A stretch of DNA of 64,000 nucleotides from Dictyostelium discoideum (Eukaryota), in NCBI GenBank assembly GCA_000004695.1, contig CM000155.2, positions 2,144,001-2,208,000 of the forward strand, given 5' to 3'. The position numbers were made by a program, and so were the translations under genes. Below, piece by piece: positions 1 through 64,000 of this stretch. Under the pieces are notes generated by a model, which saw only the letters and a list, made by a program, of their open reading frames with translations, did no database searches and was not told the origin of the DNA. Within the stretch, counting starts at the first letter, position 1; the number at the start of each line of letters is the position of its first letter.

Positions 1-15302: not shown

Positions 15303-15680
15303 TTTCAACTTACTAGTGTACCAATTGAAGCTTCAAAACCTGCAACGAAAATGAATAAGAAAACAATTGATGCCCATCCTTTTGCAGAACCATGTAATAC
15401 AACAAAGAATAATGCAATCAAAAGATCACAAACTGTCATGACAACTGAACCGGTGAATAACAAGAATCTTCTTCCAAGTCTATCAACAAATGAAATGGCA
15501 ATCAAAGTGGTTAATACATTCCAAACTTGTAATATAATGGCTGCAATTTCTGGTGCGTTTTTACCATCAATACCAGCATCAAGGAAAATTGTTGTTGAGA
15601 AATACATAAATGCATTAATACCAGTCTAATTTTTGAGAATTTATATATATATTTTTAAAAAAAAAAAAAATTTATTAGAT

Positions 15681-15724
<44 letters not shown>

Positions 15725-16137
15725 ATTTGATTTATATTTAAATAATGAATACTTACCAATTGAGCCAAAACAGCTAATAAAATACCAATCAACATTGGTT
15801 TTCTAGCGTTCTTTGCAAATATTACCGAGAAACCAGATTTTTTAACAGATCCTGAAGAAGCTGCATCACAATCTCCGCCTTTAGTAGTTAAATCTTCGTT
15901 TCCACTTGTAGATCTGACCAATTTCTTCTTTTGTTTTTCCAAGTAAACTGGTGATTCAGCAATAAATGCCCAAACAATGAATAGTAATCCTCCTGGAATA
16001 GCACCCAAGCAAAACATTAATTTCCATTCACCTGCAATTGCATATGCTAATATATTTGCAATTAAAATACCAACAGTAATAGAAATCTTTATGAAATGTA
16101 AATATAAATTATTATTATTAGTATGGTTAATAAAATA

Positions 16138-16169
<32 letters not shown>

Positions 16170-16623
16170 ATAAATAATAATTATACTTTACTTGAAAGAA
16201 TGAACCAAAGAAACCTCTTCTTTTTTCAGACACCATTTCAGAGACCATTAATGGACAAACTGATGAAGACGAACCAACACCTAAACCATGTATAAATCTA
16301 AGTATACAAATGGTTGCAACATTTGGACCGAATCCAGAACCAATGGCACCAGCAATAGTTGTAATGGCAGTGAATAAAAGTAATGGCTTTCTTCCGAATC
16401 TATCAGCAGCGAAACCACCAGCAAATGAACCAATCAATGCACCTAATAATATACTACATACAATTACACCTTGTAACGGAATTGATGCTCCAAATTTATC
16501 TGCAATTGGACCTCTTGCACCAACAATAATACCTGTTGCGTACCCAAATATTAAACCACCTAAACAACTTTGTGTTACAACTAACCAAGTTTTAGTTGAA
16601 ATACTATTTAATATTTCTGGCAT
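14906..16623 (-). CDS. MFS sugar-porter-family transporter. Four exons, complement(14906..15202, 15314..15625, 15757..16086, 16192..16623), about 456 aa.
   Basis: Exon 1 is track ORF 16168..16623 (MPEILNSISTKTWLVVTQSCLGGLIFGYATG...ADRFGRKPLLL...RFIHGLGVG), which carries MFS sugar-porter signatures. Donors are CAA|GTAAAG, TTG|GTAAGT and CTA|GTAAGT. Acceptors are cataaag, aaattag and ttttag. All junctions are phase 0 and frame-checked against track ORFs 15655..16017, 15305..15607 and 14906..15115. The text contains the DRLGRR and PEESKS (PETKG-like) motifs and many TM helices. Confidence 0.8.
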
Positions 16624-17070
16624 TCTAATTTATTATTATTATTATTATTATTATTGTTGATGTTGTGTTTGTAGTTTATTAATGATTTTTATTATTATTA
16701 ATATTATTATTATACTTGGGGTTTTTAAAATAAATAATAAAAAAAATTCTATAATATTTTTTTTCAGAATAAAAAAATAAAAAATAAATAAATAAATAAA
16801 TAAATAAAATATTAAAAAAAAAAAAAAAAAAAAAATTTTAAACTATCCTTTTTTTAATTTTTAATTTTTTTAATTATTATAATAAAAATAAAATTTGTTA
16901 ATTAATATATAGTAAATTTTAATTTTAATTTTTATTATGATTTAAAATTGAATGGAAATGTTTAAAAAAGTTAATTTTATTTTGGTTTTTATAACTATTT
17001 TTTAAAAAAATTAAAAATAAAAATAAAAATTAAAATATAATAAAATTTCTAAACAGATTGATTTTTTTTT

Positions 17071-17101
<31 letters not shown>

Positions 17102-17850
17102 GTTTTTAGGAATAAGTTAAAAATGCAAATGATATCATTGCTTTTACAAATATATACATATTATTATTAAATTATCCGTGGACGCAATATTTTGAAATAT
17201 ATCATAAACAAATAGTAAATAAGTTTTATTTAAAAAAAATCCAATGAATTATTTAAATATGATGGAATTGGAAAAAACAATTATTTTTGTGAATAAATAA
17301 AATTATAATAATACCCACACAAATCTAGTACCTAAAAATAATTAATAATTAGTTTTTTTTTTTTTTTTTAAAGATGATGATGATGAAAATAAATAATTAG
17401 TTTCTATTTTTAATTTTTTTTTTTTATTTTTATATTAAATTTTTTTTTTTTTTTTTTTTTTTTTTATTTTTATTTTTATTTTTATTTTTATTTTAATTTA
17501 AAAATTATTTTTAAAACAATTCAATTGAATGATTGAAATTTTACTCGTGTGTAAATAATTCGATTATAAAACTAAAAAAGAAAAAAATAATTTTGATCAC
17601 ACACTCTTTCAATAATGAATGATTACTTTTAATAATAAAAATAAAAAATAATCAATACTTTTTATAAAAACAAATCAATATTTAATTGTTGTAATTTTTT
17701 TTTTCAATGTAAAATAAAAAATAATAATGATATATATTATTTGTATATTAGAAGTTTATGAATAATTTATTTTTTTATTGATTAGTTGTATGTAATTATT
17801 TTTATTTTTTTATTTTTTTATTTTTTTTGGTTTTATTTGTGGGTGTTGGA

Positions 17851-17868
17851 GTGTGTGTGTGTGTGTGT
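17851..17868. repeat. (GT)9 dinucleotide microsatellite. A second GT-rich patch lies near 18061..18086.
   Basis: gtgtgtgtgtgtgtgtgt is directly visible. It sits in a GT/G-rich island (17841..17900) inside otherwise A/T-homopolymeric intergenic DNA. Confidence 0.9.
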
Positions 17869-18834
17869 AAAAATAAAGTGTGGGTGTTTTTTGTTTAATA
17901 TATATTTTGTTATACCCTAGGGTATAGTATGTATTTTTTTCGTATTAAATCTATAAATGATTGTGTTTTTTATCACTATGTTTGTATATAATTTGTGGTA
18001 AAGAGATAGTATGTAAATTTGGAAAAAAGGTGAGATAATATAAATTTAAATATATTTATATAAACAAGGGTGTGTATGTGTGTGTAAATTTAAAAACCAT
18101 TAAAGAAATTTAAAAATTTCTAAATTTCCCACCCTCCCCACATCCAAATGAAAAAAAAAAAAAAAAAATCAAATGTCATCATAACCCCATTTGAATATGT
18201 AATTGCCATTTAAATTTTATTATTATAATTTTATTTTATTATCATTATTTTTAAATTTAAATTTTTATACCTTTTATTAGAATTTTATTTTATTAAATAT
18301 AAAATCAATTTTATTTTTATTTCTATTAAGTATTTTAACTGTTTATATTTTTATTATTTTTAATTAAGAATAAGGAAAAAAAAAAAAGTTAAATTTATAG
18401 TTAAATATAATAATTATTTTTATTTTAATTTTTATTTTTTTTTTATTTTTTTTATTTTTATAAATAAAATTGATACATTTAGATTTGTGGTTATTTTTAT
18501 ATTTAAAATTTAAATATTCAATGGTTTTTACAAATAAAAAAAAAAAACCAATTATGATATTAAAAAAAAAAAAGATTTGAAGATTATATCTAATTATTAT
18601 AAAAGCTTATTATTAATATTTTTTTTTTAATTTTTTTCATTAATAGGTTAAATCCAATAATTATTTAATTTATTTCAAAATCTCAAATTTGACATTTGTA
18701 CACCTTTTTCAAGTAACTAATTATCGAATTTGAAAATATTGGTTTAATTTATTTTATAAAATCTAATGTCGGTAGTATTTTCTAATTTTTTTTTAAATTT
18801 TTATAATTAGATAAAATTATTTCAAAATAAATAG

Positions 18835-18883
<49 letters not shown>

Positions 18884-18938
18884 TACCGCCAAAACTATTT
18901 ATAATTTTTATTTTTTAAATGAAAAAAAGTCAGAAAAA

Positions 18939-18974
<36 letters not shown>

Positions 18975-18982
18975 AAACGGAA

Positions 18983-21971
18983 ATGGATTTGGATGATAAA
19001 ATTGATAAATTAAAAGAAGGTTTAGATGTTAATCTTTTTATTTCAATTCATAAAGATTTTTTAAACCAAAAACTTTTTCAACTTTCAAATGAACGTTTAG
19101 AAATTTTATACAAGTAAGATCAATTTTCTTTTTTTTTTTTTTTTTTTTTTTTTTAATACTCACTAACCATTCTTTTTTTTTTTTTAAATAAAAAAAAAAA
19201 AATAGTTTTGCACTTAAAAATTCTCCTCAAGATTTTTCTTTTCATCAAAATTTTATATCTTTTGTACCAGGATATTTATCTCAAAACTATAAAGATGAAA
19301 ATTTAAATTCAGCACTATTAAATCAATTAGAGTCTGAATTAAAATTAAAAAATAATAAATCATATAAATATATTAATATTGCATTAAAAACAAATTTAAA
19401 ATCAATTAATAATGTATGTATTATAAAATATAAAATTAATAATAATAAACCAATACTAAATAATTTTTTTTTTTATTATTTTTTTTTTATTTTTTTTTTT
19501 TTTTAATAATAAAGGAATTATCAAATAAAATAATGAAATTAATAATAAATGAAATAAATAAAAATGATAAAGAAACTAAAAATATTTTTTATTTATTAAA
19601 TTCAATTTTACTTTTAAAAGAATTAATAGTTGATAAAGATTTAAAAGAAGATTATGAAAATTCAATTTTAAATATACTAAAGATTAAAAAGGATTTTATT
19701 AAAGAAAAAAAGAAAAATGGTGAAGATTATAAAGAGGAACCATTTGTATCATTTTCAAACTTTTTATACATTTTAGATTTAATTAAAAAGAAAAGTGTGA
19801 ATGAAATTGAATTTGGTAAAAACATTATAGATTTAATTTCAATTTCAAATCATTTCTCGAAATATATTCAAATAAAGTTTAATAAAGAAATTTATAATAC
19901 AATTGAGAAGAAATACATCAACAAACCAATTTATTTAGAAATCCTTAAAATTTTATTAAAAAATTATAGATTTTCAATTGATTTCTTCAAAAAGATAATT
20001 AAATCAATTGGAGATAAAACAATTATAAAGTTTTTAAGTAATGAAGCTATTATTAATTCAAATTTTCCAGTTTCAATTGAACTATTTCAACTTTTATTAA
20101 AAGATAAAACAATTATTAAAAGGGTACCTGAAAATTTTATTAATACAGAATTTTGTTTAAAACAATTGAATGAAGATAATAGAGCAATTAAACCATACAT
20201 TTTCGAAGCCATTGAAAATCCTTTACTTGAAATTATAAATAATTCATCATCTGGAGTATTCAAATACTTACAATTATATTCTCAAACATTTAATAATATC
20301 ATATCCAGTAAATTATCAATTGAATCCCAACTTTACAAATTTTTTAAAAATGTTTCAATCACTGGTACTCCAATAAGATATACCTTTTTAAAATCAATAA
20401 TTCATCAATTAATTATGATATTAAATGTAAATCAAATCATTACATTTTTATTACCATTATTTCCAAATGATTGTAATGATTCAATAATTTTTAAATTAAA
20501 ATTACAATCTTTTCCATTCGTCATTCCTTCAATTGATAATAGTATTAATAATAATAATAATAATAATAATTGTACTTTATTATTACCATCTTCTTCTCTT
20601 TCTTCCTCTTCATTAAATATAACAGAAATAATAAAAACAATTAATGAATTCAATTATAAAAAATTACCATTTTATTTAATTAAAGATATAATAAAAATTT
20701 TAATTGAAGATTCAAATACAAGTCAATGGTGTAAATTACAAGTTTCTTTAGTATCATGGAAATTCTTTGAAATATGTAGATCAATTATGAATAATAGTGT
20801 CACAAGACCAATTGAAATCTTTGATAACTTTGAGTATAATTGTATTGAAGAAGAGGACCGATTTTCATTGTTGTTGCCATCATGTAAATATTTAAAAATA
20901 AAAAGTTTTAATGAATCTTCTTACGATTCATATAGAGAGACTTCTTTAGTGAATTATGATGAATCAAATCTATATCATTTCAACTTCCCAACCATGTCAA
21001 TAGATTCAAAATATTCCAACAAAATACTCAAAAATTTTTTAAATTACTCTTTGGAAATATTAGAATTAAATTTAATTGAACCAAGTCCTTATCTACTCAA
21101 ATTCTTTATTTCTTCTCAAAAAAGGGATGATCCTACCAACTCAAAGAAATTAATATTAACATTAACAACTGGTTCACTATTTGAAAATTTTGAATTGTTA
21201 TTAAACCTTAATTTTGAAATTCATTTAATTTTTCTTTTTAAAAATTATATACCAGAATTGGATTTTCTCTACTTATTCAAAGAAAATACACTACAGGGTG
21301 AACATTCATTAATTTTAAAAGATAAAATCAAAAGTATGATGGTATCAATAGGTATGTTCTTTTTTGAAGAATTTCAAAGTATACAATTTCCAAGTCATTT
21401 AATTCTATTAATTGAAGAATGGGATCCGAATCATGAATCATCCGGTACAGATCCATTAGATGAATTTCTAATTTCAAAGAAATTCAAAAACCCAAATTTC
21501 AATAACATTTTAAAATTAGAAATTCAATTCAACACCGATTCATTTGATCTAAAGAAAATACTATCAATTTTCCAATGTGCAAAATCATTATCATCTTTAA
21601 TTATTATATTAAATATCACACAAATTGGTAATGATAATAATTATTTCATTCAAGATTTTTTAAATCAAATATTTAATATTCTCTCTTTTAAACAATTTTC
21701 AAATATAAAATATTTAAAAATTAAAAATAATTTTGGTTATCCAATATTTGAAAACAATCTAATTCCAAATAATAATATATTTTATTCATTCAATTTTATT
21801 GATTTCTTTAAAAGTGATGAACAAAAACCAAAAGAAAACACAACTCCAGAAGATGAAGAATCTAATGAAATTCAAAATTCTTTTGAAACAAATAATTCCT
21901 TTAGTTATGATGGTGACTATGAGTTTAGTGATAATGATATCGATAACTTTAGTAATAATGAAGAAGACTGA
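18983..21971 (+). CDS. Hypothetical protein (~890 aa, Asn/Ile/Lys/Leu-rich, no recognised domain). Three exons, 18983..19113, 19206..19413 and 19515..21971.
   Basis: ATG at 18983 opens MDLDDKIDKLKEGLDVNLFISIHKDFLNQKLFQLSNERLEILY. Donor CAA|GTAAGA is at 19114 and acceptor aatag at 19204..19205. Exon 2 ends AAT AAT|GTATGT (19414). Acceptor aaag at 19513..19514 runs in frame into track ORF 19533..21971. The acidic C-terminus is ...SFSYDGDYEFSDNDIDNFSNNEED. Confidence 0.55.
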
Positions 21972-22262
21972 ATAAATAAAATAAAAAATAAAAAAAAGAC
22001 TTAAAACAATTATTAATAAAGAAAATAAATAAAAAAGGTATTTTTTATTATTATTATTATTATTATTATTGTTGTTGTTATTGTTTTTTTATCGATTTAA
22101 AATTTAAACTTGCTATAGTTTAAACTTTTTTATTTATTCTTGGATCCATAAAAGTTTGTTTATTATGCTCCTCTTGAACAAAATATTTTGTACCAACACC
22201 ATCAGTTTTTTCTTTCCAACCCTAAATGAATTAATAAATAGTAACTATTAGTATATATATTA

Positions 22263-25048
22263 TTATAAAATAATAATAAAAAATAATTTAATATTTACGT
22301 GTGGTAATTCACCATTACAAGATAAATAAATCTTTTCAAAGAAATCTTGTAAATTCTCACCATCAAATAGACGATTATATTTTGGACCAAACAATGAAGA
22401 ACCACCAATATGATAACCTAAACTTCTATAAGATTCAAATTGAGCCTCTGTAAAGAATTGATCAGTTGTTGATTCATGAGGGAATGATGGATGTTGAGAT
22501 TGATATTCTTTAATAATTTCATCTTCATCACCAGTTAATGATGATTTAATATAAAGTATATAACCTACTTCTCCTGATGGTGGATCATTTTCATAAGAAT
22601 TTTGATGATTATTATTTTGATTATTATTATTATTATAATTATTATTATTATTATTACTATTACTACTAGTTTTATTTGATTTTTCATTTTCATTATGATG
22701 ATAATTATGAGTATCATGTGAAAATCCACTTTTCTTTTTTTGATAAATAATTTTACCAACAGTCCAATGTTTTTTACTATAACCAGTTGTAGGTGATCTT
22801 CTAATATCATCTAAATTAATTTGAATATTTATACCAAAATCGATTCTAACCAATCTCATTAACTGAGCCATTGAAGGGAATGTCATATCAGGATCAGCTT
22901 CCGAATCACTGATAATAATGAATTTGCAACGACGTTTAATTAATTCATAAGCACCTAAATTTTCGATATGGCCACCATCACTTAGATTGATACACCAATC
23001 TTTACTTGTCATTGGAGTCCAACCAAATTCTTTGACTAAATGATAACATGCAAACCCACCATAAAATACTCTACCCAATACTGGATGACTAAGAAAGATA
23101 CCAAGTGGATTTGGTAACCAATATCCCAATCTAATATTTAGGATACCCAATGACATGACCAAAGTTGGAATTGTAGCAGTACCCATTTTAGTTCCAACGG
23201 CAGCACCAGATATTGAGACGGCAGTTGCTAAATCTAATCTTCTATCTAAACGTTCCATTTGTTCGGTTGATCTATAACCACTCGATTCACTACCACAATA
23301 ATGTTGAGAGAAAATAAAGAAATCTGAACCACGAGAATTTGGTAACTCTAATCCATCACTATTACTAACTGAATTTAAAGTTGTATTAACCAAAAGATAG
23401 GGTGCAACGGATCTTCTATTTAATCTTGAAATTTTCTCACCACCATAAGGTCTAAATCTACCATTCTTGATGCTAAACATATATGCTTTACTTAGACGGT
23501 CACGATAATATTTATGCATTGATGTTTCATTTATATCCAAACTAAAGAAACTTAATAATGATATGAAAAAACACATACCATTTCCAATACCAAACAATGG
23601 ACAACTTGAATCTAACCAAACACTTAATTCCAAATAAGTTAGAATCAATAGAATTGGACCAATCACACTAACTATAATATGAAATACTAAACGTTTCCAA
23701 GGTGAAAGTTTTGGATTTGTCAATAGAGTGAATGCTAAGGAATCTGCTAATATCAATGCAAACAATGATATCAATGGATAAACTCTAAATGATGTTGAAC
23801 TTGATCCACCAAAATAATAGGTATAAACCACTTCTATTAAAGGTAATGATTCAACGAATGCGCCAGCAATCAAAACTATAAATAACCAACCAAATGATCG
23901 ATCATACCAAACTTTGCTACCTTCCTTTTTGAATAACATTGGGAAATTTAAATATAAATGTAACATTATTGATATACCCAAATCGATATTTGAAATTTTT
24001 GAGAAATACTTTGAAAGTTCACCATAGTAGAAAAAGACGAAACCAACCAATACCGGTATGGTAACTTTTGGTCTTGAAATAATTGGGAAAATGATAATAT
24101 GAATTAATAGATTCCAACCTATTCTTAATGAAACATGATAACCTTCACCAAATTGAACTGGAACGTATCTTTCAAACAATAGTAATGCCCAAACAAATGG
24201 AAATATTGAAATTAGATTTAAAACAATACCACGTAGAATCAATACTGGAAATAATAAGAATTCGAAAATACCATTGGCTAAATAGTTTGCGCTACTTCTT
24301 AAATGAGTTAATGGTGTACCCTCTTTTAATCCTCTACCATAATGAAATGGGAAATTATGCCACTCGGTCGTATAGGTACCCTCACTTAATAATGATATTA
24401 AACATGATCCTATGAATCCACCACCCGATACAGTAGATAGATAATCAATCTTTTTAAATAATTTATGTTTTGATAATGCTTGAAGTAATCCTAAATTAAA
24501 AGTTGCTGATCTAATTCCACCACCTGATAATGCTAATCCAACTAATCCAAAATTAACTGATGGGGTTACCTTTTGATTATATCCACTATTATGTAATGTT
24601 GAATAGGATGGTGATGATGATGATGCTGTGGTGGTTGTATTATTCGTTCCTGTTGTATTTGTAGTTCCTATTGTACTTGTAGATCCTATAGTATTATCAC
24701 TCTTTTTACTTATACCTGATAATGTTGATGCTGAATCTAATACTTCATCATCTGAATAATCCTCAATAAATGGTAATTCATTTAATGTTGTATTATTTGC
24801 TGTTGTTGATGAATTTGCATTGGATGCACCATTCCAAGTACTACGCAATGATTGAGGACTTGGTAATAATTCATCTTTATTCACTTTTTCATCAACTCTA
24901 TCTACTTTTTTATTTTTATTACTATTTTCATTATTATCATCATTATCATAAGTTTCTGGTATATTATTTACATTACCAATACCAACACTTGTATTAATTT
25001 TTAATTGGGTAGAATTATAATTTAATTTATTAAAATCACCACCTCCAC

Positions 25049-25088
<40 letters not shown>

Positions 25089-25766
25089 TTGAGGATTAAT
25101 ATTATTATTTGGGTTTGTATTATTTAATTGTTTAATTTCATTTGTTGAAATTGTTGAAGTCGTTGTTGCTGTTGTTGTTGTTGTTGTTGTATCATTAGCA
25201 TCAGTAGTAATAATATTATTTGGTGAAAGGAATAATGGTGATGGTTCATTTATGATTGAACTTGAATTTAATGGCTGTGGTGTATGAAATACAACTTGAG
25301 ATTTCTTTGATTTTTTATTTGCAAGAGGTGGTGTTGAAGAGGTAGAATTTGCAAGATTAGATTTTCTATTGAATGAACTCTTTGAGGAATTTAATAGAGC
25401 ATATGCTGGAAACAATTTAGAGATTTGAAATGGATCTTTCTCTTTTAATACATTCACTCTTCTTTTTGCCAACTCTTTTAACTCTTCTGGGAAAATATCA
25501 TTAAATCTTTTTGGTTTAGTATTAATCATTTGCCTAATCATTAATAGTGGATCACCAATACTATCTTTACGTCTCTTTAAATTTGTAGTGTTTTTATTCC
25601 TCCATTCTCCTGATGATATATATTCATAAACTCTAAATACCGCTATTATTAAAAATACACCTATCATCATTGCCATCCATGGTTGAACTTGTAATGATAT
25701 AAACTTTCCAATAGTTATAAATAATTGACCATTTTTACCATTCACTTTTATAAATTCATTAAACAT
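22263..25766 (-). CDS. Patatin-like phospholipase domain protein with a large multi-pass transmembrane insertion between the GxSxG-type nucleophile region and the DGG catalytic-Asp motif.
   Basis: Single 1167-aa ORF. The Gly-rich oxyanion-loop motif is GLALSGGGIRSATFNLGLLQAL. The nucleophile elbow is DYLSTVSGGGFIGS. The DGG motif CINLSDGGHIENLGAYELIKRR lies about 480 aa further C-terminal. In between are about 10 predicted hydrophobic helices (e.g. FLLFPVLILRGIVLNLISIFPFVWALLLF, FGWLFIVLIAGAFVESLPLI, LILTYLELSVWL). The N-terminus has a TM segment and a poly-N/Thr-rich linker. Confidence 0.75.
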
Positions 25767-26009
25767 ATTAATTATTTTATTTATTTTTTTATTTATTAAT
25801 TTATTTATTATTTTATTTTATTTTATTTTATTTTATTTTATTTTATTTTATTTTATTTATTTTATTTTATTTTATTTTATTTATTTGTTTATTTAATTTT
25901 ATTTAATTCTCTCTTTCTTTCTTTCTTTAATTTATCTATTTATTTATTATTTATTATTTTTATTATATGTGAATATAAATTTTATTTAAGGTTTTTTTTT
26001 TTTTTTATT

Positions 26010-26043
<34 letters not shown>

Positions 26044-26132
26044 TTTATTATAGTTATTGTTTTTTTTTTTATTATTTATTATAAAATTATTGTTTATCTT
26101 TGAAATTAGAGAGATTTTAAATTTTAAAATAA

Positions 26133-26163
<31 letters not shown>

Positions 26164-26683
26164 TAATTGTTGTATATGAACTAATTTTTTTTTTTTTTTT
26201 TTTTTAAATTAAATTTTTTGTTTTTTTTTCATATTTTTTTTTTTATTTTTTTTTTTTTTTTATTTTGCATTTTCCCACTTTTATTGTAAAAAAACAGCGT
26301 TATCAGAAAAAACACTGGCAACGTCTATTTTTAAATTAATCAAAAAACCACATTCACAACCAAAAATGGGAAAATAAAAAAATATTAATAGAATAATTAA
26401 TATTAATAATCACATTAATGTTTTAAAAGAGTAATAACAATGGTTATAAAAAAAAAAAAGGATTTCATTTATTATTAAAAAAAAAAAAAAATAAAAAAAA
26501 ATATTAATAATAAAAAATAAAAATAAAAAAAAAAAATAAAAATAAAAATAAAAACTAAAAATAGAAATTAAAAAAAAAAATAAAAATAAAAATAAAAAAA
26601 AAGAAAATTATCTTTTAAAATATTAAGAATCAGGATTGGATATTTTTTAATTTATTTTATATATATTGTGATATCGTTTTAAA

Positions 26684-26714
<31 letters not shown>

Positions 26715-26772
26715 CATTAGACAGAAATATAAATAATAAATATGTGAATTATAAAAAAAATAAAATTTTATT

Positions 26773-28234
26773 TTAAATATCATATTTTAAATGACAAATT
26801 TGAGAATTTTTAAAGCAAATGAATTCAGATACTTCACCAGGATCAGTATTTGAAGGACAATTTTCACAATCAGTTAAAACACCGGCTCTATATAAACAAA
26901 TTGTAGCAAGTTCAGAGCAGAATACAGATCTATCACTTGTCCAATTCCATTTCTTTAATCTCTCCAATAAGAGAATTGCAGCTTGAAAAACATCAAATGG
27001 TAAACGAGCACCATGCATTTCGAAACAGTTTGTTAAGTATCTCTCTTTTTGTCTCTCATTGAATGGTTGAGCTAAACGAATCGCTTGTACATTGTAACCT
27101 TCATATTCCTTAATACGGTCTTTCAAATTGAATATATTCACACCAGTCAACACTTGATTCTTTCTAAATGGGTCCTTAATAGTCTCTTTACCAACTGCCT
27201 CCATAACATAAAGTACTGGCTCCTCTGATAACTCCTCACCCCTAATATGATTTATAAATGGATAAGTCTTTATAACAACACCAACATGTGACCATGGTCT
27301 ATAAAATCTGTCCCTAATTATCTCTGAAATTGGTGACGATCCTGAATATAAAATTATATCACCATTATCAAGATCATCAAATGGTTGCATAATTGATAAA
27401 TGGTCATTTGAATTTCTTGTCTATATAATAAAGCTGTGATTAATATTTTATTTATATATATATGTTTGTGATTTTATAAATATGGTATATACTTACAGGT
27501 TTAATAATTGAATTTGATTCTTTTAATGTTTTTAAATTTGTTGTGAATAATATATTTAAAATAACGGAATCATGACCAGGTTGTTGAGGATTGGCACCAT
27601 CCATTGTGGTTTGACCGCTACTATCTGGTGATGATGAACTATTAACATCTTTAATTAAGAGTTTGATGATTTCACCTTGATTGTATTGACCAATATCAAA
27701 TATGAAATCATTATATTTTGGTGATTTTGGACTAGTTGAACCAAGTTTAATTGTACATATATTGATTGATTGAATGAATTCATGTTGAATTACTCCCTTA
27801 TTCCAAACTGAATTTTTATAATAGTCACATGATACTTTTTCGGTTTTTCCATTGTAATCAACACTAACTGTTAATTTATGACCATCATGTATCTTTATAA
27901 CCTCTTCATGATTTTCTGCATAACCTGGGAATGCTGATGAATTTTCGCAATTTAATACTTTTTGGATCAAAATATATAAATAAAAAAAAAAGAAAAAAAA
28001 TAAAAAATTAGAAAATTTATTTTGGTGGGAATGGCATAAAAAAAAATTAAAAAATAAAATAAAAAAAGATTAAAAAAAAAAATATTCGAAAATGGATTCG
28101 TGTAAAGTTAAAAAAAAAAAAAAAAAAAAGAAAAATAAAATTATTAAAAAAAAAGAAAATAAAATCTTACTTATAAAGGTTAATAAACCATCTTTAATAT
28201 TTGCTTTGGTTTCTATTGATGGTTTGTTACCCAT
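26773..28234 (-). CDS. Predicted N-myristoylated protein with a C-terminal His...Cys (NlpC/P60- or LRAT-like, tentative) domain. Three exons, complement(26773..27420, 27497..27957, 28171..28234).
   Basis: Exon 1 ATG (28234) MGNKPSIETKANIKDGLLTFI carries a Gly2/Ser6 myristoylation consensus. Donor A|GTAAGA is at 28170..28165 and acceptor aaaaag at 27959..27958 is phase 1. Exon 2 ends CCT|GTAAGT (27496..27491). Acceptor tatatag at 27422..27421 runs in frame into ORF 26773..27390. The C-terminal part has ...YRPWSHVGVVIKT...DRSVFCSELATICLY. Track ORF 27452..27970 starts at a TTG that is interior to exon 2. Confidence 0.5.
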
Positions 28235-29469
28235 TTAAAAACTTTTTATTTAGGATTGTAGGAAAAAAAAAAAATAAAAAAATAAAAAAAAATATTTAAA
28301 ATTTTACAAAATGAAGTGGTACTGATGGTAGTGATACAAATAATTATAAAAATATATAGATTGCAGAAAAAATAAAATAAAAAAAAAAAAAAAAAAAAAA
28401 GGAAAAAAAAAAAAAAAAGGAAAATTTTGGTTAGTTTTTGGGCTGACTTTGAACTCTAAGAGAAAAAAAAAATAAAAAAAAAAATAAAAATAAAAAAAAT
28501 ATAAAATTTTACATTAGATATTTTCCAATCAAAGAAAAGAAAAATAGAACGAAATCTATGTTTTTTTATAGAGATTTAGGTTGCACGATAAAAGCAAATG
28601 TGGTATGATTTTGTGTTAATAATAATTTTTTTTTAATTTTTTTTTTTTTTTTATTTTTATTATTAATAAATAATTTAATTTGGAGATTGATTAATCAATT
28701 TAAAATTTTTTTTAAGATATTAATAATGAAAAAAAAATAATAAAAACAAAAAAATAAAGAAATAAATAAATCAATAATAAAAAAAAAAACTTTAAATGTA
28801 TTTAAATAAAAAAATTAATGTTATAATTAGTTTGAAAAAAAAAAATAAAAAAAAAAAAAAAAAAAATTATTTTATGTGTGTAAGATATTCTCTAAAAATA
28901 AAGAAATTACCACATCTTAGAAATTAATTTTTTTTTTAGGTTAGTTTATATATAAATATTCTTATATAATTAAGGAATAAAACATATATAATTAGAGACG
29001 TTATTTTTATTATTTTTTTTTTAAAAAAAATTCCCAATAAATATCTTCACAATGATTGAAAAAAAAAAAAAATTAAAAATCTCTCCAAACCAAGATAAAT
29101 ATTTAATGTTATTGGCAGTTATATATTTTTTTAGTTATTTATTTTTTAATTTTAGATATTCATTTTTTTTTTTTTTTTCTTCATTATTCACTTTTTTTAT
29201 TCAAATGTTTTTCAAAATTGAGTGTGTTTGTTGTTGTTGTTGTGGTTGAATGGAAATGAAAAAAAAAAAATAAAAAAAAAAAAAAAATAAATAAAAAGAA
29301 AAAGGATAGATTTATTATTATAACCTTTTTTAAATTATAAAATAGTATATATAATTTTTTTTTTTTCATTTTTCTTTTTTCTTTTTTTTTAAAAAAAATG
29401 TGTATTACTACATTATTACTATTATTGTAAAACTGTATTGAATATTATTTTTTTTTTTTTTTAATATTT

Positions 29470-30426
29470 TTAGTTTTGTAAATATGGTAAAGTAAAGTTT
29501 GTAAAGTATGGTTTGCAATAATCTTCAATTGGGTGATCACGATGAGTGCAAGTTGTGGTATAGAAGAAAAGACGATTTGATTCATCAAGAGTTCTTAAAC
29601 CTAACCAATCTTCAGAGTATTGTGTTTGTTGTTGTAATGGAACAACTTCTGTACCACTACCATCAGCATAAAAACTGAACCAACCAGATTCTTTTGGAAT
29701 GATGGTTTTATCATTTGTACTATAAGTGAGAACCATAGCATTTAATTTTGTGAGATTTTCTTTATAAGTTGTATTTTTAACTTGATATTCATTATTAATA
29801 TCTGCTAAAAAGATTGATCTTTCAAGATATTTATCAATTCTATGTGGACTATATATACATAAATATATAAATAATTATTTTTTAATTAGTATTGGTAGTT
29901 TTTTTTTTTTTTTTTTTTAAAAATTATTTAAATACTCTTTCCAATATTCAGCAACTGAAAGTTTCTTTTGAATAGTTTTTTCATATGGAATTGTACCAAG
30001 TACCTTATCAACCCATGGAATATTAACAAATGGAGTACCGAATTGACCACCTTGTGGACCATTCCAACTAATATAATTGTATACTTGTGGATTATTATAA
30101 CGTTGAACGAATGCACGAGCAATTAAAGTACCTTGGCTGAAACCAATTAAATTGAAACCATTTGCTAATTTTGGATCGGCTTGGACAACTTGAGCAAATT
30201 CTTCAATTTGTGAATCCATAGTAGTGAAAATTGAATCAAATGCACCATTTCCAATTTCAACATTTAAAACATAAATATCTGGAATAGATTCTTCAATCCA
30301 AGATTTTAATGGTTCCATTGATTCTTTACCAGTTGTAACACCGTGCATTAATACAACTGGTCTGGTGGCACTAACAAGTGCAATTGCTAAAGCAATTAAT
30401 AAAATTAAACTTGATAAAATTCTCAT
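29470..30426 (-). CDS. Palmitoyl-protein thioesterase (PPT1 family, alpha/beta hydrolase). Two exons, complement(29470..29848, 29936..30426).
   Basis: Signal peptide MRILSSLILLIALAIALVSA. Text shows the conserved VLMHG and GFSQG lipase motif (NLIGFSQGTLIARAF). Donor AAA GA|GTATTT (29935..) and acceptor tatatag (29850..29849), phase 2, give ...AEYWKD-PHRIDKYLERSIFLADINNEY, matching PPT1 AEYWHDP...SIFLADIN. The C-terminal exon contains track ORF 29470..29736. Confidence 0.85.
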
Positions 30427-30517
30427 CCTCTATCTCTCCTATCTCTTGCTAACTCCTCGTAAATAAATACAACAAGATATTAGTAGTACAAAAAGTGATG
30501 GGTTATATATTCGAAAA

Positions 30518-30548
<31 letters not shown>

Positions 30549-30714
30549 GAAAAGGAAAATTTTTGATCAAATTTTTTTTTTTTAAAATTTTATTTTTTTT
30601 TTATTTTTATTTTTTAAAAAGTTTGATAAAATTTTGTGACTGTTCGAAAATTTTTTTAGTGTGGTTTTTTTTTTTTTTTTTTTTGGTGGGTTTTGTTATG
30701 ATTGAAAAAAAAAA

Positions 30715-30730
30715 AGTGCAAATTTGCACT
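30715..30730. promoter_or_regulatory. Perfect 16-bp palindrome AGTGCAAATTTGCACT just upstream (minus-strand sense) of the palmitoyl-protein thioesterase gene start. Candidate regulatory site.
   Basis: It is directly visible, self-complementary and flanked by poly(A)/poly(T). It lies about 290 bp from the PPT ATG (30426). Confidence 0.2.
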
Positions 30731-30779
30731 GGTTTTTTAAAATTTACCTCCTCATAGGCTCTTTTTTGAAAAAATTTGC

Positions 30780-30823
30780 AAAGTATTTTGTATTCCAGAA
30801 TCAGTGCTCACTAATCTAGTTTG

Positions 30824-30867
<44 letters not shown>

Positions 30868-32040
30868 CCAACTACTATTAAAATACTCAATTATATAATT
30901 TCCAAAACAATAGTATTAATAATAGAAATAACATCATTTTATAAATTAAAATTCTGTTTTAGGTAAATCAAAATAATAATTGTAAAACTCACACAGCATA
31001 AATTAACCTATTAATTATAGTTTACTTTTCTTAAAAGGATAAACCAACAGTGTATTTATAATCCAAATACAGATGTTATGAATTATTAATGTCATTATGT
31101 TTCTATGCCCAAGTTCTTGGTGTGTCATAATTTACTCAATAAAATTTTAAAATCAAAATTCTGAATTAGATAATCTAAACTAAAATAATTTCTTTATTTA
31201 ATACAAACCAAATTAATAATTTTATTTTAAAAAATTAAAAATTCATAAATAAACCTATTTTTAATTCCTTTAACGGAAAAACATTGGTTAATAAAATTAA
31301 AATAAAAAACCTTTGAGGATACCTATCTAGGTTTTGAATACTCTTTTTGAGTTTGGAGTTGTCCTAAAAACTCCTATTTGATCGGGTAGTTTTTGATGAA
31401 TCGTACCAATTCCTCTTCCATATGAACCTGTGATGTTTGAGCTTTTGCTACCTCTGTAAAGCTCATTATGTTGTTTCCTTTTGAATATTCATAATCGGAA
31501 AATTGGATCTATAAAGGGTGTCATGACCAATTGGTGATGAATATCAAAAGAAATAATCGAATTGACAGAGATTGTATGAAAGAATGGAATGCTTTTGGTA
31601 TATTTCTTTTATTCTTGACACTTTGGATAAGTAAACTGGGTTTACAAATTCCTTCATTCCCTCAATTTAAAAATCCTTCATTTTCAAATGCATACAAATT
31701 AATGTGTGGTACGTGTGAGTTTTTGGATTTAGGATCTGTGGATAGAAAAAGGTACTAATAGAAATATCTTGATAAGATTGATCAAATGAGATAAAAATTG
31801 ATGGAGTTCGAACTAGAAAATATAAAAACAAAAAATTCAAAAAATTTTCAATATATCCAATCAATTTCTATAAAACAAATAATTAAATTATGAAATTAAC
31901 TTGAAAAGTATATTGTATTCCAAAATCATTGCTTCCAAACATAGTCTCCATTGACCAATCCATCTAATTAATCATAATTTTATCAATCAAACATTTTGTG
32001 CATGGCCACCATCAAACGAACGGTTTCGGGTAAAAAAATT
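30780..32040. mobile_element. Compositionally distinct ~1.2-kb block immediately upstream of the tRNA-Tyr gene. Possible remnant of a tRNA-gene-targeted retroelement (TRE5-like), tentative.
   Basis: Unlike the flanking intergenic DNA, this block has few homopolymer runs and near-balanced complexity. It ends in gggtaaaaaaa about 15 bp before the tRNA. No long ORF is present (only 75- and 65-aa fragments). Amoebozoan TRE elements are known to insert close to tRNA genes. No sequence identity could be checked. Confidence 0.2.
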
Positions 32041-32054
32041 TTAATTTCATCAAA

Positions 32055-32137
32055 CCGGCTTTGGCGCAATGGTAGCGCGATTGACTGTAGTTATAATAGT
32101 GATCAATCGGTTGCTAGTTCGAATCTGGCAAGCCGGA
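32055..32137 (+). tRNA. tRNA-Tyr (anticodon GTA) with an 11-nt intron after position 37.
   Basis: Acceptor stem CCGGCTT pairs with AAGCCGG. The D-arm is GCGC-AATGGTA-GCGC. The anticodon stem/loop is ATTGA-CTGTAG-[intron TTATAATAGTG]-A-TCAAT. The T-arm is GCTAG-TTCGAAT-CTGGC. The discriminator is A. It is followed by cttttt, a Pol III terminator. Eukaryotic tRNA-Tyr genes characteristically contain introns. Confidence 0.9.
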
Positions 32138-32471
32138 CTTTTTATATGGACACCAAATCGGCGCATGTTCGATTCCATAATCAAACAGCTTAACAAGTTT
32201 TTATAATATTAATTTCTTTCTTTTTGAAATTTACTAAAAACCTCATGAATAAATAAGCGACATACATTAACAAATTAAGTTTCATCACTAATAATAATAT
32301 CACTGATAAAAAAAAAAAAAAAAAAAATAATAATAATTAAAAAACAAAAAAAAAAATTCTGGTGGTAATAATCGAAATAAATAGAGTCCAAGGTTTTACA
32401 ATAATTTATTTTATAAAAACAAATAATCCTATATGAATGTTTTTAAAAAACTGATTAATTAATCATTTTTA

Positions 32472-32681
32472 TTAATGGTTTGGACATCCCACTGCACATT
32501 TTTCATTGATATTTTTGCAATTTAATTTGTCTGATTGACTGTGTCCAATGGCCCAAAATTTAAAATAATCTGGATTAGCATTAGCACACTTGGCGATACA
32601 GCCAATTTTATCTCCATTTACTGCATTCAAATTTGATAGTAATGAGAATATCACTAAAATAGTTACTAAAATTTTTAACAT
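32472..32681 (-). CDS. Small secreted Cys-rich peptide (69 aa, signal peptide plus 6 Cys).
   Basis: ATG ORF MLKILVTILVIFSLLSNLNA|VNGDKIGCIAKCANANPDYFKFWAIGHSQSDKLNCKNINEKCAVGCPNH. It has a hydrophobic signal sequence and a mature part with a regular Cys spacing. No homolog was recognised. Confidence 0.45.
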   Translation of the reverse strand: MLKILVTILVIFSLLSNLNAVNGDKIGCIAKCANANPDYFKFWAIGHSQSDKLNCKNINEKCAVGCPNH

Positions 32682-32820
32682 TATTATTTTTATTTTTTAT
32701 CTTTTTTTAAAAAACCATTAATATATAAATATATTTTAAAGTTTTTCAGATATTTATTTTTTACCTTTTGAAAATTTATTCCTATTATTTAATAATAAAA
32801 TATAAAATAAAAAAAAAACT

Positions 32821-32872
32821 TTGAATTGCAAAAATATTAATGAAAAATGTGCAGTGGGATGTCCAAACCATT
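32821..32872 (+). repeat. Inverted duplicate (~50 bp, one mismatch) of the 3' coding end of the Cys-rich peptide gene (partner at about 32478..32530).
   Basis: Plus-strand ttgaattgcaaaaatattaatgaaaaatgtgcagtgggatgtccaaaccat at 32821.. is the reverse complement of 32478..32530 (atcaatg versus attaatg). It encodes the same NCKNINEKCAVGCPNH on the opposite strand. Confidence 0.8.
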
Positions 32873-32907
32873 TTTACAAAATATTAATGAAAAATTCTAA
32901 AAGCCAT

Positions 32908-32941
<34 letters not shown>

Positions 32942-32998
32942 CTTTTTTGATTATATATTTTTTTTTTTTTTTTTTCTAAACAATTTTAATTTTATTAT

Positions 32999-34975
32999 TT
33001 ATTTTTTATTTGTTGATTTTTTAATTGAATAAAAAATAAAACTTAAATCAAATGACCATTTTTTAGTTAATGAATTTCTATCATTTGGACCGAAATGACC
33101 AGAATCATCATCAATACCTAATAAAATGAGTGGAGAATTATTATTATTATTATTATTATCATCTCCATGTGTTAAAGATTTTAATTTATTTCTTAATTTA
33201 GCAACCCATTTTAATGGTTGCCAAAATGGTACACGATAATCACTAGTTGAACATGTAATATAAAGATTTGGTAAAGATTTTAATGATGATTGAATATTTG
33301 GATCATCTAAAAGAATGTATGGATCGTATTGTTTGATATAGTTGAAAACTTGTTTATCCAAATTTGGATTACCCCATTCACCATATTCATGAATTGTCAA
33401 AGGCAATGATTCATCTAACATTGAGGTTAAAACATCGGCAAATGGAACTTGAGAGATAATTCCACTGAAATAATGAGGATAGGTCAAGGCAACATTACAC
33501 ATTAACAATCCACCAGCACTTGAACCTCTACCAATTAAATAATTTGGACTTGTGTATTTATTTTCAAATAAATATTCAACGCAATCGATATAGTCAGAGA
33601 AAGTATTCTTCTTATTCAAAAGTTTACCATCATTATACCAAGTTCTGCCCAACTCACTACCACCTCTAACATGTGCCCTTGCAACAATAAAACCAGCATT
33701 CATCAAAAGCAAATCCTCAACATTATACAATAGAGAATAGACAGTGCCATAGGAGCCGTATCCGTGAAGTACACATGGTGTTTTGCCATCGAATCTGACT
33801 GCTTTTTTATTGTAACAAATTGATAATGGTATTTTAATTGACGGATCTGATTTTGAAGGTACCCAAAGTATGTCAGTTTCAAAAGCGTCTGGATTTATAG
33901 TTAGAGGACCTCTTTCAATTGATTCACCCAGTATAGTAATCGTTCCATCCTTTAGGGAAATCTTTGTACGAATTACATTTTGAGTTGGTGTACAATATGA
34001 TAAAAAGAAATGCTCATTATTTTCATAGCCCCCATTAACACCCATTGACAATTCAATGATTTTATGTGGAAATGTTATAATCTTTTCTAAAGATTTATCA
34101 AATCGATTTGTTTCTGCATTTTTAGAAATTATACGAATTCTTGGTTGAAACTTGTGTAAATCATTCAATACTAAATAATCTTTATACATATCAACATCTT
34201 TTATCATTGATTGAGCCTCTGAAGGTATAAATAATTCTAAATCATGAAATTTACCATTTTCAATTGTATCCTTAACTTTATAAATATTTAAATCACCCTT
34301 ATTTGCATTTGCAAATATATAAAATTCATCACCATTATGTTCTGCATAATATTCTAAATTATCAACTCTTGATAACATAATCTTATACGATTTCGATGTT
34401 ATTGGTTCACTTGGATTATCATGTAATTTATTATAATAAATTAAAGTTGATATTTTACAATTTGATAAATAAAATATATATTCACCATCTTTTGGAACAT
34501 AAATATCTAAATAATAAGCTGGATTTTCTTCATATATCATTAATTCAGATTGATTAACTTCTTCTTCATTTAATTTAATATTATTTTTAATTGATTTTTT
34601 AAATATCTAAAATAATAATAATAATAAATTACAATTAATTACCTTTTTTTTTTAAACTTATTTATTTAAATTTATAAATTACTACATACTTTATGAGAAC
34701 GATGAAAAACAAGGTCATGTTCAACATAAAACAAATCGTTATTTTTACCCCATTCAATTGAACTACAATTTTTAATTACATCTACAACTGGTGCACCTGG
34801 AATTGATATTTTTTTAATTATACAAACTTTATTTTCACTACTATCAACTTCTGTAACAAATGAAAAAAATGAATTATCCCTTGAAAATCTAAAAACAATT
34901 ATATCTCTTAAATTTATTTCATATCCTGCTATTTTTTCACCATCTGATAATAATAACTTTTTTTATTTATTAGTC

Positions 34976-35067
<92 letters not shown>

Positions 35068-35826
35068 ATATATAGTTGTTTTTACTAAAAATAAACATAC
35101 TTGAGTATAACCATCTGAAACTCTTTGACGGAATAAATTTTTATTTTTTATAATCATTTTATAACCATTTATGATTTCATCTTCATCTGGATGATCAATA
35201 AATACTCTTTTAAAAACTGATCTTAATTTTCTTGATAATGGACTTATATAAGATTTTGTAAATTTATCTTTATATTTATTTTCATTTTCAATATATTTTA
35301 ATACTTTTGGATCTTCAATATTTCTTAACCAATTATATGGATCATTTAAAGTTGTACCATGAATTTCTAATGAATATGGTTTTTGATCTGCAATTGGTGG
35401 TGGTAATGATTTTTTAGGTATTGATACTTTTTCTAAATAATAATTTAAATTACCTTTATTCAATCCAAAATCAAAATCAATTTTTTTTTTATCTTCAAAA
35501 TTTTCAACTTTATCAAGTATCTTTTCTTTTAAATCTGAAAGTAAATTAACAATACTAGAACTATATTTTCTTTTTAATAATGAATTTAATATTATTATAT
35601 TATTATTATTATCATTATTAATTTTATTGATATTATTATTACTATTGAATAAAAGAGATGATGATAAATTTTTTAAAGATATATTATTATTATTGTTATT
35701 ATTATTTTTATAATAATTAATTTTTTGTGTGAAATTTATTTTTTTTGATGTGTATGAATTTAACAAATTGTATTGATTAATCACACCCAAAGTTGATGAT
35801 AAAGGTTGAACTCTGAAAGATTTCAT
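32999..35826 (-). CDS. Oligopeptidase B / protease II-like serine peptidase (family S9A). Three exons, complement(32999..34606, 34690..34956, 35101..35826).
   Basis: Exon 1 (ATG 35826) ...PYSLEIHGTTLNDPYNWLRNIEDPKVLKYIENEN matches the S9A N-terminus. Donors are CAA|GTATGT (35100) and AAA|GTATGT (34689). Acceptors are aaaaag (34958..34957) and ttttag (34608..34607). All are phase 0 and frame-checked to ORF 32999..34540. The catalytic region is GGSELGRTWYNDGKLLNKKNTF...GRGSSAGGLLM (GxSxGG nucleophile), with ...DDDSGHFG later. Intron 1 contains a long (ATT)n run. Confidence 0.85.
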
Positions 35827-36286
35827 ACTGAATGTATATATTTTAAAAACACCCCAAAGATTTAATTATTCACACTAAATCACCCACCCACACAAAAAAA
35901 CAGTGAATTTTAAATAAATTTATTTTTAGGTCAGATTTAATTCAATTGGGGAAGGGTGGTGCACTGTGCTATGTAAATAAGAATTTCTTTCAAAATGAAA
36001 AAAAAATAAAAAAAAATAAAAAAATAAAAATAAAATAAAATTAAAAAAAATGAAAAAAATAGAAAAAAAAATAAAAAATGATTGAGATATGTTCTTATTA
36101 TTTTGTGAATTGATATTTATGGTGCAACCACACTATCATCTAGTTTTTATACCTTTATTTCCGATATGGAAATTTATTAATTGGAATCTTTTTTTTATTT
36201 TTTTTTTATTTTTTTTTTTTTTTTGAAAATGAAAAAATATTTAATAATAGACTATCAAAAAAAAAGATTCTTTGATTCTTTAAGTT

Positions 36287-36302
36287 GTGTGGTTAACCAC
36301 AC
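36287..36302. promoter_or_regulatory. Perfect 16-bp palindrome GTGTGGTTAACCACAC in the divergent intergenic region between the S9 peptidase and Rac genes. Candidate regulatory site.
   Basis: It is directly visible. A related AACCACAC motif recurs at about 36131. The region 35880..37550 is non-coding promoter DNA shared by two divergently transcribed genes. Confidence 0.25.
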
Positions 36303-36517
36303 TTAATTTGATAATTGTAGTAAAAATAAAAAAAATAAAAAATTAAACAAAAATAATAATTAAAAATAAATTAACAATGTGATAATTTTTGTATTTTTTC
36401 AAACCAAAACCACCACCTATAACCCACTACCACTACTATTATTAACACCATATTTCTATTTGTATTAAATCAAATTAAACCACAATTTTCACCCCACCCC
36501 CATTAACAAAAACACTA

Positions 36518-36569
<52 letters not shown>

Positions 36570-37332
36570 AAAAAGAAAAGAAAAATTAAAATAAAATAAT
36601 AATAATATTATTTTAATAAATACCAATATATTTATACAATAAATAAACTGGGTCACATTTTCATTAAGAATATAATTTTATTTTTAAATAATTTTTTTTT
36701 TAATCAAAACATACGAATAATTTTTTTATTTTTTTTTATTTTAATTTTTTTAATTTTTATATTTAATTATTTATTTAATTATTTTTTTTATTTATATATT
36801 TAAATTTATTCCTTCACACATTTTGATTGTTATCATGAAATTTAAAACATCACCATAAATAAAAATAAGACACCCCCCAAAAAATTACATATACAACACA
36901 TAATATTGTTTTTTTTTTTTTTTTTTATATTGTATAAAAATTAAATAAACCAAACACATATATATTTTTATTAATAATAATATTATTATTTAATATTAGT
37001 TTATTATTTTTTTTATTTTTTTTATTGTATTTTTTATTGTATTTTTTTTTTAATTTAATTATTAATAATACTAATTATTATTTGTCATTATTATTATTAT
37101 TTATTTATTTTTTTTTTTTTTATTGTATTATTTTTAATTCAAAAAAAAGGAATCTCCCACTTTCCAAATATAATTTTTCATACATTTTTAAAAAGTTTTT
37201 AATTAAAAAAACACTAAAAATCAAACATTATAAATATCATCATAACCAATCAGTAATATTTTCTTTATTTCAATTTTTTTACCTTTAATTTCAATTTTTT
37301 TACCTTTAATTATTATTTAATTATTATTATAT

Positions 37333-37370
<38 letters not shown>

Positions 37371-37554
37371 TTTAAAATATAGAGTATAACAATAAATAAT
37401 AAAATAAAAACAACACCATTGTTTTTTATAGCTTTTTTGTATTTTCATGAAAAATAAAAAATTTTAAAAAAAGTAATTTAGATTTGAAAATAAATTCACA
37501 AAAAATAAAATAATAAAACCATTCTACTAATGAAATAAATATTTTCTAAAAAAA

Positions 37555-38295
37555 ATGCAATATATAAAAAGTAAGTAAAATTTTATTTTACCAAATATTT
37601 TAAGTTTATTTTAAAAAAATAAAATAAAAATAAAATTAAAAAATAAAATAATAATAATAATAATTATTTTTATAATTTTTTTTTTTTTTTTTTTTACAAT
37701 TTAATTATTATTATTTATAGTGGTAATTTGTGGTGATGGAGCAGTTGGTAAAACAAGTTTATTAATTGCATTTGCATCAGGTGAATTTCCTAGAGATTAT
37801 CAACCAACAGTATTTGATAATTTTAGTACATTATATATGTTTCAAAATAAAGCCTATAATTTAGGATTATTTGATACAGCTGGTCAAGAAGATTTTGATA
37901 GATTAAGACCATTAGGATATAACGATACTGATTTATTTTTAATATGTTATTCTGTAATAAATCCACCATCATATGCTAATGTTTATGATAAATGGTATTC
38001 CGAGATTAAATTATATACCGGATCTGAAATTCCATTGATACTAGTTGGAACACAAAATGATTTGAGGCATGATAAAGCAACTCGTGAAACTTTAGCATTG
38101 AAACAACAAGCTCCAATCTCATATGAAGAAGGTATGATGATGAGAAAAAGAATTGGTGCTAAAGCTTTCACTGAATGTAGTGTTGTAAGTGGTAAAAATG
38201 TTAAACAAGTTTTTGAAGAAGCAATTAAAGTTTATCAAGATAGACAAATTGAAATTTCAAAATCAAAAGAAAAAAACAATTGTATAATCTTATAA
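37555..38295 (+). CDS. Rho-family small GTPase (Rac-like). Two exons, 37555..37570 and 37721..38295.
   Basis: A 16-nt first exon ATGCAATATATAAAAA has donor GTAAGT at 37571. Acceptor tatag (37719..37720), phase 1, gives MQYIKMVICGDGAVGKTSLLIAF... Text shows the DTAGQEDFDRLRPL, LVGTQNDLR and ECSVVSGK motifs and a CAAX box CIIL. The track ORF start at 37720 is a GTG that spans the acceptor. Confidence 0.85.
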
Positions 38296-38854
38296 GTTAA
38301 AAAAAAATAAAAAATAAAAAATAAAAAACAATAAAAAAATAAAATAAAAAAAAAAATAAAAAAAAATAAAAATAATATACAAAAATAAAATTATCAAATC
38401 GATCTAATATTTTAAAAATTAAAAATAAAAATATCCAAAAATAAAACAATTGTCAAATTTGACACTTTTAAAAAAAAAAAAATTTTATTTAACTATGATT
38501 TAATTCAGTATTAAAAAATAGAGCACTCAAAAATTCACAAAATGTAATATAAAATATAAAAAAATGAATTATTTAATTAACAAAAAAACATATAAAATTT
38601 ATTCCCAACTCGTTATTCTTCAAAATAAAAAAACAATTACAAAAAATGGGATGGTAAATAATTAAATTCTAAAAATAAAATTATTGATTAGAAAAAAAAA
38701 AAAATAAAAAAAAGAAAATAATTAAAAATAAAAAAGTACACGAAAATATTACGAACATTTTCACATTAAAAAAAAAAAAATAAAAAAATAAAAAAAAACA
38801 TTTTTAGAAAATTTTCACATATCTCATACCACCCATTAAACAGACAAACAAAAT

Positions 38855-38882
<28 letters not shown>

Positions 38883-38886
<4 letters not shown>

Positions 38887-39707
38887 AAAGATTTATTTCA
38901 AATGTTTCAAAACAAATTTTAATTAAAAATCCAATTATTAAAAATAATAATAATTGTAAAATAATTAATAGTTTTTCAAACATATACAAACAACAACCAC
39001 TACAAAAACCAATTAGTTCATTATTTAATAATAATTTTAAAAATTATAATCAAAGATTTTATTGTGAAAAACAACAACAACCAAATAATTCAGAATCAGT
39101 TACAAATGCAGAGATTGATCATCATGGTGAAGATACAGAAAATGAATTTAAACCAGTAGTTGTTGATGGTGTTAGAATCGAACCAAAATATTATATCGAA
39201 TTTACATGTACATACGTTGATCCAAAATTAAAAACTGAATGTGGTTTCGTTTCAAAGAAAACTTTTTCAAAACATTCTTATCATAAAGGTGTAGTTTTAA
39301 TTAGATGTGATGGTTGTAAAAAGATTCGTAAGTATTTAAAACAGTTAAGAGAAACTATATATATATATATTTCCTTTTTTTTATTTTATTTTATTTTTTA
39401 TCTTAATAAAGTAATAAAAAAATAAATAAAAAAAAATAAAAAAAAGTCATATCTTTATTAATAATTATTATAATAATTAAAATCTAAATAAATACAAAAA
39501 AAAAAATAAAAAAAAAAAGATACAATTGCTGATAATTTAGGTTGGACAGGTTATGAAAATGCCAAAAATATTGAAGAAATTATGGCAGAAAAAGGTGAAA
39601 CAGTTAGAAGATATTTACTTAAACAAGATGAAATTGAAGATGAAAAGAAATCTGATGAGCCAGTTTTAATTGGTAGTTCAAATAAAAATGAAGAACCTAA
39701 AAAATAA
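38883..39707 (+). CDS. DNL-type zinc-finger protein (Tim15/Zim17/Hep1/DNLZ family, mitochondrial Hsp70 escort). Two exons, 38883..39327 and 39520..39707.
   Basis: IEFTCTYVDPKLKTECGFVSKKTFSKHSYHKGVVLIRCDGCKKI has donor ATT C|GTAAGT (39328). Acceptor aaag (39518..39519), phase 1, gives H-TIADNLGWTGYENAKNIEEIM..., the defining C-x-C...CxxC...HLIADNLGW motif. The N-terminal Asn-rich presequence-like region is plausibly a mitochondrial targeting sequence. Stop TAA is at 39705..39707. Confidence 0.75.
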
Positions 39708-39909
39708 AATTACAAATATATATAAATCCCTTTTTCATTTTTGTATAAATTTCGTGCAACACATAAATTATTATTTTTATTTTTATTTTTATTTTTTTTA
39801 TTATTATAATAATAATAATTAATAATAAAGGTAACCTATTTATTTTACTATAAACTAAAATCTTTTTTTTTTGTTTTAAATTTTATATTTTTTTATTTTT
39901 TGTTATTAT

Positions 39910-40044
39910 TTAAAAAGGTAATTCATTACCAGAATCCGCTTTTTGAAGTAATCTATTTACTAATGGATGATTTAATATATTTCCAATTATTGGTAATTTT
40001 CTAAGGATTGAAATAACAATTGGGAATGCGTCACTTTAAAGAAC

Positions 40045-40077
<33 letters not shown>

Positions 40078-40438
40078 TAGTATTTATAAATTTTTAAAAA
40101 AATGGATATGAAAATTAATAATAATAATAACAAAAATAATAACAAAAATAATAATAATAGTAATAAGATAATTACCCAAACAAATTTACAAAACCAAAGA
40201 TTTCAATGACCATTCCAACAAATGTCCATCTTGTTACTAATAATACAACGATACCAAAAAAGAATAAGATTGTTCCTTTTATTTTCTTCTTTTGGGCAAA
40301 AAACTTTGTAGTTTTTTGTAAACCTAAAATTAAAACTATACCAGATACCAATAAAAGGTTACCTAATGCTAATAAATTTCTATCTAAAAATAATAAAACT
40401 CCTAAAAATCCAAAAAATAATCCCATTGCTGAGAGCAT
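39910..40438 (-). CDS. got1: Got1/Golgi-transport-1 family vesicle-transport membrane protein. Two exons, complement(39910..40033, 40176..40438).
   Basis: Exon 1 is track ORF 40172..40438 (MLSAMGLFFGFLGVLLFLDRNLLALGNLLLVSGIVLILGL...). Donor GG|GTAATT is phase 2 and the acceptor is ctttaaag (40035..40034). Together they give G-DAFPIVISILRKLPIIGNILNHPLVNRLLQK..., matching the Got1 C-terminus (FRGFFPVVVGFIRRVPVLGSLLNLPGI). Confidence 0.8.
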
Positions 40439-41174
40439 AGCTCCAATTTCTATAATTTATTAATTTATTATTATTTTTTTATTTTGTATTTATTTAGTAC
40501 TAATTTATGGTAATAATAATTGGTGAACTTGAAAAAAAAAAAAAATAAAATAAAAACAAATATTATTTTAATAAAAAAAAAAAAAAATAAAAAAAAAAAG
40601 AAATTTATAATTACTTTGTTGATCGGTAAACATTTTAATTTATTATATGTTTTATTTTAAAGCACGCGAATATCTTATTTATAAATATATTTAATTTTAT
40701 TGGCCAAAAAGAAAAAAAAAAAAAAAAAAAATGAAAAAATGAAAACTAATAAGTGAATTATCGTGTTGCTGAATTTGTTTTTTTTTTTTTTTTTTTTTTT
40801 TTTTGTTTTTTTTTTTTTTTCTAAATTTTTATTTTTATTTTTTTTATGAAATTGAAAAATTGAAAATTTTTTAAAAAAAAGGGTGACCACCTAAGATTTC
40901 CCAAGCTCAAAAATAAACCACAATTTAAAATGGAAATCCAAAAACAGTCAAATCAATTGACTCAAATTATAATAATAAAAAAAAATAAAAAATTTTACAA
41001 TTAAATAAATTATAATATAAAAAAAAAAAAAAAAAAATTTTACAAATTGTTTAAATAAACTATAATAAAAAAAATAAAAAATTTTACACTTTGTTTATTG
41101 GGTTATTTTTAGTTTTTTTCTTTTTCTTTTTTAAGGATTTTTTTTGTTTGCTTTTTTTTTTCCAAGAAAAAAGA

Positions 41175-41341
41175 TTAACTTTCCTCCACATATGGTTTAT
41201 CCATGAGTTCAGAGCGAGACAATTGCTGTGAGGTTTTGGATGGAGAAATTGGTCTTTGATTATCATTATTATTATTATAGATAATATTTTTTGATATACC
41301 ATCGTTATTACTACTAAAATTTGATTGTAGTTGATAATTGC

Positions 41342-41383
<42 letters not shown>

Positions 41384-42292
41384 TACTACTATAATCTGAA
41401 TATTCACTATTATTTAAATTATTATTACTATTATTTCTATTAAAACCATTATTATTATCATAAATCTGTACAGAGGTATTAATATTATTATTATTATTAT
41501 TATTGTTATTATTATTGTTATTGATATCATTTGGTGAAATTTTTTCAGTAAAATCGACTGGAAAGAAGCCACTTAAACCATTACATTCTCCAACCCACCA
41601 ATTATCGTGTGGTTTGTCAATTACATTTACAATATCGCCTACTCTTAATGGTAAATCACGAGTAGTTTCGGGGTTAAATTCGTAAATAGCCTTTACTTGG
41701 CCATAACCACCACCTTGTTGTTCTTCCCAACCTTTATCCAATCTTGATGCTTGTCCTCTTCTTCTTAAATTTAATAATTGACCAATTACCATTGGTACTC
41801 CTATAAATGTTGCTGCAATAATTAAAATCAAGGTACCAACTGATTGTTTCTTTTCGTTTTGAAAATTTCTAAAATCCTATAAAAAAAAAAAAATAATAAT
41901 ATTTGATAAATATTAGTCCAAAAGTTTCTATCTATTTTGCTCGATTCTATTCTATTTTATTCTATTCTATTCTATTCTATAGATCAAAACTTACGGAAAC
42001 ATCCATATTTGCTTGTCTTAAACTCTCTGTTATTGCATTACTTCCAAATTTGGAAGATGTATTGTTATTACTACTGTTACTTTTTGATTTCTTTCCTAAT
42101 AAATATCTAAAAACTCTTAAAAATCTAGATGCAACTGATTGAAACATTCTAAATAATGAATATGTTTTAATTATAGCCATAATTTCATAACTAAAGTGAC
42201 TCATACTTTGGCATAATCTAATAATAATATAATAAAAAAAAAATATATAATATTAGTATTTTTTATGTATAGAATAAATATATTATTTGGTT

Positions 42293-42328
<36 letters not shown>

Positions 42329-43115
42329 TTATGATTGACGAGAATGAACCATGAACTGCATCAAAATTTGCATCTAATAATCTAGAGAATCTGGAGAATG
42401 TGTCAACGATTGAATGTAATGCTTCCATCCAAGAATGACCACTCGATACTACACTTTGAAGTGCTCCTCCTTTTCCATCCATATTATCGTAGCCACGTTG
42501 GCCATATCCTCCACCATATCCTCCACCATATCCTCCACCATAACTACTACCATAACCTCCACCATAACTCGAACCGTATCCACTACCACCATAACTACTA
42601 CCATAACCACTACCATAACTTGAACCATATCCACCACCATAACTTGAGCCATATCCACTACCACCATAACCACCACTACTATAACCTCCACCCCCATACA
42701 AGCTACTACCATAACCACCACTACCACCACTACCATAACTACTGCCGTAGCCACTTGATCCGTAGCCACCACTACTATATGAATCTCTGTATCCGCCACC
42801 ATAACTACTTCTATATCCACTACTACCACCGACACCACCACCAAAACTATCTATACTTGAGGAACCTGCTCCACCACTCTCCCATGGTCTCATGGGGGTT
42901 CTAGGTCTTGTTACCAAAGGACCTCCTACTGATGTTGATGGTGAACCTGTATTATTTAATGTGCTAGTTTGAGTTGTGGTGCTGCTACCACCACCTGGTG
43001 ATGTAGTTCTTTGTGGACCACTCATTGGTCTTGATATTCCTCCTGAACCTGTCATTGATGTACTTCCTCCACCACCTGAATTGTTTTCCCATGGTTTGGG
43101 TGGGCTTCTTCTCAT
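41175..43115 (-). CDS. pex13: Peroxin-13 (PEX13) peroxisomal import docking protein. Three exons, complement(41175..41876, 41995..42217, 42328..43115).
   Basis: Exon 1 (ORF 42324..43115) has a long Gly/Ser/Tyr (SYGGGYGS)n repeat followed by the conserved ...[34 protein letters not shown] block. Donors are AG|GTAAAA (phase 2) and TCC|GTAAGT. Acceptors are tattag (42219..42218) and tttatag (41878..41877). The last exon (ORF 41175..41831) has a TM helix [17 protein letters not shown] and an SH3 domain ([47 protein letters not shown]). Confidence 0.85.
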
Positions 43116-43893
43116 TTCTTTATTTATCTATATATTAATTTTTTATTTTTTCTTTTTTTTTTATATTTCTTTGATTTCTTTTTTTATTTCTTTTTTACAA
43201 TTATTGTTTGTCAATATATAATTTCTAATTTAATTTGTGTAAACTATGTAAATTACACACTGATATCTATCTAGCTATAATTATATATATTTAAATTAAT
43301 ATTAATACTTTATTTCAGTTTATTTTAATTGATATGTTATTTTTATTAAACCATAAGACATATTAAAATTTTTGTGTTGTTTTTTTTTATTATTATATTT
43401 ATTTTTTTTATTTTTTTTATTTTTTATTTTTTATTTTTTTTGAAATATTTGTGTGAATGGTGGTAAAACGAATGTGTTATTATTATTTTTATTATTATTT
43501 ATATTTATTTAATTATTATTATTATTATTAATATTAATATTATTATTTTCTTTTTTTAATCATTGAGAATATGAAAAATAAATGTTATAGTAAAATTATA
43601 TATACATTTAAATAGAATATTCTATTGGTTTTTTTTTTTTTTTTTAGAAAAATTTAATTAAATTTATCAAAGATTGTGTGTGTTGAGAAAAAAAAAAAAA
43701 ATAAAAAAAATAAAAAAAAATAATAAAAAAAAAAAAAAAAAAAAATATAAAAAAAAAAAAAAAATAAAAAAAATTAAAAATAAAAAAAAAATTAAAAAAT
43801 AAAATAAAAAAAAAAAACTTTTCAATTTCCCAAGCCTTGTTTTGGGAAATTTCAACCATTTCGTCAGATGGGCTATGGGGGCTGAATGATAAT

Positions 43894-43931
<38 letters not shown>

Positions 43932-44047
43932 AGAATTGATTATTCATTGTTTTTAATTTGATTTTTGATATAATATTTTATTTTCATTTTAATTTATTTT
44001 AAAAAAAAAAAATAATAAAAAAAAAAAAAATAAAAAATTTCTAAAAT

Positions 44048-44078
<31 letters not shown>

Positions 44079-44381
44079 GAATAATAAACTTTTTTGGTTG
44101 TTTTGTTTTTTTTTTTTTTAAAAATATTTTTTAGAAATAGTTTTTCAATTTAATTTTACTTTTTACTTATTTGGTAATATTTTTTTTGATGAATATTATT
44201 TATAAAGGTTACTTTTTCAGAAAAAAAAAAAAAAAAAAAAAAAATGAATTAAATAGTAAGACTATTTTTTTTTATTTTTTATGTATATATATTTTATTTT
44301 TTTTTTTTTTTATTATTTTTTTTTTTTTTTTTTTTATTTTTTATTTTTTTTTTTTTATTTTATTTTAGTAAAAAGTAACGT

Positions 44382-46167
44382 TTATCTTGCAGTTGCAATA
44401 TCATCAATCTTTAATAACATTACAACGGTTTCAGTTGCTAAAGTTAAAGCAGAAGTTGAGACTAAAAGTGGCTGTACAACATTTTCTTGGAGGATATTTG
44501 TGATTGCGCCTTTTCTAACATTGATACCAGAGTTTATTTCACCTTGAGCATGTTTATTTCTTAATTCGGTGACGATAGAGATTGGATGAAGACCAGCATT
44601 TTCAGCAAGAGTGTAAGGGATGATCTCCAAGGCCTCAGCGTAAGCACGAACACAATAACTTGTGATACCAGTGAGAGTTTTAGAGAAAGCAGTGACTTGT
44701 TGTGATACTTCAATCTCTGGGGCACCACCACCAGCGATGAGGAATTTCTTTTTAACGAGGGAACGAATAACGCAGAGAGCATCGTGTAAGGAACGTTCGG
44801 CTTCATCTAAAACCAATTTATTTGAACCACGACATAAGACGGTGACGGTTTTACCAGGGTTTGGAATACCGGTGACCTTTACGATCTTACCATCACTGGT
44901 GCCAACCTCTTCGACCAAATCGGCTTTACCTAATTTATCGGCGGTGAAAGAATCGATGTTTGCTACTGGTTGACAACCGATGGTGTTGCAAATGAATTCA
45001 ATATCGTCACGTTCAATGTCCTTGATGACGAGGATCTTTAATTTAGCTAAATAGTGAAGGGAGAGATCGTTTACGGCATCACGGAGAATACTCTTTTGCA
45101 CCAACAAAACATTGCAACCACTCTTTTGAATCTTTCTACACATTTCCAATATTAACTTTGGTTCCTCTTTGATGACTTTATCCATCTTGGAATAATCAGA
45201 TACAACGATGTTGTTATCCATATATGTTTTTGGTGCAGACAAACAAAATTGAATCAAACCAATCTTTGCGTTTTGAATACGTGTTGGTCCACCTGCTGTA
45301 TGTGATGCTGTTTGATCAAATACTAAACCTTGTACTAATTCTGTGTCTTCGATGGTACCTCCTAACTTTTTAATCAATTTAATGTCCTTGAGATTTACAT
45401 TGACTGCAGTGGCTGGATTGATTACACTTAATACAGCATCGACTGCAATCGATGCTAAATTGGTATATTGTGATACTACTTTACTATTGAGTGAGGTGGT
45501 TGCACTCTTTACCAAACTAACTCTATCGGTTAAACTAACTGGAACTGACATTGATACCAATACCTCTAATGATTTATTCAATGCTAAATTAAATGCTTCA
45601 CTAATAATTGATGGATGAATACCTTTTGCCATTAATTGTGATACTGCTCCTAATAATGATCCTGCAATTACACATACTGATGTTGTACCATCGCCAGCTT
45701 CAATATCTTGTGCTTTTGCTAATTCTGCTAACTATAAATTTTATTTATTAATTTATTAATTATATTTATTATTATTATTATTATTATTATTAAATTAAAA
45801 AAAAAAAAATTATTAGTATATAGTTTTTTTTTTTTTTTTTTTAAAAAACGAATGAATTTTGAAGTGTGTTTTTTTTTTATTTTTTTTATTTTTTTTATTA
45901 TTTTTGATAAATTACCATTTTAGCAGCTGGATGTCTTAATTCTAAATTTTGAAGAATTGTAGCACCATCATTACTAATTAAAACTTCATTATTTGGTGAA
46001 ATGATCATTTTATCCATACCTTTTGGACCTAATGAGGTTCTGATTGCATCAGCGACTGCTCTTGCTGCAACAATATTTGATGTTCTTACATCCTTTTCTT
46101 TTTCTTTTTCATCAAAATCACTTCTTGATGGTAATACTTTTGCTGGTGCTGCTGCTGGTGCTGACAT
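44382..46167 (-). CDS. cct4: T-complex protein 1 subunit delta (CCT4, group II chaperonin). Two exons, complement(44382..45731, 45916..46167), 533 aa.
   Basis: Exon 1 MSAPAAAP...[54 protein letters not shown] has donor ATG|GTAATT (45915). Acceptor tttatag (45733..45732) gives [19 protein letters not shown].... The sequence is co-linear with human CCT4 (e.g. [87 protein letters not shown]). Confidence 0.9.
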
Positions 46168-46281
46168 TTTTTATATTTAAATAAACTTTTTTTTTAATTT
46201 AAATAAAAAAAAAAAAAATTATATATAAAAATAAAAATATAAAAAAAAAAAAAAAAAAAAACAATGAAAATTTGTGAACCC

Positions 46282-46342
<61 letters not shown>

Positions 46343-46854
46343 AATAAAAAATTTTAAAACTCGACCCACTCCTTTTTTTCCATTTTTAAAATCAAATAAT
46401 CATTGCTTATAATCACAATTCATAAATGGAAAAAAAAAAATATAAAAATAAAAAAAATAAAAAAAAATATAAAAAAAAATATAAATAAAAATAAAAATAA
46501 AAAATTAAAAATGGAAATTAATGGAAAAAAAAAAAAAATATATATAATAATGATGACAAAATTGTTTTTTTATTTTATTTATAATTAATTAAATTTCTTA
46601 ATCAAATAATTTTAATTTTAAATTTAAATTTAAATTTAATTTCAATTTAATTTCAATTTCTTAATTAAAATAATAAATAATAAAAAAGAATTTTTTTTAA
46701 AAATAGTATTATTTTTTAAAAAATAAATAAATAAAATAAAATAATGTCTTATTTGGTTTCTTTAATTGGTTATTTATAATTAATTAAATTTTAGTTTCTT
46801 AATTAAAAATAATATATAGACATTTTTAGTTATTATTATTTTATTTTATTTTTT

Positions 46855-47532
46855 TTATTCTTCATCTTCACTTGAATTATCATAATTTCCCATTAAACTA
46901 GCAAAAGAATTTACAGATTGAGTATTTTTATCATTTTCATTTTCTTCAGTTTTAAGTTTCTTTTTTGATTCTTCTTCCTCTTCTTCTTCCTTTTCTTTAT
47001 CTTTGTCATTATTATTTCCATTTTTGTCATTATTATTATTCTCATTATTTTTCGGTATTAATTTTATATTTACAAGTTTTCTCTTTGTGGTGGTCACATC
47101 AGTTGTAGTAGTAGTAGTAGTAGTATTTTCAATTTTTAAAGAATTATCATTTGATTGAGTAGTTTTATTATTATTATTATTATTATTATTGCTATTTGAT
47201 TGAGGAGGAATTATTGAATTGAATAAATTTGAAGCTTGTGATTTTTTAAAATCTTCAAGTTCTCTTTCAATTTCATCTTGTTCTAATTTCTTTTTTTCAT
47301 TTTCAATTTTTTCATTCTCTTTATAATGTTCAATATCATCTTTATCTAAACCTTGTGACGGTTTAAATTTAGTTTTTTCAATTATTGATTCCTCTTTTAT
47401 TCTTTTATTTTCTTGTAACCTTTCATATAAAGTTCTACTATCATATTCACCATCATCCTTTTGTTTCCCACCATACAGTTTCCTTTGTTCTTCTAATTCA
47501 CTCTCTGAAACGAACCTATTATTAAATGACAT
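46855..47532 (-). CDS. FAM192A/NIP30 (PIP30)-like protein, single exon.
   Basis: MSFNNRFVSESELEEQRKLYGG...DSRTLYERLQENKRIKEE...KFKPSQGLDKDDIEHY matches the FAM192A N-terminal domain (RFVSEAELDERRK...DPRSLYERLQEQK...KFKNMVRGLDEDETNF). The C-terminus is acidic or Asn-rich low complexity. Confidence 0.6.
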   Translation of the reverse strand: MSFNNRFVSESELEEQRKLYGGKQKDDGEYDSRTLYERLQENKRIKEESIIEKTKFKPSQGLDKDDIEHYKENEKIENEKKKLEQDEIERELEDFKKSQASNLFNSIIPPQSNSNNNNNNNNKTTQSNDNSLKIENTTTTTTTTDVTTTKRKLVNIKLIPKNNENNNNDKNGNNNDKDKEKEEEEEEESKKKLKTEENENDKNTQSVNSFASLMGNYDNSSEDEE

Positions 47533-47824
47533 TCTTTTTTTTATATTTCTATATTATGTTGTTTTCGTTGTTGTATTTGTATTTGTATGGTAGTGGTAGT
47601 AGTAGTGGTTGTTGTGTTTTGGCTGTTGAAAATCAAAAAGTTCAAGAATTTAAATTTTTTTTTTTATTTTTTTATTTTTTTTATTTTTTATTTTTTTTTA
47701 TTTTTTTGTTTTATTTTTAATTTCGCTCCATTATTTTCATTTTTTTTTTTTTATTTTTTTTTATTTATTTTAATTCAAAGACACTAATTTATAGTATTTA
47801 TAGTATTTATAAATAAAAATAAAA

Positions 47825-48580
47825 ATGGAAACAACAACAACAACAACAACAGCAGCAGCAACAAAAGGAACAAATGATGCAATGGAAACTAGTTCATCAA
47901 CAACAGCAACACCAACTACTGCAACTGTAGTACCACAAGTTGTTAGAAATGATGAATATATTAATACATTTTATGATATTGCAAATAAATTGGATACAAA
48001 TCCTTCATTCCCAGATGTATGTACAAATTTTTTTTGGATAGTTATATAATTTTGAATTTAAAGTTTAATAGTAATAAACTCCGAATCTCAATGTTTTAAA
48101 ATTATAACTACAGTTTATCCTTAATAATATTAGTTAGTTTTAATAAATTAATTAAAATTAATAAATTAAATAATAACAATAACAATAACAATAAATAATA
48201 ATAATAATAATTATTGAATTTTTACCTTTTTTTAATAAAAATAAAAATGAAAACAAAATCAAATAAAACTTAAAAAGGATGATAAATTATTTTCAAAAAT
48301 TATTGAATTATCTTCAAAAACCAAACAAACTAAAAAATTATCACCACAATTCATATCCAAATATTTTAAAAGATTCCCAACACTTCAAGAGAAAGCAATC
48401 GATTGTTTAATTGATTTATTTGATTCATCAGATGAAGATGTAATTATGAGAGTAAATGCTCTTAAAGCAATTCCAACAATTTGTAGAGATAATCCAGATC
48501 ATATCGCTAAATTAGTTGATATTTTAAGTCAATTATTAAATACAGGTTTGTAGTATACATACATATATATATATATATAG

Positions 48581-48635
<55 letters not shown>

Positions 48636-50186
48636 TTTAAATTATTAATTTTTATTCAAAAATAGATTCAAAAGTTGAAGCAGAACATACAAAAAATTCA
48701 TTAATTGAATTATATAAATTGAATTCAGTTACAACACTTAATTCATTTTTAACATTTTTAGAATCAGAAGAAAGTTCAATGGAAGATCAACCAGCATCAT
48801 CAACATTATTATCATTTTTAAAGGAAAGTATCATTCCATTGGTTCGTACAGAATATTCAAAAAGTTCAATAGAGACTCAAACATTCTTTAGAGTTCGTAT
48901 TTTGAAATTAATTGCAAAATGTACATCAACCACTGAATTGGATTTACTATTCCAATTATTAGAATGTTTCACACAATATAAAGTTCAAGAGACAATCACT
49001 GATTTAGAAACAAATGTCCTACCAGTAATTGAATCTCAATCATTGGATACCATTAGAAAGAAACTTATTAATTTCACTAAAATCTTACTTTTTAAATCAA
49101 AGGTATGGCAAATAAATAAGTAAAAAACATAATTCAAACCACCATTATTATTACTAACATTTTAAAATTATATATATATTTAGAAACCACATACAGAAAT
49201 TAATAGTAATAAATTATTTGATTTATATTTAAATAAAATTTTCCCAAAGGTTAATGAATTGGATGAAACTAATAAAACTGAACTAGTTTCAGTATTTTCT
49301 CAAGTCACACCTCATATGACACAAGAAATTTCAATGCAATTTTTAGAACCGGTTTATAATCTTTTCAAAGTATGTGTTATTAATCAATTAATTATAGTTA
49401 TTATTATTTATTATTTATTAAAATTTATTATTTTTTTTTTTTTTTTAGGCAACAGTACCATCAAAAACTACAACACCAGTTGCAGATGTTGATTTACAAT
49501 TTACAATAGTTGAAGCATTATTATTTGCATTATCATCAATTGGATCAAAATCAACAAGTTCACTTTGTAAATTATGTGGTTTCAAATTGGTTACAGGTCA
49601 ACCAAGTGATATGAATGCTGACCCAGTTAAATATGAGGATTTCTTGGGTAGACATAGATTTTTAGATGAAAAATGTAGAGAAACTTTGGGTAAAGCCAAA
49701 AAGGCAATTCCAAATCTTGGAAATCCAAAAGATAAGGCACAATTGAAATTGGCACAAAAAACACTCTTATCCACTCAAAACATTTTAACAATTATGCAAA
49801 ATTTATTGAAATCACCACCAGTTACAAACATCAATAATTTAGTAATCTCTTCAACAATTTTTAAAGGTAAACAAAATTTAATTCATAATGTTTCACCTGT
49901 ATTTAAACCACAACAACATCAACATCAACATCAACAACAACAAGTTCAACAAAAACAATATCAAAAATATCAAGCACAACAACAACAACAACAAAATATA
50001 CCAATTCAAAGAAATCAACAACAACAACAACAACAAAAATCAAATCGTTATCAACCATATGTTACACCTGGTAGAAGACATCAAGATTTAGATAAACCAA
50101 AACAAGATGGTGTTGAAGTTCATTATTATTCTGAAAAACATAATAAACCATCAAGTTTTAAAGGAAGGGGTCCAAAAAGTTATTAA
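47825..50186 (+). CDS. api5: Apoptosis inhibitor 5 (API5/AAC-11) ortholog. Five exons, 47825..48016, 48278..48545, 48666..49102, 49184..49369 and 49449..50186.
   Basis: Donors are GAT|GTATGT, ACA G|GTTTGT (phase 1), AAG|GTATGG and AAA|GTATGT. Acceptors are aaaaag, aatag, atttag and ttttag. All were frame-checked against track ORFs 48719.., 49259.. and 49587... Exon 2 ...LSPQFISKYFKRFPTLQEKAIDCLIDLFDSSDEDVIMRVNALKAIPTICRDNPDHIAKLVDILSQLLNT matches the API5 N-terminal HEAT/ARM region (LAAQFIPKFFKHFPELADSAINAQLDLCEDEDVSIRRQAIKELP...VADILTQLLQT). The C-terminus ...RGPKSY matches API5 ...RSRGRLY. Confidence 0.8.
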
Positions 50187-50667
50187 AATAAAATAAAATA
50201 AAAAAAAAATAAAAAAAAAAATAAAAATTATTGAAAATCTATTTTTTATATAAAATTTATTCCCTACCCCAAAAAAATTAATTATAATTACAAAAAATGA
50301 ATGATAAATAAATTATAAAAAGTAAATTATAAAATTATTGGTTGAAAAAAAAAAAAAAAAAAAAGTGATCATTTTGTGTATTTTTGAGTGTTATATTTAT
50401 CTATACTAAATTCATATTAAAAATAAATAAAATTAAATCATTGAATAAAAAAAAAATAATAAAAAAAAAATGAAATATTTAATAAATAAAATAATAATTA
50501 TAAAATTAAAAATAAAAAAAAAAGAAAAAAAAAAAAAGGCGATGGATTTTTCATTTTATTTTTTTTTTTTTTTTTTTTTTTTTAAAACACAATTTTTATT
50601 TTTTTTATTTTTTTAGTTTTTTATTTTTTTTTTTTCAAACATAACCCAAAAATAAATATATAATAAA

Positions 50668-52220
50668 ATGACAACTCAAATCTATCAGGTTCCAGTTGTC
50701 AGTAATGGTCTTAGAGAAACTGAATCTATTCTTCAAATTGTAGATTCACTTGAAAAACTTGAAAAGGTTTTTAATGATATGTATTCAACAATTTCTGCAA
50801 GAGTATCACATGAAAAATCAAGAATTGATAATGTTGCAAATAGATTAAATAATGCACAAGTATGTTTTTTTTTTTTTTTATATTAAAATGGTAATAATAA
50901 ATAGCTTACAACTAGTTGTATTAATATATATATATTCTATTTTTTATATGTTTTTTTATTATTTTATTTTTTTTTTTTAAAAAAAAAAAAAAGCATAAAG
51001 TTAATCAAATTGTTGGTAGTAAACAAGCAATAACAGTATTTAGTAGTGCAAAATATCCAGCAGATAAGAAATGGGGAGATTATGTACCAATTTATAGTGG
51101 AAAACATAAATTACCATTTAAACCATCACATTATCATGGATTGAATAGTGAAGATAGTCCAATTAAAAAGAGACCAGAGGATTCATATTTGGATGTAAAT
51201 GATTTAGTTTTCATTGAAAAGAGTATTGATACCACATCGAAAGAAGTGGAGGTTAAGGAAGGTCTTGGTAGAATTCCAGCACAGATTCCAAGTGTTTCAA
51301 ATCTTTTATTATTTAATACTCAAGAGAATCCATACAAAAAGTATTCAAATACATTGGACAATTTATCAGGTGGTGATGGTGGTGAAGATGACTACACAAT
51401 ATTTGGTGACCAATTGTCAAAGAAGAAGAGATTGGGTGACGCTCCAGTCACCGTTAAAGATGGTGATAGTAGAATCGATGCTGAAAACGTTAAAATCGGT
51501 TACGAACCTGGTACTTTTGAAATACCAGTTTACAATTTCCCTTCAATTTTACCACTTCCAAATGTAGCTGAAAATATTACATGGGCTGCTGAATCTCAAA
51601 GTATTGCTCCATCTCAAAAAGCGACTTTAAATTTATTACCAACTTATGATAATTCAAACTCAGGTAGTGCACCTGTAAATCAATCTTCAGGTGGTGATAA
51701 TAATGTAAATAATAATAATAATAATAACAATAGTAATAATAGTACAGGTATAATGCAACCACCACAACCTACAAATGCACCACCACCTCCTCCACCACCA
51801 CCACAATCTGCTAATGCCCCACCACCACCTCCACCACCACCTGTTTCTGCTCCACCACCATTTAATCCACCAAGTGTTAATAGTAACAATGATGACGATG
51901 ATGATGACGATGATGATAATGGTGGCGGCGGTGGACCAGGTGGTGCTATAGGTGATTTATTGGCTGATATTCGTCGTGGTCATAAAAATAGATTAAAAAA
52001 AGCTGATGTTGGTGGAGATAATGGTGATGGTGAAGATAATAAACCACCACCAGTTTCTGATGGAGGTGGCGGTTTAATGGGTGATCTTTTCAAAAAATTA
52101 GCACTTCGTAGACAATCCATTGCAACTACAAAATCAACTAAAAAACAATCAAAATCAAAGAAAGAAGATACTGATGACCAAGATGGTGAATCTGATACCG
52201 ATTCTTCTGAATGGGAATAA
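50668..52220 (+). CDS. WASH1 (WASP and SCAR homolog) actin nucleation-promoting factor. Two exons, 50668..50859 and 50994..52220.
   Basis: Exon 1 MTTQIYQVPVVSNGLRETESILQIVDSLEKLEKVFNDMYSTISARVSHEKSRIDNVANRLNNAQ has donor CAA|GTATGT. Acceptor aaaaag (50992..50993) gives HKVNQIVGSKQAITVFSSAKYPADKK.... Matches to human WASH1 include AIKVFSSAKYP, SSLLLFNTTENLYKKY (here SNLLLFNTQENPYKKY), poly-Pro, a WH2-like GGAIGDLLADIRRG, and the C-terminal GGGGLMGDLFKKLALRRQSI plus acidic DTDSSEWE. Confidence 0.85.
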
Positions 52221-52240
52221 AATAATAAATTTCTGAAAAG

Positions 52241-52271
<31 letters not shown>

Positions 52272-52527
52272 ATAATAATAAAGTTTTATTAATTGTAATT
52301 GTCTCATTTGAATTTATTTTTTTTTTTTTTTTTTTTTCATTTTTTTTTTTTTTGATTGGCTTGGTATAATTTTAATGTTTTAAGTAAACACAACCACGAT
52401 TTAAATTAATTTTTTTAAATTTCCCAAAATAAAAAAAAAAAAAAAAAACAGTGTGTAACCGAATTTTTTTTATTTTTCATTTTTTATTTTTTTTTTATTA
52501 TTTTTTTTATTTTTTTTATTTACCCCA

Positions 52528-55039
52528 ATGTCCTTAACAATGCAACAAAGTGATAAAGAAAAAGCCTCAGAAAAACCTTCTGAAACTATTATTGAGGAAA
52601 AAGATTTAATAAGCCAACAAACTATACAAAATGAAAATATGTCAAATTCGATAACAACTACGACTACAACCACAAAACCAACCCAACCTTCACCATTATC
52701 AGCTGAGCAAATAATACGAAATAATTCCAAATCAACAGAATTAAAAAATGCATCATCTCAAGAAACCCCATCAAATCCACCACCACCAACACCATCAAAT
52801 CCCCAATCATCAAATCCCCAATCATCAAATCTTCAACCATCAATAACAGTTACTAAAGAAAGTGGTATGGAACCAGACTCGCCAACCATTTCATCAACTA
52901 AAAAGGTAAAGTATTTCCCTTTAACACCTTATCTTGATAAATTGGATCAAATTAAAAAAGTACAAGAAATCAGTGCCGATGATATGATGAATGATCCAAA
53001 TTTATTAAAGATGTTTGATGATGATAAAATGTTTTTAAGTACACCTGAAAAGAATTCATCTTCATCATCATCATCAGTATCTTCACATTCTGATAGAATT
53101 GATAGTAGTGGTGAAGTAGATTTTTTTGATTTATACGGTTCATTATCAGATAGTGATGATTCTAGAGTTTCATCTCCATCAGTGGATCTTTCAGATTCAT
53201 CATCAATAGCATCTCCATCATCAACACCAGTAATCAATGCAACCCCACAATTAGTTTCAATCTCCGAATCTAATGAAAATGATTTATCAATATCAATATC
53301 AACTTCACCACCAAACCAATCTTCAATGAAAATCGACGATAATAAAAAACCAATAAATGAAGGAGAGAAAATTATACAAATTGAAAATGAAATAAAAGAA
53401 CAAACTTATTTGGAAACTATTAAAAATGTTGAAAACACAGTATCAAAAACATCAACCATAGCAACAACACCAACACCAACATCAACACCAACACCAACAC
53501 CAAAATCAACACCAACACCAAAATCAACACCAACGACAACAACAACTACCACATCTGTAAATAATATAACACCAACCATGGTTTCGAATGAAAAACAAAC
53601 CACTACAACAACCACTAAAACTAAAACATCACCACCACCACCAACACCACCACCAACATCACCAACATCAACAACATCACCAACGTCATCAACACCACCA
53701 ACACCACCAACACCACCAACACCACCAACACTACCAACTAAAATAACAAAAAAATCTTCCACAAATAAAACATCAGAAAAAAAAGAGGAAACAAATAATC
53801 AAAAAGAACAACCATCATCATCATCATCATCGTCATCATCATTAAAAAAGAATATAGTTCAAAAACAGATTAAAAAAATTAAAGTAAAAATTGAAGATAT
53901 GGCAAACAAAAAATATCCAAATAGTAAAAGAGTAACCATCAATGGTGGGTCAGCACCACCAGATGATGAATATTATCAAAATTTATTGGAATACTTAAAG
54001 GAGGAACAAGAATTTAAACCAAGTCCATTACCAAAAGAATCATTAAAGGATGGACATGTATTTATAGTTTATGGTGATTTAACAAAGTTGGTATGTGATA
54101 TTAGAATGGTACCATGTAGTCATAATGTAGTATTTAGAGATACAATCAATGGATGGTTGAAACCTGATTGGATGTTATTCCCCTTTGAAATTAGAAATAA
54201 ATTTAAGGATATTCGTATTGATTTCCGTGATGGTAGGGATAGAGTTTATAAATTAAAAGATTGGCCAACTGAATATCCAAACATTTCACAACCATGGCTT
54301 TGCAATGTGGTTCCATTCAAACGTGGTATCGACTCACATTGTTGTGCCTGGTATGTAAAAGGTGCAATTGACTTTTTGGATAAGGTCGGACACGATCTTG
54401 AAGTCAATAAGCCGCCCATCAAAAATGGAAGAGCAAAACCATTGGTAAGTCTACCCATTTTGGGTACTGGTGGGGGTGGCGGTTCCAGAATTGCCGGTCA
54501 AATTCTATCATTGCTAATTCATGAACTATTTGTTGCAACTCGTAAATGGAAGTATGATGTTGTTTTAGTAACAAATGAAATTTCAATGTACACAGCTGCA
54601 ACCAATATAAGAAAAGAATTAATAGAATCAAACCCAACCTTCTCTTCAATCTATCGTAATCTATTGGGTGATGAAATTATGAAAAAAGCACACACCTTGG
54701 GAAAACTATTAAGAGAGGATAAATTGGCAATATTCCTTGGTGCTGGTAGTTCTCGATCAGCAGGATTACCAACTTGGACAGGTTTACTAGATATGTTGGG
54801 AGCAAAACTTGGTATGACAGAAACTGAACTCAGACAAATGGAACAACTTCATCATTTAGATCGTGCAACAGTATTAGAATCTCGATGGAAAAAACAATTA
54901 AAAAAATATTCTGAAAATATTAAAACTTCTTCTAATTCTCCTTCTTCTTCTTCCTATTCTTCTTCTTCTTCTTCTTCAAATATTTTTACACCATCACTAA
55001 ATAAAATGTTTGAAAATGATAATTTAGATGGTGCAACAA

Positions 55040-55072
<33 letters not shown>

Positions 55073-56031
55073 ATGGTTTAAAAACTACAAAAGAAGTTAA
55101 TGATGAAATTTTAAAAATTAAAAATGAAGAGAGACAGAAACAAATAAGAGAAGAAAAAGAATTATTAGAAAAAAAAAACCGTGAAAAATTAGAAAAGGAA
55201 CAAAACTTTGAATATATTCATAAGAAAATCTATAATCAAATTAATGTGCCAATGCAAACAGAGATTGCAAATCTAATGAAGGTATCACATGCAGGTTTAC
55301 CTCATTTCCTATTGGCATCGACACCTGTTCAAGAGATTGTAACCACAAATTATGATCAATGTTTTGAGATTGCTAGTAGATCTATTGGGAAGGAAATTTG
55401 TGTTTTACCATACCATTCGTTGAATGGTCGTAATAAAAGATGGATTTTAAAGCTACACGGTTGTGTTTCAAATCCTAAAGATATCATTATAACTCGTGAA
55501 GATTACATTAGATATGGGGATAAGAACGAAGCATTGTCAGGCATGGTCCAAGCATTGTTAATTACAAAACATCTATTATTTGTTGGTTTCAGTTTAACTG
55601 ATGACAATTTCTATCAAATTATGTCTGCTGTTAAACGTGCGACATCCACTGGTGAAGACGGCAGTGTCAGATTAAAGAATACTTTTGGCACAGCCCTATT
55701 TCTTCAAAGAAATGATTTAATGAATGAAATTTGGGGTAAGGAATTAAATATTTTATATTTTGATGAAAATAAATCCGATATTGCATGGTGTGCTAGAAAA
55801 CAAGAAATCTTCTTGGAATATCTAACTGGAGTTTGTAGTAATAATAATACAAGTCATTTAATGGAGAAAAGGTTCGATTGTCTATTAAAAGAAGGTGAAA
55901 AAATATTTAGAGATCGTTTAATTGAATTTGTTTCTTCATTACCTGAAGAAGCAATTAAATCTGATGCTTTCAAAAAGTTTCATGTATTTTTAACTGAAAT
56001 GGGTTATGATAGTAGAAATTTTTATTATTAA
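52528..56031 (+). CDS. Large single-exon protein. It has a low-complexity Ser/Thr/Pro-rich N-terminal half, a divergent macro-like domain, a prokaryotic-defence-type SIR2-like (SIR2_2 / ThsA-DSR-FAM118-like) domain and a C-terminal helical extension.
   Basis: Continuous 1167-aa ATG ORF. The macro-like signatures are VFIVYGDLTKLVCDIRMVPCSHN (about 54068..54126) and LPILGTGGGGGSRIAGQILSLLIHEL (about 54451..54530). The SIR2-like signatures are AIFLGAGSSRSAGLPTWTGLLD (about 54727..54790, GAGxS...GxPxW), TTNYDQCFEIA (about 55345..55375) and ILKLHGCVSNP (about 55444..55475). The P-x-W and TTNYD motifs, rather than GIPDFR and TQNID, point to the SIR2_2 (DSR/ThsA/FAM118) clade and not to a canonical sirtuin. 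Confidence 0.7.
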
Positions 56032-56298
56032 AAAATTCATTAAATTTTTTATTATTTATTCATATATATATATTTTTTTTTTTTTTTTTTTTAAAACAAA
56101 ATAAATAAAATAAAATTAACATTGTAATATAAAAATAGAATTCTTTTTTTTTATTTTTTTACAAGAAAATCCATTTTATTCTGGATTTAATTTTGCGCCA
56201 AAAAAAAAAAAAAAAAATTTCACTCTTTTTTCAAATTTACTTTTTTTTTTTTTTTCTCTATTCTTTTTTTTTTTTTAATTAAAACAAATAAAATAATA

Positions 56299-57143
56299 AT
56301 GGATAAATTTGTTATTATTAAATGTATAAATCCAGGATTTATACCACCAAAAGAGAAAAAAGAGGAGCCAAAAAAAGAGGAGCCAAAAAAAGAGGAATCT
56401 AAAAAAGAGGAATCTAAAAAAGAGGAATCCAAAAAAGAGGAATCTAAAAAAGAAGAACCAAAAAAGGTTGAGATAAAATCAGAAACAAAAAAGAAAAGAG
56501 CAGCAAAATCAAAAACAACCAATAATACTACAACTTCATCTACTACTACCACAACCACCACAACCAATAATAATGAAAGTACAAAAACAGGATTAGCAGC
56601 AATAATAACACCAGTAACAGAAATTAAAAAACAACCACAACAGACCTTAGTAAGTCATTTCTTTTCAGCTAATACAGGTGATAAACCATCATATAAATTT
56701 TTATTTGAAAAAGAAGCAGCTGATAGAGCTGAAGAAGAAAGAAAAAGAGCAGAAAGAATCGCAAAAGAGGAGGCGATTTTGGCAGAAAAAAGAAAACAAA
56801 TCCAAAAAGCAAAATTAGAAGCAAAAAAGAAAAGAGAAATAGAAAGAAGAAAGAGAGAAGAAGAGGAATGGGAAGAGTATTTAGCAATGCAAGAAAAAAC
56901 AACCAAAGGTGTTGAAATTATACCACACCTTTATCTAGGTTCCTTTTTGGCTGCTAAAAACTCTGAATGGTTATTAGAAGCAAATGTTACCAAAATTGTA
57001 AATGTAACTTCCGAAGTACCATCTTACTTTTTAAGTAAAAAAGAAAAAGAAAATGATAAGATTATATCTGAAAAGGATGAAATTGATTCTTTTATTGTTG
57101 ATGATGATGAAGATGAAAATGAAGATGAAGATGATGAAGATAT

Positions 57144-57186
<43 letters not shown>

Positions 57187-58131
57187 AATGAAGATGAAAA
57201 TGAGGATGAAGATGGTAATCAGGATGAAAATGTTGACATTGGTGATGAAAAAGATAAAGAAATGAAAGATTTACCAATAACACCTTCCCCTAATGAAAAG
57301 AAAGAAGAAAATATAGAAATGAAAGATAATGATGATAAAGATCAAGAAATGAAAGATTCACCAGCGGCAGCAGCAGCAACATCTTCCACTAATGAAAAGA
57401 AAGAAGAAGAAAATGTAGAAATGAAGGATGAATTAACAATAAATAATATACCAATTAAAATTGATCAAGTTAATGAAGATGTTGATAGTGAGAAAATTAA
57501 AGAACTTTCAATTAAATATTTAAGAATTTCAATTTCTGATAGTTTTAGATCAAAAATTGAAAATTATTTCCAAGAAGCAATTGATTTCATTAATCAAGGT
57601 AATGTGGATGGTAGTGAAAAATCAAATGTTTTAATTCATTGTAAACAAGGTAGAAGTAGATCACCATCAATCGTAATTGCTTATTTAATGTCAAATGAGA
57701 AATGGACTTTAGAAAAGGCATTCAATCATGTCTCTAGTGTAAGTCCAAAGAATTTAACAGTTAATGATGGATTCAAAAAGAAATTAATGGATTTAGAAAT
57801 GGAATTATTTGGTTCAAACTCTATTAACTTTTTTGATAGATCAAATAGAACTTCAAGAGCAAATATTTCCTCTGCTGCAATCACTTCAACTTTAAATATC
57901 ACTCAAAAGAGAATTAAAAATCAGAATAAAAAAAATGATGATATTAACAACAACAACAACGACGACAATAATAATGAAGATAATAAAAATAAAAATGAAG
58001 AAAATGTCGTTGATACAGCAGATGTAGTATTACCAACAAATTTAAAAGTTGAAGATGATGCCTCCACTATCGATCAATTAAAAGTTGTAAAAAGAAGAAA
58101 AAATATCTCCATAGTAGAAGATGATGAGTAA
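56299..58131 (+). CDS. Dual-specificity protein phosphatase (DUSP/MKP-like). It has an N-terminal (KKEEP/SKKEE)n repeat and a large acidic poly-Asp/Glu insertion inside the catalytic domain.
   Basis: 610-aa ATG ORF. DUSP domain start is VEIIPHLYLGSFLAAKN...IVNVTSE. The catalytic loop is NVLIHCKQGRSRSPSIVIAYLM (HCxxGxxRS). Between these lies a ~170-aa insertion DDDEDENEDEDDEDIDDDDDDDDDDDDDE...EMKD repeats. Confidence 0.85.
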
Positions 58132-58493
58132 ACTACAATATGTTTGAAAAAAAAAAAAAAAGAAAAAAAGTTAATGGATGGTTGTGGATCATAGAATAGA
58201 TTAATACAACAAATTTCTTTCTTTTTAACGAATATTTAACAATAAAAAAAAAAATTCTCTTTAATTTATTATGTTTTTTTTTTTTTTTGTTTGGTTTAGT
58301 ACCAATATTGTGTGTTTGTTTTTGATAAGTGGTAGTTGGTTTTTTTTTTTTTTTTTTTTTTAACTTTTATAAAAAAAAAAAATAAAAAAAGGAATTGGTT
58401 GCTATTGTTTTAAAGTATGTGTATTTGTATTGATGTTTAAATATATTGTTGTTGTATAATTTATATATATATATATATACATATATTATGGTT

Positions 58494-59379
58494 TTATCTT
58501 AACCATTTAAGACAAATGATTAAAGCAATGATACCCATTAATAAAAGAATGATAATTGATAAAATAACTTTGTTTGTTGCTAACCTTCTGGCAATTCCAG
58601 TCATAATTTTTCTAGCTGATTTAATTTGATCATCAGTTTCATGTAATTTATCCCTCATACCTCTAATTTGTTCACCTTGTTTACCTAAATCCATTAAAAT
58701 ATTTTGTCCAATTTGTTCACTTTGTGCTGAAATTTGATGTGTTCTTAATAATCTATCAGATGTTGAATCTAACATATTACTACCTTGAAGTAAATGTTGT
58801 CTTTGATTATCATATTGTGACTAAAATTTAAAAATTTAAAATGATAATATATAATTAGCTAATTTATTATATAACATAAACCTAAATAATAAAAATAATA
58901 ATAATATTTTTAGATAAACATACTTGGTAATCATCAGGTGCATTTGACCATGGATTACTATTTGTTTGATTTGAAGATTGTAACTGTGCTAATTGAACTT
59001 CTCTTTTATATTTTTGAATATCAGAATGATATTGTTTTGTTTTAGTTTGTAACTTTATTCTTTGTGGATGGTTTTGTGCTAATTTTTCCATTTCTGAAAT
59101 CTATAAAAAAAAAATAAAAACATAAACAAAGGTGTAAGTATTTACCCTTTTTTTTTTTTTTATTTTTTTTTATTTTTTTATTTTTCAAATATTGTTATAT
59201 ATATAACAATAGTTAATAATAATTCTTACAAATTTTAAAGCTTCATCAATATCATTTTCAACTTCTCTAACGGCGATCTTTTTCTTTTCACCTCCATAAT
59301 TTGGTAACTGTTTTATTCTTCTTGTGATTGAGTTGCATACATGCTGAAAATTTTGTTCGGTTCTTTCAAATACATCCAT
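58494..59379 (-). CDS. vti1: Vti1-family Qb-SNARE. Three exons, complement(58494..58820, 58924..59100, 59230..59379).
   Basis: Exon 1 MDVFERTEQNFQHVCNSITRRIKQLPNYGGEKKKIAVREVENDIDEALKF has donor TTT|GTAAGA. Acceptor tatag gives ISEMEKLAQNHPQRIK...APDDYQ with donor CAA|GTATGT. Acceptor ttttag gives SQYDNQRQHLLQGSNMLDSTSDRLLRTHQISAQSEQIGQNILMDLGKQGEQIRGMRDKLHETDDQIKSARKIMTGIARRLATNKVILSIIILLLMGIIALIICL. This SNARE motif plus TM anchor closely parallels human VTI1A and VTI1B. Confidence 0.85.
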
Positions 59380-60193
59380 TTTATAATATTATTGTATCTT
59401 TTGTATTGTTGGTTTTATTTCTTTTAATATATATTTATTTTTTTTTTTTTTTTTTTTTTTTTTATATTTTTAATTATTGTACAAGTTTTATGTTATGATA
59501 AAAAAAAAAAGTATTTCCTATTCTCTCTACTCTCACAAAACGAAAGTTAATGTTAAATAAAAATTATTAATGAGATAGCGTGGTGGTGTGTTTCAATAAT
59601 AAAAAGAAAATTAATTTGAGTTTTTCTAAAAATTTTTAAACTTTTTTTTTTTTTTTTATTTTTTTTTATTTTTTATTTTTATTTTTTTTTTTCTCTCAAT
59701 TTTGTGGACTGAATAAAAAAATAAATAAAATAAAAATAAAAATAAAATATAAAAATAAAAATTAAAAAAGAAAATAGAAAATTATAAAATAAAAACAAAA
59801 AATAAAAAATAAAATAAAAATAAAAATAAAAATGATTAAATGATTTAAAAAAATATATCTTTTTTTTTTTTTTTTTTTAAAAATAAAAAAATAGATAATA
59901 ATTAATTTTTTTTCTAAGGATTTAGTTAACTTATTATTTCAGGGTTTAATATTATTAATAAAAATATATATATTAAAAATAGTTTTATTTTATTTTATTT
60001 ATTTTCTTTTTTTTTTTTTAGTTGGTGCGTGATTTTTTTTTATTTTTAAATATCTTAAAATATCTCTGTTTTTTTTATTTTTTTTATTTTTTTTTTGAAA
60101 AAAAAAGTTTTGGTGGTTCTTTTTTTTTTTTTTTTTTTTTTTATTTTTTGATAGCACCAATCATCCATTTTTTAGATTCGTTACCAATTAGAA

Positions 60194-63100
60194 ATGAAAA
60201 CAAATAAAAAGCGTATATATTTAATTATTTTATTATTATTTATAAATTTTATTAAAAGCGAGGTAATAAATTTAACAGATTTAAAACAATATGAAAAATA
60301 TCAAACTTTTACAAGTACCCAAACATGTGGATTTCAATTTAATATATTAGTAAAAGATGATTCTTTTAGTATTGATCGTATTGACTTGGATAATAGTGCT
60401 CCAAAAAGTTTAGGTCAATATACCAATTTTACAAGATTTTCAACGAATAGATCAACAAATTTTATATTAAATTTTGCTAATGTAGAATTTGGTGTCTATG
60501 AAAATATTAATTTTACCACAATTGTAAATGGAGTTAAAAAAGAATGGTTTATTCTTCCAAAATTCACCTGTAATAGTATGTTTTTTAATTATGAAAAAAA
60601 AAATAAAAAAAAAAAAATTTTTTTATGTTCCAGATATTAATAAAAAAAAATAAAAAAAAAAAAGAAATTGATTCAACAAAATTAAAAGTTACAACAATAA
60701 ATAAAATAAATGTGAATCAAATTTTTATAGGATCAAAATTGTCAGGTGTAATAAAGATTGAAGGTTTTGGAAATGAAAATTATCCTTATCTATTATCACC
60801 AAATCCAAGCACAATGTATTCAATTATTAAAAGTAGTTCAAGTATGGACGTTGCATTTTTCTATGTACATACTATCGATCCAATAAGTATTTTATCCAAT
60901 GGTTCCAATTTGAATTTTACAATATCATTTTTTGAATCACCAAGTATTAGTTTTAGTTTTGAAGCAGATTCTATTAATACCAATGATGGTGATATTAGTG
61001 TGGAGATTTTATCACCACCATCACCACAACAAAATGGAAATTATCAATTAATTGGCACACATTCTTCACCATACATATTAATTAAAGCATTGCCAAACTC
61101 AATATTTTCAATTAGAAATAATGGAACTCCAGAGTTTATATCTCAACAAGGTGTAAATGAAAGAGAAGTTACATATTATTTTAGGCTACCAATAGGAGGT
61201 ATTTTCGATTCTCCATCTAATAAAAAATTACAAAATAGTACAGTTATTATTGGGAATAGAGAAGGAAATTCTATTTTTAGTCATACTTTTTCTTATTTCT
61301 TTTTTAATTTAAACGCAACTTTTAAAAATCATAGTTGGAGTTCTAGTTCATTTATTAACCTATATTCACAAGTTACTGAAATTTCAACAATGTCAACCAA
61401 AGTCACACAATTAAATATAATACTTTTAAACTACATTGTTGATCACCCATTTGGTTTAATAAATGGTAATTTAAAAAATTGTTCAATAGATATATCGATT
61501 ACTCCTCAACCTTTTTACCCTTACCCAACGCAAATATCGGCATCTATTGATGGAAATCAGCAAATATTTTACGACAGTTCAGATAGACGTGGGGAAATAA
61601 CTAAACCTCAAATATTGGATTACTCATTCACAACTCTATATGATAATTATGTATTATTAATATTTTCTTTTACATCTAGTAACCCTATTTATATGGTTGT
61701 TATTGATGGTTTTAATGTATTTTATATTAATTCAATTGTATCGGGGAAAGACTCAAATGGTACATTCGAATGTATATTTCAACAAAAATTATTCCAAGAA
61801 GGGGGCATTGCCTCATTGGCATTGATTGATAACGGCGGTATACAAAGTACATTTTCAATTGGACAATTCTATCAATTACCAAGTTCAACGAGTAATGAAC
61901 AAAGAATATTCACAATTCCACAATTTATAAATGAAATTTCATTTACAAATATTAAAGCTATCAATTTTAAATATAATGATATAAATACAACAAATGTATC
62001 ATATTGGAATACAATGACTTTAGAATTAATTAATTCATCAATTAGTATAGGTGAACCAGTACAAATTTTATTTTATTATTCAAATTATGATGATTTTGAA
62101 TCATATGATTTAAAATTATTTTTATATTGGAATAATGATAAAAAACATTGGTCAAATGATTTTAAATTACCAGCTAATCTAATAACTGGAAATGTAAACT
62201 ATATTATTATAACAACCGATGGTAATTTCTTATCATCAAATATGTTTTCAAATGATTGGCAACTCCGTGTTTACTCTGAATCTGCTGATTTATTAGGTCC
62301 TGTATTTTCAAACATTTTAAAACTTCTACCAACCATTATTAACACCAATGGAGATATTAGTTTTGGTTGGAATTTAACAATATATGATCCAATCAATGGA
62401 TTTAATAATGGTCATGTCATAGTAAGAGGTGGAATTGATAATTCAATTTATAAATTCTATTTATCTTCAAAAAATGGTAGAATGGAACTTGGTGAAACTC
62501 ACTCAATTGTAATGGTAGTTGAAAATGTTACAATCTCACAAGAATATAGAATAACTGAAGTTTTATTAATTGATAACCAAAATAGAAAATCCGAATTTAA
62601 AGAAGCTGAATTAGATAAAAGTTATAATAATCCTAAAAGAGTTAATCCATTCCTTTATTATTTAAATGATTCAAAAATAAATAGTATTCAAGTTGAAACC
62701 GGTGCAATCTATTCAACAAATAATGAAATTGATGATTTTATAATTACAAATATTGATACATATCATTTTTCAGAGTCAATTGATCAAGTTAATCAACTTA
62801 GAAATGTTAATATTTCATTCACATTTAATCAAACTTTAATTTCAAATTCAATTAAAAAAAATACGTTCCCTATTGTTTATTTTTCAAGTGCACATTTTAC
62901 AGAACCAATAATTAAATCAATTAGTAAATTTAATAATATTTCGAATGAGTATTTTGTAAATGTTGAAATCCCATTAAACTTTTCATATCCACATAAAATT
63001 GGTATTTCAATTTATGGAATAATTAATAATGCTGGCTTTTTCAATGGTTATTCATCTCAACAAATGTTAGATTCAACATTTTATCAACATGAAATTGAAC

Positions 63101-64000
63101 CATATAATAATCCAATAAATGTAAACCCAAATCTTTATAAAGCAATTCTAACAAATAGGAATTCTAAATTTATAATCATTGGTAGAGGGTTTAAGAAAAA
63201 TCTAATTTTATCAATTAATATTAAACTTGAATCAACGAGTCATCCATTTACAAATTTCACAATTATATCAACTACTTCAATTGAACTTTTAGTAAATCCA
63301 AATTTATTTACTCATTTATCAATTTCTTTAAGTGCAACAGTTGTTGGTGGAAAAGAAACTAATGAGATTGTAATAATTCCAATAATACCGACCCCAATTC
63401 AACCACCAATTCCATCATTATCACCAATACCAACCAGTCAACCACAAAAATGTCAAGGTAATCCAGAATGTGGTGGACCAACCAATGGATATTGTAAAAT
63501 TGGTGTTGGATGTTTATGTTATTCACCATTTATTGGTATAGATTGTACTTCAAAAATTATAATTGTAACCCCACCAATTGTAAATCCATCAAAACCAGAA
63601 ACAACAATTGATGTACCAACACAATCAAATAATACTACTGGTAATAATAATGTTAAATCAATAATTTCAATTGTAGCATTACGAGAATTAAATTCAGTAA
63701 CTGGTGAAGAAGTTAAAATTCATTATTTTGAAAAATGGATTTATACAAATGTTTCAGAAACAATATCACATTATCAAAGTAATATTACAAATAATGGTGG
63801 TGGTAGCATGGTGACAAATGTAAAAGCTATATTACAATGGTTTAAAAATGATGAGAATATTACATTTGCAAATCAAGAATTAATAATGCATTCATCAACA
63901 ATGAAATATACAATTGAGTTATCTCCATACACTTTTTCAAATCCATTAAATAATTTACAAATTGTAATGTCTGCTCAAATTCAGTCAAGTAAAGAAAACA
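60194..64000 (+). CDS. Large secreted protein with signal peptide, multiple N-glycosylation sequons and a Cys-rich EGF-like module. 3'-partial (it runs off the window). Two exons, 60194..60575 and about 60665..>64000.
   Basis: Exon 1 is track ORF 60194.. (MKTNKKRIYLIILLLFINFIKSE...) to donor AAT A|GTATGT (60576). Downstream, a single frame (codons in register with 60670) stays open from about 60636 to 64000 with no stop by my hand translation. The track omits it because it lacks a stop in-window. Only acceptor aaaaag|AAATTG (60663..60664) restores the frame from the phase-1 donor. The obvious ttccag at 60633 would need a phase-0 donor, so this junction is tentative. Text includes ...KCQGNPECGGPTNGYCKIGVGCLCYSPFIGIDCTSK (EGF-like) at about 63450..63560. 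Confidence 0.5.

Follow-up and report, generated by a model that had tools for sequence, protein, structure and literature searches.

The inverted repeat at the DDB_G0292970 locus of Dictyostelium discoideum, in which the 3′ end of a small cysteine-rich peptide gene recurs on the opposite strand, is probably a by-product of DNA rearrangement, left by a junction-templated fold-back or template switch, and not a designed RNA element; we put the probability of this reading at roughly 60%. The odd repeat can thereby be explained, mainly as a matter of correct bookkeeping, as a rearrangement scar that has affected the annotation and probably the promoter of the peptide gene. The window, by which we mean the whole 64,000-nucleotide (64 kb) stretch that was analysed, is the AX4 sequence at this locus on chromosome 6, from which the annotated 103-aa model can be rebuilt exactly; it has 23% GC and contains poly-A/T and poly-Asn tracts. 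Positions are those of the window, and the features discussed are collected in Table 1.

Table 1 Features at the DDB_G0292970 locus and its surroundings.
Feature	Positions	Strand	Remarks
Block restricted to D. discoideum sensu stricto	30749..32889	.	~2.1 kb; arm 2, promoter, peptide gene, tRNA, 1.1-1.3 kb unique DNA
tRNA gene, 11-nt intron	32053..32138	+	Rfam tRNA 57.8 bits; convergent with peptide gene, 334 nt from its stop
Small secreted Cys-rich peptide CDS, DDB_G0292970 short form	32472..32681	-	69 aa + stop
AATAAA signal of peptide gene	32473
Arm 1: last 17 codons (L53-H69) + stop region	32472..32525	-	Weak extension to 32455, 3′UTR
Promoter/5′UTR region, conserved among family	32682..32820	-	Includes T-run 32809-32818
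Arm 2, inverted copy	32821..32889	+	Outer end = breakpoint 32889/32890
‘Exon 1’ of annotated 103-aa AX4 model	32820..32871	-	Antisense reading of arm 2 (MVWTSHCTFFINIFAIQ)
18-nt direct repeat AAAATATTAATGAAAAAT, second copy	32878..32895	+	First copy 32831-32848 inside arm 2
Oligopeptidase B (S9 family) 3′ exon, upstream neighbour	32999..34540	-	5′ exon 34963..35826

An inverted copy at 32821..32872 had been reported in an earlier note on this DNA, and it is real, matching 32474..32525 on the other strand. The single mismatch given there holds for the 48 nt encoding NCKNINEKCAVGCPNH; over the full 52 nt there are two, both of them synonymous (L53 TTA/TTG and I58 ATC/ATT). A pattern search of the 64 kb returned exactly two sites, the copy and 32474..32525 on the opposite strand, and such a match appeared in 0 of 100 dinucleotide shuffles. 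The pair is the strongest inverted repeat with a GC fraction of at least 0.25 in the 64 kb and the sole local one. A chance origin is ruled out by the shuffles together with the status of the pair as the sole complex local inverted repeat in the 64 kb. A repeat search extends the arms to 32455-32525 and 32821-32891 (71 nt, 89% identity, separation 295 nt); the 3′UTR extension is poorer than the core (6/19 versus 2/52 mismatches, Fisher p = 0.004) and may not be true homology. Read on the plus strand, the core of arm 2 (32821-32874) gives LNCKNINEKCAVGCPNH with no stop, while its tail (32875-32889) may be either a diverged copy of the 3′UTR or a second short templated stretch. Further copies of the peptide or of either arm were found nowhere in the 64 kb.

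The copy had been described as lying downstream of the gene, which is so only in plus-strand coordinates. Because the peptide gene is on the minus strand, the copy is actually upstream, 139 nt before the ATG, in the 317-bp spacer that separates the peptide gene from the stop codon of oligopeptidase B (32999). The intergenic spacer has 14-16% GC, and arm 2 is its sole GC-rich island (GTGCAGTGGGATGTCC). A spliced plus-strand exon derived from the copy was also considered and rejected: the frame is open only from 32806, and it has neither an AG acceptor nor an ATG.

Orthologous loci were fetched via the neighbouring oligopeptidase B (S9) gene. An independent assembly, L006 (GCA_054883475.1), is 99.86% identical to the window over 8.5 kb and differs only in homopolymer lengths; its arms, gene, promoter and tRNA are identical, which rules out an assembly artefact. 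Two more distant assemblies share one pair of breakpoints. L002 (GCA_054859385.1, labelled D. discoideum), with flanks 90-96% identical, aligns to 32890 and resumes at 30748, with 228 bp between, and L007 (GCA_054859205.1, ‘D. cf. discoideum’), with flanks 85-96% identical, has ~225 bp between the same points. D. firmibasis (L003) carries a spacer of about 370 bp at the corresponding site, and in D. purpureum (L004) synteny with the window ends at the peptidase gene. The block 30749..32889 is present in L006 and missing in L002, L007 and L003. The comparison across related strains and species that the earlier note had proposed gives the same division for the inverted copy, which is found in L006 and not at the orthologous site of L002, L003 or L007. 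Neither a tRNA gene nor a family member occupies this position in L002-L004, and the ~225 bp interval of L007 is too small for either. The spacer motifs GAAG..GATCAA(A)GTTTT, GGAATCAATTAATT and AGTGAGATTGGTA are common to D. firmibasis and L002/L007 and missing from the window; because D. firmibasis shares them with L002/L007, the short spacer represents the ancestral state. The block itself is derived, gained along with the loss of part of the old spacer.

The earlier note had offered a recent partial duplication or inversion as one way to account for the copy, and this is supported: the copy sits exactly at one of the breakpoints that bound a ~2.1 kb segment specific to the lineage. The arms have diverged by 3.8%, less than the 5-10% that separates the window from L002/L007, which fits an origin after the lineage split. 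The species-specific insertion relocated a tRNA gene along with a secreted-peptide gene. The source locus of the block was not found in the sequences searched, and DDB_G0293324, the one further paralogue on chromosome 6, has a protein identity of just 80%. The block also includes an A-rich tract; its unique DNA (30960-32050, ~1.1 kb) reaches 34% GC at 31300-31800; it has no ORF of more than 75 aa, no Pfam match in six frames and no similarity to the sequences compared. As a side observation, the L002 assembly (ACTFIR) is only ~88-95% identical to AX4 here, much like the ‘D. cf. discoideum’ assembly L007; despite its label ‘Dictyostelium discoideum’, L002 probably represents a lineage separate from D. 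discoideum sensu stricto.

The right breakpoint, 32889/32890, is sharp, and arm 2 has its outer end at exactly this point. The left edge is blurred by a T-run and lies between 30749 and about 30960; since 30827-30960 aligns weakly to the ancestral spacer, it may be nearer 30960. At its inner end (32821), arm 2 adjoins the end of a conserved upstream unit of ~140 bp, so that both ends of the arm fall on structural boundaries. Identity of the upstream sequence to two L001 paralogues is 76-78% across 32609-32818, and to L005 it is 86% across 32757-32812. In the L001 paralogues the unit starts with CC(T)TATAAAAAGGAT followed by a T-run, and the window keeps the T-run at 32809-32818. The window gene lacks the distal TATA box (CCTTATAAAAAGGAT) seen in the paralogues, and arm 2 stands in its place. 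Inverted copies of their own 3′ ends are present at neither of the paralogous loci L001 and L005, and arm 2 is nearest to the local gene (50/52, versus ~85% to the 3′ end of the L005 gene). A similarity between the ancestral spacer and TCAAAGTTTTTTTTT, from the inner end of arm 2, was set aside, as it is not significant (z about 2.2) and homology to the family promoter explains it equally. Further along the upstream sequence, the L001 paralogues share AAAAG/GTAAAA ... TTAATAG/ (slashes marking the boundaries), a candidate 5′UTR intron; the window gene (32716-32765, minus strand) has TTAATGG at that acceptor position, with the AG lost.

We propose a plausible series of events by which the scar could have formed. 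First, a ~2 kb block carrying the tRNA and one member of the peptide family would have come to lie some 110 bp beyond the oligopeptidase B stop codon, its arrival in the D. discoideum sensu stricto lineage displacing part of the ancestral spacer. At the oligopeptidase-side junction, repair or replication synthesis would then have switched template, either by fold-back on the incoming DNA or by a strand switch. This step would have copied ~52-54 nt of the 3′ end of the peptide gene in reverse, possibly with a second short templated stretch next to it, and the junction would finally have been closed by joining the flank through A-rich microhomology. As a consequence, the peptide gene would have lost its distal TATA element, and gene prediction would have been misled into taking the antisense of the copy as exon 1 of DDB_G0292970. 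A 52-bp near-perfect stem would arise only in rare transcripts that start upstream of the copy.

Several features of the locus bear on this proposal. The locus shows no target-site duplication and has lost ancestral spacer, a combination typical of break repair and not of transposition. The reverse-complement copy lies near its template, at 295 nt, and mutations in which a template switch leaves such a copy close by form a documented class (PMC5453318, PMC8794818, PMC10710096). As in template-switch and fold-back mutations, a reverse-complement copy ~300 bp away is lineage-specific, could form a near-perfect stem and is free of transposon hallmarks. Published template switches, however, are mostly of tens of bases and occur in place (PMC5453318, PMC8794818, PMC10710096), whereas here a copy of 52-70 nt lies at the junction of a 2 kb insertion and the event is one that we infer. 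At the junction, the 18-nt direct repeat straddles the breakpoint, and its last 6 nt, AAAAAT, are ancestral flank; the repeat is AT-rich, its significance is weak and it may have arisen by chance. AAAAAT is common to the gene sequence and the flank, and being A/T-rich is likewise of weak significance. With these weak statistics, the junction sequence gives a hint that a second stretch was templated and that the join used microhomology. That both arm mismatches are synonymous is also expected under weak selection on coding or pairing, and with two changes it carries little weight.

Arm 2 could instead be the remnant of a full family gene that once stood head-to-head with the present one, a deletion having taken its 5′ 155 bp and promoter and left the last 17 codons. 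The family does evolve by local duplication and decay, as the tandem copies at L001 and the pseudogene fragments at L005 illustrate, and arm 2 keeps the reading frame with only synonymous differences from arm 1. However, the family duplicates seen at L001 and L005 are all in direct orientation and none is inverted, so that a head-to-head arrangement is unseen. The deletion end would also have to coincide with the edge of the upstream unit and the fragment end with the insertion breakpoint, two coincidences that such a remnant requires, and the arms are 96% identical, far above any two family members (33-80% pairwise identity in protein). We consider this origin unlikely.

The earlier note had further pointed to the tRNA gene as a favoured location for retroelement-mediated rearrangement, which our comparison does not support, as the tRNA came in the same segment as the peptide gene. 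TRE5, TRE3 and DGLT-A are tRNA-gene-targeted retrotransposons of Dictyostelium. The locus resembles their insertions in that rearranged DNA adjoins a tRNA gene with an external B-box-like motif. It differs from them in that no frame contains a remnant of a reverse transcriptase, endonuclease or integrase, that a target-site duplication and repeat copies are missing, and that the tRNA gene lies inside the inserted block instead of being a pre-existing target. A search for retroelement protein domains found no Pfam domain in six frames of 30749-32054, and an Rfam scan of 30400-33100 returned the tRNA only. A dispersed repeat family, which according to the earlier note would make the overlap with the gene coincidental, is not seen: the sequence occurs in two copies in the 64 kb and in none of four related loci (~90 kb). 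A dispersed repeat or transposon was rejected on these grounds, as neither the window nor the loci fetched for comparison have another copy, the scan gave no Pfam domain and a target-site duplication is lacking. The anticodon of the tRNA depends on intron placement, being Tyr(GUA) with the intron at the canonical 37/38 and Asn(GUU) with the 34/35 intron of ARAGORN -i; ARAGORN without intron mode gives a 4-base anticodon. Beyond the 3′ end of the tRNA, at a distance of 28 nt, GTTCGATTCC (32167-32176, plus strand) resembles the internal B box GTTCGAATCT (32117-32126), and we take it to be like the ‘external B box’ found downstream of many Dictyostelium tRNA genes.

A long-stem hairpin in read-through transcripts of the peptide gene had also been suggested, through an error of strand. 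Because the gene is on the minus strand and the copy lies upstream, a read-through peptide mRNA would be extended in the opposite direction, toward the tRNA, and cannot reach the copy. Both arms are contained only in a minus-strand transcript that starts upstream of 32891, through oligopeptidase B read-through or an upstream start. The AATAAA/ATTAAA poly(A) signals of oligopeptidase B lie at 32990-33010, at least 100 nt before the copy, and the T-run/TSS region of the family lies downstream of the copy; poly-T tracts are typically located upstream of D. discoideum TSSs (PMC6161686). A terminator structure, proposed alongside the hairpin, fails in its bacterial form on three counts: the host is a eukaryote, the copy precedes the gene and the loop measures 295 nt.

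The RNA from 32905 to 32440 (32905..32440), with the arms paired, has a predicted folding energy of −124.5 kcal/mol, versus −72.9 ± 5.6 for shuffles (z = −9.3), and the arm duplex alone is predicted at −75.4 kcal/mol. At 52 nt with 2 mismatches, the arms are long and similar enough for a Dicer substrate. The inverted-repeat structure is conserved neither in the paralogues (L001, L005) nor in the sister lineages (L002, L003, L007), and 10-mers of the arms are absent from the supplementary text of two D. discoideum miRNA papers (PMC6161686, PMC11014262). A dsRNA role is possible, if unsupported and geometrically disfavoured. A functional hairpin locus would have upstream minus-strand transcripts form a 52-bp stem and give rise to Dicer-like siRNAs that silence DDB_G0292970, making it a nascent hpRNA or proto-miRNA. 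The very stable predicted fold, the active RNAi and miRNA machinery of D. discoideum (PMC6161686, PMC2175303) and the annotated 103-aa AX4 model, which would put both arms in one mRNA, are in its favour. Nonetheless, the copy is upstream of the probable start site of the gene, the poly(A) signals of the neighbour precede it, the 103-aa model is implausible, the repeat is unconserved, the loop is 295 nt long and the arm sequences are not in the miRNA supplements searched; we regard this reading as very unlikely. Should it be correct, the locus would give a rare view of a small-RNA gene being born, but nothing found points there. Highly improbable, in our view, is a newborn self-targeting hairpin, in which occasional oligopeptidase B read-through would yield a 52-bp dsRNA whose siRNAs silence the relocated peptide gene. 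If it held, it would represent early birth of a hairpin-RNA or miRNA gene by template switching in an amoebozoan, with the founding gene as one arm.

Hairpin loci born from the inverted duplication of a target gene are envisaged in the plant MIRNA origin model and known as hpRNA loci in Drosophila. The repeat described here is like them in being an inverted partial copy of a protein-coding gene with extended complementarity to it. In plant MIRNA and Drosophila hpRNA loci, a single transcription unit contains both arms, and small RNAs have been documented. Here, by comparison, the gene itself serves as one arm, its partner is located upstream of the promoter, and the repeat is unconserved. For the rearrangement scar that we favour, we infer that the potential stem is without function.

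The 69-aa ORF at 32472..32681 on the minus strand, as described in the earlier note, is borne out, and it bears on how DDB_G0292970 should be annotated. The introns of the 103-aa model measure 38 and 50 nt, both with GTTTTT donors; its extra 37 N-terminal residues have no homologue in 5.8 billion proteins; and the extension displaces from the N-terminus a signal peptide that is near-invariant in 10 aligned members. A newer D. discoideum annotation calls no gene at this site, and an MLK/MLR start is found at the ATG equivalent to 32681 in 9/9 relatives. Because of the short GTTTTT introns, the shared start ATG, the homologue-free extension and the lack of a newer gene call, we prefer the 69-aa reading as better than the 103-aa model, exon 1 of which is probably an annotation artefact. 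A correct 103-aa model, with a genuine coding first exon read antisense to the copy, is scarcely credible: the model does reproduce exactly from the window, with GT..AG introns, and is present in RefSeq and UniProt, but it needs 38/50-nt introns with GTTTTT donors, destroys the N-terminal signal peptide and adds an extension without a homologue. The reference model of DDB_G0292970 is thus probably wrong, and the protein is 69 aa and not 103 aa.

Relatives of the peptide were sought in two ways, with a profile against 1.84 billion representatives and with a word index against 5.8 billion proteins. On AX4 chromosome 6, the 69-aa ORF matches DDB_G0292970 (103 aa) and DDB_G0293324 (69 aa, 80% identity). 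The profile and word searches together gave a family of ~11 relatives, all in D. discoideum (AX4 chromosomes 2, 3 and 6 and a new assembly), and no Pfam family covers these peptides. The relatives, 63-74 aa long, combine a near-invariant signal sequence (MLKFLIAILVIFSLLSNLNAVNG) and six conserved Cys with a mature part that varies. The family alignment comprises 10 members, the window gene and 9 relatives. The N-terminal signal pattern, MLK(F/I)L(I/V)(A/T)ILV..SLLSNLNAVNG, is present in the window gene, and the putative signal peptide is judged from the hydrophobic N-terminus, nearly invariant across the family. In the Cys framework C-x3-C ... C ... C ... C-x3-C, the window gene has 5 of 6 positions, with W43 at the third, and is the sole such member aligned. 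The peptide therefore has five Cys (28, 32, 55, 62 and 66) and not the six counted in the earlier note. The family alignment was used to build an AlphaFold model of paralogue P0002 (pLDDT 78), in which the mature part forms three short helices, and a PDB search with this model gave no significant neighbour (best E about 7).

Expression is documented for several relatives, and beiC/cupC and its kin are peptides of late development found in stalk and cup (PMC6198379 supplements). DDB_G0282455 is beiC (formerly cupC), with 17,637 TPM in stalk, 978 in cup and 0.4 in vegetative cells, and DDB_G0281757 and DDB_G0281753 are likewise in the stalk-specific list (PMC6198379 supplements). Three relatives are thus in that list, whereas the window gene is not; DDB_G0292970 and DDB_G0293324 are absent from both the cup- and the stalk-specific gene lists (PMC6198379 supplements). 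A search of literature full texts and supplements for DDB_G0292970 and DDB_G0293324 found no mention. The family is an uncharacterised, fast-evolving one of small Cys-rich secreted peptides, with beiC among the most abundant stalk-cell transcripts.

G/C-rich boxes are regulatory elements in AT-rich Dictyostelium promoters. The copy might accordingly have been co-opted as a cis-regulatory element at the TATA position of the paralogues, where it might now be bound by a factor or determine where transcription starts; this would agree with where it lies relative to the conserved upstream unit and with its being a GC-rich island in a spacer of 14-16% GC. The presence of three relatives in the stalk list and of DDB_G0292970 in neither the cup nor the stalk list accords better with impaired than with rewired expression, and we hold such co-option to be exceedingly unlikely.

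The window gene shares the signal peptide, size, Cys framework and ~140 bp of upstream sequence with the beiC/cupC family; it differs in missing the third Cys and the distal TATA, and in being located in a lineage-specific insertion. By sequence it is homologous to the family (E 1e-20 to 1e-37), as an atypical and possibly decaying member. The odd Cys count and the missing TATA element suggest relaxed constraint or decay of DDB_G0292970 after relocation. Codon 43 (32553-32555) is TGG (Trp) in the window gene and Cys in 9/9 aligned relatives, which leaves an odd number of Cys.

The paralogous loci yielded further observations. L001 (10001-12786) holds three tandem copies, one of them truncated. 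The annotated 129-aa ACTFIR_000464 (L001 10001-11596) fuses two tandem family genes, one at 10001 and the truncated one at 11450, and the third family copy, at 12577-12786, is intact and lacks annotation. L005 contains a beiC orthologue (5001-6215 region), followed by a decayed 3′-half copy at ~5600-5750 and a decayed 5′ fragment at 6138-6215. The stop/3′UTR sequence of the 3′-half copy, CATTAATAAAAATGATTAAT, is identical to that of the window gene. A tRNA-Ser(GCT) gene at L005 6365-6447 provides a second instance of a family member close to a tRNA gene.

What the first reader, a model, noticed from the sequence alone, without database searches (positions are those of the whole stretch)
52528..56031. 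Eukaryotic macro-like + defence-type SIR2 (SIR2_2/ThsA-DSR-FAM118-like) fusion protein
The C-terminal half of this 1167-aa ORF carries the three hallmark motifs of the SIR2-like NADase clade used by prokaryotic immune systems (Thoeris ThsA, DSR, SIR2-HerA, pAgo-SIR2) and by animal FAM118. These are GAGSSRSAGLPTW (Gly-rich NAD loop with P-x-W), TTNYDQ and KLHGC. Canonical sirtuins use GIPDFR and TQNID instead. Immediately N-terminal is a domain with macro-fold signatures: VYGDLTKLVCDIRMVPCSHN resembles GDIT-[DAIVNAAN], and LPILGTGGGGGSRIAGQIL resembles the macro FPAISTGVYGYP phosphate-binding loop. In Thoeris the SIR2 effector is gated by a nucleotide-signal-binding domain (SLOG, or Macro in type II systems). 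A macro sensor fused to a SIR2 NADase therefore suggests a ligand-gated NAD+-depleting effector, possibly responding to an ADP-ribose-derived signal, in an amoeba. The long disordered Ser/Thr/Pro N-terminus (about 480 aa) is an additional eukaryote-specific feature. I do not recall this architecture being characterised in amoebae, but I cannot check a database from here.
Basis: partly seen in the sequence, partly recalled or inferred. Interest (0 to 1): 0.85.

Follow-up and report, generated by a model that had tools for sequence, protein, structure and literature searches.

The report
Amoeba macrodomain–SIR2 NADase fusion protein
This Dictyostelium gene encodes a bacterial-type enzyme that probably destroys the cofactor NAD+, fused to an ADP-ribose-binding "macro" sensor domain; the fusion is real, but it is already listed in a 2024 survey of eukaryotic immune-type sirtuins and has never been tested experimentally.

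Summary

- **SIR2 half:** the C-terminal half is a defence-type SIR2_2 domain (Pfam 108 bits, no canonical Sir2 hit). It has intact catalytic residues and is closest to the NADases KomC, ThsA and DSR2.
- **Bacterial relatives:** the Macro-SIR2 core is a widespread ~520-aa bacterial protein, and this macro subtype occurs only fused to this SIR2. I found no recurrent neighbour that could be a TIR signal generator. In Actinomycetota the gene sits in ADP-ribosylglycohydrolase/phosphatase/ARPP/NrtR clusters.
- **Mechanism:** the most likely one, still inferred, is an NAD+-depleting effector gated by ADP-ribose or a derivative.
- **Novelty:** low. The first 399 residues match an entry in Table S4 of Bonhomme et al. 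2024, assigned to "Clade C", which that paper describes as SIRim fused to Macro. No experiments exist.

The parts
52528..56031 (+). Complete single-exon ORF of 1167 aa plus stop codon: the Macro-SIR2 (SIRim clade C) protein of Dictyostelium discoideum.
   Evidence: ORF listing. The first 399 aa are identical to EukProt Dictyostelium_discoideum_P001125 in Table S4 of Bonhomme et al.. Both flanks are AT-rich intergenic DNA (13% GC upstream).
52528..54021 (+). N-terminal low-complexity tail (aa 1-498), found in dictyostelids and absent from the bacterial homologues.
   Evidence: 50% S+T+P+N. No Pfam family. In bacterial homologues the macro domain starts at about residue 3.
52909..52971 (+). Short motif KYFPLTPYLDKLDQIKKVQEI (aa 128-148) inside the tail, conserved in other dictyostelid orthologues.
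   Evidence: It aligns with P. violaceum P0003 (KYFPLTQHLGKLDQIKKVQEI) and H. album P0006 (KYLPLTPHLSILEQIKVLSEL) in alignment A1. Coordinates.
54040..54642 (+). Macrodomain (aa 505-705), binder type.
54052..54117 (+). Strand beta1 and the adenine-site block GHVFIVYGDLTKLVCDIRMVPC (aa 509-530). It contains H510, F512, C523 and the adenine-contacting D524.
   Evidence: H510 is 96%, F512 98% and D524 97% conserved over 163 family members. The block aligns to LYVVNGDLTEVRCDAVVHPT of macroH2A1.1.
54451..54507 (+). Gly-rich diphosphate-binding loop LPILGTGGGGGSRIAGQIL (aa 642-660), equivalent to macro 'loop 2'.
   Evidence: G646 97%, G650 95%, G651 100% and G657 94% conserved. It aligns to FPLLGTGVGG of the Thermus macro protein 2dx6. 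In the model it lies between a strand and a helix.
54643..56028 (+). Linker helix plus SIR2_2/SIRim NADase domain with a C-terminal helical region (aa 706-1167).
   Evidence: Pfam PF13289, 108 bits. PADLOC best hit ThsA, E 7.5e-33. Foldseek: KomC TM-score on target 0.72-0.75, also BcThsA, SeThsA and DSR2. Full-core model pLDDT 85.3, pTM 0.82.
54733..54777 (+). NAD-binding Gly loop FLGAGSSRSAGLPTW (aa 736-750).
   Evidence: F736, G738 and G740 are 100% and W750 99% conserved over 144 family members. It aligns to the ThsA N-terminal GAG loop.
54913..55242 (+). Dictyostelid-specific insertion in the SIR2 domain (aa 796-905): a Ser/Thr-rich disordered stretch followed by a Lys/Glu-rich helix.
   Evidence: It is absent from bacterial homologues. 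pLDDT is below 50 for aa 807-851, followed by a long predicted helix. Composition.
55339..55359 (+). VTTNYDQ catalytic motif (aa 938-944). N941 corresponds to ThsA N112.
   Evidence: T939 and N941 are 100% and D943 99% conserved. The residue-by-residue alignment to ThsA 6lhx places N941 on N112.
55450..55464 (+). KLHGC motif (aa 975-979) with the catalytic His977.
   Evidence: H977 is 99% and G978 100% conserved. It aligns to K(L/M)HGD of ThsA.

Best explanation
The gene encodes a prokaryote-derived, two-domain sensor-effector enzyme. An N-terminal non-catalytic macrodomain binds ADP-ribose or an ADP-ribose-containing ligand. It controls, probably through a change in oligomeric state, a C-terminal SIR2_2 (SIRim) domain that hydrolyses NAD+. 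When active, the enzyme would deplete cellular NAD+, as the bacterial defence sirtuins ThsA, DSR2 and KomC do. Dictyostelids added a ~500-aa disordered N-terminal tail and a ~110-aa insert in the SIR2 domain. SHOWN here by computation: the identity of both domains, intact catalytic and ligand-site residues, the absence of hydrolase motifs in the macro domain, the obligate Macro-SIR2 coupling, the bacterial distribution, and the lack of any recurrent neighbour gene outside the actinobacterial ARG cluster (so no conserved TIR partner). INFERRED: that the macro domain binds an ADPr-type ligand, that binding switches the NADase on, and that the biological role is cell-autonomous defence or stress response. 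The actinobacterial context (ADP-ribosylglycohydrolase + phosphatase + ARPP + ADPr-sensing NrtR) points to free ADPr, or a processed ADPr derivative released from ADP-ribosylated macromolecules, as the likelier ligand class rather than a TIR-made cyclic signal.
For: - SIR2_2 scores 108 bits and canonical Sir2 gives no hit. ThsA is the best defence-model hit. ThsA, KomC and DSR2 are the best solved relatives by sequence and by fold.
- N941 is conserved in 100% and H977 in 99% of 144 family members.
- D524 and the Gly loop are conserved in 94-100% of members, while NAAN, GGGxDx3H and Cx4HxC motifs occur in 0 of 163 (motif definitions from PMC11490716).
- The two-domain core is shared with ~500-550-aa bacterial proteins at 35-44% identity across both domains.
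- The macro profile finds 1605 representatives. Of the 141 new ones listed, 120 also carry the SIR2 domain and the other 21 are short fragments. The long ones are tandem Macro-SIR2 repeats.
- The confident interdomain model (pTM 0.82) fits a single functional unit.
- NrtR/ARPP-1/ARG+DSPc neighbours occur in 13 of 80 loci, and P0033 is an ARG-Inositol_P-SIR2_2 fusion.
- Precedents: a non-catalytic ThsA macro domain binds ADPr/IAD and oligomerises (PMC11204291), and ThsA, Avs5 and FAM118B NADases are activated by filament formation (PMC12700824).
- Bonhomme et al. place the protein in SIRim clade C, which branches with ThsA-like bacterial sirims.
Against: - There are no biochemical data for any member of this family. 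Ligand binding, NADase activity and gating are all inferred.
- This macro subtype is never seen with another effector, unlike typical modular sensors (SLOG, SAVED, the type II Thoeris Macro). That would also fit a co-catalytic or substrate-targeting role.
- About 65 of the 80 bacterial loci show no conserved partner, so the origin of any ligand is unknown.
- The NADase product, ADPr, could itself be the macro ligand. Feedback regulation, positive or negative, is therefore as possible as sensing an external signal.
- I could not inspect model coordinates, so the position of the macro pocket relative to the SIR2 active site is unknown.
- FAM118B/SIRanc shows that eukaryotic SIRim proteins can be weak NADases used for signalling rather than NAD+ depletion.
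Confidence: 0.55

Rival explanations
1. Writer-eraser unit, like the SirTM/Zn-Macro pair or the fungal fusion Mfs1. The SIR2 domain ADP-ribosylates a protein target and the fused macrodomain removes the modification.
Against: SirTMs are defined by replacement of the catalytic His with Gln, whereas here His977 is kept in 99% of members. The sirtuin is SIR2_2, not the canonical or class-M type. The macro domain lacks the NAAN motif, the GGGxDx3H catalytic loop and the Cx4HxC zinc loop in 163 of 163 sequences.
Confidence: 0.1
2. Reader-targeted enzyme. The macrodomain recognises mono- or poly-ADP-ribosylated proteins (for example at PARP-marked DNA damage or stress sites) and recruits the SIR2 domain there for local NAD+ turnover or signalling. 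Under this model it is a housekeeping or stress function rather than immunity.
For: The closest fold and profile neighbours are reader-type macrodomains that bind ADPr on proteins: PARP9 macro 2, macroH2A1.1 and PARP14. The long disordered tail with a conserved short linear motif suggests regulated protein-protein interactions. From general knowledge, Dictyostelium has extensive PARP signalling.
Against: The core is inherited essentially unchanged from bacteria that lack PARP-based chromatin signalling. The SIR2 clade is the defence-associated one: 12-fold enriched near antiphage systems according to Bonhomme et al.. Nothing in the sequence points to nuclear targeting, though I did not test for this.
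Confidence: 0.15
3. Product-feedback NAD+ homeostasis enzyme. The macro domain senses the enzyme's own product, ADPr, and either throttles or cooperatively boosts NADase activity, with no external signal.
For: SIR2 NADases release ADPr, and macrodomains of this type bind ADPr. Most bacterial loci have no partner gene that could make a signal. In Actinomycetota the gene is co-located with NrtR, an ADPr-sensing regulator of NAD metabolism.
Against: A constitutive NADase would be costly. The relatives whose mechanism is known are held inactive until triggered. This reading overlaps with the main explanation, since it differs only in where the ligand comes from.
Confidence: 0.12

Closest known systems
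Eukaryotic SIRim 'Clade C' (Bonhomme et al. 2024, bioRxiv 10.1101/2024.09.18.613514)
   Same: The ORF's first 399 aa are identical to a Clade C entry in Table S4 of that paper, and its Capsaspora homologue is also listed. The paper states that clade C is typically SIRim + Macro, occurs in 83 species, and branches with ThsA-like bacterial sirims.
   Different: Nothing differs in kind. The paper gives no biochemistry, no bacterial gene-context analysis and no analysis of the macro pocket for this clade. Its comparison to 'type II ThsA' concerns only the presence of a Macro domain.
Type I Thoeris ThsA (SIR2-SLOG NADase)
   Same: It has the same SIR2_2 catalytic core and motifs and is the best PADLOC hit. 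It follows the same sensor-plus-NADase logic in a single polypeptide.
   Different: Here the sensor is an N-terminal Macro domain, not a C-terminal SLOG. PADLOC ThsA profiles match only positions ~15-217 of 478. No recurrent neighbour gene, and so no conserved ThsB/TIR partner, appears in 86 bacterial loci.
Type II Thoeris ThsA (TM-Macro effector)
SirTM / Zn-Macro pairs and the fungal Macro-SirTM fusion Mfs1
   Same: A macrodomain is genetically or physically fused to a sirtuin. 8rsl and 8rsn are fold neighbours of the macro domain.
   Different: It is a different sirtuin class (canonical-type class M with His replaced by Gln, versus SIR2_2 with His kept). The Zn-loop, NAAN and Dx3H motifs are absent here.
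ARG-centric conflict systems (Iyer, Burroughs, Anand, de Souza, Aravind 2022, PMC9503650, section 3.8)
   Same: In 13 of 80 bacterial loci (12 of them Actinomycetota) the Macro-SIR2 gene lies beside NrtR, ARPP-1 and ARG+DSPc, which is the core of those predicted anti-ADP-ribosylation systems. That paper lists Macro genes and effectors as variable add-ons.
   Different: That paper selected systems lacking coupled sirtuins and does not describe a SIR2 effector in them. Most family members, including the Dictyostelium gene, are not in such clusters.
FAM118B/SIRanc (SIRim Clade A) and KomC (Kongming SIR2)
   Same: They share the SIR2_2 fold and catalytic residues. KomC is the best structural match to the SIR2 half (TM-score on target 0.72-0.75). 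FAM118B is a eukaryotic SIRim involved in immunity.
   Different: FAM118B matches only at E 0.02 and has no Macro domain. KomC is a stand-alone SIR2 activated through a partner protein and dITP.

Membership tests
SIR2_2 / SIRim (Pfam PF13289) | Profile score above the curated cut-off. | tested here: met
   108.3 bits against a 24.5-bit cut-off, E 4.4e-31.
SIR2_2 / SIRim (Pfam PF13289) | Catalytic Asn and His plus the GAG NAD loop are present. | tested here: met
   N941 and H977 align to ThsA N112 and the catalytic His. They are 100% and 99% conserved in the family.
SIR2_2 / SIRim (Pfam PF13289) | The Zn-binding Cys tetrad of canonical sirtuins is absent. | tested here: met
   There is no CxxC motif anywhere in the protein. 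The criterion comes from Bonhomme et al..
Canonical sirtuin (Pfam PF02146) | Profile match. | tested here: not met
   No hit at E<=1.
Macrodomain superfamily | Macro fold (three-layer alpha/beta/alpha with a mixed sheet). | tested here: met
Macrodomain superfamily | Sequence-profile match to Pfam Macro (PF01661). | tested here: not met
   No Pfam hit at E<=1. However, the family profile hits the macroH2A1.1 macrodomain 7ny6 at E 6.8e-6.
Macrodomain superfamily | Adenine-contacting Asp and Gly-rich diphosphate loop. | tested here: met
   D524 is 97% conserved; G646, G650, G651 and G657 are 94-100% conserved.
MacroD-type ADP-ribosylhydrolase | NAAN motif and GGGxDx3H catalytic loop. | tested here: not met
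   0 of 163 family members have either motif. Definitions from PMC11490716.
Zn-Macro (SirTM partner) | Cx4HxC zinc loop, and a partner sirtuin with catalytic His replaced by Gln. | tested here: not met
   Zn loop in 0 of 163; His977 kept in 99%.
Type I Thoeris ThsA | C-terminal SLOG sensor domain. | tested here: not met
   PADLOC ThsA profiles match only the SIR2 part, positions 15-217 of 478. No SLOG family appears in the Pfam results.
Type I/II Thoeris | Adjacent ThsB (TIR) gene in prokaryotic homologues. | tested here: not met
   There is no TIR gene in 6 Pfam-annotated loci. In 80 further loci the only recurrent neighbour clusters are the actinobacterial ARG set, a few other annotated clusters (kinase, sensor kinase, helicase) present in 4-5 loci each, and Polyangium-specific synteny; none is a TIR. 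A rare TIR neighbour in a single locus is not excluded, because I had no TIR profile to run locally.
Type II Thoeris ThsA | N-terminal transmembrane effector fused to the Macro domain. | tested here: not met
   The maximum 19-aa hydropathy is 1.49, inside the SIR2 core strand, so there is no TM segment.
SIRim Clade C (Bonhomme et al.) | Listed or placed in the clade, with the SIRim+Macro architecture. | tested here: met
   Table S4 entry Dictyostelium_discoideum_P001125 is assigned to Clade C and is identical to the ORF over the 399 aa shown. The architecture is confirmed here.
FAM118 / SIRanc (Clade A) | Close similarity to FAM118B. | tested here: not met
   E 0.02 and 16 bits to FAM118B chains. 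A different D. discoideum protein (P009224) is the Clade A member.
ARG-centric conflict system | Neighbouring ARG + phosphatase, ARPP, and an NrtR or WYL regulator. | tested here: inconclusive
   Met in 13 of 80 bacterial loci plus L004, and absent from the rest. It is not meaningful for the eukaryotic locus: the downstream DSPc gene is not a conserved neighbour in other dictyostelids.
NAD+ glycohydrolase activity gated by a ligand | Measured NADase activity that depends on binding of an ADPr-type ligand. | not testable with these tools
   This needs biochemistry.

The most novel reading that the evidence does not exclude
The family could be a TIR-independent 'ADP-ribosylation alarm'. The macrodomain would sense ADPr, or a dephosphorylated or processed ADPr derivative, that appears when pathogen ADP-ribosyltransferases modify host macromolecules. 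In the actinobacterial clusters this would be liberated by the ARG + phosphatase genes. The SIR2 domain would then collapse the NAD+ pool, removing the substrate of those transferases and arresting the infected cell. In Dictyostelium this would be a cell-autonomous defence of bacterial origin against intracellular bacteria or giant viruses that use ADP-ribosylating effectors, and it would be genetically tractable.
Probability: 0.15. Interest if true: 0.7.

Novelty: already known. Interest (0 to 1): 0.3.

Why it matters
The gene is a clean example of a bacterial immune-type NADase module retained in a genetically tractable eukaryote, with a sensor domain different from those of characterised Thoeris effectors. 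No member of the Macro-SIR2 family has been studied biochemically, in bacteria or in eukaryotes. The ligand, the trigger and the physiological role are therefore all open, and Dictyostelium (knock-outs, infection models) would be a good system in which to settle them. What this analysis adds to the published catalogue:
- the macro domain is a binder type, not a hydrolase type;
- it is an obligate partner of this SIR2 clade;
- the bacterial relatives have no conserved TIR partner;
- a subset of them sit in ADP-ribosylglycohydrolase/NrtR clusters.

Together these steer ligand hypotheses towards linear ADPr derivatives and away from TIR-made cyclic signals.

Tried and rejected
1. **Pfam/NCBIfam detection of the macro domain:** no hit, so fold and profile methods were needed.
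2. **Exact-sequence look-up of the ORF in the protein collection:** not found. The identity came instead from the Table S4 prefix.
3. **A Thoeris-like operon with a TIR partner:** rejected. There is no TIR in the annotated loci and no recurrent neighbour apart from the actinobacterial ARG set.
4. **The downstream dual-specificity phosphatase (56299..58131) as a counterpart of the bacterial ARG+DSPc partner:** rejected. It is not a neighbour in P. violaceum or H. album.
5. **A second ORF of exactly 1167 aa at 22263..25766 (-) as a gene duplicate or inverted repeat:** rejected. The proteins are unrelated and the window has no inverted repeat of 300 bp or more. It is a patatin-like protein with only generic-motif similarity to the patatin gene next to the Polyangium homologues.
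6. **Known defence-system membership of the bacterial homologues:** PADLOC matches only the SIR2 core.
7. **Viral structure library:** only weak, macro-only hits and no viral Macro-SIR2.
8. **AFDB fold library:** unavailable.
9. **Alternative fusions of this macro subtype:** none. The long proteins are tandem Macro-SIR2 repeats, one with a sigma-70 region 4.
10. **First bootstrap run:** it produced NaN distances for outgroup pairs. I repeated it with a corrected distance cap, and only the rerun is used.
Full report
**1. The observation**

The window is very AT-rich (about 22% GC) and its proteins are rich in poly-N, poly-Q and poly-T, as in Dictyostelium. The ORF at 52528..56031 (+) is present exactly as described: ATG start, 1167 aa, uninterrupted. 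Both flanks are AT-rich intergenic DNA.

**2. The SIR2 half**

- Pfam assigns aa 936-1043 to SIR2_2 (PF13289) with 108 bits against a 24.5-bit cut-off. Canonical Sir2 (PF02146) gives no hit at E<=1.
- Among defence-system profiles, the best match is type I Thoeris ThsA (E 7.5e-33), followed by PDC-S25, LmuA, Dsr2 and Dsr1.
- Among solved structures, the best sequence matches are SeThsA 7uxt, BcThsA 6lhx/8bto, EcThsA 8wc0, KomC and DSR2. FAM118B appears only at E 0.02.
- The residue-level alignments place N941 on ThsA N112 and H977 on the catalytic His.
- A full-core AlphaFold2 model (aa 499-1167) is confident: pLDDT 85.3, pTM 0.82. Only aa 807-851 are disordered.
- Foldseek matches the C-terminal half of that model to KomC (TM-score on the target 0.72-0.75), ThsA and DSR2. 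No solved structure covers both domains (TM-score on the query <=0.33).
- There is no CxxC zinc motif anywhere in the protein.

So the SIR2 call, including the subtype, is correct.

**3. The macro half**

- Pfam, NCBIfam and PADLOC see nothing in aa ~500-730.
- The region is nevertheless conserved in about 500-550-aa bacterial and metagenomic proteins, where it starts at residue 3 or so.
- A 33-sequence alignment of the domain (A2) gave an AlphaFold2 model with pLDDT 90.4 and pTM 0.88.
- Independently, the family profile hits the macroH2A1.1 macrodomain 7ny6 at E 6.8e-6 through the GDLTxxxCDAxxxPT block. It also aligns the PLxGTGxGG loop to the Thermus macro protein 2dx6.

Only its expectation of a Pfam Macro hit was wrong.

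**4. What kind of macro domain, and what kind of sirtuin**

I used the published definitions of catalytic MacroD-type domains (NAAN motif, GGGxDx3H catalytic loop), of Zn-Macros (Cx4HxC loop), and of SirTM sirtuins (catalytic His replaced by Gln) (PMC11490716). I tested 163 macro segments and 144 SIR2 segments from the family.

- None of the 163 macro segments has NAAN, GGGxDx3H or Cx4HxC.
- The adenine-contacting Asp (D524, 97%) and the diphosphate-loop glycines (G646, G650, G651, G657; 94-100%) are conserved. So are H510, F512, W543, R635, D677 and R695.
- The SIR2 domain keeps N941 (100%), H977 (99%), G738/G740 (100%) and D1025 (100%).

This is the profile of a ligand-binding, non-hydrolytic macro domain attached to a catalytically competent SIR2_2 enzyme. 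It is not the profile of a SirTM/Zn-Macro writer-eraser pair.

**5. Distribution and coupling**

- A profile search with the macro domain alone over 1.84 billion representative proteins found 1605 members at E<=1e-3.
- Of the 141 new representatives listed, 120 also carry the SIR2 domain. The remaining 21 are 154-281-aa fragments with no room for another domain.
- The unusually long members are tandem repeats of the whole Macro-SIR2 unit, one of them with a sigma-70 region 4.

This macro subtype is therefore an obligate partner of this SIR2 clade. It is not a sensor that is shuffled among different effectors.

**6. Bacterial gene context**

- Six annotated loci showed no TIR or other shared partner.
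- I then fetched 80 full-length genomic loci from Myxococcota, Planctomycetota, Actinomycetota, Vulcanimicrobiota, Rokubacteria and others. I clustered all neighbouring ORFs within 7 kb. Fifty loci had at least 3 kb on both sides.
- The only widely recurrent neighbours were in 13 loci, 12 of them Actinomycetota. They are an NrtR-type Nudix regulator, ARPP-1 (PF20208), and an ADP-ribosylglycohydrolase fused to a DSPc phosphatase. The Arthrobacter locus L004 shows the same arrangement.
- P0033 is a literal ARG-Inositol_P-SIR2_2 fusion.
- This cluster corresponds to the 'ARG-centric' systems that Iyer et al. 2022 predicted to counter viral ADP-ribosylation, with Macro genes and effectors as variable add-ons (PMC9503650).
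- Elsewhere the gene appears to stand alone. PADLOC does not recognise the bacterial protein beyond its SIR2 core.

So the family is not a Thoeris variant in the operon sense. Where context exists, it points to ADPr metabolism.

**7. Eukaryotic features**

- Dictyostelid orthologues (D. discoideum isolate P0001, D. dimigraforme, P. violaceum, H. album) share the long low-complexity N-terminal tail, including a conserved KYFPLTPxLxxLxQIK motif. D. discoideum and P. violaceum also share the insertion in the SIR2 domain.
- Capsaspora and related sequences instead carry a B-box zinc finger inserted inside the macro domain.
- A crude NJ bootstrap on 304 SIR2 columns supports the dictyostelid clade (100/100) and the B-box clade (92-93/100). 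It does not support a joint eukaryotic clade (2-6/100). This is weak evidence, because it is NJ on one domain with long branches.
- The flanking genes in the window are WASH and API5 upstream and a DSPc phosphatase downstream. They are not conserved neighbours in other dictyostelids.

**8. What is already known**

Bonhomme et al. (bioRxiv 2024) split SIR2 proteins into sirtuins and immune-type 'sirims' and defined five eukaryotic sirim clades. [quoted passage not shown] Their Table S4 lists Dictyostelium_discoideum_P001125 as Clade C. The 399 residues shown are identical to the start of this ORF. The Capsaspora homologue is listed as well. D. discoideum also has a separate Clade A (FAM118B-like) protein. 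I found no paper reporting experiments on any Macro-SIR2 protein.

**9. Mechanism**

The best-supported model is an ADPr-ligand-gated NAD+ hydrolase.

- Shown computationally: the domain identities, the intact catalytic and ligand-site residues, the missing hydrolase motifs, the obligate fusion, and the confident interdomain model.
- Inferred: ligand binding by the macro domain, activation through oligomerisation, and NAD+ depletion as the output. The oligomerisation step rests on analogy with the ThsA macro domain, which binds ADPr/IAD without hydrolysing it and then oligomerises, and with ThsA, Avs5 and FAM118B, which are activated as filaments.
- The missing TIR partner and the ARG/NrtR context favour linear ADPr or a processed derivative as the ligand.
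- Because ADPr is also the NADase product, feedback control cannot be separated from external sensing on the present evidence.
- The rivals are a writer-eraser pair, a reader-targeted enzyme and a homeostatic feedback enzyme. They are scored in their own section.

**10. Verdict**

The added value here is the structural proof of the macro fold, its binder-type character, the obligate Macro-SIR2 coupling, the absence of a TIR partner, and the actinobacterial ARG/NrtR association. Interest is modest (0.3). It is an untested but well-defined target in a tractable organism, not a surprise.

Noticed in passing
P0016 (Capsaspora, about aa 480-530), P0017, P0024, P0008; alignment A1 columns ~725-765: In Capsaspora and three related sequences, a B-box-type zinc finger (PF00643 was precomputed for P0017) is inserted inside the macrodomain, right after the PWLVNVGG strand. 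The rest of the Macro-SIR2 core is intact. These sequences form their own clade (92-93/100 NJ bootstrap).
   Followed up: partly
P0062 (1693 aa), P0063 (1112 aa), P0188, P0191, P0066, P0201: Some family members are tandem duplications of the whole Macro-SIR2 unit in one polypeptide (2-3 macro matches, 2 SIR2_2 matches). P0201 also has a sigma-70 region 4. This hints that the functional unit is at least a dimer.
   Followed up: partly
L004 5509-9575; L055-L058, L061, L064, L069, L071, L072, L077, L085, L087: There is a conserved actinobacterial cluster of NrtR (NUDIX+WHD), ARPP-1, ADP_ribosyl_GH+DSPc and Macro-SIR2. It matches the 'ARG-centric' systems of Iyer et al. 2022, which were described without a SIR2 effector.
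   Followed up: yes
window 52909-52971 (aa 128-148): A short motif, KYFPLTPYLDKLDQIKKVQEI, within the otherwise low-complexity N-terminal tail is conserved in P. violaceum and H. album orthologues. It may be a docking or regulatory motif.
   Followed up: no
window 22263-25766 (-): A second ORF of exactly 1167 aa turns out to be an unrelated patatin-like phospholipase (PF01734). The equal length is a coincidence and the window has no inverted repeat.
   Followed up: yes
window 56299-58131 (+): The next gene downstream is a dual-specificity phosphatase (DSPc, HCKQGRSRS active site) with long acidic low-complexity regions. It superficially echoes the bacterial ARG+DSPc partner, but it is not a conserved neighbour in other dictyostelids.
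   Followed up: yes
window 49587-50186 and 51141-52220 (+): The upstream ORFs match only C-terminal parts of API5 (profile positions 358-518) and of the WASH WAHD domain plus a WH2 motif (profile positions 124-282). They are probably the last exons of multi-exon genes.
   Followed up: no
NJ tree of the SIR2 domain: Dictyostelid and Capsaspora/B-box sequences do not group together (2-6/100 bootstrap), although both are 'Clade C' in Bonhomme et al. This could reflect separate acquisitions from bacteria, or it could be a distance-method artefact.
   Followed up: partly
L018, L019, L021, L080 (Polyangium spp.), about 5.5-9.0 kb and 11.6-13.9 kb: In the Polyangium loci, several additional ORFs upstream of the Macro-SIR2 gene fall in the same similarity cluster, which may mean tandem paralogues or fragments. 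A patatin-like gene lies immediately downstream.
   Followed up: no
P0001 compared with window 52528-56031: A protein annotated as D. discoideum (ACTFIW_007087, 1178 aa) is only 89% identical overall but 96% identical in the core. The low-complexity tail seems to evolve quickly between isolates.
   Followed up: no
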